From: Bigelowiella natans CCMP2755 | Taxonomy: Eukaryota; Protista; Cercozoa | Direction: 5' to 3' | Length of the DNA stretch: 64,000 bases | Assembly: GCA_000320545.1 (NCBI GenBank) | Contig: ADNK01003348.1 | Coordinates: 1-64,000, forward strand | Shown here: positions 1-64,000 of the stretch, piece by piece | Layout: every line of letters starts with the position of its first letter | Position numbering within the stretch: the first letter of the stretch is position 1 | Notes under the pieces: model-generated | What the model saw: only the letters and a program-made list of their open reading frames with translations | What the model was told of the DNA's origin: nothing | Database searches by the model: none | Made by a program: the position numbers and the translations under genes

Positions 1-605
1 TTCCTGTCGGGACCAGCCCTCACCTTCGGAGGTCTGCTTTCTTATTGATCCTGATTGTGGCGGAAAATCGCGCGTTAACGGCGTCAACCAATGCCCCTAC
101 TCGACGATCGGGAACAAAATGTTGTGCATATGTGGTGATGCATATGTTTGTATAAAATGCATTCTGTTTATGAATTTACTTATCTAGAGCAGATATAGTG
201 TCTGCGAGCGTTTTGTGTATGCGTTATTTGCCTGCGCTTCGCTATTTTTCTCAGAATGAACGTGATGCGCCGCTATCAGGAAGCAACTACCATGCAGTTG
301 TAATTAGCGTGCTTCGAGCCAAAGAGACAGTAGCGCACCGAAGAGCAAACGAGAAAAAGGGAGGGGGGGAGAGGGTATTATAGAAGAAATGGAAGCACAG
401 CTAACACGTAAAGATTAACACATCGTGTACAGCTAGAAACGCCGAATGGTGTATGGCAAAAGGTCATGAACGGTACAGATCTTAACGCAAACTATCTCAA
501 GATTATCCACTGAAAAATCAATATATCTTCTTTACAACATCAGTGCCACTCCTCCTCCCCCCCCCCCTGGCCCCTCCCGGGGGGTTAACATTTACGTTGG
601 CATAT

Positions 606-3503
606 TACCGAGGTTGCCACTGCTAGAGGGGTAGCCCCATCAGATCTTCTCGCATGAAGAATCACTTTACTTCTCTTTAAGTTACACTTGAGCTTCCTCG
701 CTATCAACTCTAGGATCTCCACCTGATTTGGAAAGCATTCAATTAGGAAGGAGAGGAGGGGGGTGGGGTTTGTGCGAAACTTAAGCACGGGGTATGTGCT
801 TCGAAGTGTAAAGTTGAAGTGAACGTCTCAAAAATAGCCCCCTGTTCCTACCTCCCTCCCCCCCCCCCCTTGTTTTCCTTGAAGCACCGAATTTGTTTCA
901 CAGGCTGCGTGGAGGCACGTAGAGGACGTATCCTTGCTCACAAGATCCACATCTAAGCGATATATATATATGTTTTCACAAATGTATAGTGTGTACATGA
1001 TATATAATTGTAATAAATTATTGGAAAGAGTGAGTTATTCAGAGCGTCTCCTCACTTATGATACAGTGAGATTTTCATCTCATATGTGTTTTACGTACGC
1101 GCGCCGTGAGCTATTAGCAGGGAGATAAGCGCAATGAGTGCCGACTCCTGTTTGCTTCCTGGATCGTTACACATATAAGGCAGGGGGAGGGGAGGGGGAA
1201 AGGAAGGGAGAGGAAGAGTCGTGAGAACGCCCACGCAACAATGGAACGATAAGTCCAAGCTACTTCTCGTGTAGCAGCTCCTATTTCAGGACAGCACAGC
1301 ATTAGATGCAGAGGCAATTGCTGTAGTATTCCAAATACTACACATAGATACGTGCGTATATTTCCACTAACTTTGACAGAAAGGGATGCAAATTGCCCGC
1401 CCATTGCCTAACCCCCCACCCGTACGTTCTTCCACAAACACTTTACAAAAGATTTGCCGGACGCCCAGTACTGCAAGACCTTTGTCTCTCGCAGCAGCTT
1501 CTTCCTTTCTCCGTCCATTTCTGCGAGCCTTGTGTTTGGATGCGCACCCAACGGCACACATCAGAGGTGTCAACCTGAGGAATTTCGCGCAAAAAACATC
1601 GAATGCACAGGAGCAGCAGCAGCAGCAACAAAGAGCTGAGATACTGAGGTCGTTCGTTCATTGAAGATCACGCAACGTGCATATGACGATTTTGGCCTCA
1701 TTCATCAACGCGAACAATTAAAGATGTTTCCCTTGCTACTTCTTTACGTCTTTCTCCTTTCCATTTCGCAAACAATCAAAAACAAAAACAATGCATGGCG
1801 ATCGCGGCTTTCTCCCCCCCCCCCCCAACCCCCCTACCAATGCTCGTCCCTAGCGTTGACGTCCGCGCCGCTCCGAATGAGAATCTCCGCACAACCTAGG
1901 TGCCCTTGCCCACACGCCTCATGCTATCGTGATATGTCGATGTTGAAGCATATCCGTAAGATACATCAGTCTCATCGTCTAGGTCAGGCATTCATTAACT
2001 AATCGCTGTGTTTACCAAAGGCGTTCTGAGCGTCGACTCCGCTCTTAAGCATGGGTCAGCTAAGTGGAGAGGCATAGTAAAAGCCAAGATATAGAAAGAC
2101 GCGAGGAATCAGCTCATCACACGACGACGTCATGATGACATTGCCCTCCCCCGCCCAGAATGATGTCAAAGCAGACCTTCATATTTCTCAATTAACATCG
2201 TCAGTAGCTCGGTCGCGCCGTATCGACTCGCAGTGTGGATGCAGGATTCCCCTGTCTGCTCAGACACATATCAACGCAAATAAAATGAGAAAGACGCTGA
2301 CATTCAGTTGATATTTTGCAACGATGGCTAGAAACAACACGCGCGGAACTCACGATGCGTCGCAGTAGCAGCCCCTCAATATACTGGATGTGTCCCCAAG
2401 GGAGTCTATCATCGATTCCGTTTGTCACTACCCCTCGTCCCCCCCCCTCTCTATTTTGAATGGAATAAGAAAATCATGACCACAATATCGACGGCATTAG
2501 CATTCGCCCCCTGCTCCAACAGATATTCCGCGATTTCAACCTGGGGAAAACGGAGTAGGCGAGTGCACCACAATCATCAAGTCAGAACTCGAATGTCGTT
2601 GCATCTCAAGCCCCCCCCCCCCCCCAACCTTCCCGCTCCCTTCCCGGCTCTCCATTGTCTCGTTTGATATGGCATTCTGTGATGTATGGAGCCTCGACGG
2701 CCACTACCTTATCGTAGCGCGCGGCGATGCTGAGAGGTGAAGCTTTCATTAGCGGTTGCTGGTCTAGGCTAGCACCAGCTTCTATCAGCTCGATCACGCC
2801 CTCTAAGAACCTGATTTCGAGTCGAAATTGTATGATAATGATGATGATGATGATGTTGATGTACGGACGCGTACACTATCATGGGCGTTTGAGGATGTTG
2901 AAACTCGTGAGAACAACGGCAAATATATAATTCTCGGCCCAGAAAATAGTTGCGGGAGTATGCGGTGAAGGGTGAGTGAGTGTCATTCCGGTCAATTTTC
3001 CATCAAAAAATGCTCTCTCTGCAGCACACTCGAGCATGCTTTGTCCCACCCCTCGCTAATCGCAACTGAGAGCGCTGTTACTTGCCACCTCCCCTGGCCT
3101 CCTGAGCGTGTGGAAACATAAACGATGAATACCATCTCGAGGCCATCAATTAAAAGAAACGTTACGGAGGAATTCCTTTTTCTATAGCACGACGCAGTCA
3201 TTGTCGTAGAATCTCCCCCCCTCCCCCCCTTCTCATGTTTCCCCACATCCCTCAACACTTACAGAGTTGAAATACTGCGCCTTAATCTATGCAAATATGA
3301 CTTGAAGCGGCAGCACAAAATTACCGAAAACCCCTAAACTTAACAGCGACAGAGCGCCAAGCAGTTTAACACGTTCTGCTCATCGGTTGGTTACCTGGAA
3401 ACGACTCATCGGGAATATATCCATCTGGATGTGCGCCGTATGACAGGAGAATGCGCATACACTCTATCGACCTGCTCACAAAGTTCCAGAGGCGGGTTTG
3501 CAT

Positions 3504-3556
<53 letters not shown>

Positions 3557-4778
3557 GGGGGGAGGGGACAGAGAAAAATTAAGACAGCGAGTCGAAACAC
3601 GCAGGATAGAAGAAATGGAAAGAAGAACTCAAAGCCCATCAAATGCTGTCGATGGAGGCGATAAGAAGAGGGAGAGATGGGGGCGTGAGGGGAGGTAAAC
3701 CGTGCGTATGTAGCCAAGGCCAAAGGACCCATCAGCCTCTTCCGCTCATAAAGGACATCCCGACGATGATAACTGACACTTACAAAAACACAGCGACAAC
3801 GACAACAACAGCAACGAACGTCGTGATTACAATGAATAGAGTGGTTTGGTTGTAAACAGAATACGTGCACCTTCTAGCTTCTTCCGACCCACTTCCGGCC
3901 TCCACGCTGCTTTCGTCATCATGACCAGCAGCAGCGTTGTCGTCATTGCTGTCATCCTCGCTGCCCTCTTCTTGAGTTCTAGTACCCTCGTGGAGTAGCC
4001 TGTGGAGGGGAAGAAATGTAAGGCAACATTGTAACGGGGGGGGGGGGGGGTATGAGACCTATCGAGCCGTTCTTTGCCTAATGCTTCGCACAACACCTAT
4101 CACAGGCAGGAGAACCGTCACAAACAAAGCCGATGAATGTAAACATCCCCACCCCCCCCACCCCCCCACAGCTATAATCGCTATGTACTATAGACAATCA
4201 TGAAGCAGCATGTTGGCAGCAGCAGCAAGCACCTGCAAGGTAGGAGCGTCGCCATTTGCAGCTAGAAGGCCAAAATTATGTTCCCCAACGCACCATAAGC
4301 AACACGTTTTTCAGAATACAGAATATCAGTCTCATCTTCTTCCAACTGTCATCAAATAAGGACATTTCCATATGTATATGTATTTATGTATAAATTGCTT
4401 TGACCTGCAATATGGACGAGGGTGAGCTTTCTCCCGGGTACTGAGGCCTCTACGTTTGCTCTGTTATCGCAAAAACAAGTGACAGAAAACATAAACTTCC
4501 CCATCCAAAGCAGTCATTCCAGACACCCATTATTCAAACATTTCACTGGCACTTGCTCGCGGTGGGAAATGCGCTACTCGTTAGCGTCTATAGCATTTGC
4601 TGCAGTTATATGCGTCATCAGCGACCCGTGCTCGACAAGGACCTCCACGACATCTGCCCTACTCAGCTGCACGGCTTTTGTCAGGGGTGTGTTTCCTGAG
4701 AGGATGAAAAGGTAAAAGGTCGTGTGAGCACAAATATACACCTGATAATGTTCGTATATATTTTTAGCTGTGTACATA

Positions 4779-4847
<69 letters not shown>

Positions 4848-5740
4848 TGTATGCGTGCGTATGTATGCGTGTATGTGTGTGAATCTGACCCTCGTTATCT
4901 GCCTTATCGACGTTAGCACTGTTGTCAAGGAGGATTCGTACTACTTCTGTATGGCCTTGGCGAGCAGCCTTGGAAAGAAAGGCGAAAATACAGAATATGC
5001 TATCTCAACCAGAGCTCTTAGGGCGGAGATTACAAGAAATTGTTCGAGACTGTTCATATTATTATTCCAATTATCTACTGTTACTGTTGTGGTAAGAAGG
5101 TGGTAAAATAAAAGGGGAAACCAACACTTGTTTTATCTCTAAGCTAGGCAAAGACCTCAAACAGAGCAGTCTCTCCTGCGTCATTCATTCGATTCACCTT
5201 TGAAGGGAAGACAAGGTATAGAGCACACACACACGCACGCACACGCACACGCATCCACAGTCAGTGAGACTCTCAGAAGGATCAGAGTGAAAGAAAAGGA
5301 AGAAAGATAGATGGAGAGAGCTGCAGATGAAATGTGCAGAGGAAGCATGCTTTCCCATCTTCAGTGTACTGACATGACTACAGTAGTATTGCCTTGAAAA
5401 TCAGCGCACAAACAAGGACAACGGGAAATCAAAGACCACCCAATCAACCCACACCTCGAATTTCGCGTGAGCTACCCCATTCTTCGCCAACAGGTGTTGG
5501 ATCTCTCGAATATCCCCTCTTGACGCTGCAATATGCAGAGGTGTCCTACCGAACACGCCTATTTCTACTGGCGACGGTCTGCCCCCTTCTTCTACTGGTC
5601 TAGCAGTCTCTTCTCTCGCGCCATCACTGATGTTGAGGGCACGCATCCCTTCGCAGTTCGACGTCTGCGTGTGCTGCTGAGAGCAAAAAGTCAGGACGTG
5701 CAGATAATCGTCTCCGCCTTTGCATCCATCTCTCTCTCTT

Positions 5741-5787
<47 letters not shown>

Positions 5788-6206
5788 GTATCTATCTATG
5801 TATCTATCTATCTACCTATCTCTTCCCTTCCCACCCCCATCGTCGTGTTTCCTTTCATTTACACCCCCCTCGTATCTCCTCTCCCTTCATATTCCGCAGG
5901 TCAATCGAAAAGTCGTGTGGGGCAGACCAGAGCCTCAGCCGTTGCCGATGAGAAACCGCCGCGTTTGTTCATCAGGAATGGCCACTTTTGACTAGCCAAT
6001 CGAGTATCATAATGTTTCCCCTCGCTTCCAGCCCCCATCGCTGATCGACGTCTATTCCTCCGAGCCAGGCCTTCGCCCACCCTCCCTGCAGGGAAGGCCA
6101 GCCAACAGGAACACAAAAGAGAGAAGAGCATGACAGTTATAAGCCAACGCGTCCGATTTTCATGGTTGCGGCGGGGGCGCAGTGTCCCGCTGCGGCAAGC
6201 CGCCAT
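606..6206 (-). CDS. Multi-exon ankyrin-repeat protein (5' and 3' ends uncertain)
   Basis: Ankyrin exons on the minus strand: GRTPLHIAASRGDIREIQHLL (~5490-5560), AARQGHTEVVRILLDNSANVDKAD (~4890-4970), GNTPLTKAVQLSRADVVEVLVEHG (~4600-4700), ECMRILLSYGAHPD (~3420-3470), SPLSIAARYDKV (~2700-2760), VEIAEYLLEQGANANAVD (~2485-2540), TPLMCAVG (~1545-1575), DGATPLAVATS (~610-645). ORF 5901-6206, which has a hydrophobic segment, is only a candidate first exon. Confidence 0.7.
4786..4850. repeat. Representative compound intronic microsatellite (CT)n(GT)n; similar (TA)n, (CA)n, (GA)n, (GAT)n and poly-C/G tracts occur in many introns across the window
   Basis: Directly visible. Other examples at 3514-3552, 12025-12075, 16875-16910, 38411-38515. 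Confidence 0.95.
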
Positions 6207-6876
6207 GAGTCGTCGCCGCCGCCCCCCTGTGCTCTCAGCTGGAACTTCGGGGCGAGGTTTCTGTTAGGATGTGCGCGATTTGAAAAAAGTGGCTTGCAAA
6301 ATGCGTAAAGAACACGACCGATTTCCCATGTCGCACGGTCAAAATCCAGGGGAAATCATCTCGCGGAACGGCTTGCCGGATCGATCTCAAGACTAGGTTT
6401 GCCGAGATCCGGCAAGGAAACGCTGGAGCACTCCGGGAGCGGCAGGAAGTATTTGTTGTCGCATGCCACGAATCCTCTGTTTGTTAGGATTTTCGTCGTG
6501 GTATTTTATGCGAAATCGGCAAGCTGTTATCTCATATTTGTTTCCCTTTCTGAATGCTCTGCGTGCTCCCCCTGGAGACAAGAGCTCATGTTTACGGGAG
6601 CATTTCCCCGTGATGCGGGAGCGTTCTTGGATATAGATCTCATCGGCAACGCGTTTCGAGCTTCTTCCGGCGATTAAATCTAATCCCCACCCCCTCGCCT
6701 TCTCCGCTCAGCTGCGCCACCCGCTTTCGCCTGCATTTTTTCTGGTTTCGGTTCTTCTCATGTCGGACATCCGACGAGAAGAGAGGAGCAGATGAGAGTT
6801 TTTCAATCCCATCTCTTGGTCTTTTCGAGTGTATCCATAATATCTTCTCTCTTACATTGTTTCCTACTTGGTTGCT

Positions 6877-7756
6877 ATGCGAAACCTGAAGGAGAGGGAG
6901 GGGGACCGCACGGGATTCGGAGGAAGACCTGCCAGGAATGTGTATATGCCAGCTCGATATACAATACAAGACGAAGGTTTTTTGAGAACAACGCCTCGTA
7001 TTGTCGTAACTTCATCCTCCCCCCGCCTCCTTATCCTATCAAGAATGCTCCCATAAACCACATTAAACCTGCTAATTTCTCCATGTGCAAACGTGTTAAT
7101 AAACAGTGGGCAGCAGGGCAATTTAATCGTCGGGGTGCAAGGTGGGGGTAAGAAGAACAAGAACAAAAAGAACAAGGCTCTGGAGTTCTTCAGCGATGAT
7201 GACCACGTAGTAGTAGTAGCAGTAGTAGTGGTACTAGTAGTAGTAGTAGCACCAGTATGTGCAAGCTGGCAAAGAGCGACATCACAAAATATTAATTTTC
7301 ATGGTAATAATAAATATATTACACACATGCAGCGCGCGTGTTGGCGTGTTGGAGCCAGTTGCATGGATATCATATGCTGGTGTGAGCGTATAGATGGCAG
7401 GTGTCTTTCATACGCTTCAGACCTCCAGAGATATCTTATTGACAACAACGAAAATTAAGCTCAATACTGATGTGAAGAATGCGACAAAATCAGGAGCTCG
7501 ATTCACCACACGACAACGCGTCTAGGCAGCAGCACCAACAACAACAGCGAGCCCAAGAGCAGCTGAAGAAGCCACGACGCCGGGCTCTCAAGGAAAAGGT
7601 GTAGGAGCCGGGCTTGAAAATAATAGAGTGTGCGGTGTAGGAAAGTAGCAAGAGAGTCCAGAACGACACAACAACAACAACAACGACAACAACAACCAAC
7701 ATCATCATAGGGTATAAATAGATATTTGGTGTCACGAAGAAACAGATAATAGCTAA

Positions 7757-7809
<53 letters not shown>

Positions 7810-7904
7810 CACACAGAAGGGGGGGGGGTTGATTTAGGCTGAATGCTTTGTTTCCCTCATGGATACAGCCGAAGGGAGTACCAGGACAGAAGAAAGAATT
7901 CGTT

Positions 7905-7946
<42 letters not shown>

Positions 7947-7977
7947 TTCTCTCTATCTGTTTTTGTGCTCCCTCAAT

Positions 7978-8011
<34 letters not shown>

Positions 8012-9269
8012 GTGCTCGTGTGTTCCCCTTCCCCCCCCCTTTTCCAATTGTGCGTTTTTCGAGCCACGTAAACACGAACCTCACTTAGCGCCCCCCAGAA
8101 AGCACAGGAATGTTTGTTGTGTGGTTGTTCTCGTTGCTGTTGCGTGTCGCTGTTGCGGCAAACTCGTCAGCCGAAGAACTTCAAGGGGGCGGCGGTGAAA
8201 AAGAACCAGTGGACACCAAAGCGTCAGAAGGCATCAGCTGCGGATAAGGTGAAACACCCGTTCTAGTACCCACATCCCCTGCTATTGACTCCATTCCTCT
8301 TCTTCATTCTCCGGGCTCAACCTCACCCCATTTTCCGTCCATCTCCTCCTCCTCCTGCGCCTCACCCCCGCCCGCATGTCCCAGGACGCTGGCGACGATG
8401 TTGAGCTGGAGGAGTTCGGAGGAGGGGGGAGGGAGCGAGAGGGCCGGCATCGGCGTCAGCGTCGGTCAGCTGAAACAAGCTCGAGCTCATCTGACGAAGA
8501 AAAACCAGATGGGCAGAAAGATCGCAGCAGCAGAGACGGCGAGGGCATTCGTAGCGAAAGGATAGAGCCGAGCACCTCATTCAAGCCATCATCCGCGGCG
8601 GTGGGGAGGGGGGTGCAGACTGGTGGGATGGGTCGTGGCAGCAGTAGCCGCCCCCGCGCTGATAGCTACGACGATAGCGGAGGAGGGGCTGGGAGAGGGG
8701 CAGATTCACACGGTTCTGAAGGTAATGACACCAACGATGGCCAAGGATACGGGGAAGAAGACCAGAGGGACTGTGGGGTGAGCGATGACGATAATGGTGA
8801 TGCTGATGATGCGGCGCAGGATTGTGCCGCTGGCGACGTTGTCGGTGTCGGCCAAGAGGGAGACGAAGGGGAGAAGGGGGAGGGGGAGGGGGAAGCTGTT
8901 GCGAATAAGAGAACCGCCGATTATAGTAGTCATAGCACCCATCCAAAGCCCCGACAGCCGTCCTCTTCACATCTGCCTAGCACCCCCCCCCCGAACGAAC
9001 AAGCAGTCCCCATGCCCACGACGGGGGGGGACCCACTGCAACATCTCCGCTCTCTCAGCTCTGCCTACGGCATCTCTGAAGAGGTATTCCGTGTTCTCGA
9101 AGGAGAGGGGCTAGCAGACGACGATCTCCAAGCTCTCGAGGTGATATCGCATGATGTCATACACAATATTATATGTGCATATATGATACATATATAATAC
9201 TATCTTAGCATCGTTGCCACCTGTCATCGCGGTAACACAGCCCTCATTTGTCACGATGCAATTGTGTGG

Positions 9270-9322
<53 letters not shown>

Positions 9323-10535
9323 TTTGTGCGTCGGTCTCTATGTTACTCATGGTTCGTGGAAGGCAAGCGAGATCGAGGAGTTAGGGGTGTCAAGTGAGCA
9401 AGCGACGCTCATCGTGCGGGCAGTGAGGGGAGGACAAGTTCCGACCACCAACAGTCCTGACTCGGGGGGTGGGGCTTCCAAGGTTCACCGACGCATGCGT
9501 GTGTGCCTTCACTCGTTTCGAATGAGGACGTGCACATTATTTCCAAAAAATAAAATCGACGACGATAATATTGCACGCTCCGCGACTGCCCGGGGAAGCA
9601 AATACGACGGGGCAACGATCGAAGTGCTGAAAATGGAGAGGCAGGCCAATATTCTGCCCATCCATTATCTTTCGATTACTGTGATCCAATACGACACGGC
9701 CATTGCGCCTTGTGTCTCATATTTGCAACTTCTAGCATGCATTTACAATATATATATATATATATATATATTGTGTGTGTGTGTATACTTGTGTGGGTTG
9801 TGCGTGTTTGTGTGTATTTTTGTGCAGCTTTCTCGCCTGCGAGCGCTTGCAGATGAGTTTCGAATAGACGAGGAGACGATAGTCAAGCTTGAGATGGAAG
9901 GTGTTGCTGCTACTGCTTGCGACTTGTTTACTATTCAAAAGTCCTCTAGTTATCGAGTGAGGAAGAAGAGTACGTGTAGAGAGGGAGGGAGAGGATCAGG
10001 GTTGGAAAGGCCCGTGATGTTTGCCTTCAATTTCTTTTGTCAGAGAGATGATGAAAAAAAGGTTATGCGTGAGAGACAGAACCGTCACTTGCATGTGGGC
10101 GTGTGATGCAGGTCTTGACGAAAACGACCTCTCTGAAATGGACAAATCGGACTACAAAGATCTCGGCATAAAGCTCGGTCAGGCCCTTCGCCTGCTCAAA
10201 GCCTCGAAGGCGATGATGGCAGCAGCTGCTCAAGCAGTACCGCAACAACAACAAAAAGCAACACCAAGCGAGAGCCGCCGCGGCGAGAGTGGCGAGCTGA
10301 AAAACGCTGAAAAGCAGGCGGTTACTCCTGCTCCGACACAGCAGCCTACCATGTCGCCGACGCCGCTCCCAACGCCCTCTCCCACGCCTCAACCGACAAC
10401 GACTCCGGAGCCTACGCGTTCTCCCACCCGGCCGCGTCCACTTTTCGAGAAGATGCAGGGCGTGTGGGAGTCTGTCGATGTGGGTGGCCTTCGTTGTTGT
10501 TTGATTGATATTGATGATGTGTGGTGTATATATAA

Positions 10536-10569
<34 letters not shown>

Positions 10570-11065
10570 CTGTTACTGCTATTTTGTCGATTCTGAATCG
10601 TGGTGTTAGAACGAGAATAGTTAATGACGATAGTCTTGGTGGAGGTGGGAGCTGCAGATGGTAGGAGGTGAAGGATATAATCGGTGGTATTTTTTGCCAG
10701 GGGTCAATACACAAGCTTGATGCCGACGGAAATGTCTGTTCTGCTGATGAGGAGAAGAAAAGCGTCAGCTCAGCGTGGGGTTGTCTCAAGGCCGCTTCCA
10801 TTCCGAAACAACAGTAATGCATCTTGTTTTGGTGAAAATTGCGTATTATCACCCGCTTTCATGAATGCGAGCACTGGGGTGGAGTACAGTATCTCTTCTC
10901 CCCTGCATCGTTTTTAATTGCACTTGTAAATTACACTTCCTTTTTTTGGTGCGGTACGGACACCAAGCAGGATCTCAACCGCCCGCTCTCGGTCTCTAGC
11001 GGTGCAATCAGGCGGCATCTTAACAGTAAACATGACCGTCTTCGGAGACGACGGTGTCTACACAG

Positions 11066-11104
<39 letters not shown>

Positions 11105-12041
11105 TTATACATAATCCGAGCAGCTTAAGCACTCCTGTGCATTCTAAAGCGCCTCTCTCCCTCCCTCCCTCACGCATCTATTTCTGATTTAAAAATAACC
11201 AAAAGGTTGGGATGGAAGTGGTCAAGCGGGGGAGGCAGGACGCCATTGTACTGCAGCTTCTCTGGAGCGATGGTGAAGTTCTTTTTGATGATACACATAA
11301 CAACGTTTAAATGACCGCACAGCACGCCCATGTGTCGGTTTATTGGACATCCAACGGCTTCGAATTTCATCGCTGTATCCGTCTACATCTGACATATCGT
11401 CGTCTCGATGCTTCTCTGTTCTTCCAGGAGACAAGTGGACCATGCGCCCCCCCGATGAGGACAAAAGCACGGCAGCAGGAAAAGGCGCGGGGGGGGTCGG
11501 CGCCGTGGCAGACATGATGGACAAAATGATGAGTAGATCTTCCAAGAAAAGTAACCGTGCATTCGTTCTGTTTGCCTTGTTTTTCATTTCGTCAAATAGT
11601 ATCATCATAGGCACTAGAATATACCCCCACATTTTGTACAACTTCCCGTCTTTCCTCGCCCCCCTCCCCTCCCCTTTTCTGGCTTATCAAACTCGGATGT
11701 GTTTTTACATCATTTAGAAAACAAAGCGGAAGGAGAGAGCGGGGGGGTGGATAAGGCCTCATCAGCGTATCAACAAAAGACAAGACAGAAGTCAGCTTCA
11801 TCGAAAGGTGAAGTGCCATAGTTTTAAAACATGATAATGGCTAAATTGCTCGCCTTCTCTCTCTCTCTCTCTCTCTCTCACTCTCTCTCTCTCTCTTTGC
11901 CTCGACGTTATCTTTACTAAATAGAAGCAGCTAGTAGCCTCGAAAAGGACCGAGACGGTGGGCGCGTGACGCTCGATGGGCTGATACACGAACTTGACCG
12001 CAAAATCCTCCTGTTCGTGCCTCGATGATGACGACGACGAC

Positions 12042-12076
<35 letters not shown>

Positions 12077-12217
12077 CCATGACAATCGTGATGATGATGA
12101 CTACAATGATAACGATGATAATGATGGTAATGATAATTAATAATAATAATAATAATAATAGCAGCAGTGGTGCTGATGATGATGGCGATGACAACCCCAA
12201 GCTCGCATGTATGTGTA

Positions 12218-12256
<39 letters not shown>

Positions 12257-12751
12257 ACGAGCGTGCTTCTACTACTTGAGCATATGATCACCGCAATCCA
12301 ACCATCCATCCGCCCATCCATCTATCCACCGCCCTTCCTTCCTTCAGGGAGAAAAAGAACAGAGACCGTATCAACCGAATAGCCGCCGCGCAGGCGTCTG
12401 GCACTCCGCACTCTATTCCCAACGTGAAAAAGACGGCTAAGCAAGGCAGTTCTCCATCAACGCAAGGGACCGGAAACGGTAGCAACCTATCCTCCTTCTC
12501 CTCTCCTCCCCCCCCTCCTCTTCCTCCCGGCAGTGTTGTGGAGGAAGAGGCAGGTGGCGAGAGGAAATTAAAGAAGAAGAAGAAAACGAAGAAGACTGGT
12601 GATGACGATGATCGGCCCCCCTCTTTGCTCGATGGAATGAGGGCTTTGGGACTTGGCTCCAGAACAGCCGCTGACGACGAGGAAGGGGGGGAGGAGAAAG
12701 GGAAAATCAAGATGCAGCAGAATAAATCTGGCAGCCTAGAAATCGCAGGTG

Positions 12752-12788
<37 letters not shown>

Positions 12789-13131
12789 ATCACACACGCA
12801 CAGGCGAAAGCGTGAGTAGTACGTGCAATTGCTCAGCTCTGTGCCAAATGAAACATACCGTGCATGCTATTCATGTAATGTGATGAAATTCAAAGATACG
12901 GCGGAGGCGATGAGGCTAGGGAGAAAGGAGCGAATCGTCCGTGAAAAGGCGCTCGAGGAAAAAAGGCGCCGCGCAGAGATGCTGAAGGCATCGAAGGAGT
13001 CCCTCAGCGCGTCGTGGGGAGGAGACACAAATGTGCGATGAACATCTTGAAAATCGATGATAGAAATTCTGCTCTGATATGCGCATGTGAGGGGGAATAT
13101 AAGAAATATGTGCACACACACACACACACCC

Positions 13132-13162
<31 letters not shown>

Positions 13163-13555
13163 CTTACTCACTGGAAACGAATCTTTCGAATCCTCCGTGG
13201 CAGAGATCCCACCGAACACCAAATCGATAATTCGGCGACGAATTTGCTAAAACCAACGATGATGCTTTGCAATGCGTAGGCTGACCCCATGGCGAAGCAA
13301 GTGAAGGTTGAGACGCTAACTCTCTCGGCTGGGGAGAAGGTCAGTAGTAGTGATTTCCGTGCAAATGTCCAAAGCTATTTGTTTAGCATGCTTTCTCCGA
13401 TGCGCTGTCACGCTCATGCAAGGGCGCGCGTCCATTGAATGGGCTGTTTTTGTTTGCTTTGGCGAGCCAGGTACTTCTTTCTGAGTGCAGGCTGAATTTG
13501 CTGTGCGAGCGGGGATTCCGGTACGATGAGCGATGAGAATGGCGTCGATGTTGAT

Positions 13556-13589
<34 letters not shown>

Positions 13590-14989
13590 CGATGGTGGTG
13601 ATGATGATGATGGTGATGATGGTGATGATGGTGATGCTAAGTCCCATAATATTAAAAGAGTCGCGAACACGCTAGTATCTTGACACATACGACGATGAAA
13701 ACTTTGCTCCTGTACGAGTTGGGGAAAGAGCGAGCGTATGTTGGTTGTGAGGTTAGATTCTTGCGATGTCCTTTCAGTAGCATTTGTTACCGCAAACACA
13801 ACACATAGGTACGGCCTAGTTGGTCCCAACGGAATGGGCAAGTCAACTCTCCTCAACGTAAACTCATGCACGCGCGCGCGCGCGCGTGTGTGTGTGTGTG
13901 CGTGCATGCGTATCGGCGCGCATTCGTTAGGAGACGTCTGATTTTATGTGCGTATTCGATGATGATAATACGTCAAAACTGGGCAACAAGTACACGGTCT
14001 AGTTCTTAAGAAGCAGCGTGGTGAGATTTGAGAGTTCTTTTCCAGGGAATGCTGCTCCGGCCTTGAAAGGCCCGAGCAATACATTAAAATATAGGATATG
14101 GTTCCAACACTTCGCACGCTATTTTTCTGTAATTTGTAGGCGATTTCTTCTCGAGCCATACCAGTGCCCTCCTACCTCGAAATAGGTGAGTAGATCTTCT
14201 TTTCACCCCTGCTGCTGATGGATGGTGCTGCTGCTGCTGCTCGTTGATAATGAAAGTCTTATCCATTCGGTATAAGCCGGTGGTAGGAGATGTGCTGGTG
14301 TATGATTAAGATAGTGAGGTTTTGAAGACCGTGTTTTGTTGCGGACACGACAAATGCGTGCATGAGAAGCGTGTGCATACGCACATTCACAGTTGTAGAG
14401 AGATACAGAAAGGGTTGGAGGGGGGGGGGGGGGGGGAGAGAAATGGGGATTGAACACGTGCGTATTAGTTATGAGTGTTTGTTTGTTTGTTTGTTTGTGT
14501 GTGTGCGTGATCAATATTGATTTGTATTAGGGTTGATATCCCAAGAAGCACCGATATCAAACAAATCGGCTGTTCAAGTCGTGATGGCCTCTGATCTAAG
14601 GGTGATTGTTGCTGTTGTTGTTACTACTATAGCTAGCGGGAATCGTATAGTGCGGTCATGGTGTGCGCAATCGCTTGCATGCTTCCTCTTAGAGCACGTA
14701 GGATATATATTGCTCATATGCAAGGGACACTTGATTCTTCGTTTGCTGTTTGAATCGACCCTGCGGAGATTGCCACTGAGCAGACGATTGATGTCGCTCT
14801 TAAACAGGTGCAGAAGCTTGAGGAAGAGAAGAATGTGATACAACAAAAACTAGATCGCAACGAAGGGGGGCTTGACGCGCAGGATGACGATGGTAAATTA
14901 AGAGCGTTGCATTGCTGTCTTTAAAATGTTTCTCTATTTTCCTCTCGTGCAAAGCGCTGTCCTTAAAACATACTTGCATTCAAAGATTC

Positions 14990-15027
<38 letters not shown>

Positions 15028-16242
15028 AGCATTATTAACTACAAAGGGGGAGAGAAGGCGGCGGAGGAGATTCGGCGGCTCGCATTGAGGCTTCAAGAGA
15101 TCCACGAGGCACGTGCAGGCTACACATCCACCATTCGTCTACATCATGAATAGCATCACACCATCACTGCCTTTAGTGCATTAATCGTGGACTAGAACAA
15201 AACCTGCAGCAATATATGCGTGTGCATGTGCGTGCGCATACATTTGCATGGTGGAAGCAATCCATCGCATCCCCCCGCCCCCCACCCCCCTCCCATACTC
15301 ACAACACATAGATACGCGTGCACATGCACTGGTTGTCGTAGGGAGATGAAAAGGATTTAAGGATGTTGATTCACCACACACATTCAAACACACACACACA
15401 CAGAGAGAGAGAGAGAGTCCCCCACTCACAATACACTCTCTCCGCATGATATCAGGAATTAGACGTGTTGGGCAGCGAAAGAGGGAAAAGTCGAGCAGCA
15501 GAGATATTATACGGCCTAGGATTCGGTGATTCATTAGTTGTTCGCACCCATCCATTGCCTCGATATACTATCTCGTCTTACAATACTCACCGAAGACCAC
15601 CGCGCTGGCCCCTTTACCCCTTTGCAGATGCACGGGAACTAGAGAGTCGACCTGTGAGTTCTTTCTCAGGAGGATGGCGCATGCGTATTGCCATTGCACG
15701 GGCCTTGTATCTGCGACCTGACCTTTTACTTCTCGATGAGCCGACAAACCACCTGGATCTTAAAGTAGTTGTTTTGTCGGGTTCATTCGTGTCCATAGGA
15801 GTGGAGAAGGGGGGAGGGGGGTATAGTATGTTGCGATAAATATCATAAGAACAAACTGTGAGAAGGTTCATCCGATATTGATTGTATGCTGGTGGCGACG
15901 ATAGCACAACATACACACGCGTGTAGCTTAGAAGTGAAGAAGGGGGATGGGAGGTGGAAGCTAGTGAATGGGAAGGCTATTAGACTCATGTGCTTTCACT
16001 TTGTTACCTGATTTGCTTTTTGTTGTTGTGGTGTGTCTGCTACATGTGATAGGCGGTCTTTTGGTTGTCGCGATACTTGCTGAGATGGAAGAATGGACTC
16101 GTGGTGATACTACAAGCTAAAAACCTGCGTGGCATCTTTTGTTGTGTGTATTCAATCACACGACGCGCACGCACGCATGCGCTGACTGCTGTATAGCATA
16201 TTTGGGTGGTTTGTGTAGCAATGCTCACACAGGCTTTTGCAC

Positions 16243-16280
<38 letters not shown>

Positions 16281-16412
16281 GTGTGTGTGTGCTCATTACC
16301 ACTAGGTTGTTTCCCACGATCGAGAGTTTCTGAACACAGTAGCAACGCACATCGTCCATTTACATGACAAGGTATGCTTATTGAATAATGCGGATATATA
16401 CATATACATATA

Positions 16413-16454
<42 letters not shown>

Positions 16455-16739
16455 TTGTGCTTTTAATTCCATTATTCGTTCGATAGGGGCTGCGCACATA
16501 CACAGGAAACTATGATGCTTTTGAGGTAGAGGGACCTATGTAGCTGGCCGCACTCCATGCAAATAAGCACAATATGTGTGTGCGTGTGTGTGTGTTTGTG
16601 TGTGCGTCGTCTAGCTTGCATGTTGCCCTTCTTCGACTAGAGAGATGGCGTCTTCATAAGCATATAGAGCATTGTGCGAGCGGCTGAGCAGAATTGTGTA
16701 ATGTATATAGTAATATATGCGACTGTGCGTACATGTTTT

Positions 16740-16789
<50 letters not shown>

Positions 16790-16869
16790 CTCTCTCTCTC
16801 CCTTCCCCACCCATCTATAATAAAGGCTCAACATAGCATCGATCGCGAGAAGCAAAATAAGGAATTTGA

Positions 16870-16914
<45 letters not shown>

Positions 16915-17147
16915 ACGTATAAACACATTATATATACTACTTTTCTTTTCCTCCTTCAAGGCAAGTGGATATGTACACATGCGTTGGAAGTATATTCGAG
17001 CTGATGTGTGGGTTGTGCTGTCAGTACCGAAAGGGCCTTCGTTCCGTGCAAGACTCACAAGCAAAACGAGAAAAGTAAGAAGCACTAGACCAAACATAGA
17101 CATAATGGCGCTGAAGCACACAAACGCACACGAACGTTTTCGCGCAC

Positions 17148-17184
<37 letters not shown>

Positions 17185-17355
17185 TGAAAAGGTTTAAGAA
17201 GAAAGTGGAGAAAGATCGCCGACAGCAGCAGCAGATGGTGAAAAAGGGCGGGAACAACAACAACAACAACAACAATGCGGATTCTAAGAGCTCCCCATCT
17301 AAATTCCTCGACTACCAGGCCCGTGATGCTACATTATAAACATATTTACATGTAC

Positions 17356-17430
<75 letters not shown>

Positions 17431-17863
17431 ACGAGTATCATATTGAGAGGGGAAGGGAGGGAGGGGGAAGGTTGGGTCATGCGAAACTATTTCAACTCTA
17501 CCGCGAGGTCCATGCCCCAAACCTAACCCAAAAATCCGTCCCTCATCCTTCTCCCGCTTCTTACCTTTGAACAGGTCAATTTCGCTTTTGGCTCCACCAA
17601 AAAGCTGCCCCCCCCCGTCGTCCAGATGAACGAAGTGTCCTTCGCGTACGAGGAAGATGATGGGGTGGAAGAGGAGGAGGAGGAGGAGGAGGAGGAGAAG
17701 GAGGAGGAGGAAAGACGTATCAAGGCGAGGTCCTCGCCGAAGAAGTTCCTATTCCAAAACGTGTCGCTCGGATTGCATTGTGATTCTAGAGTCGCTATCG
17801 TCGGTAAGTGCCACGATGTGGAGAGACGATGACGATGTGTACTCGTGCGGAAGATCTACATCA

Positions 17864-17895
<32 letters not shown>

Positions 17896-18131
17896 TTATA
17901 CTTCTCTGCTTAATGTAAAGGGCCGAACGGTGCAGGCAAATCTACGCTTATGAGGCTTTTCGCGGGAGAGCTTCAGCCCACGATGGTCTTTTCGCTAGGG
18001 ACGATGGAGAGGGGGCGGGGAGTGATTGAAGTGAAAATTGGAATATGTTGTCCAATACTCTACCCCAAGTTCTCTTTTTGTGCCATTCTTTTTTAGCGAC
18101 GGAGTTTGTCTGCATGCATATAAATAAATAA

Positions 18132-18178
<47 letters not shown>

Positions 18179-18878
18179 TTATAAATGTATTATAAATATT
18201 TATTATCTAAATGATACATTTTTTTATTTTCTTCCATCCTATCATGTGTTGCGTGGATATGCGTGATAAATTTATGAGACTTTGTTGTCGTTAGGGCCGG
18301 AGTATTCGGGACCATCGCTTAGTCATTGGCCGCTTCAGCCAACATTTCGTCGACGTTTTGACCTACGACGACACCCCGGTAGTTCAGAGATGCCTGCTCA
18401 GAGACACAGTGTGGGGTGGGGGGGGGGGAGGGGAGCGGGTTTTGAGGGGGGGGAGATAATTGATTTATCGTACTTACGTCTCGTTTTATAAAAGAGCGCA
18501 TAACCCACACACACACATACTCACTTTCATACACACTTTCATACACACTCATACGCACTCATACACACTTATATCACCCGAACAATAGGTTGAGTATCTT
18601 CTCAAAGAATATCCAGAAGGAGCAAGTAAGACGGCCTTCGCCATCACCCTCCATACCACCGCACCCGCTCATCACTCGCCAATCTAGTTCCTACTAGTTT
18701 GTCAATATCTGTGTATCTGTGAAAAAATAAATGGGGTGCGTCAGCGAAATACCAATATTGCTATTCATCCTCTCTACCTTTGAAGGTGTAGAGGATATGC
18801 GTCGTTGTTTGGGCCGATTTGGACTCCCAGGTAGCACCCTGTATAAATGCGTGTTAGTAACATAGCTCACACACCCAC

Positions 18879-18923
<45 letters not shown>

Positions 18924-19121
18924 GCGTGTGTGTGTGTGTGTATGTAGGATTCACGCATATTGCACCGATCTCAACGCTCTCCGGAGGACAGAAGGCATGA
19001 TCTCGATGATTTGATGATGATACTCATTGCTGCACTATATCAAGATATAAAATTATCTATCCGACACGATTAAGTTTAAATTTGTATATGTACAATAAAT
19101 ACACACACACACACACACACA

Positions 19122-19170
<49 letters not shown>

Positions 19171-19948
19171 TAAGTGACGATGACGATGATGATGATGATC
19201 TTAATGAATTCCAACACACCCAGGCAAGAGTAGTATTCGCCTCCCTCTCTCTCCTCAAGTGAGTAGTCGCCACGAAAGCCCCGCCATATAGCGTCATACG
19301 TGCACGCGTGTGTGTGTGCGCATATGTACATGTACATGCATAGAAGTAAAACATCCTGAATATGCTAGTCATCCATGACGATTCGGAAAGAAAACGGAAG
19401 AAGGGGGGGGGGGGGCTGCCAATACTTACATTACATAACACACGCGCTCCTCGATAAAGGTTCACAGAAATAACGTTCTTCAACACGAAATAGGCCTCAC
19501 ATATTGATGCTGGACGAGCCCACGAACAATCTTGACATGCAAAGCATAGACGCTCTAGCTGAGGCGTTAGATCAGTTTCAGGTGACCCCTCCTCTCCCTC
19601 CTTGTCTTGCTTTATACCCTCCCTAGCATTTCCAAGCGTTGTGTGCATAGTACGGATCGATTGCCATCCAAGAGATCGTTATCGCTTGTACGTTTTTTGC
19701 AAAAAAAAGCATAAGAAGAATCACACGCGTGCTTTGAATGTCACATGCGGGTCGAAATTAGGGAGGCGTTGTCGTCATCAGCCATGACGCTAGGCTGCTG
19801 AAGAAAGTGACAGAGGTGGTGAAACTGTCTGAGCATCGATGGGAGGGATGATGAGCAAAACGCCATGTGATTCTTGGTTCACTTCCGGAACTAGAATATT
19901 TTTTTTTTATGATGATAAACACACGCTCATACACACACACAGACACCC

Positions 19949-20005
<57 letters not shown>

Positions 20006-20226
20006 AATATGTAAACTTGTGTCTCTAATTCATGTTTATCGTCATTAATGCGGCCCGTGTCCCCCCCCCCCTCCCCTTCAAGGATACGACGCGCACAGAG
20101 TTGTGGGAGGTGGATCGCGGTCGTGTTATTAGGCATACGGAGGGTTTTGACAATTATAAGTCACTTCTCCTTGACCAAATCGAGACAACGGCAGCAGAAG
20201 GTGCGCACACGCTGCGAGAGCAATAG
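6877..20226 (+). CDS. ABC-F family (ABCF/GCN20-like) ATPase with a long N-terminal extension containing two SAM domains; >30 exons, start uncertain
   Basis: NBD1: [16 protein letters not shown] (~13810-13857), [32 protein letters not shown] (~15660-15763), [10 protein letters not shown] (~16307), YTGNYDAFE. Linker DYQVNFAF. NBD2: [14 protein letters not shown] (~17790-17950), [36 protein letters not shown] (~19495), [13 protein letters not shown]; stop TAG at 20224-20226. SAM-like segments at ~9035-9425 and ~9828-10200 ([31 protein letters not shown]). Fusion of the SAM part to the ABC part is inferred from continuous exon phase and no visible intergenic gap. Confidence 0.85.
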
Positions 20227-20829
20227 GGCAGAGCTGGAATTTGCAACTCACGCATACAATTTCCATAGTAATGACAAAAATAACATGTAGTTTCGCCTTT
20301 ATCGAACAGAATACGTGATGAATATTCTAGAATACGAGCATCAATCATGCAAATGCAAACTGGTGCGCTAGCAAGCATCGCTACGCGCGGTAAATGTTGC
20401 TACCTCATGTTCAAATGTGGGCGCATGTCTCTGGAACAGCTGCGGTTGTGATATGTGCTGTGCGCAGGTGAGCTGCTCGCCCAGGACCGCGTGTGATCAC
20501 CATCAATTTTAATTAGTCGTTGCTCTCTGCACATCCGCATGCACATCATCGCCGTTTTCTACTCGTCAAGCTAACATGTTTGAGCAAGCGAAAAGGTCAC
20601 AGCGACGCTTGCTAGCTTGGTCTTTGCATGGATGAACAATGCGCAACAGTAGTTCTAGAATTCTAGAGCTGCCACCTCGCTTGTGTACGTGTTGATTTAA
20701 ACGCGTAACCGCAGGCAGCGCACAAGGGAAACTAGTTGCAAACTATTGCAGATGTCAGGCTGTAACGCACATAAAAACAAGCACAACATTGCAAACGTGC
20801 CTCCACCAATATTTGCTCGCCAATTCTTC

Positions 20830-21304
20830 ATTGGTGTCGGAACCTTTTTGGGCTTAAGCTTACGCAGATCGGGGAACGCCCTTTGATAGGAAGCGCAATT
20901 GAGTATTTGAAAATATAGATATCAGACTAATACACACATACACATACACACATACAAACATACATACATACAAACATACAAACATAGACGTGCATGAAGG
21001 ACATTTGCGCGTGCATTTGGATATACAACCAAACAGCGACTAGCTTTCATCGTAGACTGTCGCTACTCCCCCCCCACACTAACCGCATCGTAGCCACTTG
21101 CTTAGCGGCTATTTGTCGTTCCTCTGGGATTTCGCTAATGAGTTCTGGGACCGATAACGCGTCCATGGCGAATTGCAGGGCATTTCTCTCCTTTTAAGGC
21201 AGATCCGGATGCCAAACTCGGAACCTTTAAACGATGATGTAGCGCATCATAGTTATATCATATATTCGTATGCATAGATCCAATCTACAGCAATGTAATA
21301 TTTT

Positions 21305-21340
<36 letters not shown>

Positions 21341-21364
21341 CGTATGCATAGATACAATATTCAG

Positions 21365-21407
<43 letters not shown>

Positions 21408-22132
21408 TGACATTAATATATAGCGTTTTTCGTTGCTTTCGTTGACTGCGTCGAGAAGGATACTGATATCGAACATCATCATCTACGGGGGAGATAAAGA
21501 ACACAGAGCTTAGAGATGTATTACCGCAAAGACATCATTAGACGAGAAAATTTAAGAAAAACGAACACCAAACTGAAACTCGTTTGTTACATCTTCGAGG
21601 AATCTAATGCAATACTTCGCCATGAATACCATAGTTTACGATGACCTTTCCTTCAAGCCACTGCTGCTTGTCATCTCCAACAGTGATCCGGCACTTGTTA
21701 TTTCCGTTCTCGGGTACGATAAGCGGGAGATGGGTCGTGAGTACAAACTTCGCGTTATCTGTATGCAGTTGAATGGCACTATTCGCCTCCATACTAAGAG
21801 TTATAATCAAGATGTTAGAACTCAAGCCCATTATAAACATATCTGGGTATAAGCGGAATTGGAGATCGCGGATAAACGTGATATTATTCAGTTCCCTTGT
21901 CTTATATTTAACCCTTGTTACCTTGCAAAGAATGCTTCTACAGCTGGAATACCAGAATCATGGATTATCTTAGCAGTTTTCGGGAAGACATGCGTGTTTA
22001 CGGGATCCCATACGCCTCTGGATGTATATCGCAAACATCATGTCAGCATTTGTTTTAGCGTTACCTTTTCTATATCATACCTATCCAGAAGGCCAAGGGT
22101 CTTCCAGCCAGCTCCGTATTCTCTTGTTATAT
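20830..22132 (-). pseudogene. Aspartyl/asparaginyl beta-hydroxylase-like 2OG-Fe(II) oxygenase, probable pseudogene
   Basis: Spliced exons read EYGAGWKTLGLLDRGVWDPVNTHVFPKTAK..VEAFFASMEANSAIQLHTDNAKFVLTTHLPLIVPENGNNKCRITVGDDKQQWLEGK-MMMFDISILLDAVNESNEKRYILMFRVWHPDLP*KERNALQF. There is an in-frame TAA at 21194-21196, and the expected distal His of the FD-x4-H-(D/E)A motif is Leu (21453-21455). Confidence 0.75.
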
Positions 22133-22895
22133 CATTTCAAGAATATAGTTGTTCAGGCATGAAACAGAACAACCCACGATATCTTTAGGAATAGTACACT
22201 TTAGTTTCTTCTTTTTGATTTGGAAGACACTGTGGTTAGGTATAGATATTCATATCCACAAAAAAGAAGGGATATATCGTTATAAATATATAAATAAATA
22301 AATATATATATATATATATATTTAGACTCATCAGTAAAATTTTAACTTAAATGAACAGCTGGTAAAGATGAAGAGCAGAAAGCAAAACCGTCGCGAGGTA
22401 TTAATTTGAATATATTAAGCTAATGCAGAGATATTGTGCGCAGTAGAACAGCCTTATTTTTAAATATCAGGCCAGAGATTAAAAGATCTGCTCCTTGGAA
22501 GCTTAAAAACAGAAAAGTAAGATTTTCTACGTTGGCATGATTACCCATTTGTCTTGATTGTTCATTTCGATTATCTTGACACCAAATTTCGGTAGTGATG
22601 CTTTGGATGATTCGGAGTGAGGGGAGATGAAGTAGCTTTGAACCAAAATGGCATATCACTAAATGATGCAAATATCCCTTTGAAATTGTTTGTGCTAAGA
22701 TATCTGCGGCCAGGTTCATAATCAGTGGATTAACTACTAGTTCGTGCATTTCCATGCGCACTAACTGTGTTCCATGCCACACAGCAACGCTGCTTAGCGT
22801 GCTTGTAGTTTAATTAACTTTGATCTACAATGAACTATGGTTATTTGGGCTGCTATTTTCCAAAAGTGGGGACGAAAAGTGGGTTAGATGAAGTA

Positions 22896-25800
22896 GTTGT
22901 GCAGGGTGCTGACAAGTCCTTGCAACGAGTGTTGTTGAGGCTCTGCTGCGTGCAAATGCCTGTCTCCCATGTGGTTCTGGCGCATGTAGTTTTGATCAAC
23001 GCTTTCTTCATTGTTCATTGTTCATTCATTGTGCATTCACATGCACAGCAGCCGTGCGGACGATGCACACGCATCAGATTGCATCGATCGCTACGATCCC
23101 TCACTGGCTAGCAAGCGATGCAATTGTGCAAATGACGTCCATGCACATGACGCTAGCCATGGTGGTCAATGATTGGAGCGCATCCAATGGATCAGCCACC
23201 AACGATGCAGCAATGGTGCTTCAGCTCACAATTGTGCACCTCCTCCACTGCCATGCACAGCAGACAATTGCAAACACACAACCCGCCAGTCATGCATGAG
23301 AACAATGGTGATGCACCACACTTCCAAAGTGCAACAAGACACTTGCAATGAACAGTGAACAATGAATGAACAAAGCATTGATCAAATCCACATGCGCCAG
23401 AACCACATGGCAGACAGGCGCACACGTGCAGCAGCGCCTCAACAAAAATCATTGCGAGGACTTGTCAGCAACCTGTTGGTGGTGAGTGGTGACACAACTA
23501 GCTGACAGCCTGCGTCCAAGGAAGCCAAAGATGACAGGTCAAGGCCAGATGAACCATCTGTCAATCATTGGTGTGGTCAGAATGTGACTAGGTTCTGACT
23601 GAAACCTGCACAGAGAAGCATCAGGAGTGGAAGCTAGGAGCATTCCGACGGGAAAAAACCAGCTTGGCGAACAGCAGCAAAATCATTGAGCAGGACAATG
23701 GTTCGACAGAAAGCCCCATCGATTTCTTTGTCAGTCGAAGGTGCACCAGATCTGGCCTCCAAGGCAATGAACAATGAACAATGATGAAAAACCACACTCC
23801 CAAAACACTTCATGACGTTTGCAACGTGCGGAACGCTGTGTTGGCTCACGCATGAAGTGAAACAAAAAGGAACCAAGAATGGCATTTTGGCCACTCCTCC
23901 GTTCCTAGTTTCATTGTCTTTTGTGCCCAATCTTTGCCAACTTCAGGACCACGCATCCCTGAATCCTGCCGTGATGGTTTGCTCACACTTGGAGATGACC
24001 AAGCAAGAGCACCACACCGCTACGAACCCCAAGCGAACAATCCCATGGACCACACCTTCATGGTCCGCTTCGCACCCACCACAACATCCCCGGCTTTTGC
24101 GGAGACATTGCCCTCGCTGGAAGGCAAGAAGATGGAGGAGGATGCATTCTTCCCACCCAGTCCACTTGGACAACGAGCTTCGCAATGACCACAATGTCCC
24201 CCGGCTTTTGCAGAGACAAAGCTCCCATCATTGCAACCAGAAGCACAAGCTTCACGCCAACCACAACGTCCCCGGCCCGACGGAGACATTGCCTGGAGGG
24301 CACAAAGTTTGAGGAGGGCACCTTCATCCTGACAGGATTCATCCGGGATGAATCTCAGTGCAGACACAGATCCGAAAATCCTTCACTTGGCAGCCAATTC
24401 GCCGATGGCCTGCCCCACCGGTGAACAGGAATGTGATGCACAGGGAAGAGGGGAAAAGCAGCCACCCTCGCAACCGAAAAATCCCCCGCCCATTGCCACT
24501 TCGGCGAATGCAACTTTGAACCTTGAACACAGATCCAAACATCCTTCATCTGGCCACCGAGTCACCGATGGCTGGGCCGACAAGTCTGTCTGTCCCATCG
24601 GTGAACAGGAATGTGGTTCAGGGATGGGAGGAAAAGCCACCCTTGTGACCGAAACCCCCCCGCCCATTGCCGCATCGCGCGCCAATTGGTCGGGTCGTCC
24701 GAAGGGGCACCCAGTGAGAATGGCAAGAACGGCAAGACTGAGCTTTTCACGTGAGGGCACAGCCGAAAAAGCACTCAAAGTGATGACATTGTCATTGGGA
24801 ACAATGAACAATGACATGGGAGACAGGCGTTTGCAAGCAGCAGAGCCTCAACAACACTCGTTGCAAGGACTTGTCAGCACCCTGTTGGTGATCAATGGCT
24901 CTGATTGCAACCAAATCGTGGAAACACGTTGCAATTGCTGCAACTGGGCCTGCAAAGTGTGCAGCCGTCAATCAGTCCGTTGGAATGGAGTCAATCAGCA
25001 AGAACAGCTGCCTCGAACTTGATTCTCAAAGGTGCCATTTCATGTGGCTTTCCCCAAAGCGCACATTGTCACAATGCATCGATTTTTTCATGTCAGACAT
25101 TGCTTCTCCCTCCGACTTTGCAAACGGTGAAGGTCAGTTTTTCCACCGGGATGCCATGGGCAAGGGGAGGTGTGCAACACGTCCGGTGCATCCACTTGGG
25201 AACCTGTTCGAGAAGCAAGTTGCTCATTCTGATTGAGTCTTTGTTGTCATGTGCGGTCCACACCTCCGCATTTCACTTTGGACATCGTGGGGAAAGCCAC
25301 AAGGAGACGATTCAGATTGGATGCAGTTGAACCTGATCAACAACCTCGAAGTCGTCAGTGATGCAAAAAAAACTGTTGCGAACTTGATTCAGTTTGGTTT
25401 TGGTCTGATCTGAGCCCTCACCAAAGCTCAGATCAGACAGAGTGGAGTTTTCAGTCCACGCATTTCCCATGGCTGAGAGGAAATGCGGAAAGTTTTTCGG
25501 GAGTGAAAACTGTTTGGGACGAATCTGTTCGAGTCAGCAATTCAATCGATCAAAGGCTTCATCCAGGAAGAATCTTCAGGTGCATGTCACACTTCGAACT
25601 TGATTCAATTTGGTTCCAGTTTGACCTGGGCTCTCCCCAAAGCTCGGACCAGACAGAGTGTGGTTTTCAGTCCACGCCTTTCCTTTGGACTTTGTGCGAT
25701 CGGCGGTTGTCATTTTTGAGTTTGTGATCGAAACACTGTGAACAACAGAAAGCGCGCAAAGTTTGTTCGGGAGTGAAAACTGCTCAGGATGAATCTGTTC

Positions 25801-26051
25801 AAGTCAGACATGCAGTCGAGTGAAGTCTTCATCCGGGAAGAATCCACAATGCAGATCCAAACATCCTTTGTTTGGCAACCAAGTCACCGGTGGCTGGGGC
25901 GACACGTCTGTCTGTCCCACCGGCAAACTGGAATGTGGTTCAGGGATGGGAGGAAAAGCCACCCTCGTGACTCAAAACCCCCCCGCCCATCACCGCATCG
26001 CGCGCCAACAGGGTGCAACTCGAGAGAAACAATGAAACAATGATGAAGAAC
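22896..26051. mobile_element. Block of degenerate nested non-autonomous DNA-transposon-like repeats, extremely TpA-depleted
   Basis: Inverted repeats beginning CAGGGTGCTGACAAG (22902-23030 vs 23347-23475, and 22902-22971 vs 24814-24884). Direct repeats of ~155 bp (24531-24685 vs 25853-26008, partial third copy ~24400-24500) and ~25379-25537 vs ~25595-25807. No recognisable transposase. Confidence 0.65.
22902..23475. mobile_element. MITE-like element with ~130 bp imperfect terminal inverted repeats
   Basis: The reverse complement of 22902-23030 aligns to 23347-23475. CAGG termini resemble hAT ends, but no clear target-site duplication was seen. Confidence 0.5.
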
Positions 26052-26123
26052 TACATTTCCAAAATGTGAGAGGGTCACTCGAGTTTTTTCAAGGAACAAT
26101 GAGTTACACAACTGCAAACATCC

Positions 26124-26307
26124 TAGATCTAACGTTATTTTTGTTGTCTTAGATCTATTACACCATTCGAAAATTAAAAAAAAAAATACTTTTAGATCTA
26201 ATGATATCATTATTAACAAAAATAGGGCCCTAGATCTAATGTGTACATTTTTTTAATGTGCATTGTGAAATTTTAACATGGCGTTCTTTCTTTTTTTACT
26301 AGATCTA
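26124..26307. repeat. Cluster of five TAGATCTA palindromic octamers
   Basis: TAGATCTA at 26124, 26150, 26193, 26231 and 26300. Confidence 0.8.
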
Positions 26308-26898
26308 GTACCGAGAGAGCGGTGTCGTTAAAAGAAGTCCGCCGCCGGCCGCTCGTATTTTTTTCTCGAGTATTTTTTATCGTAATGGGTCGTCATGGTC
26401 ACTATGAACCCTAAAATAAATGGCATTTATTATAAACGACAACTAACGAACCGTTCTAGTAACAGCTGTGATTAAGAACTAATGGGTCGGCCTGTAATGG
26501 TAGCAAGACCTTCAACACCTCCCTGTCGCTATTCTGCAGCATTCAATGGCCTCACGTCCCCCCCCCCCCCCCCTCTCTCTTGCCCCTGTCCTTCTCCTAA
26601 TCCTTCCTTGTTTCTCTACAGTCTCTATCAAACTCGCCATTTACAGATAAAGGAGGTGATAATAATTAATTATTGTTGTTTTTTTGGGGGGGGAGATTAG
26701 CTTGTTAATTTATGTTCTTAGTCACTTCTTTTTCCTAACTTGTTTTCTTGTTGTCCTTGCTCCACCCTCCTCGCTAACCCTCCTCTATGAGAGACAGATA
26801 GTGGTTACAACAAAAAAGACATTTATGTATCCATGCTCATATCGTATTTAAATGCCATTCCGTTTGCGCCAGGTAGGTAAGTAGACTAGGCCTATAGG

Positions 26899-27030
26899 AT
26901 GAGGATCGCTCCCCTCTTCCTTCGCGTGCCCTCCTTCATCATGCTCCTGCTACTTCCTCAGCTTGTGGTACTTACAAAAGAATTTATCCCATCCTCTTTC
27001 CTCTCCTCCGCCTTCTTAAAGAATATTATA

Positions 27031-27067
<37 letters not shown>

Positions 27068-30000
27068 CAGGTAGGGTTGGGGGGATGGGGCGTGGTACAA
27101 GCAGTGAGCTTGGGCCGCGTGCGTATGCCTGTTTTTTGTATCACAATCCAACCAAGTGAGCTTAGCCGCGGTTCATCATGTGTGTGTATAGTGTATGTTA
27201 GTTTGTGCATGTGTGTGCACGTGAGTGTGTGCGTGTGCATTGGGAACACAAGAGGGATCACATTTATTAAATTCCAGCCATCGGATAGCCATATTTATGA
27301 TACACTTCTATTCAAAAATTTTTCTTTTGGAGACATGCTAACATCCTCGGTCTCGACTTTAACCACACCTCTCAACTGCCCTCAACCTATATCTATACAC
27401 TATGAAAAGTCCCCTACGACCCTGTTAAACGGCGCGTCGTCGTACCTTCTCAGTGAAAGCTACTCAGGGAATAACAAGTATGTGACGAGCGCGGTGGCAC
27501 GGGACGGGCGGATCTTCGCCGCTCCTTATGATGCATCGAAAGTGCTGGCGATCGACCCATCACGGAACGTCTCCTACCAGCTCAGCGAGAGCTACTCAGG
27601 GGTTGTCAAATACCAGACGAGCGCGGTGGCCTCTGACGGGAGGATCTTCGCCGCTCCTAGCAGTGCACTGAACGTGTTGGTGATCGACCCATCGCGGAAC
27701 GTCTCCTACCAGCTCAGCGAGAACTACTCAGGAAATACGAAATACCGAACGAGCGCGGTGGCCCCCGACGGGCGGATCTTCGCCGCTCCTTATTCTGCAT
27801 CGAAAGTGCTAGTGATCGATCCATCACGGAACGTCTCCTACCAGCTCAACGAGAGCTACTCAGGGGATGCCAACTACAGGGCGAGCGTGGTGGCGCGGGA
27901 CGGGCGGATCTTCGCCGCTCCTAGCAGTGCACTGAACGTGCTGGTGATCGACCCATCGCGGAACGTCTCCTACCAGCTCAGCGAGGATTACGGCTCGGGG
28001 ACTTTCAAATACTGGACGAGCGCGGTGGCCTCTGACGGGCGGATCTTCGCCGCTCCTTCCAATGCTCTGAAGGTGCTGGTGATCGACCCGCTGCGGAACG
28101 TCTCCTACCTGCTCAGCGAGGATTACGGATCGGCAACTTTCAAATATTACACGAGCGCAGTGGCACCCGATGGGCGGATCTTCGCCGCTCCTGCCAATGC
28201 ACCGTACGTGCTGGTGATCGACCCATCGCGGAACGTCTCCTACCAGCTCAGCGAGAGCTACTCAGGGTTTAGCAAATACTGGACGAGCGCGGTGGCCCCG
28301 GACGGGCGGATCTTCGTCGTTCCTCATATTAACCCGAAGGTGCTGGTGATCGACCCGCTGCGGAACGTCTCCTACCAGCTCAGCGAGGATTACGGCTTCG
28401 GATCTAGCAAATACTTTGCGAGCGCAGTGGCACCAGATGGGCGGATATTCGCCGCTCCTAATTGGGCCTCAGAAGTTCTGGTGGTCTATCCTGGGTCGTA
28501 CAGATACAGAACGCAGTCGCCGACCACCATGCCAACACATGTAAGAATAGTTGTTTATGATTCGTCTTGAAGGCTTGCGTGGCGTTATATCATCGAGTTT
28601 CTTATTTTTGTTCCTATCTCGCCTTTTATTTCCTCACTTGAGATTGGAACGTATGCGTCTGTGAAATTTCCCCTGTCCCATAAAAAGTGAGATTCATGCG
28701 ACCGTGAAAACGGGGGGGAGGGGGATGAGGCGAGTGGTAAAATGATATTTCTTTCTGTGCAGTTTCTTCTCGCCATAAATAATGTAAATTATGCACATTG
28801 CAATTCGTTGTTTCTTTTTTTCGGTGTGTGTAGGCGCCATCTACTGCCCCTACCGCTGCTCCGAGCTGCAGTCCAAGCGCAAATCCTACATCAGATCCTA
28901 CGCTAATTCCTACTTTAACTCCTACTGCAAACCCTACTTTTAGCCCAAGTCTTTCTCCATCGCTCAATCCAAGCATTTTTATTAGTGCCTCTCCGAGTGC
29001 AAGCCCGAGTTGCAATCCCAGCGCAAATCCTACATTAGATCCTACATTAATTCCTACTTTAACTCCTACTTCAACTCCTACTTTTAACCCAAGTCTTTCT
29101 CCATCGCTCAATCCAAGCATTTTTATTAGTGCCTCTCCGAGTGCAAGCCCGAGTTGCAATCCCAGCGCAAATCCTACATTAGATCCTACATTAATTCCTA
29201 CTTTAACTCCTACTTCAACTCCTACTTTTAACCCAAGTCTTTCTCCATCGCTCAATCCAAGCATTTTTATTAGTGCCTCTCCGAGTGCAAGCCCGAGCTG
29301 CAATCCCAGCGCAAATCCTACATTAGATCCTACATTATTTCCTACTTTAACTCCTACTTCAACTCCCACTTTTAACCCAAGTCTTTCTCCGAGTGCGACA
29401 CCTACCAAGTCTCCATTGCACGCTCCGACCTGTGCTCCGTCTTTGAGCCCCACGCCAATGCCTTCTTCCGAGCCCTCTTCTTGCCCTTCATCTGCTCCGT
29501 CCGTTGGTATTGATACCATCACACGCTCTCTCGAGGAGTCATGTCTAAGGATTTACGGGCCAAGCACCTTCTACGTTAGAGATGGTTTGACAGTGACGTT
29601 TTCTCTCACATGTGCGTCGCTTCGTAGCAGCGCGGCAGGGCCGCGACTATTCAGCTGGAGCTACCGTTCGCTGAATCGGTCCTCCCCTTCTCTTGTGCAT
29701 GTGCAAGATCGCCAGAGTTCATGGGCTGGAGACATCTTACAGCTCGCTGAGTCAGATATAGATTCAATATTCCGAAATGATAGTGATGTTTCAGCTGATA
29801 TGGAAGTTCAGGCGTGCGTTCGCCTCAACGTTTCGAGTCTACACTCAGAAGAACTCCGAATCTGTTCGGTGACTAACATCACCGCTCAGCGCAACCTTGC
29901 CCCTACCATCGCTTTTGAGGGCTTTGGCACTTTTGTTTCGTCTGGGAGAGAAGTCGTACTAGCTGCAAGGATCAACCACCACATAAAGTCCCCCAACATG

Positions 30001-31086
30001 AGCTTATCCTTAGATGATATCGCATCCTTTTCTTACCGGTGGACTATGCGGCGGCTTACGAATAGTCAAACTGCCCGCTCAGGCGCAGATATCAATCTCA
30101 TTGACATACCTTCATCCCGGTCGATTGCCCTTAGAATCCCAAAGTACATGTTGGAACCACAAGAAAGCTACAGAATCAGTTTCGAGGCGAACATGACCAA
30201 GGTGTACGGGATGCGTCGTGGCTTAGTGTCATTCGCGGTAATAAAGGACGGAGTATTAATACTAGTTTCTAAAGCTATGTAGGCGTCAATTATGTATGTG
30301 TGTGTGTGTGTGTGCGCGTTAGTTGTACCTTTAGTGTTATACAGCGCGTGGGTATGGGAATTTGTATGAAAGCAGTCGATTCGTTCTAATTTGAAAATGT
30401 GCCATTAGGACGTGCTAAGCACAATCGCCCGTGGCTTTGTAGCAGGCATCAACGGTCTCTCTAATTTCCAGAATATTCCAGCTGATGTAGGGCTTAATTT
30501 AGATGGGAGTTCGGCGTGTTATGACCCTGAGGACGCACCCAATAGCACTTGGATATTCCAGTGGAGCTGTATCAACCAGACGGAGGCGCATCAGATATGT
30601 TCGGGCGCTCGATTGACCCGTAACGGCGCTGTCTACGCCCTTCCATCCGAACGACTAGCGCATTCAACAATTCTGAACCTCACGCTAAACTTCTCTGTGG
30701 TTTCTAACGGAGGGACGCTGCGGCGTTCCAGCCTGTTCCATACGACTTTCCATGTCATTCCGAAGGGTTCTCCGTCTCTATTTATCACAGGAAGATCCTT
30801 CATTGTCTCTCGGGGGGGGACCCTCTCCCTAACAGCGAATTTTGATGGGGGCAATAGTACCGACACTGATTCATTAACTGAATATCGCTGGGAAATGGAG
30901 AGGAACTCGTCTTCGCCATTCATCATTGATGCCAATACGGCCTCAATCGTCTTGCCAGGGTCCCAATTAGTAGACGCTGCACGGCCACAGCAGAAGGAGG
31001 TGGCTATCACTGCTATCGCGATCCAGGGTTCTGAAAGGGCTCGGTCTACGGTGTGTACATAGCATGAACTGTTAAAACACAGACAG

Positions 31087-31123
<37 letters not shown>

Positions 31124-31133
31124 ACCCATATTA

Positions 31134-31180
<47 letters not shown>

Positions 31181-31530
31181 CATATATATAACTTGATATA
31201 TTGGAATATTACCATTTGACCATGGCTACTGAATATGATTCACTTCTACTGAACACTTTACATCTCTTTATGGGACATATCTAAGTGTGACTCCGATGAT
31301 GTCTCATTGTTACAGGTCACGGTCAGGATTATCGATGTTCTCGAAATCGGATCAATTCGAATTAGCCCCCTAGAGGGAGTTGCTTACACGTCTGAATTCA
31401 AAGCATCGGCTTCTGTGATCATCTTAGATTTGGACTACGCACCGACGCTTACGTCTTTCTCATTCTACTCTCAAAATAGCAGCCAGTCTAACCCGAAAGT
31501 TCTATGTACGTTTTCTTTGTCCCAAGGTCT

Positions 31531-31581
<51 letters not shown>

Positions 31582-32222
31582 CCGCGCTTTCGTGCTATCT
31601 CGCTTTCTTGTCTTTTTACACCCCCCCTTCTGATTTTCATACATCCAAACATGAGAAAAGGCTCTAAGTGAGAATATTCTCTTTCTACTTTCCCTCACTC
31701 TTTGTCCCCCCCTCCCCCATTCTCCCCCCCCTCCCTCGTTTTCTACACTTGTAGAGTGTACATTCTCTTTACCGGCGGGAAACCATAGTATTGTTGTCAA
31801 AGTCAAAGACAGCATAGGCGGCGTTTCGGAGGCGATATTTGGCCCTATCCAAGTTCATGCTGCAGCATTTCCAGTTTCCGATACGCAGAGCGCAGAATGC
31901 GTCCAAGCATCCCAGGCAGTGTCCACCCTCCGCAAGATGACCGAGGGCAGTTTTCCATCCATTCGTGATGATAGCCTAGTTACCGGAGACAGGCCAGCGT
32001 CGGTGTGTAGGAGCCTCAATCTGACGCTCAATGTACTTAACAGCCTCGAAGAGATAAGCGGCGTGTTGAATCTCGCTCGGATGGCTTTGGAGATTATAGA
32101 TTCCATTCCGGTTGACCACACTCTGCTTTCGCAATGTGTGGACTATGCCGGAGCATTGGGATCGAATACAGCAACATCTGGAGGATCAAAAGGGTAATAA
32201 CTTCAATTGCAATCTGATATAA

Positions 32223-32264
<42 letters not shown>

Positions 32265-32750
32265 TTAAATGTATTTGTAGTGTGTACGGCTCTGACACGT
32301 GAAATAAAATCTGAATAATCTGAACGGCCTTTTGTCTTTCGGGCTCTTTCTGATGAAAATCTGAGACGAATTCATCATTCCGCCTCAACTCTGACAAAGT
32401 TGATCTTTTCTGTTACATAGGTGCTCTAGCGATGCGCCCTTGTCTTTGCTTTCATCAGATCTATGGGACATCGTAAGCAGCTATGTGGAGAGACTTGCAT
32501 TGGTTACTGACATTGCAGCAGGAGAAGAGAGTCTCATGGTGGCTCAAGTTATCAGGGAATCGGTTGAAACTCAATCCTTTAAAGGTAGGGGATGAGAAAG
32601 ACGCAGTGGCGTCGCAACTAGCTGCATTATGCATGCGTGTAGACAAGCGAGCTCTACACAATTTCTCTCTGTCTTTCAGATACATAGCTGTTTTTTGTAT
32701 GGCGGCACCCACCTATCCACCTACCCACGCACGCAGAGTAATAGAGAAAG

Positions 32751-32792
<42 letters not shown>

Positions 32793-34007
32793 ACATGCGT
32801 AAAGAAGTGGGGATAACGGATAGAATCATTTGTGTTTCAAATTCAAAATAACAAAACACTCCTTGATACAATTGAAAGATGGAGTAAAGAACATCGTCCA
32901 AGTGAAGCACGTACTCGATGCAGTAGACTCAATCACAGCCAACGCAGAACCGTCAGAACTCGCAGCGGATCTAGGCAACACGCTTGCTGATTCGTACGGA
33001 GCGATTTTAATGAAGTCCGGCTCAGCATCAAATCATCCCGCGTCATTGGAATTAACATCTTGCTCTATCGAGGACCAGTTGGTAAGTTCCATGGACTCTC
33101 TCCTTCACAAGGCGGGGAAAACTTCCCCCCCCCAGTCTAATGCCGGTGAAATTCAGTTCAGAACATCCAGTTTTAATGCGACCGCTGGTAGCATCTTTGC
33201 CGATGAAGTTAGTAGTTCCAGTGCATCTTCCGGGCTACGCGTCTCTATTTCCCCGACAACGGCGAAGTCCTCCATAAGTAGATATGAGCGACCGACGAAT
33301 ATCCTTACTCTTCTACAACTATCGGCTGAATTAATCGCCCAATGCCGACAGCGCCAGATACAGCAACAGGCGCTAGCGAATACCATCAATGCAGTGTTGG
33401 CATCTGATGTAGCCTCGGTCAACTTCTACAAATCCTCTGGCGCTCGACTGCTGTCTCGTGGTTCTAGCGACCACGGTCCGCGCGCAAACATTACCATAGC
33501 TCTTCGCTCAGAGGTCGCGACGACGGACTGCGGAGTTCGAAGAGTTTGCAGCTTTTGGGACGCCTCTCTGCGGGTATGGAGGCAAGATGGATGCGCATAC
33601 AACGGAACAGACCTGGATGGACTGCACACCTGCGCCTGCAACCACCTCACTGAGTTCGCAGTACTGGCGGACCGAAGGAGTTGTTCCCCCGAGGAGAATG
33701 AGGTCAAACTAGGGTACTGGGGGCTGGTAGGCTTGCTTCTAGTCATTGCATTAGCGGCCTTTGTACAGCTAGCCAGACTTGCCCAAACTGGTTTCAAGAA
33801 GAAGAACGTAGCCTGGACCCATTTCTTTGTCCTAGCTGTGGCTATTACCAGAGCTATCAGCGTATTGATGGTAAGTGAAAGCCGAAGAGTGATGCGCTCG
33901 CTTGTTAACAGTATCATGTACCGATATGCTGGATGATTCGATTTTTAACAGGCAAAGCATGCATTGATTCCTCCCTTCTCACTTCCTGTATCTCAGCCCC
34001 CTCCCCT

Positions 34008-34063
<56 letters not shown>

Positions 34064-34263
34064 TGTGCCTCTTTTTCTCCCCGTCCCTCCCACACGCATA
34101 CTCTCTCTACTTCTCTGTATATTGGTATATATGTATGTCTAGGTGGTTGCAGGGGAGGGGGGGGGGAGGGGGAGAGGGGTTATAGTATTTTGGGGAAAAG
34201 TTTTTATGCTTTAGAACAAAAACACTGGTCGCGTAATGCAATAATACGGGCGCATACGCACAC

Positions 34264-34307
<44 letters not shown>

Positions 34308-35477
34308 GTTGCCGAGTTGATCTCAAATTTCGAGCAGATTCGTATGCACAACGGCGTTACAGTGGCTCTACTAGCGCTGCCTTATATCTTCCATTACTAC
34401 CTTTACACCCTGATTATGTTCCAATGGGCTTGTATGGTACACAACTCACGACTTTCGAAAAACCCGTTCGAAAACTTCAAGAAGCGTTACAGGGCGACAG
34501 CCACCTCTATGGGGGGGGGGGTGGTTGTGGTCGGGGTTCTGTTTTATGCAATAAATCTCCGGCCGTGGATAATAGCAAGCGCCATCGTTGGGATTTCTTT
34601 CGCACTTATGTTTGGTTTCTTCGTATACGGAATGAGGCTTTCATCAATGGTGCTAGAGAAGCTGAATGACATGCGAAAGGCTCAGAGATTCGAGCGAATG
34701 GTTTACTGGGTTACAGGTTCTATGTTTCTCAGCTGTTGCTGCAACATAATAATGCTCGCTGGAAGGGAGATATACATATTATTCCTATTCTCTCTCTGTT
34801 CGGACGTGTCCAGCCTTACTGCAGTTCTCTACATGTTTAAAGACAACGTGAGTAAGTTAGCCGGAAATTCTGCCAAAAGTAGTTCCAGCAGAGCCACGGA
34901 GAGGAGGGGGGGTTCTCACCTCAATGGTAAGAGATCTGGCCCTCTTAACCGAGAGTCGAATCCTATGGGGCATGTTAGTAGTAGACATCGAGTACAAATG
35001 TCAATCAGCCATACGAGAAATTCCACTATGGCTTACACGAGAGGTAGGATCGTGTCGATGGACCAACAGCGAGGAAGACTCGTATCAACAGATCAGCCAC
35101 GTCAGCGTTCCTGCATGCTAAACCAATCGGGATCAGCATCAAGGTCGGCAAGTAAGGTAGGCTCAAGCATAGCATCAGATAATCAGGGATTGGAGATGTC
35201 TACTTCGTCTACTTCTAGGAAGGGATCGGAAGCGAAGCGAAGATTAACAAACATCGGCTCCAATGCTAGCATTACAAGATTTCGTATCTCTTCTCCTTCC
35301 CCCACCAGAATGCGTGGAAGGCACACGTGGCATCTTCGCAGCTCGGAAATCGCGATTCCGGAAATCGCGATTCAATCTAGTGGCGTTCCAAGTGGAAGCC
35401 GGTTGGTCAAGAAAAAGACGCCCCTTCATAAAAGTGAAGCTGAACCAGAGGAACAGTGGAAAAACTATGCTATCTAG
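26899..35477 (+). CDS. Adhesion-GPCR/polycystin-like receptor: signal peptide, 8-repeat beta-propeller, P/T/S mucin stalk, REJ-like region, GAIN/GPS, 7TM, Ser/Arg-rich tail
   Basis: N-terminal MRIAPLFLRVPSFIMLLLLPQLV. Eight 44-45 aa repeats in 27440-28492. PT stalk 28834-29505. REJ motifs LDGSSACYDPED..FQWSC (~30500-30570), ISPLEGVAYTSEF and LPAGNHSIVVKVKDSIGG. GPS CSFWD..WRQDGC..TCACNHL|TEFAVL (33547-33666). Seven hydrophobic segments across exons ~33715-33870 and 34308-34840; stop TAG ends at 35477. Confidence 0.85.
27440..28492 (+). repeat. Coding tandem repeat, 8 units of 132/135 bp (beta-propeller blades)
   Basis: Consensus SYQLSESYSGxxKYxTSAVAxDGRIFAAPxxAxxVLVIDPSRNV. An NVS glycosylation sequon spans each inter-repeat junction. 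Confidence 0.95.
28862..29395 (+). repeat. Coding tandem repeat, ~3.7 units of 144 bp (48 aa mucin-like stalk)
   Basis: AAGCATTTTTATTAGTGCC recurs at 28971, 29115 and 29259 (period 144). Translates as P-S/T-x-x tetrapeptides on the + strand. Confidence 0.9.
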
Positions 35478-36760
35478 AACTTCAGCTTTCTACACAATGA
35501 TATTCATGATTCACACAATTCTCACATGCAGCGCGTACTGCTCTCGAAAATGCGAATCAATGAATATCATGGATGCTTGAAGCACATAATAGTAGGAACA
35601 AAGGGATACTTTGATAGATATATAGCATATGCATTATGAGACGGATGTAATGAAGTAATTAAGCATCTTATTTTCAATAGCCATCCCAATGTAGTCATGC
35701 AAAGCAGCGGCTACAGCGCTTGGATTGTATCTATTTGTCTCGTCTACAATGTGTTTCATGCATTTAAAAGCATCTGCCGTATCCTGTCGTCGATGGCGTG
35801 CAGTACGTACAGCAATTCGTGCCTTTTTTCGCTTCATCTAGTCATCTTCAGTTAGTCGTTACGTCTCATCATTTCGATTCATGCATGATAGCTTTTAATT
35901 GGTTGGCCAATAGTTTTTGGCAGTGCCTCTGGATCGGAATGGGACAATGCAGCAGCATTAGAATATTCGCATCTATGCGATTCACGGGGGAGAAAGTGCT
36001 ATATCTCATTAGCGTTGCTGATGCCAATATAAGAGTCACACCTTGATCAAAATGCACTATGTTTTCACCTTGGCAGAGCAGACGGGAGCGAAACGAATGT
36101 CTTGCTTCCGCGATTCGTTCGACAGCAAAGCGAATCATCGAAAAATCACGTGGTGTGTAGGCGTTGTTCCAGGACACATGTACAAGTTCCGCATTGCTAG
36201 ATTGGAGAGACCTCTCGCCAGTTCTGGTCGAAAAGGACGACAACGTGTGAAGAACCATTGCGACGTGTTGCATTTCGAGTGAACTTCCCCTCAATAATCT
36301 CTTTGCAAAGACGATAGTGACAGGCAACGGTGCGATGACTTTTTGCAATGTCATTTGGCTTTTTGACAAGTGTTGTTCTCACAAAAGACATGTGATGCAT
36401 GTGCGCCTTCTATGATTTTCATCATGTCATGCCTTCTAGCAATATAGTTCAGCAGTAGGTCGTCAGTAGGCAAAGCTTTCAGTTGCGCATTTGCTCGTCG
36501 CAAATTTTGCTACTGATTGTAGTTGGGAAGTTAAATGTGGGGTATGCTACTAGGTCTGCTGCTGCTCTCTCACACATCGGCATAGTCGTCACAATGACGT
36601 GCGCGCACACACATGACAACCCATGCACATAATAGCTATGATTAGTACAGCGACATCATTAATTGCATATGTAATGCAATGCGATAATTATTCCTCATTA
36701 TTTAGCAGTATATGCGTATATGCATCCCCCGTCCTTGAGCAAAGCAGATGCCAGTCATTC

Positions 36761-38888
<2,128 letters not shown>

Positions 38889-39339
38889 CGCCCCGGAGCT
38901 CGAAAGAAATATCGGAGAAAAGTCTTATCTGCGACATGAAAATATCCTTGTCGCACCTTAAACATCCAATCGAATATCATCGTGATTTTCCGGTTTGTCG
39001 GGAGAGCTTTTTATTCCGGTTGGGTACTCGTCGCAGAAGGTCGACCGGCTGTGCGCGACAAATAATCCCCGGCGAGCCCGTCGAGTTTGTCGCCGCTAAT
39101 TTCCTTCATCTTCTTAGATGTATCCCGCATGGAAAAAAAACTAAAAGCAAAGGTAAGGGAACGGTGACGTAAGCTCAGCCGCCCCCTCTCCCGCGATTTA
39201 AACCGACCGTTGTACCTAACAAGGACGGGGGTTCAGAGCACTGGTGTTTGGCTGGCACAAAGAGTAGCGGAGTGCGTAATTCAACTAGGAGGAAAAGGTG
39301 TCACTCGCCACCCCCCCCCCTTCATTCCACCCCTCCCAA

Positions 39340-40713
39340 ATGGCTCCCCGTTCGCAAAAGAAGAGGGTGATATTTCTGCATCCCGACCTCGGACTTGGAG
39401 GAGCGGAAACTCTCATCGTGAAAGCGGCGCAGGCTTTGAAGGAGAAAGGGCACAATGTCACTATCTACACGTCTTACTACAACCCCGAGCGCTGTATCCA
39501 GGCGTCGAAGGAGCTCGACGTGCGCGTGGCAGGAGACTGGATTCCACGGAAGTTTCTCGGGCAATTCCATATCGTGTTCGCGCTGTTGAGGGCTTTCTGG
39601 CTGTCCCTCTTCGTGGCCTTTTGGCACAGCCCGGACGTCTGGATTACTGACCAGATTGCGGCGTACAATCTCGTCCTGTGGGCGCTCAGCTCAAAGCCGA
39701 TCGTGTTTTACTGCCACTTTCCTGACCAGCTCCTGACGCAGAGGAAGACGCTCTTGAAACGGTTATATCGATTACCTTTCGACCTCCTGGAGCAGTCTGG
39801 TACTGCGGCGGCAGATACCATACTAGTGAACTCAGCGTTTACTGCAAATGTATTTAAGGCCACGTTCCGATTCCTCGGAGGGCGACAACTCCAAATCCTT
39901 TATCCGTCCGTTAGCATTCCTACGCAGCACTCTTTGATGACGGCTGGAGCTTCAGTGGGAAAGGACCTAAAAGGGACTATCATATTCCTATCTATCAACA
40001 GGTTTGAACGCAAGAAAAACCTTGCTCTTGCAATACATGCTTTCTCCGAGTTTCTCAAACTTCTCGCTGCTGAGAGGGAGAGCAATGCCGGTTTGAAGGG
40101 CAATAAAACATCACATGAAATGGCTGATGAGAGGAAAACCGCACCGCCCGCAAAGCTCATTCTCGCAGGTGGATACGACGTAAGAGTGCAGGAAAACGTC
40201 GAGTATTTCGCTGAGTTGGAAAAGCTGGCCTATGAGGAGTATAAATTCAGTAAAAAACAGGTCGAATTTATCCGATCGTTCGAGGATGCCAAGAAAAGGG
40301 AGCTTCTGGTCAATGCATCTTGTGTGCTCTACACCCCCGAGAACGAGCATTTTGGAATTGTTCCGATTGAGGCCATGGCTCACGGCACACCGGTGATTGC
40401 GAGTGATAGCGGGGGGCCGAAGGAAAGCATTGAAAGCAATGTGACGGGATTCCTCTGTAAGCATGACTCTGTTTCTCAGTGGGCTAGGCGACTCCTTAGT
40501 TTTGCGGAGAATCAGAATGTCGCAAAGAAAATGGGGAGAGCAGGCAGGTCTAGGGTAGAGAAAATGTTCTCATTCAAGAGCTTCCAGAAACAGCTCCACG
40601 ACACAATCTTAGCTGCCAAGGCTAGAAGAGGGCTTCTTGCGCGGCTTATTCTCGGTTCAGTCTGTGTCGTTCTTGTCGGGATGCTGATACTTATGTGCTT
40701 CTCCGGAAATTAA
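39340..40713 (+). CDS. ALG2: Alpha-1,3/1,6-mannosyltransferase ALG2 (GT4), intronless
   Basis: FLHPDLGLGGAE, FYCHFPDQLL, YRLPFD, LSINRFERKKNLALAI, AGGYDVRVQENVEY, LYTPENEHFGIVPIEAM. Confidence 0.95.
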   Translation: MAPRSQKKRVIFLHPDLGLGGAETLIVKAAQALKEKGHNVTIYTSYYNPERCIQASKELDVRVAGDWIPRKFLGQFHIVFALLRAFWLSLFVAFWHSPDVWITDQIAAYNLVLWALSSKPIVFYCHFPDQLLTQRKTLLKRLYRLPFDLLEQSGTAAADTILVNSAFTANVFKATFRFLGGRQLQILYPSVSIPTQHSLMTAGASVGKDLKGTIIFLSINRFERKKNLALAIHAFSEFLKLLAAERESNAGLKGNKTSHEMADERKTAPPAKLILAGGYDVRVQENVEYFAELEKLAYEEYKFSKKQVEFIRSFEDAKKRELLVNASCVLYTPENEHFGIVPIEAMAHGTPVIASDSGGPKESIESNVTGFLCKHDSVSQWARRLLSFAENQNVAKKMGRAGRSRVEKMFSFKSFQKQLHDTILAAKARRGLLARLILGSVCVVLVGMLILMCFSGN

Positions 40714-41489
40714 CGAATTCACAGCTTAGAGTGACAAAACGTGTAGACATAGCAGACATGCGGGAATCAATCATCATTGTCGGGACTAGGTAAGTAAGTA
40801 ATATTGCGTCACGCGCTGGAGTAGATAAGCATCGTGACAGCATCGTCACCCACTGATAGCGCCAGGATAGAAAAAGATGTTGGAAATGAATTGTAATTAA
40901 ATAGTTGTTAAGTACGTATGTACGTAGGTGCAGGCTGTGTGTAAACATGAATTTGATTTGCATTTAAACGCACACGAGTCAGCAGCAGCTAGCATATTTG
41001 CCGCCGGTGCGGATGAGTCGACATCGAACATGTCTATAATACAGTCGGTGAACTAAGACAGTTAATATAAGACAAGTGTTTTCTCTAGATCCACGAGCAC
41101 AAGCATTTTGAGTGGTAACATACGAGGAACGCAGTCATCGTTTGCACGTACGTGCAGTGTGTGCACTACCTATTCAACATTAGCGTTGTAGCCGCTGCAT
41201 TGCTAGTAGATGCTACATAAGGATGACCATTGAACAAATTTAATTGATTAATTACATCCGTCTTATACTATCTATATGTCTGCAGTTGGGAGTGCAATCT
41301 CAATGCGATACTACTGAAACAACACATTCATGCATCACTTGCTTGCAAAATTGCAGCAGTGTTGGCAGCAGTGCAACGCTCGGAAATCGTAATAGGGTTG
41401 TTGCTATGCGTTGGTGGATCTTTACTGCTAGCATCCAACATTGCAGCATGCAATGTGTTATCATGAGAATGGGCAATCTCGTTTTCATC

Positions 41490-41950
41490 ACTCTGTAATC
41501 TGAATATGATTGTTATCATGTTCTTCCTGTTCGAAGGCAATACTGCCATCTTAATTTCTTTGACAAATATACTTATCTACACAACACTTTCCACCACGGC
41601 ACATCAACACGCACCGTAGCAGCATATCACTTGTGCTGAATGCTCAATCTACGTTTGGAGCAAAAAGGCATTTCGCGACAGCTTCTTTATATTTTCCTTC
41701 AGCTGCTTCTCCACGATAGCACTGACAGATATCAACACGATAACAAACAAAAATAACCTCTCATCATGCCATCATCATCGTAGGCATAGAGTTAGGCATT
41801 TGTGATAATTATGGTAGCATACGTGAGTTGCTTCGAAGCCGGCAAACCTGTCTCTTTCCGTATTATTTTCGTTATCTTTCCAAAGCGGAATGCAAAACAA
41901 AAGACGACGTAAGAAACACATGACACTTACACACACACACACACACATAC

Positions 41951-41989
<39 letters not shown>

Positions 41990-44864
41990 CTAAAAACTTA
42001 TATTTTTGTATCGTAGTTACTATGCCCCGACCCCCCACCCCTTTCCCTCTTCACGCTACACACGCAAACACACAGGAGCGTCACAACAATCGTCAAGCTA
42101 GCACCAGCTACCTACCACGCGAGTAGTTGCCCCTCCCCTCCTCGATATCTCCTCACGGCGTTTTGCGAACAATTCCCCCATTTTCCTCGTGATCACTATA
42201 TCTATGTCCTCCTTGCCTTCCTCGTCGAAATGAATATCATCGTCGTCGTCGTCGTCGTCGTCATCTTCTATCGTGCAGACAGCGGCTTTTCTCCCCTCCT
42301 TCTCCTCCCCCCCCCCATCTTCATCCTCGTCGTCTTCAAGAATTTCATCGTCGATGCTATCGCCATCGTCATCCTCGACCAACTCCCCTGCTCGACGGCG
42401 CAGATGATGCGGGGAGGGGGCATGACGCATGCGGTCGTACAGAGATCGCATGGAAGGGGGTGACGAGGGGGGGGAGACCGCTTCTTGCCTCAATGCGGAC
42501 TCGAGATCAGATTCTTCTTCGTCTCCCTTCTCATCGTCTCCACCCACGGCGTCATCGTCAATCCCATCATCGACATCATCCTCATCATCAAGCCAAATCA
42601 GGTCATCGTGAATAATGACGTCGTCGTCGTCTTTTTTGTCTTTTCCTCCTCGATCACTTGGTCCTTCCTTCTCCTTCTTCTTCTTCTTCTTCTCCCTCTT
42701 CGGTTTCGCCTTCCCAGCAGCCCCTAGCTCGTTCTTCCTGACGCCGTCTCTCACCGATGATGGCCCTTCGCGGTGTGATCTGTGCTCCTGACGCCCATCT
42801 TCCCCGACACGAACACTATCATCATCATCGTCGTCATCGTCATCAGCGTCGTCGTCGTCATCATCAAAAAACAATGACTCCTTGTTCTTTTTCAGGTCAA
42901 TGCGTTTGCTCTTTCTCGTTCGTTTTCTCGGCAGCGCACCGCCCTGTCTACCTCCCTTCGCCTCCTCCTCCGCCTCCTCCTCGTCGCTCTTGTTGATTCT
43001 GACCAACTTCTTCTTGGTACTGAGAAGAGGGCATTTCGAGTAGGCGTGAATAACGAGGCCATCGACGTCGCACCTGAAATAAATCACGTCAGGACAAGTC
43101 GGACATATTGAATCATTTCTTTGCAGTGGGGGACAAGGTATGTTTGTCAGTGTGCTAGAGGAAGAGAAACGGGGCGGGGGAGGACGCGTGGTTTTATTCG
43201 CGAATATCTTATGAAACTCCCCGCTCTCCAAATAACTGAAAGATATGCTTGCATGCCGCCCCACATCGCAAGAAAGGCCTGAGCAAGTGCGTGTTAGCTT
43301 ACGTTTCGAAGGGGAGGCTTTCGTCTACGTCCTCTATCTCTAGCGTATTTGGATCCTCCAAGAAGTAATACTTCCGTGCTCTTTTCTTTTTGCCGTTCTT
43401 ACCGCGACCACCATCTGTCCGGCGGGCCTTGTTGGTTTCGGCCCTGCTCTTCTGAGCTTTTCTCTCTATCCTCCCCCCCTTGCATGCCCTCCGGTGCGAG
43501 CGTATGGCCAAGATACTGTTAAAGTGCCTGCCGCACCCAGGGCAGACGAAGTCTTCTTTTGGGCCGGTATGCGATGAGGAAGGCGGGTGCGAGGAAGTGG
43601 CAGCAGAGGGCGAAGCCGAATCATCAGAGAGGTAAATGGAGGAGAGGGGGGAGGGGGGCGTCTGCTTCCCGGAAGAAGAGCGCATCTTCATCCTGTTGTT
43701 GCTGTTCGCTTTGTCATTCTCCACGAGCGTCGTTTCTTCTTCTGACGACAGGAAAAAGGAGGACATGTTGGAAGAGGAGACGGTGATGACGGACGGGTCG
43801 GGAGAGGGCGAGGTAGAGCGCAAAGCCGAGGAGGGGGGGGAGGAAGGGAAGAGCGGTTCCGCTGGGGGGGGTATCGTCTTTCTGGTAGGTTGCATCCTCT
43901 TCTTGCACTCTTCCATCTTCATCCTGCGGTTGTTCGACCCGCCCTTCTCCATCATCGCCGTCGCTGTTTTCGCCTCTGATTTCGAGGCTACTACTGCCTT
44001 CGGCCTGTCTCTGTTGTCATCATCCTGTTCTGTGATATCTATCACGAGTCTACTACTGCCGCTGCTCTGAAAACCTGCTGTCCCCCCCTGTACCGTGGTC
44101 CTTTTGACAACGGTTTTTGGTACTTCTGATTCTCGATTCGTATCCTGTTGTAGTCTTTCCTTTGCTGAGGATGAGCGGGTCTTCCTCGACAATTGATGTC
44201 TCTCTTTCAAAACTAGATTCTCATCCTTTTTTGCATGCATTTCTGTTATTGTCCTTTGCTGCCATCTTTTACTGATGTTCTCCTTCTTACCCGTCGTTGT
44301 TGTTGCTGCTGCTACTGCTGCCGTTTTCCTCTTTTTGGTCTTACCCGCCATTTCAAACTTATTCCTATCGGTAGGGTTTTGCTGCAGGTGACCCTTCTTG
44401 TGACGAACTATCTTCCGAGATCTTTCGTGTAATCTTTTACTAATGTTCCCTTCCTTTCCCGTCGTTGTTGCTGCCGCCGTTTTCCTCTTTTTGGCCTTCG
44501 TTGCCAATTCGAACGTTTTCTCATCGTCAGGATTTTGCTGCAGGCGACCCTTGCGACGAAATTCCTTCCGAGATTTTTCCAGAACCATGTTTAAAACAAA
44601 TCTGAAGATAAAAAAAACAAAAAGGGGGATGGAGGTTATCAGTGATGGGTTGAAGGGAATGGCGATTGGTGACGGGTTAATATTCTCGTCGAGTTTCTCC
44701 ATCAAGGTTCATATCCAAGGAACTTACTCATCCTTGAAGTGGGTCACTTTGCGCCTCATCCTCTTCCTACTCTGCTTCTCCTCCAATTTATCGTTATTTA
44801 TGTCTAACATCCTCAGGCATTTGGGCGTAACTTCCCTCTTTCTGTGAAGCTTCCTTCGTGACAT
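41490..44864 (-). CDS. Large low-complexity (K/R/S/D/E-rich) putative nuclear protein with one C2H2-type zinc finger; ends uncertain
   Basis: Long ORFs 43299-44705 and 42098-43264 join in frame via a 66-nt GT-AG intron (43237-43302). FVCPGCGRHFNSILAIRSHRRAC at ~43485-43555. Duplicated LQQNP..KKRKTAA..ISKR motif; acidic tracts. Confidence 0.6.
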
Positions 44865-45030
44865 CCCCGCTTCTTCTGGCACTGAAGAAACACGGTGCTA
44901 ATAGTCCTCAAAGCAATCGTTAGGAGCGATCCTCTTCCTCTAAGAGCTCCCGCGCCCCTGGATGGCGCGCGACTGCAATGCAGAATGTAAATAACGCTGA
45001 CCGATGATAAATTGAAGACATAATTCCTAC

Positions 45031-45054
45031 GCGACATCAAATATTTGATGTCGC
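45031..45054. promoter_or_regulatory. Perfect 24-bp palindrome in a divergent intergenic region
   Basis: GCGACATCAAATATTTGATGTCGC is its own reverse complement. A regulatory role is inferred only from position. Confidence 0.4.
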
Positions 45055-45348
45055 AACAAAAAATAGTACATTTCGCCCAATTCCTTGTCTCTTTGAGATG
45101 CGACGGCTACTGTTTTGCATAGATGAGTGGGGTTTTTTTAGTACGACATACAGAAAATTCTCGGGGAATTAAAATGGCTCGGGCATATTAACACACAGTC
45201 TCAGAACGTTCCTCCTCCTCCCTTCCATTTTCCATCCACCACAGAAGGAACACCACCCTTGGAACTCGAAGAATAGAGGGGAAAGCGAGTGAAAAAGGAA
45301 AGACAAACCGGGTGGAAACATTCTAGTGAAAAATTCAATAGTAAAGCA

Positions 45349-46086
45349 ATGGCAACCCGTGCTTCATTCGAAAATAGCAACGAGATTGGCGTCTTCGCCA
45401 AGCTGACCAACTCATATTGCCTCGTCGGCACTGGAGGCTCTCAAAACTTCTACAGCACGTTTCAGTCGGAGCTTGGAGATCACATTCCGGTAATCCATGC
45501 TTCAATTGGTGGTATGAGAATAGTCGGCAGAATGGTAGTAGGAAATAAGAATGGCCTCCTGGTCCCCTCAACAACGAGAGAAAATGAGCTAAAGCACCTA
45601 AGGAACTCGCTTCCTGACAAAGTCAAAGTCCAACGAATAGAAGAAAAGCTTTCTGCTCTAGGAAACTGTGTCGTGGCCAACGACCATGTTGCCCTCGTGC
45701 ATCCTGACATTGACCAGAACACAGAGGAGCTCATCGCCGACGTGCTGGGGGTGGAGGTATTCCGCCAGGCTATCGCCAAAAACACGCTAGTTGGAAGCTA
45801 CTGCGCTCTAAGCAATCAGGGATGCCTCGTCCACCCGAAGACAACCGTGCCAGAGCAGAAGGAAATTTCATCGTTGTTGCAAGTCCCGGTGTGCGCAGGG
45901 ACTGTCAACAGGGGTAGCAATGTCATAGGGGCAGGGTTGGTAGTAAACGACTGGACTGCGTTCTCTGGAATGGACACGACTTCGACGGAGCTCTCTGTGA
46001 TTGAAAATATATTTAATCTCCAGGATAAGGAGCAGGAGAAGATGGTCAAGGACATGCAAAGTTCCCTCATCGAAGACCTACTCTAA
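45349..46086 (+). CDS. EIF6: Eukaryotic translation initiation factor 6, intronless, 245 aa
   Basis: [83 protein letters not shown]. Confidence 0.97.
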
Positions 46087-46750
46087 TAATGCTAATATTG
46101 GCCATGACTTCGATTTAGATTGAAGGGCAGGTTCGAAAATGAAGGAGGCCCACCTAGGTGTGGCCCGTTTGTCTAGCATGTAGCATTGATTTATTGCGTA
46201 TGGCAGTATATTCTACGTTACGTCATTACATGTTTACATTTCCGTATTATTTGTGACTCATATTTTGCATGCAAAGCAACAGTACTGTACCCTGACTCCT
46301 TCCATGCAAAGCGATGTTACGCTCGCCATACTAACTAGCTAGTATAGCTGATATACTGATGTCGCGCACACATATAGCGCACAGCCCATTGTTCATTGAA
46401 ATGATTTTTGAAGCGACTAGCTGCACATGCATCTAGCTAGCTAGATATATGTCAAATATATAGCTTGGCTTATATAGATGTAAAGCACACCACGATCTGG
46501 TCAGTAGGAGATGTGTGTTGAACAATTGGGAACTAGTCGTAGACATATGCGCACGCACTTATGCAATGATAATTTTATGACCACATTAGCTAGTTAGTCT
46601 ATGGCTTATCGCAAAATGATGTTTAAATACCCATCCATACACAAGCATGGTAATGGAACAAGCAATAAGCTAGTAAGGCTCTAACTTATCGAAGCAGCAC
46701 GGCAATCTATATCTACATAGTCATCTCTCCGCTATGATTTTTCATGTTAT

Positions 46751-48420
46751 TTATCGCCTCGCACACAAGCTCTGGCTCAAATGCAGGAATACCTTCCTAA
46801 ACTCAGTCCAGGGTCCGCGTAACCGCCGCACCAACGCAACACTCGCCATCGACCTTCTCGTCGATGCAGCGCTGCTGCTCTCATGCACTTGGTTGCTACC
46901 GGTGTTATTGCTGTCTCCACCTTTACTGTGATTAGCTATAGCCGCTCCCTTGCCTCGTTCTTCCATCTTGCTAACGGCGGAGGATGGTTTTGGTGGCAGA
47001 GTCGCAACTGCTGCCCTCGCTGCTGGGCCGTCATCATCTCCGTCACCACCATCCTCATCATCAAGGTAAACTTCGATGGCAAGAACCATGTCGGCGTTGC
47101 CTCCGGAAACAGGCAGCCGTACCTCGAGTCGATATCCTTCTCTGCTGTACCGCACACCCGAACCCATTCGCACTAACACCTCCAGCACACGCCCGAGCAA
47201 CATCTGAGGGCTGCACGGTAACTTCATGCGCGTGTAGCACCGCACTGCTACATCGCGATAAGAAGGGGGGGCGGGGAGGGACTTCGAATCCAGGCTGGAA
47301 CTTATCTTTCTCTTGACTGACGTAGGGGAGAGGCTGCTGCTTCTTCTCCTCAGGGAACGCATGCGCGTGGTAGTCCTACTATTCGCAGAGGAGACGTCGT
47401 CTTCCGTGCTGAAATAGATGCGGTAATTTCAAATTCCAACTCAGTTTCTGGCAAGCTTTTGTGTGTGCGAGGGTTAGGGGGGAAGGGGGGGGGGGGGGAG
47501 GATCTCTTATGGATTTGATTCTTTTCGCCATTCAATTTTGACTGCTTGCTTTTTGCCGACTACTACCTTTTCTCTTCGAACGATTCTATCTTCTTCCGCT
47601 CGCTCTCCTGCTCACTGTCGACGATGGTTTTCTTCTGGCTCAGCCTTTTTTTCAGTGCCTCAGCACTCAACGTCTTTCCCTCTGTTAACCACTTTGCTCT
47701 GTCAATAATGATTTTAAGTGAAAGGAAAAGAAGGAGGAGAAGGAGCAGAACAAACAGCACTAGCCTCAACATTTGAAAATAACCGTGGTAGAGACGCACT
47801 CCAATAAAAAAACTTATTTTGAAAAATGATAAAAAATACAAAATGGGTGAACGCAACACAGAGTGTACTTGTGCAATAATCAATAATCAAAATTATAAAA
47901 TTGCTGCTCTTTGGTTTTATATCTGCAGCAAAAGTAATACAGCCGATCGGCTCAAAGCATGCACAAGAAAGGGAAAACCGGGGACGACGGCGACGACGGC
48001 GACTACAACTACTTCTCAATCGCTGGCATTTTCCAGCGCTTTGAAGACCCGACGCTCAGCATGCCCTCGATTATCTCTTAGGAAGATTGGGTGATACAAG
48101 CAGAAATAAAGAAGAAGAACACAGCAAGTCAGCTGACAGAAGATTACTGCAAAACTAGTCTTTACGAACGATGAAGACGCAAACGTAAGATTGGTGTATA
48201 GCGTGTAATCTTAAAGGGTTTGACTACAACAAAGAAGCTTCCAATCATAAGCAGCAATCGTAATCGGACTGCATTGCTACGACACAGCAACGCTTTGGGA
48301 TGATGTTTCTCATATTCTTCACTTTGCCATTATGAAATAAATTCTTGCTGTTCGTTGCATTTCACATGCTCCTTTGTCGTTTTGACCATTGATATTACTT
48401 CTACTCTCATCAGCATGAAT

Positions 48421-48458
<38 letters not shown>

Positions 48459-48965
48459 TGTACCCTTAAACTCAGGATCAAACGGGCGGTTCTGAGTTTC
48501 ATGCGCCTTCCAGAACAGGGAAAACTTGCCCGCCTGGAGCTGCCGAAACCACCAGTCTCTCTTCCCGGGCTCTTGATACCTACCCAGACCGACGTTACAT
48601 TCATCCGTTGAGCAGAGTCAGTATGTATTCATAATACAACTCCTTGTTCGTATAGTCGGAAAATCGCTAGCACGCATTTAGGTAATATGGACATATGATA
48701 AATACATACGCACGCATACATATATAGAAACAACGCATACAGGGTATCAAAAGCAGATATGGGAGCGTGTGCCCCTCCCTCCTCGTTCCCCTCCCATCAA
48801 CCCTAAATTTGCACTCTTTCGTACACTACAAAAGGCTTACGGCGGACATCCTGTGCTCATTATAAAGAGAATCACCCCGCACGACCAAATATCACAAGCC
48901 TATACGAATAGCAATGCAGCAGCAGCCAAAAAGCATTCAGCCAAGCAGCGTGATAACATTAACAC

Positions 48966-49056
<91 letters not shown>

Positions 49057-50000
49057 GCCCCCCCTCCTCACCTTGTCATAGCCGTCGCCCTTATCATCGC
49101 TGCTCTGCACAGACATGAAGACCTCCGGGGCCATATACGCCCTCGTCCCGGTGTAGGTGTGCATCATATCCTGCGCCGTGGAGGCGAAGCCAAAGTCAGC
49201 GAGTTTGAGCTGGAAGTTGGCGTCGAGGAGGAGGTTGTCCGGCTTCAGGTCTCTATGCACTATCCCTGCGTCATGGCACGCCCTCACCCCCGACATCAGC
49301 TGCGAGAAGTACGTCCGAGCGACTTCGTGGGAAAATGACTGCGTGGGGGGAGAGGATCGTCAAATTTCGGCTTACTATGCTAAAATATTTGTCTTACGTT
49401 TAAAATTTCAACTACAATTTTACGACAAGTGTTTTACGACAAGGAGCGAGGGTGGGGCATCTTTGTGCAGACTTATCCGCTATCAGCAAACGCAACCACA
49501 CATTACTACGACTTACCCCAGTGTAAAGCAGATAGTCCAAAAGTTCACCATTGGGCGCAAGCTCCAGGGCAATGTATGGTGCTGGCTCTCCGTCCTCAAG
49601 CTGCGCTTCCATGTTGGATGCGATGAGCTTCAAGACGTGCGGGTGTTTTACCTTCTTCAGCGCTGTGATCTCGGATTTCTGCGTGTTATCAGGTTGTGTG
49701 TACGAGATGCGGGAACTCGGAACAACTTAAATAAATGCGTACTCGATATCTTATTGCGCCCTGTCCATCTCCCTCTTTCTCTCTCCCTCAACCCGTGCTC
49801 CACCTCGTTATGTGTGAGATTACCAGCGCACGTTGCAGTCTCTGGCTTTGCTTTATGCGGCTTTTATTCAGAATCTTGAGGGCTACCAGCTCCCCTGAGG
49901 AAGAATGAGTACCGAGGACGACCTTAGAGGTCAGACCTCGACCCAGTGTCATTCCAAGGATGTAGTCGTCCAGCCGCTCCTCCTTCTTTGAAGTGGCCAT
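46751..50000 (-). CDS. Ser/Thr protein kinase, CAMK group (SNF1/MARK-like), probable C-terminal KA1-like domain
   Basis: LGRGLTSKV, VALKIL, IALELAPNGELLDY, HRDLKPDNLL, KLADFG, TGTRAYMAPE. The last exon ends ..LVRRLRGPWTEFRKVFLHL, a KA1-like pattern. Confidence 0.9.
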
Positions 50001-50798
50001 TGTTCCCCACTCCAGCCTTCTGCCAAATCTCTACCGAGCTGCTTTCTTTCCTGTACTCAAATCTTCTCCTTCCCGGCTTCTTCAAATCGAGAACTATCTA
50101 TTTATCTCTGTGGATGCAGTGTTTTCCCCTCACCGGGTGCGAGAAGAAGTCAGGTGGGCGGAGGGTCGGAGCACTTCCGATGGGAATTCTGCCGAGGACC
50201 GTTCCTGATTAAGTGATTTAGTCGTAAATGTGTTGTCGCTATGTCAAAAACCCCTCGATGTTCCAAGTTTTCTTCTTCGTCTAATTCGTTCCTCTCGCCT
50301 GCAGTAGTAAGTCGTAGTTGCACCGGTGTTTCCCCCAACAAGAACAACAACAAAAACAACAAAAACAACAATGAAATAACCGAAAGAAGCTTCGGCAGGT
50401 CGGCGCTTTTCTCCAGGAGATACACCCTACAGTTGTGTTCCGAACAAAGAAGAGGACCCATTTCTTTTGTTGGGAGCCGGGCGAAGGCATGAAGAGGAAT
50501 GCGACATGATTTAATACAATGTCGCTCATTTATAACCGCATGCAAACGTGGACTCGGCTCTCTATTATTGGCAGGACAACATTTGAACTGAGAACAGCAT
50601 AAAGGAGAAAAAGAAACAAAGGGACGACGAGGCTGCCCACAGGTAGCCGTTCTGTTGGTTGCCCCCTCCCTTCCACCCCCCGCCTACTGAAGGGAAGAGG
50701 GTAGTAGGATTGTTTTGCCATTCGTTGAGAATAAATCGTGAACAGTGTTGATGGGAGTTTTTTCCGTTCCCCGTTCCCAACGGAATTTAGGAAAAAAA

Positions 50799-51993
50799 AT
50801 GTTGTTAAGAAGATCGCTTTTCCGGGGGCCTTTGCCATTGCTGAAGCGGGCCCGAGTCCTGTCAAAATCCTTCTCTTCGGCTCTCCCAGCCACGGAAGGA
50901 AAGAAAAAGTCGAAGGGAACCGACACTACAGTCGCTGGAACCGGATTTAGAAGGTATTTGTGTGCTGATCTACGTGTTGTTCTCATCGATATAATACCCG
51001 TTTGCCTGTGCTAGCTCGGCGGCGAAGGAGGTGAACTTGGAGCCCGTGGACGTTGCCTTCGATGAAATTGCAAGTGCCTATCATCGTATCCGTGGGGATA
51101 TTCTCCGGTATGGGGCGGGGGGCTTGCGATTTCGGGGATCGGTGATGAAGTCGACAATGTGATAATAATGGTGACTATGATAATCAGTACTACCTGTGAT
51201 CGGTCCCACCATCTGAGTAAAGCACTCGGAATGGATCTCTACGTAAAGCGTGAGTATCAACACGAAAGTGGCTCCTTTAAGGTACCAATTCGGAAATGGG
51301 AGGGGGGGATAAGAGAAAGAAGCATCGGTATTTGAGTCTCATATGCGAGCCTGTCCTTCACCTCTATGTCCCCCCCTCTCCTACTGGCTTTTCGTCGCTT
51401 TCTTGTAGCAATTGGGTTTTCGTCTACTCTAAATCCTGAGAAGCATTCAAGTTTGACATGTGAATGCTCTATGTGAAGGAGCGCGGAGCGTGCAACGCCT
51501 TGCATCGTCTTTCGGATGAGCAGAAAAAGAGAGGGGTGATAGCCGCCAGTGCAGGCAACCATGCACTGGCTCTCGCGCGCCATGGGAAGAGGATGGGCAT
51601 CCCTGTCACTGTCGTCATGCCGACGGTTCGCATCTTAATTATGATAATAATTATTATTATTATTATTATTATTATTACTCTCCTTCTTTTGGGAAATTCG
51701 ATCGAAGCTACAAGTACTCGCACCTACGGGGTATGGGGCAGGGGCCGACACTTATACGTCCGAATTCGCTTTCATCGATGTTAACGGATGTGCGTGGTTG
51801 TCGTGTCGGCACACACATACACACACGCGCGCGCGAGGACACCCACGCATCCAGCGAAACATCCGCATATATTTAACGTGTACAAATAAATCCATTTTAC
51901 TTGTAATAGGTGGCTCCAATGACAAAGGTGATGAATTGTCGTGAGTACGGTGCGAAGGTGATGTGATTACACATTAAAATACAAAAACACACG

Positions 51994-52027
<34 letters not shown>

Positions 52028-53356
52028 CAAAGTATAAATGCAATCCTCCTTTTGCCGCACCGCAGGTGGTGATCGCAGGCAAGCACATCGTCGAGGCCAA
52101 AGGGCACGCGGAGCAGCTTGTGGATAAGGAGGGGCTAACGTACATCAACGGTACGCAAAAACATCAGTCTTCGACTAAGCGTGTGTGTGTGTGCGTTGTG
52201 TGTGCCTGTGTGTGTAGCCGTAACCAGTTATCAAACCCTTCGATGGAGATTTGACTGGTTGGTTTTCATCTTGCGAAGGCTACGATCATCCTGACATCAT
52301 CGCGGGTGCGGGTACCGTAGGCTGGGAAGCTCTTGAGCAGGTCTCCCCCCCCCCCCCCCCCCCCCTAAGTATGTCATTGTGCGGCAGTGGAGATTGGCGA
52401 GTTTGTTATCGTTTTGTAACAACACGAACTATCCCTCGAAAAGGTCCCCGACATGGACGCCATAGTTGTACCAGTGGGGGGGGCAGGGCTTATAGCAGGT
52501 AGTAGCAGCAGCAGTAGCGAATGGCGAGGATGATGAAGCTGCCGCCATGTGCCACCCCGCTTTCAGTGACTTTTCCTCATAATTCATAAATACTCGCGTA
52601 CATTATCGAGTGTGGGGGGAAGGGGTTCTTTAAGGACTAGGAATCATCATCATCATCATCATTAACCATCACCACTGTGCTCATCTGATATCCCGTGAAG
52701 GCATCGCCGTCGTGATGAAGACCTTGAAGCCAGACGTGCAAGTAATCGGCGTCGAGCCGAAACTCTGCGCATCCTACACAGCGGCGATCGAGGCTGGCGA
52801 GGTACGTGCGACCGTGACGCTTGCTGCGAAGTAGAGAAGGAAGAAGAAGAAGAAGACGGTTTGATGAAGATGAAGAAGGGCAATTGTGCTCAAGATGGGG
52901 ATAGATGCTGGGAGGGGGATAGGAGGAAAGGGATTGATGCATAATTAGTTTTTAATTGAGGATTGGACATACTAGCTATCATATAAATGGAGAAGGGGGA
53001 GGAGGGGGAGGGTGGAGGTGCGTGCTTGTTTTTCTCCGTATAAGTCAACGATTAAGCGATTGTTATACTGGCCCCTCCCCCCCCCCCCCCTCCTTTAGGT
53101 GGTGGATGGCGTTACTGGTGCGACCCTCGCTGATGGTTTGGCAGTTCCCCGCGTTGGTGATAATGCATTCAAAACTGCACGACACAGAGTGGACAAGGTG
53201 CTAGTATTAGCAGTAGTTGCGGCTGTAGCGTTAATAGTAGTTGTAGTAGTAGTAGTAGTAGGAGGAGGAGGATGAGGAGGAGGAATCGTCATCCTTTTTG
53301 CAATAGTCGGGTTCTCAGCCACGCAGCGTTACAGAAACGAGAAAGATACTAGCCAA

Positions 53357-53387
<31 letters not shown>

Positions 53388-53936
53388 CTTCTTCTTCCGT
53401 CTTCTTCTTCTTTGTCTTCTTCCATTTTTCATCTCTGGTGGCAATTGCTATGTGTGCCCCCGCTCAGATGATATGCGTCGACGAAGGCAGCATCGCCCTC
53501 GCAGTGCTACGGCTCTGTGAGGTCGAAAAGTGCGTCGTGGAGGGGGGGGGGGCAACAGGTAACACTGCGAGATGCACGAAGCTTGCTTTGAATTGCTATA
53601 ACAGCAATGACATCGTCACTGCTGCCGCCATTTTTCCTTCCTCTCCCCACATTGCCATCGCTAAGGCATTCACCACATGACAACCGACAGGGCTAGCAGC
53701 GCTGCTCGAGAACGAGTGCCCTGAGTTGAAAGGCAAGAAGGTACGGCCTCATCGCATGATGTAAAGGAGTCGTCACAGATATCCATCCATCACAGATATC
53801 CATCTAGTGGTTGCTTCTAATAAAAGGGGAGAATCATGCGTGAAATCAACAGTGTGGGATGATGATAAACATAACAACTAATTTTGGTATCTTGCTTTGG
53901 TCGCTGTCGTCGCACCCTCTCTCTTTCTCTTTCTCT

Positions 53937-53984
<48 letters not shown>

Positions 53985-54549
53985 AATCGGTATTTGTTAG
54001 GTCGTGCTGCCTCTATGCGGGGGGAACATCGACATCACGGTCAAAACAGCAGCCGATTCACAAACCGAATCGAGATCGCAACATATAGGATGGATATACA
54101 TCGCTGTTGTTGTTGTTGTTGTTGTTATTTGTTATTATTGTTTTCATTGTTATGGCGATGATGTGGGTGCTCCGGGAAGTGCTGGTGGTGATTCGCAGTG
54201 AGCGCATAAACCCCTCTTTGCTGCCAACGCAACTAACAGCATCACTGTTGGGCAGGTCCTTGGCCGCGTGATCGAGCGAGGTCTAGCTGCTGACGGACGG
54301 CTCATTCGTTTCGTGTCTACTGTTAGCGACCGGCCAGGAGGTCATTTGATAAACAGAAGAATAATATTTTTAAATAGCAATGACGATGGTGGTGATGATA
54401 ATAGCCAAGAAGCTACAAAAAACATCTATAACCGCGCTTCTCGAGATCCATAACACGATTCATGTTGTTGTCGCTGCCATCGAAGCATACGTCTGTAGCT
54501 GATTCACTGAGGACGATGTTCACGTCCCTCCCCCCCCGCTTTTCTGAAT

Positions 54550-54609
<60 letters not shown>

Positions 54610-55135
54610 TATATGTACTAATATATGCATGAATAACTAGGCATCAATGGCGTGACGAAGATCCTCTCCGAGCAGGGCGCTTCTATCAAAGAAATCTTCC
54701 ACGAGCGCGCGTGGCTGCAGTCCAATGTGTACAACGTGCAGATTAAGTGCGTGATCGAGGTCACAGACCGAGAGCATGGGATCAGGGTATTAGCGCACGC
54801 TCCGCCAATTGCTCGTGGTGTTTAAAGCATCGGCTGCTAGATGATGATGATGATATGATGATGATGATGATGGTAGTGGCGGTGTTGCTGGCGATGATAA
54901 CGATTGTAACAGCGATGACGACGACGAGATCATAGATCATAACACAGCGATGCGGTACCGTATTAGACTGATGTTTTTCCTCCGAAAACGTCCCGAAAAC
55001 ATCTAGGTCCACCAAGAGCTGATAAATCAAGGCTACCCAACCCTAATGATGAACGAAAGCGAGGCGGGGAGCGAGTTCTCAGCACAAAGCCAGCAGAAAC
55101 TAGGGCAAATCCGGCCACAGGGGTTACGGATATAA
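50799..55135 (+). CDS. ilvA: Threonine/serine dehydratase (PLP, fold type II) with C-terminal ACT domain and a mitochondrial-type presequence
   Basis: MLLRRSLFRGPLPLLKRAR.. presequence; ESGSFK|ERGA (PLP lysine); AASAGNHA; GYDHPDIIAGAGT; VPVGGAGLIAG; GVEP; TLADGLAVP; VVEGGGATGLAA; LCGGNID; VSDRPGG ACT domain; stop TAA at 55133-55135. Confidence 0.92.
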
Positions 55136-56175
55136 AGCAATAAATGCTTCACATGCATTGCGCGTGCTATGTACTGAAGGAAATCATGCAGTATTATATA
55201 TTAGTATATCGCATGCACGAGAATGTAGCAAGCAGATGCAGTGACGAGGCGAGTGCAGTTTTCGTGGTGAGTAACTCATGTGCATTTGTTTTTCTACCAT
55301 GTTCTAACGCTTGGCGATTAAAATTTCAATTATTCCATGTGTAAGTGCTAAATTACTCTTATTTCGTCATACGCACATGGAGCCATCTAGCCATACTAGC
55401 ATAATGAGCGTCATAATGCGGTGATGAAGTAGCGCATTCTATGCTGGCAATGCTAGAATGCTAGAATGTGCGGCTCAAGCATTACAAGCTGAACCACATC
55501 TGCGATGCATCTATGCTACATGCTAGCATATAAGCATGTGTACACGTACTAGCGTAGGTGCGCACATGCTGAACAACAATGGGTACAGCTATGCATGTTA
55601 TAATCGATCTACACTAATACTTGTGTACAGTGTGCATACCAACATGTGTGCGTATATGTGTTTATGTAATAATAATAGCATGTTTTAATAAAGGGCTATT
55701 TTAGGATGACCATGATTTTAATAAAAGATGCAATCATTCACATTTAGGGCGTTCCGACGACATTAGGATCTAGCGATATTTGTGCACTGGCAGCTAGAGT
55801 CGCATGAAATTGTGGACAGAGGCATGACGATGCGCCCAAATCTAGAAATACCCAGCTGTAGAGCTGGGACAAAGCAAGGCTTGAAGGGCTATGCTAGGTA
55901 AGTATATGTAAACACCATATGCGAAGCTAGGTGTGTGCGTTCGATACATGCATCCACTGCTGCGCGCCACTCCAACATTATCATTCCCGCAAATTTGCGG
56001 TGCAACGTCTGGACGCGCGTCGATGGGATGGGCTATTAAGTTAACAATACTAATAACCGAAATGTAAATAGAAGTAACAAAGAATGAATACGATCTAGAA
56101 TTGCTGATGAAGTATGATCTTTCTCATCAACTCCAATACCGATATGGTAATATCCTAAATTTGTACGCTGGTAGC

Positions 56176-56210
<35 letters not shown>

Positions 56211-56333
56211 ACTTTTTCTGTCACGGTTGATGCTAGGACAGACAACACAGACCTCGAAGAACCATCAGAATATGGTGATGGCGATCTAAAATATAGAATA
56301 GAAGCAGGGAGAGGGCGGGAGGGAGAAGTTTTC

Positions 56334-57203
56334 CTAATCTCGCACCACCCCAACTACATCTGCGAACTTCGGTCCGCTCGGCGCATTACTAGTCTTCATG
56401 TTTGCCTCGTTAATATAATACTGATCCCCGCGATGACGTCCAGAAAGGGGAGGGGACTGCAGGATATCCACGACGTGTTCTCCTAGAAGTCTCACCGGGT
56501 AAAATAGCGCCTTTCTTCCTTTGGGGCTGGCCCCTTCCGAGTGCGCAAACCTCTTCGCCAGGATGACCGCGGTCTCCCGGAAGGTGTACAGACCGACAAT
56601 GAAGGTGCTCACCATCGCTAGGAACGCGACGTAGGCATCCGCGTATGATCCGAGAGAATTGTTCCAGATGCGAAAAGCGCTCGTCGCGCTCGCGCCGGCG
56701 AGGAAGGAGCACAGGCTCAGCTCGGGGTTGAAACCGTACCCCACCCCCAAGGCCGAGGCTGCGGCGTGCACCACGGACCCGAAAGCGGAAACTAGAAGGG
56801 CGCCGACCCACAACAGCATCCAATGAAAGCTGAGAGGGTAGATCATGAGGAATACGAACGCAATCAAAGCTGGAGAGTAGGAAATGCCTGAGGCGACCAC
56901 GATGCCGTGCGAACCGCCTACCTTGCAGCTCACATAGTCCCCTCGAAGAACCAAAGCCTTCAGGACTGTTCTCATGTGTGCCACACGGGTGGATAGATTC
57001 GGGAGGCTGCGCTGCATCTTTTCTTGCTTCGCGTGTGAGAGGAACAGCTCTGAGGCGACTTTGTTGTTGTTGTGATTGTTACTGTGGCGCTTCAAGCTGT
57101 CTATGCTGGTATCAACGTTACTGTAGTCGTGAATTCCAGAGGATAAGGAGGGGGATGCGGAGGAGGAAGAGGAGGTGCAATGCACGCCTTCAGTGGTTTT
57201 CAT
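56334..57203 (-). CDS. Multi-pass membrane protein, weakly CDF/ZnT-like; possibly decayed
   Basis: Several hydrophobic helices and an ADAYVAFLAMVSTFIVGLYTFRETAVIL segment resembling the last CDF helix. Canonical metal-binding H/D motifs are not clear. Confidence 0.4.
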   Translation of the reverse strand: MKTTEGVHCTSSSSSASPSLSSGIHDYSNVDTSIDSLKRHSNNHNNNKVASELFLSHAKQEKMQRSLPNLSTRVAHMRTVLKALVLRGDYVSCKVGGSHGIVVASGISYSPALIAFVFLMIYPLSFHWMLLWVGALLVSAFGSVVHAAASALGVGYGFNPELSLCSFLAGASATSAFRIWNNSLGSYADAYVAFLAMVSTFIVGLYTFRETAVILAKRFAHSEGASPKGRKALFYPVRLLGEHVVDILQSPPLSGRHRGDQYYINEANMKTSNAPSGPKFADVVGVVRD

Positions 57204-57424
57204 CGCGCCACATCGAGTGGCGATTTGAGGTGGTGGGAGGAGGGGGAAAGAGTGGATATGTAATCTGTAAGAACGAGATGCTTTTTCACCCTGCGACAAC
57301 GTGAACAGAAAATAGTTTTTTGGTTGTTTTGCAGGACAATTCTGCATGGGATTTCGTGTTTTGTTTTGTCGTAACTGTTGGATGTGGCCTTGCTGCCGGA
57401 AACAAATTCATTCTTCAAGAATCG

Positions 57425-58480
57425 ACATGACACGCCCCTCTAGCCTTGTCCACCTGCTTGAAAGCTTGTCAGCAGTGCTTGCAGCACACCTTGTTGGTGT
57501 GCCGAATGGCATGAACACGAACTAGACGAATCTTGAATCTTGAATCTTAAATCTTGAATGACACTGCAAGTGTCTTGCAACACTTTGGAAGTGTGGTTTT
57601 GCTTCATCATTGTTCATTGTTCATTGTTCATTGAATGAAGTCCCTCATTCCAACATTGCTAGGTCGAATGGTGCACGTTGTCCAGTTGTCTCTGCGCGTG
57701 CACGCGTGGAACAACGCGGTGAGTGGGCAGATGAGCCACTTTTGCAGTTCGAGAGTTGCTGATTGATCTGGCACAACCATGATGAAGTGATCATCAATCA
57801 GTGGTTGTTCAGTGGAAATCATCGGAGAAGCTTGTTTTCGGAGAATTGAGTCGCAGCAGGGCACTTGAAGGCTCAGTTTTGGAGTTGTTGCCACGCTTTC
57901 AGCTGGATTCCTGACACCACCATCTTGTTGGAGTCCAATCACACCTGTGAAATTGCTTCCTTCGTTCACTCATCCAAATCAACTAGCCAATGATGATCAC
58001 ACATGTGGGTTGCATGCACATGCATCTCGCCTCACAAATCTCTGGACTTGACGACGTGCAAAAGTGAAGTGATCTTTTGTCTTGCCCAGTTGTGTGTGCT
58101 TGATCGAAACGTCATTGCATGAGCCTGGTCTCCCCCTAATCTTGCTAGCTTGCACCGATTGCACACAATGCATCGCTAGATCGCATCTAGACATCGTGTG
58201 TATATGTGCGCACACGCTGCATCTGCTAGCTAGCTAGGCCCGAGCAGCATGATGTGATTTGTCTTGATTGTGCGTTTCATCATCCGCTGAGCCAAACTGA
58301 AGAACGTGCACGTAGTCTTGCTGACTTTCATCAGCGTCCCCACGCACGCATGCATCGCAATGAATTCGTGTGTGCGTAAAACATGCGTGATCACACTGCA
58401 GACACATGCAAGCAAGTGTCTAGATGCACCTGTCTGTGACTAGACTGCATGCATGCTTCTCGTTTCATCGTTGAAGACCG
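57425..58480. mobile_element. Second TpA-depleted repeat relic, related to the 23-26 kb block
   Basis: The reverse complement of 57562-57631 (AATGAACAATGAACAATGATGAAGCAAAACCACACTTCCAAAGTG..CAAGACACTTGCA) matches ~23315-23350 and ~23766-23805. Residual TpA is mostly CTAG. Confidence 0.6.
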
Positions 58481-58671
58481 TGCACATACATCATGTTTAT
58501 GCCTAAAGATTTAGATAAGTATAGAGATGCATCCATGTCTTCGTTTCACAGTAAATTATTTATCAATAATTAACACTGTCAAGAGCTGGTGTGATGACAA
58601 TCAGCAGAACTCCACTAAAGATAAGTTGCTCGGCGGTGCAGGGCATATCCTGAAATGCTGTTAAACATTAT

Positions 58672-58735
58672 CAGAAAACAGCCTCACGCCGCGAAAAAGC
58701 TATGTTTCCCTTCTTCAACTTCACTATCTGCTCAT
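58672..58735 (-). promoter_or_regulatory. Weak SECIS candidate in the thioredoxin reductase 3' region
   Basis: Minus strand GUGA-13 nt-AAA..UGAG with a GU-rich ~10 bp helix. Spacing and pairing are marginal. Confidence 0.2.
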
Positions 58736-59201
58736 TCCTCATATACCCAAAACAAACGTCATCAGCTTCCTCGTAGCATGGTAGTAAGAGTAGTTACAGT
58801 AATATTTTGCAGAATTCAAATTATTCTTAGCAATACACACTACACACGAACAACGCGGGAGAGCTAATTCAGATTTTTCCTTTCTCCCCTCCCAATGCAG
58901 CCACCTGCAAGCACCAAATCAAATATAGCATCGGGTGATCGACAGAAGTGAGACGCATCACCATTAAGGATGGGATTCGAAAACTTCCTTTTGACGGAAT
59001 GCGCCATAGAACAAGAGGGGGGAGAAGAACTTTATTCATATAACCGTTGTTGTATCGAATGTCCACTGCTCTTACTACTACTATACTACTACTCGCTATT
59101 AAGCCGATGGCAATTTGCATCTGTAGTAATCTAGACCAACAAATAATCGTGCTCACTACAACTGATACCGAAATCGATCGGCTTATCACTTGGGACGGGT
59201 C

Positions 59202-59314
59202 TTAGCCTCAGCAGCTTGTTTTTTCAGGGTCTTTCCCTGAAGCTTTTGTCACCTCCAATCCTACGACTTCCTCCGCACTCTGGTAGAAGAGGGAGGGGGT
59301 TTCGGTCGCGAGGA

Positions 59315-59354
<40 letters not shown>

Positions 59355-59437
59355 CAGTGTCATCAGATCAGCTGACAACAACGCAGACGAAATCACAATC
59401 AAGCCTGCATGTGTATTAAAATACATGTTGAATTATA

Positions 59438-59477
<40 letters not shown>

Positions 59478-59565
59478 ACTGCTTTCCATGTTACCGTTGG
59501 GTGAATGCCCACCGCAGACACTAGATCGCAATACCGCATTCCCATATTATACGCAACAGAGAAGC

Positions 59566-59604
<39 letters not shown>

Positions 59605-60216
59605 CGTGTTCTGAGTAATGCTCTCAGCCTCCAACTTCCATCGCTATTGTGCGGTACCCAGCGGGTAAACAACTGCAAGTCTACGCTTGCATCACGAGTG
59701 TAAATATAGATATATCGAGCGGGATCTGATGAGGCAGCACCTTGCATGATCTCCCCCGCGTGCGGGCCAGTAATGTGAAGTCCCAGGACACGTTCTTCGT
59801 CATTCTTATCAACGATGCACTTGACATACCCCCGAGAAGAATGATCCTCAGCTCCAATTTCAGAGGACGATCCCCCCGCCGTTTCGAGCTAGACGTATTC
59901 ATTCGTAAGGATCAAAACCAGGATAGGACGAAGGGGGGGAGAGTGGCATGATTCCGATTCTCAGATCTTACCAGTGACCATTCGAGGGGCTTGAAGTAGC
60001 AATGATAAACCTAGAGAGATTGTAATGATGATGATGATGATGATGATGATTGAGAGGCTGCTGGTGGCAATGATGATGGTGCAGTATTTCACGATTCATC
60101 AATAACGCTAGGATGCTAGTTAACGATGCGTGTATATCATATGTACATCGATGTTGTCTTCTCCTATCTCCGCTGCCGCCTCTTCCTCACTAAGATGTCA
60201 TTAATACATTAAAAAG

Positions 60217-60264
<48 letters not shown>

Positions 60265-60327
60265 GCGTCGGTTAACGGAAAAAAAGCTCTTGCCGTTTGT
60301 GACTCAAAGTCGTCGTGTGAGATTTCA

Positions 60328-60365
<38 letters not shown>

Positions 60366-61047
60366 ACACACGCATCGTAAAGTATATGAGCTCTGCATCG
60401 TCTCCTCACCTCTTTCCTATGCAAGCATACTCAAGGGGCGTGAAGACGGTGGTTGCGATCTGAAGAAACTAGCATTAGCAGCAAGACTAGATCGGCTGAA
60501 AGACTAGCGAGTTGGAGTGAAGGAAGGAGAGGGAGCGGGGGGGGGGGAAGTACTTACCCCCTCGTAGTTACAAGGCCGGAGCAGTTGTGATTTTGATGAT
60601 GATGATGATGATATCGATGATGCATCTCCCATTTGATCCCCCCCTCCGCTAAACAATCGATGCACCAGAGACCGTCCTCCTTTAACAACAACATCAACAA
60701 AAACAACAACAAGCGATAAGCTAGTAGAAATATGAAGGCTCTCACATCCATATTAGGAAGTAGTAGTAGTAGTAGTAGTAGTAGTTGTATTAGCATTATT
60801 AGTGATATCTCTTTCTTTCTCTTTCTCTCTCTCTCCCTCCCTCCCCTCCCCCCCCCCTACTCCTTCCTCGAGTGAGCGACCAGCTATGGCAGCTGGGGTT
60901 AGCTCTGGGCGTCCCTCTGCAGCATCCCCCACAGCATAAATCCCCTCAACCGAAGAACGATCAAACTACAAACACCAGGCACCTCATATATTAACGGATA
61001 TACATACGAATCTTGATGTATTTGCCTACCACCATATCCACTTCATT

Positions 61048-61078
<31 letters not shown>

Positions 61079-62789
61079 ATAACAACAATGACGACGATGA
61101 CAGAAACAGCATCAGCAGCAAAGAGCAGCAATGAGCTGCAGCGTTTATGGAAAACAATGAGGAACTTAAGAGATATTATGACGACGAGTGAGAGCACCTC
61201 ATCTACGACGACTTTCTTGGAATCAGAATTCAGCACAACGCCAGCAGATTCCAACCCTGAGAACAAAGCAGCAGCAGCAGTAGAAGAAGAAGAAGAAGAA
61301 GCTGTGATGATAATGATGATAATGATGATGATGATGATGAAACGATAAATTGACAAGGAGGTCGCCATTTACCAGGCACGTTTTCGTGTAGGAGTACATA
61401 CGCGGTTTTGATTCTTAACGGATGTATAATTATGCGTATTTTTTGTTTGTATATATATATAAATATATATATATATATGTGTTTGTGTGTGCGTGTGTGT
61501 GTGCGTGTAGCTTTATAAAAGAGCGACTGTCATGTGACGATCTCCACTGCTTTGCATTGTATTGAAGACCCATTCACAACACAAACACATGGGCGTGCAT
61601 ATATATATGTAGTGATCTCAATAGTTTACATCTATGTTTCGAATACGGACTACCCACATATAGATCGGAGTTGTCGTAGTAGTATTAATTGTAGTAGTAG
61701 TAGCAGTAGTAGTACCCAGGCCTTCAGTGTTGGGATAACGGCCGATCTGAAATCACACCAAAATGTGCACGTGTTTGCGCGCGTGTGTTTGTCTGTGGGG
61801 CAGCAGTCGAAATGAGCGTGTGCTCTCTTAATGAATGAAGGACCGCTAGTAGGACAGTGTCAAAGTGTTCTTCTTTCAGCACTCCTCCTGCGTCTTCGTC
61901 GTGTTGGAGATATCGTACGGTTAGCCTATGTGTCGGTTTCGGACGATCATAGATGATGATGATGATTGTAATGATGATGATGATGGCGATGTTGATGTTG
62001 GTGATGATTGATAATGATTGATGGTGATGATAATGGTGATGATGATGATAATGATGATGATAATGATGATGATGATGATGATGAACAGCATAGAAGACCA
62101 AGTCAGCTACCAAGAAATGACAGCATTCCCCATACAATCCTATCCCCAACTGCAGCATATAGTCCATGCTGTCTGCATCTTACCGGTCAAAACCGCTTGT
62201 GCTTTTGCCAGTTCCATCCGCCTCCACTCCTTCACCGCCCCCCCCCTCCTGCTTGAGCTCCTGGGGCTGAGACTTAACAACTTCCGTCGGGGTTGTGTTG
62301 GTGAGAAACCTTGTCCCGCTGTGCGCCATATGCTCTACCACCTCTCTTGCCATATCTTCATCATATCAACAGATATCATAGGTCACAGCGATGATGAAGT
62401 GCATGGAGCGGAGGGGGGAGGCGAGTTGGATTTGATAGTAATACAATTCATCAACATGAGCGCAAGCTATTCTTCAGTAAGAACGGGTTTATGAAATAGT
62501 GTATCTACATACACGAGGTGGCACTCCTATATTCTCCTGTTTTCTTCTCATCCTTTCTTTTGTTGTTGTTACTGGCAGTGGTGCTGGTGGGGGTGGTGCC
62601 GATGCCTAACCTCGATCGAAACCGCGCAGAAACACGTCAGATCTGGCCATTACTGTCGTGGGGTACCTTCGTTATATGGCTCGGGTGAATGAATGGCTGA
62701 GCACCACGGTGACTTACCAATATAGTGGATGGTAAATTCCTCAAATCACTGCTAGGTCCTCCTCACAGACGTAGGATCTTTCTCTATCT

Positions 62790-62835
<46 letters not shown>

Positions 62836-63627
62836 CACTCTCTCTTCCAACGTCAGTACCGCCATGGTGTGTTGTTGCAACAGATCAGTATTACCCCATT
62901 TGTGTGAGGAAACCTGCACACTCAAGAGCGACGTATGAAGCTCCAATGACAAGGCAGGATCCAGGCTAAGAATGATGATGATGATGGTGACGATGATGAT
63001 GATGGTGATGATAGGAAACACGATTGAAAAGCGTATCACTGCAAGCTGCGAAATCATTAAAATAATGAATTGCTGAAAATGAAATGCTCTACAGAATGGC
63101 CGCTACCTCCTCCTTCATTGAGAAGATGTCGTCGGAAGTGATGCAGTGCTCTCTTCCCCCTGGAATGTCAACCAGCTTTGGCCGCCCCCCGACTGCACAA
63201 ATGCGGGGGCATTTTGCCATTCGTCAATTTTGAGACGGGGGAGGGGAAGGGGCGGTCGTTCGTTTTCGATAACAAGTTGTGAAAGGCATTGTCCGCTTTA
63301 CATCGTGTGATCTAATTATGCATGTTCATCCTACCGGCAAGCAGGATATGATCTGCTTTCAACTCACGCTCGGAGCCATCGGCAAAACGTGCTTTCACCA
63401 CCCCTGAAACGCAAAGGAGAAGGAGAACGAGAAGTGAGGCCGAGAGAGGGGGCGGCGGGGGAGGGGGGGGAGCTGTGCAGAAGAAAGAGAAGAAGAAGAA
63501 GAAAAAGAAGAAGAAGAAGGGGTAGTTCTAAAAGGTAATGTGGGAGAGTAGGCAAGAAGATAAGAGGTGACTCGCAAGCCTCACTCGGCGTCATTAGGAC
63601 GCTAATAAATCACATATACACACACAA

Positions 63628-63683
<56 letters not shown>

Positions 63684-63950
63684 GTGAACCACAACTTCTG
63701 GCACCACTACTAGTAGCACCTTTTCTTTGGATCGTGCCTTTAGCATTAATGTACTTAACGCCCTCTTTCATAAGCGCCGACTGCCGGTGCAGCAGTAAGT
63801 AAATAAGCTTCGTATAAAATACGCATTGCTGCGCAACTATATCAGAATGATGACGACAATGAATACTGCTGCTACTGCTACGGCTACTAATACTAATACT
63901 ACTACCTTATACCCAAAGTTGATGGACTTTATGTGCGTCTTTTGTGACAA
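59202..63950 (-). CDS. TXNRD: High-Mr thioredoxin reductase, selenoprotein (C-terminus SCUG); 5' part lies beyond the window end
   Basis: Exons: THIKSINFGYK, VGGRPKLVDIPGGREHCITSDDIFS, LVIGASYVALECAGFL, FLRGFDR, FDTVLLAIGR, IYAVGDAAEGRPELTPAAI, TTVFTPLEYACIG, VLGLHITGPHAGEIMQGF, VGIHPTSAEE. Ends AGC TGC TGA GGC TAA (TGA 59208-59210, TAA 59202-59204). Confidence 0.93.
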
Positions 63951-64000
63951 AAAAGAGCGCAATCAGTTACGTAGACGACACCGATTCAGCTGTTTTATCA

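Follow-up and report, generated by a model that had tools for sequence, protein, structure and literature searches.

Surviving TpA steps in a probably hypermutated island of Bigelowiella natans form a flank-dependent ladder with CTAG slowest to be lost

Fungal RIP fills repeat domains with transitions that affect both strands and are specific for a dinucleotide, and it spreads into adjoining unique DNA; its chemistry is C>T, and it creates TpA. Among A>G editors, ADAR prefers UAG. The fungal Tad2-Tad3-Ame1 complex also prefers UAG (bioRxiv 10.1101/2023.10.18.562923), and amphioxus ADAT2, when it acts on DNA, favours GAA and the loops of hairpins (PMC10354150). In B. natans, TpA>TpG/CpA hypermutation has been reported de novo (Mettrop et al., bioRxiv 10.64898/2026.01.13.699255): of 231 new mutations detected in two regions of integrated virus, all but one were A>G or T>C and hit TpA, the rate being about 6e-7 to 6.9e-7 per TpA site per generation, around 1000 times the genome rate. 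The same preprint counts 124 TpA-poor clusters and names an ADAT2 homologue as candidate enzyme. Its main text gives no flank rule, the words "flank", "context", "TAG" and "trinucleotide" occurring zero times there (the supplements may differ), and no flank rule for the TpA>TpG/CpA process was found elsewhere among the literature matches listed.

We analysed a window of 64 kb, meaning here the whole stretch of 64,000 nucleotides. It is intron-rich eukaryotic DNA whose ALG2-like protein is closest to chlorarachniophytes (51-54%) and whose eIF6 is 98.4% identical to that of Bigelowiella longifila and 90-94% to those of Norrisiella, Chlorarachnion and Amorphochlora. Bigelowiella comprises two named species, which makes B. 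natans the likely host; an exact-match search with two proteins of the window gave no hit. The window also holds a propeller-like frame of 132-bp tandem repeats (27020-28570) and, after it, a long protein of Ser/Pro/Thr repeats that carries a GPS motif and resembles adhesion GPCRs or polycystins (28834-33936). Two TpA-depleted islands and their parts are as follows.

22896-26051, no strand: TpA-depleted island 1, nested high-copy repeat fragments and spacer (9 TA against about 186 expected)
22902-23031, plus strand: repeat module A, retroposon-like 3' end with a (TTCATTG)n tail (TTCATTA in contig L001), transcribed (alignment, RNA reads)
23105-23245, no strand: single-copy spacer between repeats, TA-depleted like the repeats (depth and dinucleotide counts)
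23346-23528, minus strand: module A, second copy, with upstream part (alignment)
23765-23840, minus strand: 3' end of repeat module B, with more copies at 23300-23353, 26036-26067 and 57561-57626
24023-26051, no strand: stretch without any TA, CTAG included, with internal duplications (TA count)
24814-24899, minus strand: module A, third copy (alignment)
57400-58480, no strand: TpA-depleted island 2 (18 TA, 12 of them CTAG; rho TA 0.25, CA+TG 1.72)

The initial annotation had dealt with 22980-24025, which is the first third of island 1; the island continues to 26051. Relative to expectation, island 1 has TpA at 0.05, TG at 1.63, CA at 1.54 and CG at 0.63, the low CpG being confined to ACG, GCG and TCG while CCG/CGG are not reduced. 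A further region, 38100-38500, passes a loose TA-poor filter and was dropped since it contains CA microsatellites.

The island is sharply bounded by copy number. We placed contigs of three DNA runs (X1, X7, X10) on 22400-26600 and summed their depths. In run X1 the summed depth is 67 before 22823, 20757-51750 over 22823-23104, 96 over 23105-23245, hundreds to thousands beyond, and 30 after 26207, with the edges of island 1 falling in bins 22823-22963 and 25925-26065. Island 1 is thus pieced together from high-copy fragments that are separated by single-copy spacer. Just outside it, 26120-26310 carries six near-copies of the TAGATCTA motif with TA intact, at near single-copy depth. TA depletion coincides with the high-copy DNA and also covers the single-copy spacer: 23030-23290 holds 3 TA, with rho of 0.22 for TA, 1.93 for CA and 2.26 for TG. 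TA is as scarce in the spacer as in the repeats, so the target of the process is a domain and not paired copies.

Both modules are repeated within the window and end in the (TTCATTG)n tail. RNA reads of run X21 match the orientation of the modules, for example at 22902-23031 and 23765-24091, and in ten of them a poly(A) run directly follows the tail at 26026 on the minus strand. Somewhere in the genome the module family is therefore transcribed and polyadenylated in spite of its loss of TA, and the tail together with the poly(A) reads suggests that the modules are retroposon 3' ends. No Pfam match was found in the nine frames inside or adjoining island 1, and no Rfam match in the island. Pattern scans gave no match in viral contigs or in contigs of prokaryote genomes, and a metagenome scan returned two loci, contigs L001 and L002; as far as tested, the island does not appear to be viral.

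These features resemble the system of the preprint in several respects: the genus and probably the species are the same, the change is on two strands, the islands are sharply bounded, TpA-poor and TG/CA-rich, and single-copy DNA is affected too. The preprint defines its clusters by TpA rho of at most 0.43 and CpA+TpG rho of at least 1.52 in three successive 1-kb windows (10.64898/2026.01.13.699255). Over 23001-26000, the 1-kb windows have TpA rho of 0.11, 0.02 and 0.00, all three below that limit, and CA+TG rho of 1.80, 1.47 and 1.42, one of three above the cut-off and all raised over their neighbours (1.18, 0.91). As in the preprint, TA is replaced by TG at some sites and by CA at others, with either strand affected, in alignments to L001 and L002 and in the shares among genome copies. 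The targets differ: the hot regions of the preprint are integrated viruses, whereas island 1 consists of spacer and of retroposon-like fragments that are high-copy, tailed and polyadenylated, with no Pfam, Rfam or viral-contig match. Loss of TA is also near-complete in island 1 (rho 0.05, against 0.45 in the preprint). We infer that the activity described in the preprint made island 1. With fungal RIP the island shares dense, two-strand, dinucleotide-specific change in repeats and neighbouring unique DNA, but here TpA is removed, to 0.05 of expectation, the opposite chemistry.

At 22980-24025, nine TA steps survive where base composition predicts 65.4; a tenth stands at the far edge of the island.

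22986-22989, plus strand: GTAG survivor in module A, TA ancestral (TA in L001; 55% of depth keeps TA; the internal copy near 23390 is GTGG)
23091-23094, plus strand: CTAC survivor (tetramer count)
23108-23111, plus strand: CTAG survivor in single-copy spacer (depth 90-96 in 23105-23245)
23153-23156, plus strand: CTAG survivor in single-copy spacer (contig depth)
23498-23501, plus strand: CTAG survivor, common to L002:124 and so ancestral (alignment; a TTAG four bases off in L002 is TCAG here)
23588-23591, plus strand: CTAG survivor in a low-copy stretch (contig depth)
23634-23637, plus strand: CTAG survivor in a low-copy stretch (contig depth)
23905-23908, plus strand: CTAG survivor (tetramer count)
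24020-24023, plus strand: CTAC survivor (tetramer count)
26051-26054, plus strand: CTAC survivor at the island edge, in module B, common to L002:74 (alignment)

The nine positions and tetramers of the initial annotation (six CTAG, two CTAC, one GTAG) were every one exact on recount, and all nine do read TAG on at least one strand, as it had observed (background share 39%, P = 2e-4). The background here is the remainder of the 64-kb window with simple repeats masked. CTAG makes up 169 of its 3022 TA (5.6%), which gives P = 2e-6 for at least six CTAG in nine, and the most CTAG in any of the 3481 runs of nine successive TA in the background is four, short of the six seen here. Island 2, which the annotation did not include, has CTAG at five of the six TA in its core (57550-58200, P = 3e-6) and at 12 of 18 overall (57400-58480).

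Since unmutated host spacers can themselves be CTAG-rich, we added them as a second background. Against the richest of these, in which 23 of 165 TA are CTAG, the pooled islands with 18 CTAG among 27 survivors remain strongly enriched (Fisher P = 3e-8). The spacers in question (46090-46720 and 55130-56150) are rich in CTAG, GCTAGC and (GCTA)n, possibly from old cytosine decay or as a binding motif. They lend some weight to the idea that the pattern is an accident of ancestry or selection, arising from CTAG-rich starting DNA or from master elements obliged to keep CTAG: CTAG accounts for 14-18% of TA in some host spacers, and repeat copies do inherit the states of their masters, as a GTAC site with product shares of 75% and 6% illustrates. 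This origin is nevertheless very unlikely, given that the enrichment holds even against the CTAG-richest spacers and is replicated in island 2, that two of the CTAG survivors belong to single-copy DNA, which has no master, and that the survivors differ in their flanks. The initial annotation had read the survivors as an enzyme-like context preference and not a compositional accident; dependence on the flanks is borne out, and its enzyme-like character is plausible.

Sorted by context, survivors observed and expected are 18 and 6.4 for CTAG, 4 and 15.8 for CTAC/GTAG, and 5 and 90.2 for the other eight classes; against host spacers the ratios are 0.58, 0.25 and 0-0.12. CTAA/TTAG and CTAT/ATAG together left one survivor against 23.0 expected (CTAA/TTAG alone, one against 9.4), and unprotected sites left four against 67.2. 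TTAA retains one of 6.7 expected, ATAA/TTAT none of 18.1 and GTAA/TTAC one of 11.6, so that TAA contexts are lost and CTAG is the spared member of YTAR. The annotation had predicted an order of CTAG far above CTAH/DTAG, and these far above the rest. In the window's islands against background CTAG does exceed all else, but the middle class reduces to CTAC/GTAG, the single class to which all half-protected survivors of island 1 belong; CTAH/DTAG as a whole does not differ significantly from the unprotected class (Fisher P 0.14-0.30).

We also considered duplex stability alone as the source of the order and rejected it: by nearest-neighbour values GTAC stacks more strongly than CTAG, and yet GTAC is not spared.

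Several flank rules could yield such an order. With the host-spacer background, log-likelihoods are -16.8 for a two-sided rule in which a preceding C and a following G each slow the change, -15.0 for slowing of TAG or CTA, and -16.0 for a model in which CTAG alone is special; with the window background the two-sided rule is clearly worse (-28.6 against -21.2). Fits to the survivors did not separate the flank models. Because TAG and CTA are one motif on two strands, survivors cannot tell which side protects; the products of the change can.

Contigs L001 and L002 are short metagenome contigs in which the modules are less mutated; their module copies share 76-94% identity with those of the window. 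L001:1-440 is itself partly TA-depleted (rho TA 0.32, CA 1.52, TG 1.32), and six of its nine TA read TAG on a strand; L002:331-1617, adjoining the repeat modules, is an open frame with methyltransferase-domain matches. At most aligned sites, tail included, TA in L001 or L002 is TG or CA in the window copies; comparison with these less-mutated copies demonstrates conversion of T:A to C:G at TpA on either strand. The three alignable TA of the window (22987, 23499, 26052) are all TA in a relative as well, the other six of the nine survivors being without an alignable relative, and these three are old sites, not back mutations. Among the 40 rows listed of the 464 in the comparison of island-1 copies, TA is restored in two, as CTAG and CTAC. 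At these two sites within the island, the tetramer is lost from the window and present in other copies.

24076-24079, plus strand: CCAC in the window, CTAC in 53-58% of DNA depth (contig depth shares)
24944-24947, plus strand: CTGG in the window, CTAG in 86-100% of DNA depth (contig depth shares)

The age of the survivors bears on whether CTAG was remade after the mutator had acted. Deamination of methylated C in CAG/CTG would regenerate CTAG from CCAG/CTGG, and GTAG/CTAC from GCAG/CTGC, and would give the same ladder with a bias of products towards TGG. Cytosine decay does occur, as the CpG depletion of the island indicates, and partly depleted stretches carry CTAG at 2.8 times the background density of the window. 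Against host spacers, however, that excess disappears (ratio 0.58), and the three alignable survivors are TA in the copy of a relative as well as in 55-70% or more of the depth across the genome. The GC>AT rate given in the preprint (3.4e-10) is also about 2000-fold below its TpA rate (6.9e-7; 10.64898/2026.01.13.699255). We therefore give such regeneration very little credence.

To follow individual contexts through the genome copies, we placed DNA runs X1 and X7 on L002:28-285 and took shares of contig depth, with 40 of 42 variant rows listed. At GTAC (L002:40) T>C accounts for 75/75% of depth in X1/X7, A>G for 6/7%, and TA is kept in 18/18%; at TTAC (L002:59) the shares are 47/43%, 29/28% and 25/29%, computed after removal of the roughly 60% of depth bearing other letters. 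At GTAG (L002:74), by contrast, T>C is 16/14%, A>G 18/15%, and TA is kept in 66/71%. GTAG thus keeps TA 3-4 times as often as GTAC or TTAC in the same element, in copies hundreds-fold deeper. CTAG at L002:124 has A>G in 17/18%, with no T>C among the variants listed and at low depth. The site matching 22987 has TA in 55/55% and G as the next base in 85/83%, with no GCAG among the variants listed, so that at least 28-30% of depth must be GTGG there. In the module of that site, L002 positions 191 and 196 have no TA among the variants listed, a loss that may be inherited from a master copy. All these shares come from few sites and are not independent events; the numbers from X1, X7 and X10 are almost the same, so the three may come from one strain, and placement at 80% identity on a reference that carries TA is biased towards copies keeping it. 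The palindromic GTAC site, lopsided at 75% against 6%, indicates that inheritance from masters or wider context shapes the shares. Sites at which copies differ by a double swap of CA and TG (7 pairs in the 40 rows listed) were excluded from the flank rule because an ancestral CG yields the identical pattern.

These shares speak to the side of protection. The initial annotation had proposed the target 5'-TA-H-3', with CTAG doubly and CTAC/GTAG half protected. The flank ladder holds, but strict strand-wise sparing of TAG does not: at L002:74 the A of TAG is converted about as often (18%/15%) as the A opposite (16%/14%), at least 28-30% of depth at the 22987 match is GTGG, and CTAG has decayed to CTGG at two sites, L002:124 (17-18%) and window position 24944. 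At three GTAG/CTAC sites the A of TAG is changed no less often than the A facing it, and both adenines of GTAG/CTAC are converted (18%, 16%), each less than at GTAC or TTAC. The A of GTAA is converted more than the A of TTAC (47% against 29%). There is no shortage of products that end in G: GTGG occurs at 13.0 per kb in the islands against 6.4 in background and TTGG at 12.7 against 6.0, with CTGC at 10.6 against 9.5, although CpG decay (CG 0.63) also yields TG and CA and blurs such product counts. The strict TA-H rule is too strong.

A softer form of it, in which the mutator senses nothing but the base following TA and TAG is slowed about six-fold, fits the survivors best when host spacers serve as background (factor 0.16) and ties for the best fit under the window background. 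Its variant with chemistry on the T side, through a modified T or a polymerase placing G opposite, equivalent to protection of the A by a C before the T, predicts GTGG products and would make these agree with the sparing of TAG; for this mirror kind speak the dominance of GTAG>GTGG at 22987 and 24077 and an excess of GTGG larger than that of CTGC. We nonetheless think it unlikely that only one side is read: the two products at L002:74 are equally common in DNA (16%, 18%), TA is kept there in two thirds of depth, too much for one fully active strand, and the direction varies by site, TTAG having become TCAG in the 23505 copy and RNA reads at L002:74 giving T>C in 32/100 and A>G in 11/96. Nor are CTAA/TTAG and CTAT/ATAG spared, as a one-sided rule would have them.

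The retention of TA at two GTAG sites across genome copies also bears on shielding, in which there would be no flank preference and a bound protein or cytosine mark would cover the CTAG palindrome and partly cover CTAC/GTAG. That model of CTAG as the only special class fits the survivor counts as well as the others do, and the high share of CTAG in host spacers that are unmutated (23 of 165 TA) could be due to a binding motif; alone, however, it leaves the two GTAG sites unexplained. No methylation data for Bigelowiella were found in the literature among the matches listed, and the available text of a study of chlorarachniophyte giant viruses (10.1101/2025.11.19.688996) mentions no CTAG motif. 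We regard shielding as improbable.

Nor is CTAG immune. Past 24022, 2029 bases contain no TA at all, where 5.9 CTAG would be expected were it immune; the probability of finding none is about 0.003 before allowing for internal duplications, which shorten the effective length. This loss of CTAG, together with site L002:74, rules out immunity: CTAG is slow. The best reading is a ladder of rates in which CTAG is slowest, followed by CTAC/GTAG, with both strands slowed.

We suggest, with somewhat better than even confidence, that island 1 was made by a B. natans TpA mutator that deaminates A in DNA and is slowed by a preceding C and by a following G, each on its own. The cell would mark an intergenic domain rich in retroposon-like fragments, and the mutator would turn T:A at TpA into C:G on either strand, most likely by deaminating A to inosine, which would be fixed as G at replication. 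Its rate would depend on both neighbours, being lowered by a C ahead of the T and also by a G behind the A, so that the preferred target would be approximately D-TA-H. CTAG, carrying both slowing bases on both strands, would go last, CTAC/GTAG next to last, and the rest fast; in the longest-exposed part of the island CTAG would be gone too. We infer the two-sided rule from a handful of sites, while the ladder itself is present in the counts. Against the rule, the sparing that it predicts for CTAA/TTAG and CTAT/ATAG is absent (1 against 23.0), a behaviour predicted by neither the one-sided nor the two-sided rule, and both the RNA reads at L002:74 and the TTAG>TCAG change in the 23505 copy lean towards a rule that spares TAG.

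This specificity can be set beside that of known adenine deaminases. Like ADAT2/ADAT3 (Tad2-Tad3) and ADAR, the activity changes A to G with T or U before the A. Unlike them, it shows no preference for UAG, since TAG sites survive best here and are among the slowest contexts; and the changes appear in runs of DNA, go in both directions and extend to single-copy spacer, which does not fit RNA-only editing or a one-strand retro-copy. Neither the UAG of Tad2-Tad3-Ame1 nor the GAA of amphioxus ADAT2 matches, which weakens ADAT2 as candidate without excluding it.

The process itself is known; the ladder with CTAG last appears to be new. What it adds is specificity, drawn from few sites, and it identifies as targets of the mutator both piles of retroposon-like fragments and the unique DNA between them. 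The ladder is the cheapest handle on the enzyme: a candidate must spare CTAG, which tRNA and RNA deaminases preferring UAG are not expected to do. It could also date islands, by whether CTAG is left or gone. The Bigelowiella mutator may be a natural editor of adenine in double-stranded DNA with a dyad-symmetric D-TA-H site that avoids CTAG, and may not be the proposed ADAT2/3 pair; if this is true, a TpA editor would serve genome defence.

What the first reader, a model, noticed from the sequence alone, without database searches (positions are those of the whole stretch)
27440..28492. Hypervariable, concertedly evolving beta-propeller at the tip of a surface receptor
Seen: eight repeats are nearly identical, even at synonymous sites, but differ at two patches: G-xx-KY-x (NN/V, VV/Q, NT/R, DA/R, TF/W, TF/Y, FS/W, SS/F) and P-xx (YD, SS, YS, SS, SN, AN, HI, NW). 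Repeats are mosaics: the 3' halves of 1 and 3 match, as do 2 and 4, and 5 and 7, while a GAGGATTACGG 5' variant is shared by 5, 6 and 8. Established: Podospora HNWD (het-d/het-e) WD40 repeats combine concerted evolution with a few hypervariable surface codons for non-self recognition. Inference: a diversifying extracellular recognition module (pathogen, prey or allorecognition) coupled to a 7TM signalling unit, i.e. a candidate protist immune-type receptor family.
Basis: partly seen in the sequence, partly recalled or inferred. Interest (0 to 1): 0.82.

Follow-up and report, generated by a model that had tools for sequence, protein, structure and literature searches.

The report
Diversifying propeller tip on protist receptor
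A marine alga-amoeba builds surface receptors whose outer tip is an eight-bladed propeller with five fast-changing positions per blade, all predicted on one face, and such tips appear to be swapped between receptor bodies, much as fungal non-self receptors diversify but here outside the cell.

Summary
Largely confirmed. The genome is Bigelowiella natans. Window 27410-28540 is one exon folding as a closed 8-blade beta-propeller (pLDDT 96.5), on a signal peptide / PT stalk / REJ / GPS (H-L|T) / 7TM gene. 'Nearly identical' is overstated: the repeats average 79% nucleotide identity, but they are mosaic (permutation p 5e-4). The signal recurs in two paralogues, exceeds 120 gene-conversion null simulations, and third codon positions vary only at the neutral level. 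The sites lie in the d-a and b-c loops, as in Podospora HNWD. New here: the same five positions vary in 41 other proteins of this unnamed repeat family, including phage tail-fibre ends; variants of an environmental propeller-REJ-GPS receptor show 18 replacement:1 silent change in the propeller against 12:15 elsewhere; and this gene's 5' half matches one receptor family while its 3' half matches another carrying different tips. It works like HNWD but is not an NLR; the 7TM is weakly TOM1/GPR137-like, not adhesion-class. Ligand, expression and strain variation are untested. The scan noted paralogues earlier (s1-724786, s1-727071).

The parts
26899..26967 (+). Exon 1: 23-codon hydrophobic leader, probable signal peptide, phase-0 donor
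   Evidence: the C504 paralogue keeps it with in-frame 9- and 6-nt indels
27410..28540 (+). Exon 2 (phase 0/0): closed 8-blade beta-propeller of 44/45-aa repeats; N-V-S sequon at the start of strand d in seven repeats
   Evidence: pLDDT 96.5, pTM 0.92; Cake8 TM 0.75
27470..27484 (+). Variable patch 1 of repeat 1 (two codons in the d-a loop, one at the start of strand a); same place in every repeat
27527..27532 (+). Variable patch 2 of repeat 1 (two codons in the b-c loop); same place in every repeat
28541..28833 (+). Intron homologous to the post-propeller intron of C1285 and C504
28834..29520 (+). Pro/Ser/Thr stalk (144-nt unit x3.7 at 28861-29390); similarity switches from C504/C1285 to C3538 at about 28862
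   Evidence: (PF04886 E 4e-12)
29500..32194 (+). REJ/PKD-like exons (internal boundaries approximate)
   Evidence: Exon pieces match REJ-bearing P0035 at E 9e-11, 9e-16, 1e-8; no direct Pfam REJ hit
32860..33870 (+). GAIN-like region, GPS motif 33544-33666 with H-L|T at 33643-33651 and Stachel-like TEFAVL, then TM1-2 (5' boundary approximate)
   Evidence: (PF01825 E 1e-9)
34308..35477 (+). Last exon: TM3-7 and a Ser/Arg-rich cytoplasmic tail of about 210 aa
   Evidence: (PF06454 E 1.5e-4, below cut-off)

Best explanation
An autoproteolytic 7TM surface receptor with a ligand-binding propeller tip under diversifying selection. Shown: the tip is an 8-blade propeller; five codons per blade in the d-a and b-c loops evolve faster than neutral; short tracts are exchanged between repeats; tips and bodies of paralogues have discordant similarity. 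Inferred: conversion keeps the scaffold alike and reshuffles loop variants, selection keeps new top-face combinations, and recombination in the PT stalk moves whole tips between receptor bodies. The face binds a changing biotic surface (prey bacterium, virus or parasite); pull on the stalk acts through the self-cleaved GAIN/GPS and its Stachel-like peptide on the 7TM, which signals through the genome's many G-alpha proteins.
For: M2a vs M1a 2dL 26, p 2e-6, omega 6.5, sites 9, 10, 13, 28, 29; B504 p 1e-3 and C1285 p 1e-3 with overlapping sites; each half separately significant; 0 of 120 conversion nulls reach 24.5; diversity 0.71 at codon positions 1-2 against 0.38 at position 3 and 0.36 at fourfold framework sites; loop positions match the HNWD sites in PMC1805685; 18N:1S against 12N:15S in variants of an environmental relative, Fisher p 4e-4; the same domain ends phage tail-fibre proteins; GPS and 7 helices; 96 G-alpha exon matches.
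Against: No strain data for this locus. Conversion inflates the site test (8-12% false positives at nominal 5%), and the codon models are my own implementation with fixed tree shape. Paralogue C504-A shows no significant selection (p 0.13-0.26). Same-face placement rests on strand order, not measured coordinates. The 7TM is not a known G-protein-coupled class.
Confidence: 0.58

Rival explanations
1. One-off adaptive sculpting: after amplification from one blade, selection made the blades different to build an asymmetric site for a fixed ligand (glycan, protein or small cue). Each paralogue then stays fixed; there is no ongoing arms race.
For: Between-repeat omega above 1 is also expected here; the pattern is family-wide, in 41 proteins; older paralogues C1395 and C3203 have diverged repeats; environmental clusters P0094 and P0114 show few differences (1 and 8).
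Against: Loop-focused replacement polymorphism among P0052 variants; close paralogues carry different loop sets; identical tracts of 35-50 nt show recent exchange.
Confidence: 0.22
2. Mate or kin recognition receptor: the variable face reads a conspecific surface protein, as proposed for the REJ-GPS-6/7TM gamete protein of Ectocarpus.
For: PMC4700764 reports a male-gamete REJ/GPS/6-7TM protein with positively selected extracellular sites; HNWD genes act in allorecognition.
Against: At least 58 GPS matches in the genome with unrelated tips suggest a broad sensing repertoire; the domain's other common home is phage tail ends; no linked partner gene was seen (next gene is a glycosyltransferase).
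Confidence: 0.14
3. Neutral or artefactual: exposed loops are merely unconstrained, conversion biases the test, or the 5'/3' discordance is an assembly chimera.
For: Variable residues are in loops; conversion inflates site tests; no read support obtained.
Against: Positions 1-2 vary at twice the neutral level while position 3 does not; opposite-face loops are invariant; both halves are only 72-78% like their nearest paralogues, so neither is a misplaced copy; unspliced propeller-REJ-7TM genes exist elsewhere (P0114, P0094).
Confidence: 0.06

Closest known systems
Podospora HNWD NLRs (het-d, het-e), PMC1805685
   Same: Propeller repeats exchanged within and between genes; a few codons per repeat under positive selection, in the d-a and b-c loops of the top face.
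   Different: Not WD40, no NACHT, extracellular; five sites rather than four; repeats 79% alike rather than up to 100%; no RIP-like supply (propeller TpA o/e 0.92).
Adhesion GPCRs (GAIN-7TM), PMC12716839
   Same: Variable N-terminal domains, stalk, GPS with H-L|T, Stachel-like TEFAVL against consensus TxFAVLM, seven helices.
   Different: 7TM has no 7tm_2 match and is weakly TOM1/GPR137-like; a REJ module is present; the host is a rhizarian, whereas that paper calls the GAIN/7TM link restricted to holozoans.
Polycystin-1 / REJ proteins, and Ectocarpus Esi0130_0068 (PMC4700764)
   Same: REJ plus GPS before the membrane part; the Ectocarpus protein has 6-7 TM and extracellular positive selection, so this chassis outside holozoans has a precedent.
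   Different: No PLAT or channel module here; selection is focused on a repeat propeller tip, not on REJ.
Ectocarpus ROCO-LRR and NB-ARC-TPR candidate immune receptors (PMC3341825)
   Same: Non-opisthokont repeat receptors with shuffling and diversifying selection.
   Different: There each repeat is an exon and the proteins have intracellular architectures; here the whole propeller is one exon on a membrane receptor.
Unnamed propeller at phage tail-fibre C-termini (P0056, P0110; Atlas Uroviricota clusters)
   Same: Same repeat, high internal identity, same five variable positions.
   Different: Displayed on virions, not on a signalling receptor; binding has not been shown for them either.

Membership tests
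HNWD/NWD NLR | NACHT domain | tested here: not met
   No hit in the exon-wise Pfam scan
HNWD/NWD NLR | WD40 repeats | tested here: not met
   No WD40 family hit; fold is a propeller of another repeat type
HNWD/NWD NLR | Positive selection at d-a and b-c loop codons | tested here: met
HNWD/NWD NLR | Concerted evolution of repeats | tested here: inconclusive
   Mosaic tracts p 5e-4, within-gene above between-gene identity p 0.004, no positional orthology of inner repeats; but only C504-A repeats form a clade
HNWD/NWD NLR | Allele and repeat-number polymorphism with a recognition phenotype | not testable with these tools
Adhesion GPCR | GPS motif with H-X-S/T site and tethered-agonist consensus | tested here: met
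   PF01825 E 1e-9; H-L|T-E-F-A-V-L
Adhesion GPCR | Full GAIN fold | tested here: inconclusive
   Family profile hits ADGRG6 at E 2e-11 over positions 14-424; the model of relative P0114 is low-confidence there
Adhesion GPCR | Class B2 7TM (7tm_2) | tested here: not met
   No 7tm_2 hit; PF06454 E 1.5e-4 here and 35 bits, over cut-off, in relative P0191; fold searches show only a generic 7-helix bundle
Adhesion GPCR | Autoproteolysis and G-protein coupling | not testable with these tools
   G-alpha genes are present; coupling needs experiment
Polycystin-1 | REJ before GPS | tested here: met
   By homology to P0035, which carries PF02010
Polycystin-1 | 11 TM with PLAT and channel module | tested here: not met
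   Seven helices, then tail and stop
Diversity-generating retroelement target | Adenine-specific variation from a template | tested here: not met
   All four bases are common at variable positions, A about 31%; framework adenines are conserved; no genome-wide template search was made

The most novel reading that the evidence does not exclude
A combinatorial recognition repertoire in a rhizarian: dozens of GPS receptors take interchangeable binding tips (this propeller, a LamG-like domain, RCC1-like and others, two resembling phage virion modules), with HNWD-style diversification inside the tip and an independently assembled adhesion-GPCR logic on a GPR137-like 7TM, used in ongoing conflict with viruses, parasites or prey.
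Probability: 0.25. Interest if true: 0.88.

Novelty: new variant of a known kind. Interest (0 to 1): 0.72.

Why it matters
How single-celled eukaryotes recognise prey, viruses and parasites is largely open, and candidate receptors outside animals, plants, fungi and brown algae are few. This gives a concrete candidate in a cultured species with five named positions per blade to mutate. It shows HNWD-type diversification on an extracellular 7TM receptor, points to an unnamed family of about 4,000 propeller proteins sharing one variable face, and is a counter-example to the statement that GAIN-plus-7TM receptors with complex ectodomains are holozoan only.

Tried and rejected
Pfam, PHROGs and PDB sequence searches name no family for the repeat. 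One search was out of register and is replaced. The first null simulation was too divergent and was redone. The GAIN part of the P0114 model is unreliable and gave no Foldseek hit under E 0.001. Rejected: DGR-type mutagenesis; TpA mutator as the source of variation (0 of 46 framework TpA cells vary); local mutation hot spot. The organisms behind P0052, P0094 and P0114 were not identified; a neighbour of P0094 is only 43-63% like its Bigelowiella counterpart. Paper searches found no description of this family.

Full report
Setting. The genome is 91.4 Mb in 3736 contigs. Two database proteins labelled jgi/Bigna1 match its loci: P0034 is 100% identical to an ORF on contig C417 and P0002 shares sequence with C2121. 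It is therefore Bigelowiella natans, a chlorarachniophyte (name expansion from my own knowledge). The finding lies in exon 2 (27410-28540, phase 0/0) of a gene running 26899-35477: hydrophobic leader, propeller, PT stalk, REJ-like exons, GPS, seven hydrophobic helices (two before and five after the last intron) and a cytoplasmic tail. The two membrane exons abut without gap when aligned to unspliced relatives.

Observation. Eight repeats and all listed variable residues are present. Mean repeat identity is 79%, 85% in the framework, with framework pS 0.30, so 'nearly identical' is too strong. Mosaicism is real: identical tracts reach 50 nt and a permutation test gives p 5e-4, or 0.01 on silent sites. 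Inner repeats show no positional orthology with paralogue C504-B (0.828 against 0.827) and are slightly more alike within genes than between (p 0.004). In the tree, repeats of this gene mix with those of C504-B and C1285, with weak support; only C504-A repeats form a clade (bootstrap 100). Concerted evolution here is partial, and exchange between genes cannot be told from recent common origin.

Structure. AlphaFold gives a confident model (pLDDT 96.5) whose best match is the designed 8-blade propeller Cake8 (TM 0.75). The N-terminal strand completes blade 8. The variable residues fall in the d-a loop, at the start of strand a, and in the b-c loop. By established propeller geometry these form the top face, the same elements reported for HET-E (PMC1805685).

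Selection. C504-B and C1285 are independently significant with overlapping sites; C504-A is not. Each half, on its own tree, stays significant. Neutral simulations with gene conversion at similar identity raise false positives to 8-12%, but none of 120 reaches the observed 24.5; the maximum is 19.9. A tree-free control agrees: diversity at positions 1-2 of the five codons is 0.71, at their third positions 0.38, at fourfold framework sites 0.36. This excludes a simple mutation hot spot. There is no adenine bias and no TpA loss in the exon.

Family in the genome. Related propeller exons occur on at least eight other contigs and the GPS motif has at least 58 matches. Window 26605-28862 (leader, introns, propeller) is 72-78% like C504 and C1285 in its exons and best blocks (post-propeller intron 58-80%), but those genes continue into a different, polycystin-like body. 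From about 28862 on, the window is 72-75% like C3538, introns included, whose tip is a LamG-like domain. Other relatives of this body carry an RCC1-like tip (C1983), a small cysteine-rich tip (C1406) or an NHL-like-looking tip (C1923; my reading, no family hit). The switch lies in the PT stalk. In C504 and C1285 an intron-domain-intron-PT unit is repeated, with two propellers in C504 and a propeller plus an apparently different domain in C1285. Tip exchange through PT linkers is the simplest reading; its direction was not tested.

Outside the genome. The repeat has 3988 cluster representatives and no clear Pfam family. In 41 proteins with high internal identity, the same five positions are the most variable (0.74-0.87, next highest 0.57). 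Several have tail-fibre N-termini with the propeller at the C-terminal end, and the nearest Atlas clusters are mostly phage. Unspliced genes with propeller, REJ and a GPS-7TM of this family (P0114; P0094 with a degenerate GPS) or a polycystin-like body (P0052) occur in metagenome assemblies of unidentified eukaryotes. Five variants of P0052 differ by 18 replacement and 1 silent codon in the propeller against 12 and 15 elsewhere (Fisher p 4e-4), almost all in the same loops by my reading. These are consensus contigs, may be alleles or sibling species, and one variant supplies most differences.

Membrane part. The GPS has the canonical H-L|T and a TEFAVL segment like the TxFAVLM consensus (PMC12716839). 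The family profile hits adhesion GPCR chains, mainly through the GPS region. The 7TM has no 7tm_2 hit but a weak TOM1/THH1 hit, above cut-off in relative P0191; the model of P0114 has seven helices matching 7-helix bundles generically. PMC12716839 states that the GAIN-7TM link is restricted to holozoan adhesion GPCRs; PMC4700764 already describes a REJ-GPS-6/7TM protein in Ectocarpus, so the chassis is unusual but not without precedent. B. natans has expanded G-alpha genes (PMC3971589).

Verdict. It works like HNWD in how it diversifies and like an adhesion GPCR in how it probably signals, and belongs to neither family. The best reading is a diversifying recognition tip for a changing biotic ligand (0.58); fixed-ligand sculpting (0.22), mate or kin recognition (0.14) and artefact (0.06) remain. 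New variant of a known kind; interest 0.72.

Noticed in passing
window 22900-26050: Dispersed repeat almost free of TpA (o/e 0.05, CA and TG in excess); at least four other full-length copies at about 91%, one upstream of the C504 propeller gene in the same orientation.
   Followed up: partly
L022 4066-7319 (C504 12065-15318): Two propeller exons in tandem, each apparently phase 0/0 and followed by a PT mini-exon; exon A is strongly homogenised (95% framework identity), exon B is diversified. Could be joint or alternative exons.
   Followed up: partly
L024 7594-8133 (C1285): A different Cys-containing domain with no Pfam hit sits in the second cassette slot behind the same intron type; its 3' splice site was not resolved.
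   Followed up: partly
L027 6829-8193 (C218): Divergent propeller with near-identical b-c loops but variable d-a loops, followed by a PT stalk and one hydrophobic helix, apparently a single-pass protein.
   Followed up: no
L029 5772-7220 (C771): ORF ending in highly similar SEL1-like 36-aa repeats (my reading), another internally conserved repeat array.
   Followed up: no
window 39298-40713: Intronless group-1 glycosyltransferase (PF00534 E 2e-31), ALG2-like by my reading; next gene downstream.
   Followed up: no
P0056, P0110 and other hits: Unnamed propeller repeat family at the C-terminal end of phage tail-fibre-like proteins and in bacterial lipoprotein-like proteins, with the same five variable positions; candidate receptor-binding module.
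   Followed up: partly
L033 102-830 (C3538): The LamG-like tip of the closest body paralogue also has mostly phage clusters as nearest look-alikes.
   Followed up: partly
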